A stretch of 63,485 nucleotides of DNA, filler included, from Octopus bimaculoides (taxonomy: Eukaryota): NCBI RefSeq assembly GCF_001194135.2. It is 12 parts of 11 records of this genome, joined end to end, with 100 filler letters (N's around TTAATTAATTAA, not from the genome) between each part and the next. Parts side by side here need not be neighbours in the genome. Positions count along the whole stretch, not along the records: positions 27,100 to 42,063 come from NC_068997.1; 11 more parts are not named here. One strand, written 5' to 3'. The position numbers were made by a program, and so were the translations under genes. How positions within the stretch are numbered: the first letter of the stretch is position 1; each line of letters begins with the position of its first letter. Below are positions 1 through 63,485 of the stretch, piece after piece. Below the pieces are notes generated by a model. It saw nothing but the letters and a program-made list of their open reading frames with translations. It did not search any database and was not told the origin of the DNA.

Positions 1-59
<59 letters not shown>

Positions 60-2381
60 TGTAAATATATATATAAATTTGTTTGGACGTATATATACAT
101 ATATTCGTATACCACACGTATCTGAATGCATAAATGTATCTAGGCATGTAGGAGGCATGTATGCGTGTCTACATGTTTACGAACTACTGTCAAATTGTTG
201 AGGCAATATCTGAAATCTGTCAGATAAGTGCTGTAAATTAGAAAATAAAACGCACACTAACACATACATGCAACCAATTCATACATACACAGGTAGACAC
301 ATACTTATATATATATACACCAACTAAAACAAGGGTATTTTCATTTCCCACAATAAATATATCAACGGTAGTGAACACAATAACAGCAAGAACACCACCA
401 TATGTGAAAGCATCTAGTGAATGCATCAAGTGTTGAAAATCGTAAAGAACACTATAATGTTGGTGGTGGTGGTGGAAGTGATGCTGGCCTTGGTTGTGGC
501 GTTATTGGTGTTTGTGGTGGTGGGTGGACAGGATATTTGCTGGAGAGATGAAAGAAAGGATAAAATGAAAAATGAAACGCAGTGGAATAGTGGAAGAAAG
601 AGAGACGGGGATTAGAGAATTAAACGAGGAATGAAATGAAAAAAACATCTGTATAGATAGCTAGCTAGCTAGACAGACAGACAGACCTACAGAGCGACAG
701 TTGCCCCAGATTTCCGCACAGAGAAGCTGACCCCAAGACCACAAGGTTGGGAACCATGATTTTTTCTCACACAACGACGCCTAGTTAATCATATCAAATA
801 CCCCATTCATACCTTATTCTTCATATTTTTACCGTTGTAACGTATTTAGAAATCAATTTTAAAACAAAACATGAAAAGTAATAATTCACTTCATCGCAAG
901 TAACCCAGAAAAGCTAACATCTGCACGTTGATTTTGAGGACAATTTATTTTATTCTAGCAACGTGTCATTAAGTATTGAATATCACAGCATCTCCTTTTA
1001 TCGTTCATATTTTGAAACTGATGAAACAAAATATGAAATTTTATTGAAGTTTTGTTTCATTCGAACTATTCACGTTTGTATAATCACAAACAATATACAT
1101 ACAGACATACATACATACATACATACATACTTACATACATATATATANNNNNNNNNNNNNNNNNNNNNNNNNNNNNNNNNNNNNNNNNNNNNNNNNNNNN
1201 NNNNNNNNNNNNNNNNNNNNNNNNNNNNNNNNNNNNNNNNNNNNNNNNNNNNNNNNNNNNNNNNNNNNNNNNNNNNNNNNNNNNNNNNNNNNNNNNNNNN
1301 NNNNNNNNNNNNNNNNNNNNNNNNNNNNNNNNNNNNNNNNNNNNNNNNNNNNNNTATATATATATATATATTTCTGCACTTGGTACTAGTGATCAGCCAG
1401 TGTTGTTAGTCATACTACAAATTGTATGAGGAGGATGGAGTGGGGTGATGGAGTGTATTGGTTAGTAACTAATATCATTTTAATGCCGTATCTTAGTTTC
1501 CTACAAACTTTGATGGCTAAGAAGACAAAACAGACACCCACAGTATATTACATACGTGTGTTGTGTGAGCGTATGTGTGTGTGTGTGTGTGTGCGTGTGT
1601 CTTTAGGTGTTTGTGTACACACATATATGAGTATAAACATATCGCAAAACACGAATAAATAAATAATGGAATTAAATACACCCATAATGCGATTTTCTGA
1701 AAATGATAAAAATAAATGTACGCACCAAGTTGTTGTTTTGAAGCTGATGGCATCGTTGTTATTCACGGTTGTCATTGTTATTGTGGTTGTTGTTGTTGTT
1801 ATTATTGCTGTTGCTTTACACTTATTTATATTTATTTATCTATTTGTTATTAATATATTTTTCTCGGCTTTATTTATGTTTAATATACCAATAAATCTTT
1901 GAGAAATAGAAAAAAAACACAGGAAAATAAAAACAAGAAATATAATGAAAAAATATCTATAAAAATATCGTCAAAAAGTTTTGTATATTTTGTTTTTATA
2001 ATCAGTTTTATTTATTTATTTATTTATTTTTACTGTGTATTATGTTATTTTTGACTTTCCGCTAAAAAAAAAGTTCTTTTCGTGGTTGGAGCTGTCAATA
2101 TGTGAGAGAAACTTCGATACCAACATGGCGTTATGGCATGACTTGGAGGATTAACGGTTTGACAGGAGAATCGGCAGAAACTCTCATCAACAGCAACAGT
2201 TAAAATGGCATCGCATTGATTTCAAGAATCATTGACAAATATCTTTAATCTACATACATACGTGTACTTTTTCACACCAATATACCACCAGTTCGATAAA
2301 GTAGAATGGTAATAATATTCGGTTATAGAATCTGTAATGTATGTACAGATATGCAATACATTAAAATGTAATGTCACCTTC

Positions 2382-2413
<32 letters not shown>

Positions 2414-2548
2414 CATGTATATGTATGTATGTATGTTTGTTTGTATGCATGTCGGCATATATGTACACATATATTTATATATATTAATGTATATATATGT
2501 ATGTATATGTATATATGTTTGTACATATATATATATATGTATGTATAT

Positions 2549-2595
<47 letters not shown>

Positions 2596-3022
2596 NNNNN
2601 NNNNNNNNNNNNNNNNNNNNNNNNNNNNNNNNNNNNNNNTTAATTAATTAANNNNNNNNNNNNNNNNNNNNNNNNNNNNNNNNNNNNNNNNNNNNATATA
2701 TATATATATATGCATGTTTGAGTATATATATATGTGCATGTGTATATATGTGTGTATCATCATCATTGTCGTCATCGTTTAATACCTGCTTTCCATGCTG
2801 GCATGAGTTTCACGGTTTGAATGAGGCTGCACCGGGCTCCAGTCTGATGTGGCAAGGTTTCTACTTCTGGATGCCCTTCTACTCCCAGAGTGTAGTGGGT
2901 GCTTTTTACATGCCACCAGCTTGAGGGCCAGTCAGGTAGCACTGGCATTGACCACACTCAAATACATATATATATATACTCTTACTCTTTCACTTGTTTC
3001 AGTCATTTGACTGCAGCCATGC

Positions 3023-3100
<78 letters not shown>

Positions 3101-3737
3101 ACAAGGTTGAGTTATTTTACTCTATGCAGGTAGAAATATATGAATGCATATTTTTATATATCTATCTCTCCTTCTCTCTCTCTCTCTCTCTCAATATATA
3201 TCTATCTATATGTATGTATGCATGTATGTATATGTGGTTTTTATTACTTTTTAAGACTCAAACTTCCTGTGCCCATTATAAACCCTTTGAGACTAATATC
3301 AGCGAGGAAGGAAGTATTTCTTGAACTGGAGGCTTGCAGCAGAGTTGAATCTACTGTGGGCACCCAAGAGCCAGAGGTTAATTCTATCACCCATGTATTT
3401 CGTAACAGGTTTTCAACTCAGAATTGAAACTGTTCCACTTTGAAATGACCTGTTTTTTTTCTATTGAGCTGAAAGTATGAACAGAAAAATTTGACTTCAA
3501 CAGGATCTAAAGTCAGAGCACACACAGTTGAAACATATATAAGTGTGTGTTTGTATCTATATTCATAAATAAAGAAGCATGGACAATTCTACATCTCTCT
3601 TTATTGATATTTGCTCAAACTCATTTTTTTTTCCTGCCAACTCACCTGTTTTTAGAATACTTACACTGAATAGAAGTTGGATTTTAAGAAATTGAATTGT
3701 CCAAGCACTAATCTATTCTTACATAAGCAGCCTCATG

Positions 3738-3785
<48 letters not shown>

Positions 3786-4184
3786 NNNNNNNNNNNNNNN
3801 NNNNNNNNNNNNNNNNNNNNNNNNNNNNNNNNNNNNNNNNNNNNNNNNNNNNNNNNNNNNNNNNNNNNNNNNNNNNNNNNNNNNNNNNNNATATATATAT
3901 CTGTCCATCTGTCTAGCTATCTATTTATCTATTAATCTGTATATCTGTCTGTCTATCTATCTATCTCTGTCTGTCTGTCTATCAATCTATCTATCTATCT
4001 ACCTATCTATCTACATATCTCTCTATCTATCTCTTAGTCTGTCTGTCTATCCATCCATCCAAATATTTATCTATCTATCTAACCATTTATTTATCTATCT
4101 GTCTGTCTGTCTGTCTGTCTGTCTATTACCATCTGTTTTCCTTTCTATCCATCTATCCATCCTGTGCATGTTCCTCCACTACCA

Positions 4185-4365
4185 CTTGATAACTGGTGAT
4201 GCTGTGTTTATGTCCCCATAACTTAGCAGTTTGATGAAAGAGACCAATAAAATAAGTAAGTATCAGGCTTTAAAAGAAGGTACTGGGGTCAATTCATTCG
4301 ACAAAAAAATTCTTTAAGGCAGTACCCCAGCATGGTCGCAGTCTAATGACTGAAAGAAGTAAAAA
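4185..4365 (+). mobile_element. SINE family 1, 3' part
   Basis: tgtttatgtccccataacttagcag...gagaccaataaaataagta...ccccagcatggtcgcagtctaatgactgaaa. Confidence 0.7.
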
Positions 4366-7300
4366 ATTAAAGGGAAGATATTACATGATTTCTATTACTG
4401 TGGCTTTTGAATAAAAAGGGTTTTATCTCTCTCTCTCTCTCACTCCTCCAGATTTATATCAGCATCACTTGAGAGTGTGCTGTTCAAAGAATGCATTGAG
4501 AAAATAGAAAACTACATGTAGTTGTAAAGCAAAACACTCTCTGACCATTTCCTAAAAAAATGTTTGCTGCCGAGGGAATTCTGGAAAGCTGTAAAAGCAA
4601 GGCTCAACATTATAACACTTTTCATAGTAACGTTCAAAAAAAAAATAAACTGGATGGCCATTGTTTAAATAGTGTGTGTACTTGATGTGAATGAATGGCG
4701 TAACAAACCAGTTTTGTGATGCAATAACAGGTGCAGTCATCCATACAGGAATTTATAACATTTCAGTTTTATTTCAGCGTATTTGTGTGAATGCAAAAAA
4801 AAAAACAAAAATAAACAGAAGTATCCAACGTCAAAACTTTGAAAGAATTTCCTTTTATGTTCTTGTATCAAACATCTTATCTACTTAAGCTTCACAATCA
4901 TGCAAGTTTGTAAATTGATGTTGATTTTAGTGATGCACCAGATGAAAGCAATAAAAATAGTATTATATTGACTAAGTCTTTAGAATACTTTTCAATTGCT
5001 CTGTTCAACCTTATATGTGTAAAATAAAAACTTCATATCCATCTTATCGCATCCAAACATTTTTCTTCCTGTTTTTTTTTTGGTTTTTTTTGCCTATTTG
5101 AAATAAGATGAATTTTATGTATTTTATTCCTGGTAATAACTCAATGTGTCTTTGAATCACAGCCACAATAAATTCGTGTTGCTTCACTATTCTTTCTTCT
5201 GGTTTAATGATAACCAACGTTCAGTGATATACATTGGTAAATTTAAATTTACTCTCAACATAAAGAGGTAATACACAATAAGAGAGCAAACAAAGTATAT
5301 ACAGAAACATCAATATACATAGTCGTGGTGGTGGTGGTCATGTTTTACCCAAGATGTTCTTTTTTGTTGTCCTTTATTGTACCTCACCAAACTTCATCCA
5401 TTCTCTATTTAAACAGGATGCTGTGCAATTTGATCAATTCTATCTTAATCATCAATTAATTAATTGGTTAACAGATAAGCAATTTTCTGCTTTTATTTAA
5501 TTTTTTTTTTTTTTTACCAAACCTGATAATCACATTTTTTAAAACAATTTTAACCTTGCAGAAATTTACAAACAACCAGAGTCTTCATTGTCATTTCCTT
5601 ACTGATTTCATTTGGCAAAACTAAAAACTTTATAAAGACCATAACAATTGATAGACAGCCAAATTTTACTATCGAATGCTAATTAAAGGATTACAATAGT
5701 CGTTTTACAAATAATGAAGACCGAGTCATTTGACAAATTCTGTATTAATGCCAGTCTGTCAATAAACTTGATTCAGTTTAGAATAAAGACATGATATTGC
5801 CGAAAAATCAAATTTATTGCCAGCAGATTTGCAATTTATAATCAGATTCATTTACCATTTTTAATCATGATATACATTGTTCCAAATAACCATGGTAATT
5901 TTTTTGCCAATTCTGTAAGCAGTTATTAGGAATTATTCCAATGTTCATAAAAACAATGCAATAATGGGGCTATTTAAAATCTATTTCAACCAATTAAATA
6001 TATTTCTTTTGATCTGCTACAAAAAGGCCCAATATTTTTATAGAGAAATTGATGAGGTAAATAGCTTTATTGTTAATTCGCTCATAGACTGAGGTAGCAG
6101 AATGGTTGAGGAATTCAACCATTTACTAATGATTTCATATCTGCTAGAGGCATTTTGTATTTTCTACAAACTGCACGTTGTTCTACACCTCCCATTTTGC
6201 CTGGTTAATGCCAGATCCTTAAACCCTTTAGTTGTCAGAATAGTCAGTCAAGTTATCATCATCATTTAACATCTATTTGCTATGCTGGCATAGGTTGGAC
6301 AGTTTGACAGGAGTTGGCCAGCTAATTGTCTGTTTTGGCATGGTTTTTACAGCTGCATGCCATTCCTTATGCGAACCACTTTACAGAGTGTGCTTTTCAA
6401 TTGTCACTGGTATGGGTGCATTCACTTAGCCCTGGTGCTATGCTTATTTATTCACACTGTCTTGAATTAGCCACACATCATCATTTAACTTTGAACTTCC
6501 AGTGACATGAGTATTTATTTTTAGAATGATATTGTAGGTTAATTTTGAGAGGCCAGATCTGACCAGTTTCAACATGACACAGGTAGAATATTTTGGCTGG
6601 ATATGGTTGGGTTAAATGCTAAATGATGAAGAATATTTCTAACTCAGGCTAGATTCTGTCAGTTGTCTTGCCTTGCATCAATAATTTTAACCAATCATAT
6701 AAGCCAAGCCTGTGTTGCCATTTAGTATCTATTTTATTGATCTCTAACCCTATTCCCCCCACCCACCACTCTCTCTCTCTTTCTCTCTCATATTCAGCTT
6801 GTATCTTGAGTATAGGCCCCACTAACTGTCTCCCACTTCTCTTTCAAGCTGGGGGAAGATATGTATTTGTGCTTCAGTAAGACACCCCTTTTTCTGTTAC
6901 TATGATATATTTCCACTCCTTTCAATACTACATTCCTCTCATTGGAGAATCCTTGTCTTCCAAATACTGGATAACTTTAGTAGTATCAGTGCCATGAAAA
7001 CGGCTCCGACTTCATTCTGTAAAGTGGTTGGCATTAAGAAGTGTGTCTGGCTATAGAAACCATGCCAAAGCAGACATTGCAGCCTTGTGCAGACCTCTGG
7101 CTTGTCAGTTCCTGACAAACAGTCCAAACCATGACAATCTTGTCTTTCACAACAGCAAAAATAAATTAGTAAACGAATAAAGCAATCACTGTACATTTTA
7201 TGAAAGTGTTAAATGATGATGAAGATGATGATGATAAGTTTTTGACAGAAGGATATACATAAAGGGTCTAATGAGGCTAACATAAATGCATGCATACATG

Positions 7301-7889
7301 CGTGCGTGCACACACACACAATGCAGAACCATGGCTGGTTCTTCTTAACACACGGCCTTGCCAATGGAGTGTGTGCTTTGATGATCCATCTGAGCATCGA
7401 TCATTGAATCATTCAGCCAATCTGCCCATGTCGTGGCTTTCATTCTAACAATGAACTATAAGTCAAATAGCCTAGTCAGAGCATTTCCAGAACCTTTCTC
7501 ATCCTACATGTTATCAAAAAAAAAGAGACTAAGAAAGTCTTAGGAAAACCCATCCAGCTAGATTGGACGAAAGTGGATTGACTCAAATGGAAAACAGGTG
7601 AATAGATTTGAAATGGCTACCTCCTGCCAAGAATTGAAACCAGACCTCTAGTTAAGCTCCATAGGAGCTTACCACAATCTGCTACATTGTACTTGCATAG
7701 ATGCATTCAGGAATTATTAGGATACATTTATTTTTACAGTTTGCCAACAACAATTACTTAAATCACCATCAAGTTATAATATGATATTGGCAAATGTCAT
7801 GTGTGCAGGGGAGCATGGAAATTATATTACTTCTTCCAACAATCACATAATGTGTTTTGTTGGCTTTGTAATTGTTCATATATGTAAAG

Positions 7890-7934
<45 letters not shown>

Positions 7935-8034
7935 NNNNNNNNNNNNNNNNNNNNNNNNNNNNNNNNNNNNNNNNNNNNTTAATTAATTAANNNNNNNNNN
8001 NNNNNNNNNNNNNNNNNNNNNNNNNNNNNNNNNN

Positions 8035-8077
<43 letters not shown>

Positions 8078-8079
<2 letters not shown>

Positions 8080-8235
8080 TGCAGGTGTGGCTGTGTGGTA
8101 AGAAACTTGGTTCCAAAGCACATGATCCTGGGTTCAGTTCAATTTGTGTGGTAACTTGACATGTGTCTTCTGCTATAGCCTCAGACCAACCAAAGCCTTG
8201 TGAGTGGATTTGGTAGACAGAATCTGAAAGTAATC

Positions 8236-8277
<42 letters not shown>

Positions 8278-8400
8278 GTAAGTGTATGTGTGTTTCTGTG
8301 TCTATGTTTCTCCCTCACCACTGCTTGACAACTGGTGTTCATTTATTTACATCCCCATAACTTATTGGTTTGATAGAATAAGTACCAGGCATATCAAAAT
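8078..8400 (+). mobile_element. tRNA-derived SINE, family 1 (ggcgtggctgtgtggtaag head)
   Basis: Head with A/B-box-like motifs and body aaagccttgtgagtggatttggtag shared with many other copies in the window. Confidence 0.8.
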
Positions 8401-10107
8401 TTTAAAAAAAGCAATGAGGTTGATTTATTACTTTTTAAAAAATTTTGATATGCCTGGTACTTATTCTATCAGTCCTAATATATTTTTCCTACTTCTTAAA
8501 ATAATCCCAGATTGCAAAATAGTTTTGAAAAACCAAAGAATTTTCCCTTTGCAGTTTTTGGTGCCGAAATGAGTTTCATTTTTGTGTGGGGAGAGAGAGA
8601 GAGTGAGTTAGTTTTTCAAGTCTATTCCGCAATCTGGGATTATTATATATATTATATCCAGTGATTTTAAGAGATAGGAAAAAGATATTTTGTTTTAATA
8701 TTATACTTTTATTTTGTTTCACACATACATGCAAAAACTCTAGCGTGTTTTTTTTAGATGAGTTTATCGTTTGTAATCTCTCCACACACTTCGTTACCAC
8801 TAACTTCTATAACCTCTGCATTTTCACTTATTTATTTTAAACTTCTTTGAATTTTCAATCTAATGTAATCAACATTCTCTTGAAAACGTATTTCTGCAAA
8901 ATGTTATCTAAAATTATGGGTAAAGAAAGAAATAGCAAAAAATATTTGAAAATGGGGGTTGGGGTGAAATTTCCGAGGATTCCACTCCACCCCGTTTTCC
9001 AGACCCCAAAAAGGTTTTGTAGCATATTAGGAGGTCACCGGAATTCATTCAACGGGAAAAAAAAATTTCTAATGATTCCGGGATGGGGGGTTCGGTTCCC
9101 ACCCCTCCTTTTTTCCAAACAAAAATAAGGAGTTTGCAGCATATTAGGAGGTCAGGGTACTTGATTCCATGCAAAAAAACTGAGTTTTTTTTTTTCTTTG
9201 TGAAAATCGTGCGGGTGAAAGGATCAAATAATACCAAAAAATATATATCCACATAAAAATACAAAATATATAGAAAGGCCTGTTAAGAAAAGGTATATAC
9301 AAATCGACTAAAATAAGTAAACAAAATGAATTACTAAAGTGTGTCAAGCAACTAAAAAGAAGTTTTTATCCCTCAATCTATAATAATAAATGCCATAACG
9401 AATTTCTGTGTCAGTGTGTCACACTTTGACTTCCTTTCTCACTATTCAGTGACACTTCTACTCCTCTTACTGGGGTTAGAGTAATAGTAGGCATAGAGAC
9501 GGTGAGAGTGGTAGTAGATTGATGGTTGTGATAATAATGGGGTGATAGTAATAGTATGAGCTGTAGTTGTGATAGAGGTAGAGGCAACGGTGATGATGGT
9601 GGTGGTGGTAGGAGCTGAGGCAGTCAAGCATGACGGTGATAGTAAGGGATGTGAAAGATAGTGGTGATGGTGGTGGAGGGGAAGGTGGCGATGTCAAAGG
9701 TGTTGATGTTGGTGGCATCAGAAGTCTGAATGGTGTGTGTATGGCAGTTGTGGTGGTACTGGTGATTGTGATGGTTGAAAACAATCAACAGAAAGAGAGA
9801 GAGAGAAAGAAAAAGTTTAGACAGAAAAATAATTGTACTGACTCCCCCCAAACGGGAAGACAAAAAAAGTCCTCTATCATGAAGTTTTTTAATAAGTTTG
9901 AAGTCAACATGTTATATCAGTGTTTTGATGACAATTGTTCATTGCTTGAAAAATATTGGTCAAGTTTAATAAAATTTAATATGTACTCAATGCATGAAGT
10001 GTCATTATTGGGCTCAAGGCCCAATGATGTGCCTTCTATAGGAACTAGCTTAAAAGCTGCCCAATGGGGTGACTTTCAAGCTAGTTAAAAATATCTATAG
10101 GTCTTTT

Positions 10108-10210
10108 GGTGGAAGTAAAGAATATGTACACCACCTGTTTACGGTGTAACAAAAACTCTAACCCTAACCCTAACCCTAAACACTAGGTGTACGTATTCTT
10201 TACTTTCGCC
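10108..10210. mobile_element. Short element: 25-bp inverted repeats enclosing a (CCCTAA)n tract
   Basis: ggtggaagtaaagaatatgtacacc (10108-10132) vs ggtgtacgtattctttactttcgcc (10186-10210), 3 mismatches. Confidence 0.7.
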
Positions 10211-10428
10211 GTCGTTTTTTTTTTAGAAAACATAAAAACGGAGAAGAAGCACACTCTAAGAAGTACAGCAGTTTGTATTTATTACTGGTGAGGTTCCCCC
10301 CTCCATACTTTAAAGAGGTCATAGGTCAACAAGTTTTAGGGTCTGATGATATGCCATAAAGATACACTTAGTGGCGAGAAACTCAGAGTAACCCTATAAA
10401 CATACCTTCACCAGTAATATATATATAT

Positions 10429-10586
10429 TACTGGCGTTAGGAAGGGCATCCAGCTGTAGAAACTCTGCCAAATTAGATTGGAGCCTGGTGTTGCCATCCG
10501 GTTTCACCAGTCCTCAGTCAAATCGTCCAACCCATGCTAGCATGGAAAGCGGACGTTAAACGATGATGATGATGATGATGATGATG
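10429..10586 (+). mobile_element. SINE/LINE 3' tail ending in (GAT)n; reverse copies at ~2755-2895 and ~6255-6400
   Basis: ggaagggcatccagctgtagaaac...caacccatgctagcatggaaagcggacgttaaacgatgatgat recurs in reverse orientation elsewhere in the window. Confidence 0.7.
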
Positions 10587-10850
10587 ATATATATATATAT
10601 ANNNNNNNNNNNNNNNNNNNNNNNNNNNNNNNNNNNNNNNNNNNNNNNNNNNNNNNNNNNNNNNNNNNNNNNNNNNNNNNNNNNNNNNNNNNNNNNNNNN
10701 NNNNNNNNNNNNNNNNNNNNNNNNNNNNNNNNNNNNNNNNNNNNNNNNNNNNAAAAGGGTAAAGGATTATCAATTTATTAATTTATTAATAAATTAATAA
10801 TTAATAATTTTTACCAAGCCCTTCGGTATGTAAACACCATTATCGGTGAA

Positions 10851-13779
10851 GACCTGTGCTGGTCAAGGAAACGGTCAGTCCTTTGTTTAGGATTTGACCT
10901 ACATTACTGTCCATAGTCTTTATAACAGAGAACACTTCCTATCTCTTCCTCTTTTTTGTGTCAGCAGACCAAAGAGCAACATGCTCTTCTGCATCAGCCA
11001 TGACGAAAAGCAACACTTCCCTTTCACCCTTAGCTTGATGTATGAACAGAAGCTTTCGGCTGCAAGAAAGACGATGCCACCTTTATCCTTTCTTCCATTC
11101 TAGTTAGCGCTGTGCATTCTTTATTCTTTCACTCTCTCCTGACAGACAACTTCTGCATACTACCAACTACTAACCATCAAGCTAACCTTTTTCTACACTA
11201 TTACTACTGCCTTTTTAACTACCTGTTGGGCAAACAAATAAATGTATGTAAATAATATTTCTTCCTTCCTGGTGTTGATTCTTCGATGTTCACTGGTTAC
11301 TCCGACACAAGAACCTTCAAGCGTTACATCTACATGCTACATTTAGTAGTGGGCTACATCATATTGAAGTTAATTGGCATCTTACATTAAGCCCGCTACA
11401 ATTGGTGACCCTGAGCTAAAAGATCTGCAGCCTTTGTCTAACAGCCTTTGCCATGTATTGCTTCCTGATGTTCTAATACACGATTACCTCTACTTTACCA
11501 ACTTAATTGCATTTGGAAAATGACAATCTTTTGTTCTGCGGTTAAATTTTCCATTTCATCACTACATTCTGGTGACCTGAGCTCAGGAATAACAGCCTTC
11601 ACATCATGCTCATCACACTGAAGACATCAATAACAACTTTCACTATACACAGTTCCGTTTCGACTGTCATACAACTTGAAGGAAAAGAACTCACTAACAC
11701 AATGGACACCCATCATGCACTTTTGACTTGCCATAGAATGCACTCTACTACGTTGCACAGAAACATCTACAATCAAAGAACACATCATTTTGACAACCAT
11801 CCGACCAAAAACTACCTGGATGAAAATATGGAAGCCTGCACGTGCAATGTTATCCATAGTCACAGACTTTTTGAATGCAGTCTGCATTTAACCAGTATGC
11901 CACACGAACTTTGTACATAGACTTGAACTTTCTATGCATGCACATAGTTTTGCATTCCAAATGCCTACTTTTTAGCTTTTTAGGACTAAGGACATTTTCT
12001 AGCTGAGTTTGTCATTTTCATTCTGTTTTGTTTGCTCTGCACACCTTCATTTGTTTACACATAACATTTAATTCTGCAACGCCTTGTTTTACTAAAACAA
12101 CTAAATTTATATGCATATGTTTTTGAATGTTCTATATTTTTATAATATTTTTTTCTTGTTGGCCACTGGCATTGCATATTTCATGCACACGCATTGCTCA
12201 CCTGTTTTTATTACATGGTTTCTGTTAAATGTTCTCTTTTGAATGTCTGCAATTTCTTTCTTTGCATGCTGGCCTACTTATGCACTGCTCTGTATTTTGT
12301 TTGTAAAACAAAACGAAATTTTTTTCAATATTCACACACAAACTTGCATGGCTGCACCCATAGTACCTTTAGAGTCATTTTCTCATGTCTGCACCCACTC
12401 AGCTCTTTTTCCCAACTCTATATGTCGGATGCCAGCTCATGCTCTCTGCGCCCTTGTCAGACACAACTTACCTCTGTTCAACCCCAGGTTGGTTACGAAG
12501 TTAATAGAAAAAATTGCCTGTCCTACACAACGTGCCAGCATGCCACACTATCATCATTCTGGCTAATCTTAGAAAATGCCTATAACAACAATGTCAGGCA
12601 CATTTCACTTCTGCACCCCTTCTTGGCATTTTCACACTAAATGCAATCCTGCAAGAAAACTTTTGCTGATATCCATGGAAAGAGAATGCACACACTCACT
12701 CACTCGCCTCAGCTTATTTCAGAGCTACAGGACTTTCTCTCACACTCATGTATACACCCTTGCATGCTCACTCACACAACAACTAGCACATTCAGCACTC
12801 ATGCGCATGCATGTTCATTCTGCCTCAGTTGCACACCGATTGGCATATTCTGCATCCTGCGCAAGCAAAGCGACACCGCTGTTCGGACTCACACGAATAG
12901 ATACCCGTCCCATATACGTTCTCAGGATTCTCTCTCCTGATATGAACAGTTTTTCTCAGCCTTGCTTCACATTTACCAACAACAAAATACTTTTCACAAT
13001 TGAACGTTATTTCCATCTTGTCCTAAAATGCATTTTTGTATGAATGCATTCTTTTCCCTAGATTGTTTATGTTTCTTTTTTTAGGAACTCTTTAGCGGGT
13101 GAGTAGTTTAGGGATCTAGCTTGAGATTTGAAACCAAATCCACCTGCTTGTTGCTTGTCAAAACATGTGGGAAATCCTCTCCACACCAGATGATTGATGA
13201 AGTAACACTCGACCCCCTAGGACCTGTGCTGGTCAAGGAAACGGTCAGTCCTTTGTTTAGGATTTGACCTACATTACTGTCCATAGTCTTTATAACAGAG
13301 AACACTTCCTATCTCTTCCTCTTTTTTGTGTCAGCAGACCAAGGAACAACATGCTCTTCTGTGTCAGCCATGACCAAGCGCAACACTTCCCTTTCACCTT
13401 CAGCTCCACATATGAACAGAAGCTTTCCGCTGCAAGAAAGACGATGCCACCTTTATCCTTTCTTCCTTTCTATTCAGCACCATGCATTCTTTACTCTTTC
13501 ACTCTCTACTGACAGACAACTTCTGCACACTACCAATTACTAACCATCAAGCTAACCTTTTTCTACACTATCACTACAATTACTACTGCCTTTTTAACTA
13601 CCTGTTGGGCAAGTGAATAAATATATGTAAATAATATTTCTTCCTTCTTGGTGTTGATTCTTCAATGTTCACTGGTTACTCTGACTTGAGAACCTTCAAG
13701 CATTACATCTACACACTATATTTAGTAGTGGGCTACATTATATTGACATGAATTGGTATCTCACATTAAGCCCACTACA
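10851..13779 (+). mobile_element. Degenerate non-autonomous LTR retroelement (gypsy-like termini, no recognisable pol)
   Basis: Direct repeats 10851-11400 and 13221-13779, both ending ...CTACA. PBS-like TGGTGACCC at 11403-11411 follows the first repeat. Purine-rich tract 13094-13106 followed by TTTAG (degenerate TGTAG) suggests the 3' LTR starts near 13107 and the 5' LTR lacks its first ~115 bp. Confidence 0.75.
11403..11411 (+). other. Primer-binding-site-like motif (complementary to the 3' end of tRNA-Trp, degenerate beyond 9 nt)
   Basis: TGGTGACCC lies 2 nt after the LTR end. The tRNA-Trp PBS begins TGGTGACCCCGA (established knowledge). Confidence 0.6.
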
Positions 13780-13780
13780 A

Positions 13781-13830
13781 ACCTTTAGTGGAACCTTAGG
13801 GTTCCGGAGAACCCCGATTGAGAAACGCTG
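13781..13830. mobile_element. Right end of an hAT-type MITE abutting the 3' LTR
   Basis: gggttccggagaaccccgattgagaaacgctg resembles an hAT MITE terminus (revcomp cagcgtttctcaa). The left end was not found. Confidence 0.4.
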
Positions 13831-14365
13831 CTGTATCCAGTGTTTTAACTTTGTATTGTTGAATAGTATATTTTTTCTAGAGCATTACTAAAACTCAGTC
13901 ATTATTTATTAGTTGTAGGCCTGACAGTAGCCACATCCATATATCAAGATATGAGTGAACAACTGATGAGTAAACGTTTTTTTATAAATTATGGAGATGT
14001 ACTTGCCTAGCGCCAAGTTTTGTCAGTGAACAGGCTGTGGTTTCAAAGCAACAAAAATATTTTGACACAAATGAAAATTAGATGTTGAAGTGAAATTAAC
14101 AGTTTTTGTGTGTTCTTGGTTGACTTACAAATACCTTTGACACTGCACCTCCTGACTGCGTTTCTTTATAACTTCCAGAAAAATGGATATTTTTAAATAA
14201 AATTTTCTACAAATACGATTTAGATAGTGTAGGTTCCAGTTATATTGGAATTTGTTGTGAAAATATTTTTCCATAGGTGGAGAAAAGAGTTTCAGAAAAT
14301 TCAGACGAGTCGGCTTTGTTTTCTTGTGACTTTCAGAATAACTGGTATTCCTTAATGAAATTTTT

Positions 14366-27100: not shown

Positions 27101-27406
27101 GTATATATTTGATGATCTTTAGATTAACTCCTGTTTCTTTGATTCTTGCAGGTATATATTTGATGATCTTTAGATTAACTCCTGTTTCTTTGATTCTTGC
27201 AGGTATATATTTGATGATCTTTAGATTAACTCCTGTTTCTTTGATCCTTGCAGGTATATATTTGATGATCTTTAGATTAACTCATGTTTCTTTGATTCTT
27301 GCAGGTATATATTTGATGATCTTTAGATTAACTCATGTTTCTTTGATTCTTGCAGGTATATATTTGATGATCTTTAGATTAACTCCTGTTTCTTTGATCC
27401 TTGCAG
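27101..27406 (+). repeat. Six tandem 51-bp copies of the M3 exon's intron/exon junction (array abuts a gap, so it may be longer)
   Basis: Unit gtatatatttgatgatctttagattaactcctgtttctttgattcttgcag starts at 27101, 27152, 27203, 27254, 27305 and 27356. Two variable positions (cct/cat; gattc/gatcc). Confidence 0.95.
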
Positions 27407-27600
27407 GTATATATCTGTGTCTTGTCATGACTATGACCTCCGTATCAGTTATAATGGCAGTCATGGTCATTAATCTGTATAATCGAGGAATGAAAACTAG
27501 ACGAGCCCCAAAATGGCTTAGGAAACTGATTTTGGAGTTTGCCTCTAGTCCCCTAAAAATGAAACATGACATAGAACACCTCGCTAAAGTTATCACACTT
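27407..27600 (+). CDS. Internal exon of a Cys-loop ligand-gated ion channel (nAChR-like) subunit: M3 helix and start of the intracellular loop (MX helix)
   Basis: Acceptor ttgcag|G at 27406/27407 and donor CTT|gtaagt at 27600/27601; 194 nt, phase 1 to phase 0. Translates (G)IYLCLVMTMTSVSVIMAVMVINLYNRGMKTRRAPKWLRKLILEF..., matching the nAChR M3 plus P-x-W-L-R-K-L pattern. Confidence 0.9.
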
Positions 27601-28329
27601 GTAAGTGTAAAACTCTTCTTAACAAGTGCATGAAAATAGTTATTATTCTACTTACATGCATGTATACTTTTCTGTTATTTATTCTTTGCATTTCTCCCAC
27701 ATAGAAGTTGCCCTCAACAAAACAGAGCTTCTTTCTCAAAGAATTTAGTTTCACTCTACTAATAAATATAAATTCCTTCCAAATTTTTGCAAATTAGCAA
27801 CCTTGTAGAGTTTTAGAATCATCAGAACATCAAGTATTAGAAAAGCAATGTAAGCGTGTGCACGGACACTGGTATAGGCGCTACTATTTTAATCTTCAAA
27901 CTGGCTACTATGAAATACATATTTTGTGTTATCTCGGCTTCTACTCAAGCTAGAAATTTAATCGAGTGTGCTAATCCTAAGATTTGGGGATCAATGATTC
28001 CAATAAAGACATCTACATTGTACTCAGTATTATCGAAATCAACAAAGGTAAATCAAAAACCTATTTTGTTCACATTTCTGGTAGCTGCTTATTTCATGAC
28101 AAATACATATTGAATATCTTACTTTATAAATATAAGCTTATAAAGCAAGAAAGCAATCATTAGATTTCAGGCTAAATTATAAGTTCTAAACACAAGATTT
28201 ACTCGGTCCAAGTTGAGGAATATGATTTTACTAATATTCATCTCTATCCTGTCATTTTCGTCATTACTGTCCGCGTTATTTCTTCAGTTCTTTCACCATA
28301 AACAAAGACTGTGCTATGTCAGTTGTGTT

Positions 28330-29005
28330 TTCTACATAAAAACTTTAGTTTGTGCCGTAGGCTTTAAACTGACAAATGTCTAACTTGGCAATGGTCTGTG
28401 GTGCAGATGGAAACTTTGCTATGCTAGGTAATATCTTGCTGTTGCCATATTTGAATCGCTCGATCAGACGTTGTATATCACAACACGGTACTTTGGTATT
28501 ATACTCTACTTTGTACTCTTCAACTGTAGGAGACAACCTGCAGATTTTAGCCAGAGGTTTCCCCAAGTAGATACCTCTTTAAATCGGGAATACTTGTTAT
28601 AGGGAGGCTATTTAGTCAATATATCAAGCGTTCAAAGTTGGTCAATGCATCCTTCCCATCCAGCATTAGATCACCTTCCTCTGTTTTATAAGAGATGAGA
28701 GAATGCTTGCACCTCATATCTTCCGCCATTGCTTCATTCCGGTGAATGAGTGGAGTATTCGTTATGCGGCTGCATGCTCGCACTCCAACGCACTTGAGAT
28801 TGACTCAGTGACCGAAGCACAATACACACATTGAAGCGCATCAACAGCCAGAGCCAAGTATTTGAGCCGAAGTAAACTTATTAATGTATCTAATCTGTAC
28901 TAATCTGCTGTTTCTATCAGATAAGAGAGTAAAAAACATGGGAGCCGACATAGTTTTTCTATATGCTTGAAGTATAATCTAAATTTCCCTCAAATCACAC
29001 CCTAG

Positions 29006-29051
<46 letters not shown>

Positions 29052-29061
29052 NNNNNNNNNN

Positions 29062-29108
<47 letters not shown>

Positions 29109-29420
29109 GAAGTTCATTCTTGGTTTCTCGGTCACTTTTCTTCAGCTCTTGCATGTCCACGATGCACCATAGTCAAAGACGTTTGTATTTATCTGATTTA
29201 TAGCAAAGCAGTATTTTAGTGCCTCTTCAGCTTGCAGGTGGTAAACTTGATCCGAATGTATTGATGCTTCGATGAAGAACATGGTGGATGTAATTTGTAT
29301 TGGTTGAAACATTCGACCCGTTTCTCATATTTTCAGCCGCTCAATAAAAGTCATTGTTGATGAAGAACTGAAGCAGACGATCATTGGCAATAGCGATATA
29401 TTCTCAGTTTGTGTTTCTGT
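28330..29420 (-). mobile_element. Highly decayed RTE-like LINE reverse transcriptase remnant in the intron between the M3 and M4 exons
   Basis: The minus strand gives degenerate RT motifs in the expected order: NISLL...ERLK, DQVYHLQ, TNVFD-MVHR, SAPMFFTLL, LDGKDALTNF, SRFKEVSTWGNL, IQRLIERF. Many stops and frameshifts. Confidence 0.55.
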
Positions 29421-30055
29421 CAATTGCTAATTTTGTACTGACATCCTGACTTCATTCACTGGATTTGAGAAAATGAATATGAGGCTTCTCGGCGAAAAAC
29501 TTGTAGTGACTGGTTCACACAGGGCTACACCTATGTGAAACGAAGAATTCTCATGCAGTGGATGCACTTTAGATTGTGTTGTGTTGTAGCGGAAACTGAA
29601 TCGTGTTTAAATAATTAGAGAACAAGGTATACAAGTGGGTCCCTTATCTTTAAATTAGACATATTGAATGAAGAATTTACAGGTCGGGACTAAGATAGAT
29701 GTATAGACAACCTTTATATCACCGATAACTGGAAGGATAAAAATTGCTCAAAGTGAAGCAAGTGTTAAGATAGAAAGTCTAATGACAGACTCTGGATTAA
29801 AAATCTAATCTGCAAATTTTTCTGACCCAAAACTCACACGGTTAGTCTAATTATGTTTCTAAAGTAACTATCGGCCGAGACAATGATCATGCAGCTGTCT
29901 ACACAAATACCTCTGAAGACTCTACAAATAAAGTTTTACTACTTTCTAAGCCTTTTTGACGAAGACCATTAGGAACCACACTGTCTCCACAATACAAGCT
30001 AAATAGAGCCACGTAAATAGCTTAAGTCTGATTTCTTTTTCCTTCATCTTTACAG

Positions 30056-30079
30056 ATTTGTTCGCACACGTGTTTACAT
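30056..30079 (+). CDS. Candidate 24-nt in-frame cassette microexon (ICSHTCLH) in the receptor's cytoplasmic loop
   Basis: Branch-like ctgat (30028-30032), long pyrimidine tract and tacag acceptor; moderate donor CAT|gtatga; phase 0/0 fits both flanking exons. No expression evidence. Confidence 0.3.
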
Positions 30080-30932
30080 GTATGACTTCCTTTACATATT
30101 GATTTTTTTTTAATTAAAAAAAATTTAGAAATTTTAGTTGCCTAAATGCTGGGGTCTTTTGTACGATATACAGGAAATATTTTAAAAGTAATTTGCAACA
30201 GAAATTTTAACAGTATTGAAGATAACGTGAAAATTCATCTTTACCGTTTCTGATATTGTTTTGGTGAAGTGAAATTCCTCAAGACCGGGTTTGCTAAGTT
30301 ATATTTGTATGTGCTCTAGAGATAGCACAAAGAAATATGAAGTTATATTCTGGGTATAGAATCTAGAAATTATTTCTTTATTTCCCATGGCCATTCCCTT
30401 ATTTATTTTACAATTACTGATTATTCATGCTCGACAAATAGCACATTTTCTGTTCATTTTACACTTTATTCGAAGTGACAGTCTATGCTATGAAACGGAG
30501 AATGTAATGGGGGTTTCAAGAAAGATTCTTATAAGATTTCATTTATTATCAAATTTAACTTATTACCTTATCAGATTTAATTTATCGTATGAGATTGTTT
30601 AGGTGTCAAATAACCACTTACTTTTCTAACACTTGTTAACTTTCTATGTCTGCCTTATTTTTTATATCTACCTCTTTGTATCTACCATTCTTCTTGTTTG
30701 TCTGTTGGTCTCTCCCTCCCTCTCTCTCTCTCTCCCTCTCTTTCTCTCTTCCTCTCTCTCTCTCTCTCCCTCTCTTTCTCTCTTCCTCTCTCTCGTTTTT
30801 TTTTGTATCCTGCTTATTAACAATATATTTCTTTTCTTTGCTACTTTAAAGTACTTGAGTACTTTAAGGTTTTATCGTGCTTAAAAATACTAATACTAAT
30901 TGTATGTTTATTTACTTATTTATTTATTGCAG

Positions 30933-31526
30933 ACCGAAGAAAAAGAAGGTCTTTATACGTGCACAAAACACGGAAAAGATAAGAAACAAAATGGTACTAT
31001 CGGTTCAATTGCTGCTCAAAGAGAAAAACACCCTCGTTCTCTCTATGACGTTGGACGTGTACGTCATCGACGTTATACGAAAAGCGATATTGATACCACA
31101 GAACCACTAGAGCTCCAAAACGAAGACGAAGGTACGTGGCTAAGGGAGGAAGAAATAATTCCAGAAAATGCTCCACCCCAACCGGAAGTCTCTGACAAGT
31201 CTCCCGAATGCGAAAACAATAACCATTTTCCGCGCCAGATCTCAGTCAAAACAGAAAACGAAAAAAACATCGATTTTGAATGCAAACAAAATGACGAAAA
31301 ATGGCCGTGTGCTGTGTATCAGGCATTATTATCACGGAAGATTGTAGTGGCAGAATGGCAGCGGATAGCATGTGTTATTGATCGATTTCTGTTCTGGATT
31401 TATTTCATCTCCACCATCGTTGCTTACATTGTTATTCTAGTTATTATACCTGGTCAGCGACAAGATGCACGCGAAGAAGCTAGCCGAGCGCGTGGAAGCT
31501 CAGTTATTAACTCATCATTTACATGA
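30933..31526 (+). CDS. Terminal exon of the same nAChR-like subunit: M3-M4 cytoplasmic loop, M4 helix and C-terminal tail
   Basis: Acceptor tttattgcag|ACC at 30932/30933, phase 0, compatible with the preceding donor. 197 codons plus TGA. Contains EWQRIACVIDRFLFWIYFISTIVAYIVILVIIP, the typical EW..vA.viDR M4 signature. Confidence 0.9.
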   Translation, partial: TEEKEGLYTCTKHGKDKKQNGTIGSIAAQREKHPRSLYDVGRVRHRRYTKSDIDTTEPLELQNEDEGTWLREEEIIPENAPPQPEVSDKSPECENNNHFPRQISVKTENEKNIDFECKQNDEKWPCAVYQALLSRKIVVAEWQRIACVIDRFLFWIYFISTIVAYIVILVIIPGQRQDAREEASRARGSSVINSSFT

Positions 31527-31969
31527 ATCTAAAAGAAAATTTACTATTCAAAGATCGGCTGATAAATTCCTGAATGCCATAACGCATGGAATCACTTTCA
31601 TACATATCTCTACCAAACATACGATCCCTGTGAATATCAACAAATCAGAATCTCATATTTAGTTAAATATCTTCATAAGTCCAAACATTCATACAGAATA
31701 TGTGATATGCTCTCGAAGATTATGATATGCCTGACATCTGAATATATATATATATATATTCAGATCTCATATATACTGAATCTAGTACTTGTAACTATAC
31801 ACCCGCATCCACACGCACATATGGGATTGGGACGCTAATTGAATTTCACGCTCTGCTGCGATGTACTGCATATCTATTGCACGATGCAGAAATAACGACC
31901 AAATGTTCAGTTTAGATACATAAATTTACACGAACTAATGAGTTTGATCCTCTTCGTTCGATTATACAA

Positions 31970-32019
<50 letters not shown>

Positions 32020-32568
32020 CATAATTATTGGTTGAGTTGAATGAATTCACAGATTGAAATTCACAAATCATTTACTAACATATTGCACACTAAATTCAAT
32101 TTAAAACACAGAGATTTCCATATAACATTAAGGCGTCATAAAGGACATGAGTGAGTGTATCAGTCTTAATTTTGTTTTTGTAGCTGCGAGTTGTGAATGG
32201 CATTACAACCTCTGTTCTAATTAAGGATATAAATAAATGCACATGAAATATTGGAAAGATAGGCGTATGCAATGATAATGTAAGCGAACAACTAAATAGG
32301 TGAACGGAAAATAGACATACATGAAATATGGTGTAAAAATACACATCAAATAAACCATACCACCTATCATAGCAATATTATTACACATGTGATAACGTTA
32401 GCCACAAATGTGATGATAATAGTTTACAACAAAGAATGTAATATGCAAGATAGATATTTTATATCGTTGAGTAACAAAATATAGGCCCATGTAATTTTGT
32501 AAATACACACATACATAAAATATTCATTAAAAACCAACCCTTACCTAAGTATATTAAGACTTATTTAA

Positions 32569-32603
<35 letters not shown>

Positions 32604-33142
32604 TAAATACAGCATATATACATTGCAGATATGCATATTCTCTTAAGGATGTATATATTGTGCGCGTGTATATACTTATGCATGTAGTGTGGTGGTGGTG
32701 GTGGTGGTGGTGGTGGTGGTGGTGGGGGCTGATGTTTCGCAAGCAACTTTCGTCGATGTTAAACTTAGAAAATGTCAATAAATGACTGTTTGCTATTCCT
32801 GATTATTTCACACAACAAAAGTAATTTGTTTCATGACATCTTCCAGTCATTATCATCACCGTCGCTGTCGCCGTCGTCACCGTCATCATCATCATCATCA
32901 TCATCATCATTTCTGTTTCGTGGCTGTTTAAATCTACAACTCCTCGTTGACATTTACAAACAACTATTAAAATCAGTCTCATTGGTAAAACTGAAATAGT
33001 AATGGTCTTCCTTTGCACCAGGATTTTAAAATCTGTGATGTGCGTCTTGGTGATAATCTCTCTCTCTCTCTTTCTTCCACCTTCTCAGTCCTTTACTCCT
33101 TCTCCTTTTCTCTCTTATCGCACCCTTCTCCTGCACACAGAG

Positions 33143-33190
<48 letters not shown>

Positions 33191-33811
33191 ATACACACAC
33201 ACAATTAATACAAAGAAAAACTTTCACTGCGGTAACGAAAGATGTTCTGCATTATTTTTCTTTCGAAGTTGATAGACTTAAAACAGTATTATTTTTTGGA
33301 TGTGATTCGACTCAAACCATACGAGAGAAAACATCATCATCAGCTTCATCATCGTCGTCGTCGTCGTCATCATCATCTAACATATACGCTCAAGTATACA
33401 TAGAAACACACAAAGACACACGTTTTGTTTTCACACATATGCATATCAACTGCCGCACTTTCAAAGAGATTTACATCTTTCCTAATTTCTATTCACAAAT
33501 TTCAAAAGCTAGGCATCGCTATTTTTTCAGGTTTATATTTATTTATTTGCCGGTTTTCGCCTTTTACTCGTGGCCCATTTTATCGTTGCAATAATCCTGC
33601 TGTGGTAAACCGGGTCCTGGTTTATAGATATTTTTTATAGATATTCTTCAACTTCCAGCTTTTTTCCCCAAAACCATTCCTTTAAGCCGTCTAAGTTTGT
33701 GTAATAACACTAAGTTTTTCACATAAATCCTTGCTGCTATGTCCTGTCTATGACTAGAGTCGTCGCTGTTATATCTATCTATCTATCTATCTATGCAAAC
33801 ACACACATACA

Positions 33812-33855
<44 letters not shown>

Positions 33856-34699
33856 TATATGTGTTGTGTGAGCATGTATGTGTACATGCAAGTATGTATG
33901 CATGTATGCATGTATTCTCCTGCATAAGCGCTTAATCGAGATGATCTGTGGCAGATTGTTTTTTTCCTTCCTCGTTATATTTGATGCACCACTCTTAGCA
34001 TTGCATCTGCCTGTCTTTTCCTATGATTCCATTTCTATTTGGTAATTTTTGTAATAGCCAGTAATCGATTAATATTACAGCCGTTTGTGACATTTAGTCA
34101 TTAAACATTTATAATTACATGTCTTAGTTTTTCAGTAACTATCCGCACATTCATTCTAAAATGTTCGAATACTCGTTGATGGCTTTCTCTGCATGATTTA
34201 GTTTAATTTATTCATGATAAAACTTCACTTTCTCCAACTCAGATTGCTTCTTGTCCTCTGCATTTACACAATGGCTTACCTTTTTATCAATACTGAATAC
34301 CACATGCACATGTTCAGGGCAGATCAAATGTTTGAACACACGATTGTTTGCCACATACTCTTGCTACGTTTTAATTGTGATCTCAGCTAACCTTTCTCGG
34401 TCTACAATTCTCAATGAAACTATGTTTATATTATACATCTTTTGTCTATTGTTTTGGGAATGAGGTGTAAAAAGCAGAGGCAAATTCAGATAAATTGAGA
34501 CTAGGTTACTTACTTAAGATGTGGCATATCAAAGTTACAACTCATTGGTTTACTAAGATGTATTTTTTTTTTAGTATAGCTTTAATAGTTTTCGATGCAC
34601 TTAAATAATGAATGCAGTGGGTAGATCATCACCAGTGCAGTGGGAACTCGTTGAGCTCTAAAATGAAAATTACTGTTTAGTAATTACTGTTTAGAAAAT

Positions 34700-35100
34700 T
34701 ACTGTTTAGAACGAAATTATCATACAAGTAATATTCGTATTATTAATTTTATCTTCAGATTATATTTTCCCCAGGAAGATGTGTGGAACTCGAATTCAAT
34801 CGAAGCATTATCTGATGCCAAATGCAAAATCCTTTCTTGAACTAAAACTCTCCAGCTCACGAGATCATTGGGAAATGATCTCGTGAGCTGGAGACAATTT
34901 CGGTTCAGTCTGTTAGAATTTTCCAACCTACATTCAACATTGCTCAAACAGTTTATGAAGGTCGGCTTCTTAGGTTCAAAATGTAGAGCGATAGAACGAT
35001 TGTTGAATTAGTTAGGTAAATTGATATTCTGACATCGCTAACATAAAAGAGATGAATTTTACTGTACAAAATTATGGCGGCGTACAAAAATTATCCAGTG
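34700..35100 (-). mobile_element. Possible decayed hAT (Charlie/Buster-type) transposase fragment
   Basis: Minus strand VQERILHLASDNASIEFEF weakly resembles the EqLieL.sD..lk..F segment of Buster-type transposases. Recognition only. Confidence 0.3.
34849..34894. repeat. Perfect hairpin: 21-bp stem, GGGA loop
   Basis: tctccagctcacgagatcatt GGGA aatgatctcgtgagctggaga. Confidence 0.95.
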
Positions 35101-35311
35101 AAGAACGGCATTTCAGCTCGGTATTAAAGTGTTGCTTCTACAGTGACAAACCTTATAAAGAAGGTTGATACCCGAGATTTGGTACTATAATTGTCATAAT
35201 ATATTAAAAAGATGGTTTGTTCTTTAAATTTTTATCTATTTACTACTATGACTAGTGTAAGTAGAATTGGCAGAGGTTTGCCTGACTAAATAACTAAAAC
35301 AACGTCATATA

Positions 35312-35889
35312 CACAGACATGCAGGAGGTAAATAGACACCTTTAATTTTTGAAATCTTTTATTTGATATTAATTGGTTGAAGGAGAGGTTTTCTTCTAGC
35401 TGCTCGTCCACAATACCCAAGCTTATGCAGATATGTAACACACGTTCTTGGACTAACTTCTAGCTGTTTTGCAATGTCAGAAGCCTTCGAACGGGGTTCG
35501 TTTTCCACAATTCTCTTCAAACAGCGAAGCTTCCTTTACGAGGGCTCAGGTCGGCCTGGACGAGAATCTGTTGATTCTTTTCCTTGGCTTTTGAATTGCA
35601 CTATAATTCTATTAACAGTAGCAATAGGGATTTGAAGATTTTTGGCAATTTTTCGCTGGCTAAGACCAGCTCCAAATTGCCCAACAATACGACCTCTTTG
35701 AAAATCTGAAAGTTCTGCTGAATTTTTTGTGCGTGACATGGTTACTCTTCACAAATGTTTAATATAATGGCACCTGGAATGAAAAAGAATAATTACATTG
35801 TAAATTCTACACCGCTGGAAACATAATAAGACGCTTAAATCAGAAATTTTGAAAATTAAAGGTGTCTATTTATTACCTGCATGTCTGTG
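35312..35889 (-). mobile_element. Internally deleted Tc1/mariner DNA transposon with ~40-bp TIRs and TA target duplication
   Basis: Left TA|cacagacatgcaggaggtaaatagacacctttaatttt matches the reverse complement of the right end (catgtctgtg|TA). The minus strand encodes a Tc1-type HTH ([12 protein letters not shown]...[15 protein letters not shown]...GRP) and, after frameshifts, LHKLGYCGRAARRKPLL. No DDE domain. Confidence 0.88.
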
Positions 35890-35896
35890 TACATAT

Positions 35897-35975
<79 letters not shown>

Positions 35976-37397
35976 GATATTGGGACATGCTCTAGATGAA
36001 AGAAGATAAACTTCACCTGAAAATTGATAAGCCTCCAATCTTAGATGCTACCTATCCCCGATAGAAACCAGTTTTTCTGCTTTCTCTGAATCTTGTTTTC
36101 ATTAAATTGGAATACTCTTGTACTATTAACTTTCGTTATATTTTCATCATCTTTGTATGACTGCTTCTTGGAAACATTATTTATTCTTATACGACTTAAA
36201 TACGTGCTGGCATTCGTTTTTCTATAGTTTTCATCTTCACAGAAGAAAAAAGGGAAAATAACATTTACATACATATACACGAAAATATTATTCTCTCCTC
36301 TAAATTTTATTTTTTAACACATATATATATATATATAATATATAATTTTGGAGTAAGAGTTGACAAAATACCATCGGAGAAAATACCTTGCGGTGTTTAG
36401 TTCCGATTCGTTATGTTCTGTATTCAAATCTCGTCGAGGTCAAGTTTGGCTTTTATCTTTCTGGTGTCGTCGATGAAATAAAGTACCTGACAAGAATTAA
36501 GCACGATTCAATATTCCTATAGTTCTATAAAACATCCTTGTACAATTCCATGTGAATGGAATTGTAATTGAAGCAAAGATCTACCTTAGCTAGTCAAGTG
36601 AAAAGCGCATATTCACCAGAAATTGTTAAATATTTACTAGTTTTATTAAACTCACCATTACCTTTCGGAAATTAATGGAAGTGACTGACTACCGTTTATA
36701 TTTCTCCAATAACTCAGTCGGATGGTCGAAATTCTATCTTCATTGTTTCTGCGGCACTTTTGTAGTTAATATTTCAATTACCATGGTTTCATCACAATTG
36801 TCTGAAGTGCGTACAATTAATTTCATCATGATTAAGATGAGGAGGATGGTGATGCTGATGATTATCACCATCATCAACACCACCTTCTTTCTATTTCTTC
36901 TGCACCTTCTCTTTCTATTTTTTCTTCCTCGTTTTCATCATCATCATTATCATCATCATGACACCTATTGTTCCTATTTTATTGTTTTCACATATTCAAA
37001 AATAAATTACATAAAATTTCAGATATATAAAAAAAAGAATAGATGAAGTTTCTAATTCTGACATTTTAAAACCTAGTTTATTCTAAAATACATCGTAATA
37101 AATGCTAATTTCTTGCCATGTGACAGCAATTACAGTAAACGAACATCACCAGACAGGATTATAGAAAAGCATTTGTGTGAAGTCGAATAATAAGTAAATC
37201 ACTGTTACCAGAAGGAGAGTTCCTTGGCTCGAATTAGTAAAAGAAAGAAAATAAATCTCAGATATCCAGAGAGCAAGCAATAACGAACTGAAATTGAAAT
37301 AATATATATATAAACTTTAAATATTTTCTGTCTGATATCGTCAAATACATTTTATTGAAATATATTTTGATAACTGACACACAATAAGAAATAAGCC

Positions 37398-37449
<52 letters not shown>

Positions 37450-37805
37450 CCTATGGAATTTTATGATTTAGTGCGACCATTAGATAGATAATAAGAAGCC
37501 AGATATAGTGTTAATTGAGAAAGAAAGCAAACGATGCTGGATCATAGATATAGCATGCTCCGCTGACAATAAGGGATGCGATAAGGAAGAAAGAAAAGTC
37601 GATAGATACAACAGGTTAACTTGGGAGATTAAGCAGTTGTGGTCGCTGAAAAAGGTGGTAGTAGTAAAATTAATTGTCGGGGCCCTGGAACCGCTCGAAT
37701 ACTCCGGATGGTGCTCACAAAATAAGGGGTGTTACCTTAGTTCACTGGTAGTGAACAGCCGACACCGTAGTAAATCTCCAGCGTTACAAAAATTGTGCAA
37801 AGACA
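37450..37805 (+). mobile_element. 5'-truncated R4/Dong-like non-LTR retrotransposon (restriction-like endonuclease domain plus 3' end)
   Basis: LWNFMI*CDH*IDNKKPDIVLIEKESKRCWIIDIACSAD...KVDRY..L..EIKQLW...VVGAL-like segment matches the PD...D RLE domain of R4-clade elements. Flanked by (TAA)n on both sides. Confidence 0.8.

Positions 37806-63485: not shown

What the first reader, a model, noticed from the sequence alone, without database searches (positions are those of the whole stretch)
27101..27406. Tandem array of six complete, in-frame 3' splice sites in front of the M3 exon: a potential 17-residue ratchet in a neurotransmitter receptor
Seen: each 51-nt unit contains a YTRAY branch motif (TTAAC, A 24 nt before the junction), a pyrimidine tract and CAG. 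It is 17 codons long, stop-free in the exon's frame, and encodes hydrophobic GIYLMIFRLT(P/H)VSLILA. Using acceptor k instead of the last would insert 17, 34, 51, 68 or 85 aa (more if the array extends into the gap) at the M2-M3 linker/M3 start. Established: this linker couples ligand binding to gating in Cys-loop receptors. Inference: the array could yield a graded isoform series (altered gating, extra membrane segment, dominant-negative subunits) that escapes NMD. I know of no described case at this scale, but cannot search.
Basis: partly seen in the sequence, partly recalled or inferred. Interest (0 to 1): 0.8.

Follow-up and report, generated by a model that had tools for sequence, protein, structure and literature searches.

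The report
Repeated splice acceptor before receptor exon
A 51-base stretch spanning the intron/exon border of a mollusc-type acetylcholine-receptor gene has been copied head to tail at least six times in this lineage only, so the exon is preceded by a row of identical splice acceptors; it is most likely a young, functionless minisatellite, though a useful natural test of how acceptors are chosen.

Summary
A 51-nt unit is repeated 6.2 times at 27100-27414, 98% alike. Each unit has a TTAAC branch motif, a pyrimidine tract and CAG, is 17 codons long, and is open only in the exon's frame. The exon is M3 of an alpha7/alpha10-like nicotinic receptor subunit.

New here: the closest relative's contig (L005, synonymous divergence 0.14) has one copy of the same junction. 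The unit is therefore the last 42 nt of the intron plus the first 9 nt of the exon. More distant relatives also have one acceptor, and two relatives' transcripts join M2 to M3 without an insert. The array is thus young and lineage-specific. The open frame is inherited from the ancestral intron end, and the gene is under strong purifying selection (pN/pS about 0.05).

The array starts at the first base of a short-read scaffold, so its copy number is uncertain.

The mirror image is known: a 37-bp VNTR in human F7 intron 7 gives five to nine identical donor sites, and only the exon-proximal one is used.

No evidence supports a graded isoform series, and none excludes leaky use of upstream acceptors. 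Each junction (CAG|GTATAT) also resembles a recursive splice site.

Verdict: a real feature, probably neutral or slightly harmful, of modest interest.

The parts
27100..27405 (+). Six 51-nt units of the junction-spanning minisatellite: 27100-27150, 27151-27201, 27202-27252, 27253-27303, 27304-27354 and 27355-27405. The array is cut on the left by the scaffold edge. Variant bases at unit positions 32 and 45 give the pattern CT, CT, CC, AT, AT, CC, which is a 153-nt higher-order period.
27406..27414 (+). Partial seventh copy (GGTATATAT): the G of the authentic AG plus the first 8 nt of the exon. This is the stretch that each unit carries at its 5' end.
27150..27355 (+). Span holding the five upstream pseudo-acceptor AGs (27150-51, 27201-02, 27252-53, 27303-04, 27354-55). 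Using them would add 85, 68, 51, 34 or 17 codons and lengthen the exon to 449-245 nt.
27124..27383 (+). Span holding the six TTAAC branch-point candidates. The branch A lies at 27127, 27178, 27229, 27280, 27331 and 27382, each 24 nt before the G of its AG. The motif is conserved in the single-copy relative L005.
27405..27406 (+). Authentic acceptor AG. It is a phase 1 intron at the conserved position PLI-G|IY.
27407..27600 (+). M3 exon (194 nt) of the nicotinic receptor subunit: (G)IYLCLVMTMTSVSVIMAVMVINLYNRGMKTRRAPKWLRKLILEFASSPLKMKHDIEHLAKVITL.
27601..27606 (+). Donor GTAAGT of the M3 exon.
30933..31526 (+). Last exon: cytoplasmic loop, M4 (EWQRIACVIDRFLFWIYFISTIVAYIVILV) and the stop codon. 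Its acceptor is ttattgcag|ACC. The junction ITL|TEEKEG matches the relatives' transcripts.

Best explanation
The array is a young minisatellite specific to this lineage. A 51-bp segment spanning the boundary between the M2-M3 intron and the M3 exon was duplicated in tandem. The segment is the last 42 nt of the intron (branch motif, pyrimidine tract and AG) plus the first 9 nt of the exon. It was then amplified by slippage or unequal exchange, partly in three-unit blocks. The gene encodes an alpha7/alpha10-like nicotinic acetylcholine receptor subunit of a mollusc-type animal.

The result is at least five upstream pseudo-acceptors, each with sequence almost identical to the authentic one (at most one base differs) from -42 to +9.

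The most likely outcome (inferred) is that the array is removed as part of the intron. The exon-proximal acceptor at 27405-06 gives the conserved protein, because only that acceptor lies next to the real exon's sequence and within normal exon length of the strong GTAAGT donor. The upstream copies are silent or minor sites.

If an upstream copy is used, the in-frame 17-codon steps would put hydrophobic inserts at the start of M3. These would probably be non-functional. Alternatively the CAG|GTATAT junctions could allow re-splicing to the last acceptor.

The structure, origin and age are shown. The splicing outcome is inferred.
For: - Array and unit structure.
- Single-copy homologous junction in the closest relative L005...gtgatctttaaattaacttctgtttctttgattattgcag|GTATATATCTG. 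Unit positions 10-51 are therefore ancestral intron and positions 1-9 are exon.
- L001-L004 and P0011-P0018 each have one acceptor at the same codon position.
- Window against L005 over 262 codons: pS 0.138, pN 0.0065. All 10 differences in the M3 exon are synonymous. They are different species and the gene is constrained.
- Transcript-derived proteins of relatives read ...SEAVPLIG(V/I)YLCVVMTMTS... with no insert.
- The M2-exon donors of L001 and L007 end ...PLI + G|GTAAG, which is phase 1.
- The L005 intron end is already open in the exon frame for 19 codons.
- Every donor read as DNA in this gene family (window and L005 M3 exons, L001 and L007 M2 exons) is GTAAG, so GTATAT is off-consensus and probably weak.
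- Precedent: among the 5-9 identical donors of the F7 intron 7 VNTR, only the exon-proximal one is used (PMC1557585).
Against: - No RNA data exist for this species, so which acceptor is used is unknown.
- Classic experiments with duplicated acceptors gave contradictory results. The F7 paper's discussion reports use of only the proximal copy in gamma-globin constructs and the opposite in another study.
- All six sites are intrinsically nearly equivalent, so stochastic use of upstream sites is plausible.
- The array touches the scaffold edge, so its copy number and upstream context are unseen.
- Upstream exons of the gene are not in the piece, so the integrity of the whole gene is not shown.
Confidence: 0.7

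Rival explanations
1. One reading: the array is a working device. Regulated choice among the tandem acceptors yields a graded series of receptor isoforms with 17, 34... 85 extra residues at the M2-M3 linker or M3 start.
For: All copies carry an intact branch motif, pyrimidine tract and AG. The unit is 3n and open only in the exon's frame, so products would escape nonsense-mediated decay.
Against: - The array is absent from the sister species and from all other relatives sampled.
- The units are 96-100% identical, so the array is recent.
- The open frame is inherited, not acquired.
- M3 is identical in protein between the two species and pN/pS is about 0.05. A 17-residue hydrophobic insert at the start of a membrane helix would be expected to disrupt the fold (inference).
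- No insert-bearing protein was found among 5.8 billion.
- In the F7 precedent the extra sites are silent.
Confidence: 0.07
2. Leaky, non-adaptive use: upstream acceptors are used at a low stochastic rate. This gives either in-frame aberrant subunits, or normal mRNA after a second splice from a regenerated or internal G|GTATAT donor to the last acceptor (recursive-type resolution).
For: The sites are near-identical from -42 to +9. Each junction is YnCAG|GTATAT, a juxtaposed 3'/5' splice site like a ratchet point (definitions in 10.1101/006163 and PMC8605326). Each unit read from GT to AG has every element of a small intron.
Against: GTATAT departs from the GTAAG seen at every donor sampled in this gene family. 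A 51-nt intron is very short. Known ratchet points are conserved and lie in long introns, whereas here there is no conservation. There are no RNA data.
Confidence: 0.2
3. Assembly artefact: the repeat, or most of its copies, was produced by a short-read assembler looping at a scaffold end.
For: The array starts at base 1 of the piece. The piece has N gaps (29052-29061, 39523-40497). Its other end also lies in a tandem repeat, (TGTA)n at 41987-42063.
Against: The unit-to-unit junction ...CTTGCAG|GTATATATTTGATGATC... does not exist in a single-copy locus, so at least two copies must be present in the reads. There are three unit variants in an ordered CT,CT,CC | AT,AT,CC pattern. An assembly that breaks inside the array suggests an array longer than the reads, not shorter.
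Confidence: 0.06
4. The gene copy on this scaffold is a dead duplicate, so the array has no consequence.
For: Upstream exons are not visible in the piece. No transcript of this gene from this or the sister species was found.
Against: Both visible exons are intact with good splice sites and a stop codon. pN/pS is about 0.05 against L005 over 262 codons.
Confidence: 0.05

Closest known systems
Human F7 (coagulation factor VII) intron 7 37-bp VNTR (Borensztajn et al. 2006, PMC1557585)
   Same: It is a minisatellite whose terminal unit spans an exon/intron boundary, so one authentic splice site is accompanied by several sequence-identical pseudo-sites in tandem (5-9 there, at least 6 here). It serves as a natural model of splice-site choice.
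   Different: The F7 array multiplies the donor (5' splice site) on the intron side downstream of the exon. This one multiplies the acceptor with its own branch motif and pyrimidine tract, upstream of the exon. The F7 unit is 37 bp and not 3n; this unit is 51 bp and in frame. Site usage is measured in F7 and unknown here.
Experimental tandem duplications of acceptor sites in globin genes (Lang & Spritz 1983; Kuhne et al. 1983, as summarised in PMC1557585)
   Same: Identical 3' splice sites compete in cis for one donor.
   Different: Those were two engineered copies in mammalian genes with short introns, and the outcomes were contradictory. Here there are at least six natural copies at the end of an intron that is about 4.6 kb in a relative.
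Recursive splice sites / ratchet points (Drosophila Ubx, kuz, Bx; 10.1101/006163, PMC8605326)
   Same: A 3' splice site is juxtaposed with a GT-starting sequence (YnCAG|GT...), so that splicing to it recreates a donor.
   Different: Ratchet points have a near-consensus donor (GTAAGA/GTAAGT), are conserved and sit singly in very long introns. Here the donor half is GTATAT, the sites are not conserved, and they are 51 nt apart at the end of the intron.
NAGNAG and other short-distance tandem acceptors
   Same: Alternative acceptors give in-frame insertions or deletions.
   Different: Those sites share one branch point and pyrimidine tract and lie 3-12 nt apart (own knowledge). Here each acceptor has its own branch motif and tract at 51-nt spacing.
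Introns and alternative splicing arising from tandem duplication of AGGT-containing segments or tandem arrays (Hellsten et al. 2011, PMC3265369; Zhuo et al. 2007, title seen, content from memory)
   Same: Duplicating a segment that contains AG|GT multiplies usable splice signals. Each unit from GT to AG looks like a small intron.
   Different: Those cases create a new intron inside former exon sequence. Here the duplication sits at the end of an existing, conserved intron, and the intron position in the protein is unchanged.

Membership tests
Nicotinic-type Cys-loop receptor subunit gene (pentameric ligand-gated ion channel) | Transmembrane region matching Pfam Neur_chan_memb above its curated cut-off | tested here: met
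   The M3 exon joined to the last exon scores 42.8 bits against a cut-off of 28.1 (E 9.6e-11).
Nicotinic-type Cys-loop receptor subunit gene (pentameric ligand-gated ion channel) | Ligand-binding domain with Cys-loop, and vicinal cysteines for alpha-type subunits | tested here: inconclusive
   This part is not in the piece. The orthologous exon in relative L001 has ...SSCKVDITYFPFDDQQC... and ...HSCCPDPHPD.... The best solved relatives are human alpha7 chains (E 6e-59).
Nicotinic-type Cys-loop receptor subunit gene (pentameric ligand-gated ion channel) | Exon junctions confirmed by relatives' transcripts and gene structures | tested here: met
   P0004 and P0005 read PLIG(V/I)YLCVV and (S/T)L|E(E/D)E(R/Q)EG. 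In L001-L005 the exon starts at the same codon. The M2 donors are phase 1.
Junction-spanning minisatellite giving tandem identical splice sites (F7 intron 7 type) | Head-to-tail repeat of a 10-100 bp unit with high identity | tested here: met
   51 nt, 6.2 copies, 98% matches.
Junction-spanning minisatellite giving tandem identical splice sites (F7 intron 7 type) | The terminal unit contains the authentic exon/intron boundary, and every unit keeps the splice consensus | tested here: met
   The unit is the last 42 intron nt plus 9 exon nt, shown by alignment to single-copy L005. All six copies keep TTAAC, the pyrimidine tract and CAG.
Junction-spanning minisatellite giving tandem identical splice sites (F7 intron 7 type) | Copy number varies between individuals (VNTR) | not testable with these tools
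   Only one assembly of this species is at hand, and its ORFs are not on record elsewhere.
Junction-spanning minisatellite giving tandem identical splice sites (F7 intron 7 type) | Only the exon-proximal site is used | not testable with these tools
   No RNA evidence for this gene in this species.
Recursive splice site (ratchet point) | A 3' splice site juxtaposed with a consensus 5' splice site (CAG|GTAAGT-like) | tested here: inconclusive
   The junction is TTGCAG|GTATAT. The acceptor half is good. The donor half departs at +4 and +5 from the GTAAG seen at every donor sampled in this gene family.
Recursive splice site (ratchet point) | Conservation between species | tested here: not met
   There are no upstream copies in L005 or L001-L004.
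NAGNAG / short-distance tandem acceptors | Acceptors a few nucleotides apart that share one branch point and pyrimidine tract | tested here: not met
   The spacing is 51 nt and each acceptor has its own TTAAC and tract.

The most novel reading that the evidence does not exclude
The array is a natural acceptor-side counterpart of the F7 donor VNTR in which upstream acceptors really are used. Usage could be stochastic or tissue-regulated, giving a ladder of in-frame receptor isoforms. Or the upstream sites could act as stepwise (recursive) landing sites that are re-spliced to the last acceptor. Copy number would vary between individuals and tune the ratio.
Probability: 0.12. Interest if true: 0.65.

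Novelty: new variant of a known kind. Interest (0 to 1): 0.3.

Why it matters
If the array is real at this copy number, nature has supplied six or more acceptors that are nearly identical from -42 to +9 (at most one base differs) and otherwise differ only in position and downstream context.

That is the acceptor-side equivalent of the F7 intron 7 model, which was used to argue for directional scanning in donor choice. It could test three ideas directly: exon definition, proximity, and first-come-first-served models of 3' splice-site selection.

For the animal it is probably neutral or mildly harmful. It tells us little about receptor physiology unless insert isoforms are found.

Tried and rejected
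1. I first thought the unit was a diverged copy of the first 17-18 codons of the M3 exon (GIYL...TPVSLILA against GIYL...TSVSVIMA).
   - A protein-level shuffle gave p = 0.0004, but the nucleotide level gave p = 0.3.
   - The single-copy relative shows that unit positions 10-51 are simply the ancestral intron end, so this idea is rejected for the present array.
   - A weaker hint of an older 54-nt duplication remains: 22 of 34 nt in L005, p about 0.01-0.02. A negative control (L002) reaches the same p, so it is unresolved.

2. Breakpoint microhomology TGTG(A)TCTT at both ends of the duplicated segment in L005 is not unusual. About 40% of positions with the same geometry score as well.

3. I looked for array-bearing ORFs or insert-bearing transcripts among 5.8 billion proteins and found none.

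4. The window's own ORFs were looked up in the contig collection and are not on record.

5. Naming the organisms through run accessions in the literature failed.

6. Rfam gave no hit on the whole piece.

7. The RNA fold of the array has z = -4.2, but the ensemble is diffuse (minimum-energy structure frequency 0.0001) and the score is inflated by the self-complementary UAUAUA in each unit. I did not use it.

8. Literature searches found no natural acceptor-side junction array. The library is incomplete, so this is not proof of absence.

9. Kuhne et al. 1983 and Zhuo et al. 2007 could not be read.

Full report
**Observation**

The piece (27100-42063) opens with a 51-nt tandem repeat. Tandem Repeats Finder gives 6.2 copies, 98% matches, no indels and score 602 at 27100-27414. 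A 43-nt core of the unit occurs six times with at most one mismatch, against none expected in shuffles.

The six full units differ only at unit positions 32 (C/A) and 45 (T/C). The order is CT, CT, CC, AT, AT, CC, so units 1-3 and 4-6 form a 153-nt higher-order repeat that is 99% identical.

Each unit holds TTAAC, with its second A 24 nt before the G of a CAG. Each has 12-13 pyrimidines in the 16 positions upstream of the AG.

The unit reads GIYLMIFRLT(P/H)VSLILA in the exon's frame. It has four stops in the second frame and one in the third.

- The array starts at the first base of the piece and is cut by the scaffold edge.
- It runs 9 nt into the exon.
- Each unit also has an out-of-frame TTTAG.
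- The intron is phase 1.

**What the exon is**

The exon at 27407-27600 ends at a GTAAGT donor. Together with 30933-31526 it encodes M3, the cytoplasmic loop and M4 of a Cys-loop receptor. It matches Pfam Neur_chan_memb at 42.8 bits against a cut-off of 28.1.

A transcript-derived relative (P0005) aligns best with solved human alpha7 nicotinic receptors (E about 6e-59). The junction falls at PLI(A/G)|(Q/I)Y, the start of M3.

Named relatives are molluscan. Sinanodonta woodiana and Lottia gigantea proteins are 76% identical, and other hits are labelled alpha-10-like. The orthologous upstream exon in relative L001 carries the vicinal cysteines of alpha-type subunits.

Both junctions of the M3 exon are confirmed by relatives' transcripts, which read ...SEAVPLIG(V/I)YLCVVMTMTS... 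and ...(S/T)L|E(E/D)E(R/Q)EG.... They are also confirmed by the phase-1 donors of the M2 exon in L001 and L007.

**Origin of the array**

The most informative result is contig L005 (Logan, SRR11869391). Its M3 exon is 95% identical in nucleotides and its introns are 72-83% identical.

L005 has one copy of the junction...ggaatgttttttttgtgatctttaaattaacttctgtttctttgattattgcag|GTATATATCTGTG.

Aligned with the window's units (alignment A1):
- Unit positions 10-51 are the ancestral last 42 nt of the intron, including the TTAAC motif.
- Unit positions 1-9 are the G of the AG plus the first 8 nt of the exon.

More distant relatives (L001-L004, 81% exon identity) and further homologues (P0011-P0018) each have a single acceptor at the same codon, with unrelated intron ends.

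The array therefore arose after the split from the L005 lineage. Over 262 codons that split shows pS = 0.138 and pN = 0.0065, and all ten differences in the M3 exon are synonymous. So the two are different species, and the gene is under strong purifying selection.

The open reading frame of the unit is not a special property. The single-copy intron end of L005 is already open in the exon frame for 19 codons (...IWNVFFVIFKLTSVSLIIA|GIY). Only the unit length being a multiple of three needs chance, which is 1 in 3.

**Is it an assembly artefact?**

The piece has N gaps and both of its ends lie in tandem repeats. It looks like a small short-read scaffold that broke inside the array, so the copy number cannot be trusted.

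Two points argue against a wholly artefactual array:
- The unit-to-unit junction (…CTTGCAG|GTATATATTTGATGATC…) cannot exist in a single-copy locus.
- The three unit variants occur in an ordered pattern.

No other assembly of this species could be found.

**How it most likely behaves**

This section is inference. All six acceptors are nearly identical from -42 to +9 (at most one base differs), so choice must depend on position and on what follows.

Only the last acceptor is followed by real exon sequence, and it gives a 194-nt exon ending at a strong GTAAGT donor. Upstream sites would give exons of 245-449 nt made partly of intron-derived repeat. In a relative the intron is about 4.6 kb, which favours exon-definition pairing of the donor with the nearest acceptor.

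The closest precedent is the human F7 intron 7 VNTR. There a 37-bp minisatellite spans the exon 7 donor and yields five to nine identical donors. Only the exon-proximal one is used, although the others are functional when tested (PMC1557585).

I therefore expect the array to be removed with the intron, and the upstream copies to be silent or minor.

The same paper notes that engineered duplicated acceptors in globin genes gave contradictory results, so leaky use cannot be excluded.

If an upstream site is used, there are two possible results:
- In-frame hydrophobic inserts at the start of M3. Given the conservation of this segment, they are probably non-functional.
- A second splice. Every junction is CAG|GTATAT, a juxtaposed acceptor and donor like a recursive splice site (10.1101/006163, PMC8605326), and each unit from GT to AG has the parts of a tiny intron. 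However, GTATAT departs from the GTAAG found at every donor sampled in this gene family, and the sites are not conserved.

**Comparison and novelty**

The kind is known: a junction-spanning minisatellite that multiplies a splice site. This one is on the acceptor side, with a complete branch motif and tract per copy, and it is in frame.

I found no natural acceptor-side example in the literature searches, but the library is incomplete. I rate it a new variant of a known kind.

It has modest interest as a natural model for 3' splice-site choice. It has low interest for receptor biology unless RNA data show insert isoforms.

**Unresolved**

The last 34 nt or so of the intron, read in the exon's frame, resemble the exon 54 nt downstream: L005 has LTSVSLIIA against MTSVSVIMA, 22 of 34 nt, p about 0.01-0.02. 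A control pair reaches the same level. If the resemblance is real, an earlier duplication of the exon start was absorbed into the intron by the same process.

Noticed in passing
window 27364-27405 against 27433-27460; L005 290-323 against 343-376: Read in the exon's frame, the intron end resembles the M3 exon exactly 18 codons downstream (L005 ...LTSVSLIIA| against ...MTSVSVIMA). This may be the trace of an older 54-nt duplication of the exon start that became intronic. Significance is weak (p about 0.01-0.02) and a control pair scores the same.
   Followed up: partly
window 27121-27122 and every 51 nt to 27376-27377: Each unit has a second AG (TTTAG) upstream of its branch motif. It would be out of frame. 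The single-copy relative has TTTAA here, so this AG is derived in the window's lineage.
   Followed up: partly
window 27100-27480: The array RNA folds better than shuffles (-94.7 against -73.8 kcal/mol, z = -4.2), through pairing between units around the self-complementary UAUAUA. The ensemble is diffuse, so the meaning is unclear.
   Followed up: no
window 35359-35739, minus strand: Two adjacent ORFs match the DNA-binding helix-turn-helix domains of Tc1/mariner transposases (HTH_Tnp_Tc3_2 at 37.5 bits against a cut-off of 31.5; HTH_SB at 34.8 bits, below its cut-off). They are interrupted by a stop and no catalytic domain follows, so this is a decayed transposon remnant.
   Followed up: partly
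window 29052-29061, 39523-40497, 41987-42063: Two N gaps flanked by (TC)n/(CT)n and (AT)n runs, and a (TGTA)n run at the right end of the piece. With the array at the left end, both scaffold ends lie in tandem repeats, which is typical of a short-read draft.
   Followed up: yes
window 28885-41991: The region downstream of the gene is packed with microsatellites: (TC)49, (AC)31, (AT)60, (GTG)12, (TAA)17, (TCA)n and (CAT)n. GC content of the piece is 33%.
   Followed up: no
window 37508-37897, plus strand: A 129-aa ORF (…WIIDIACSADNKGCDKEERKVDRYNRLTWEIKQLW…VGALE…) recalls, from memory, the C-terminal tail of non-LTR retrotransposon ORF2 proteins. It has no Pfam match.
   Followed up: partly
L001 5690-5760 and 10298: In the 68.7-kb relative contig, the M2 exon donor (ATAG|GTAAGA) is followed at once by a long (TA)n run. 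The M2-M3 intron is about 4.6 kb. One large exon covers the Cys-loop through M2.
   Followed up: partly
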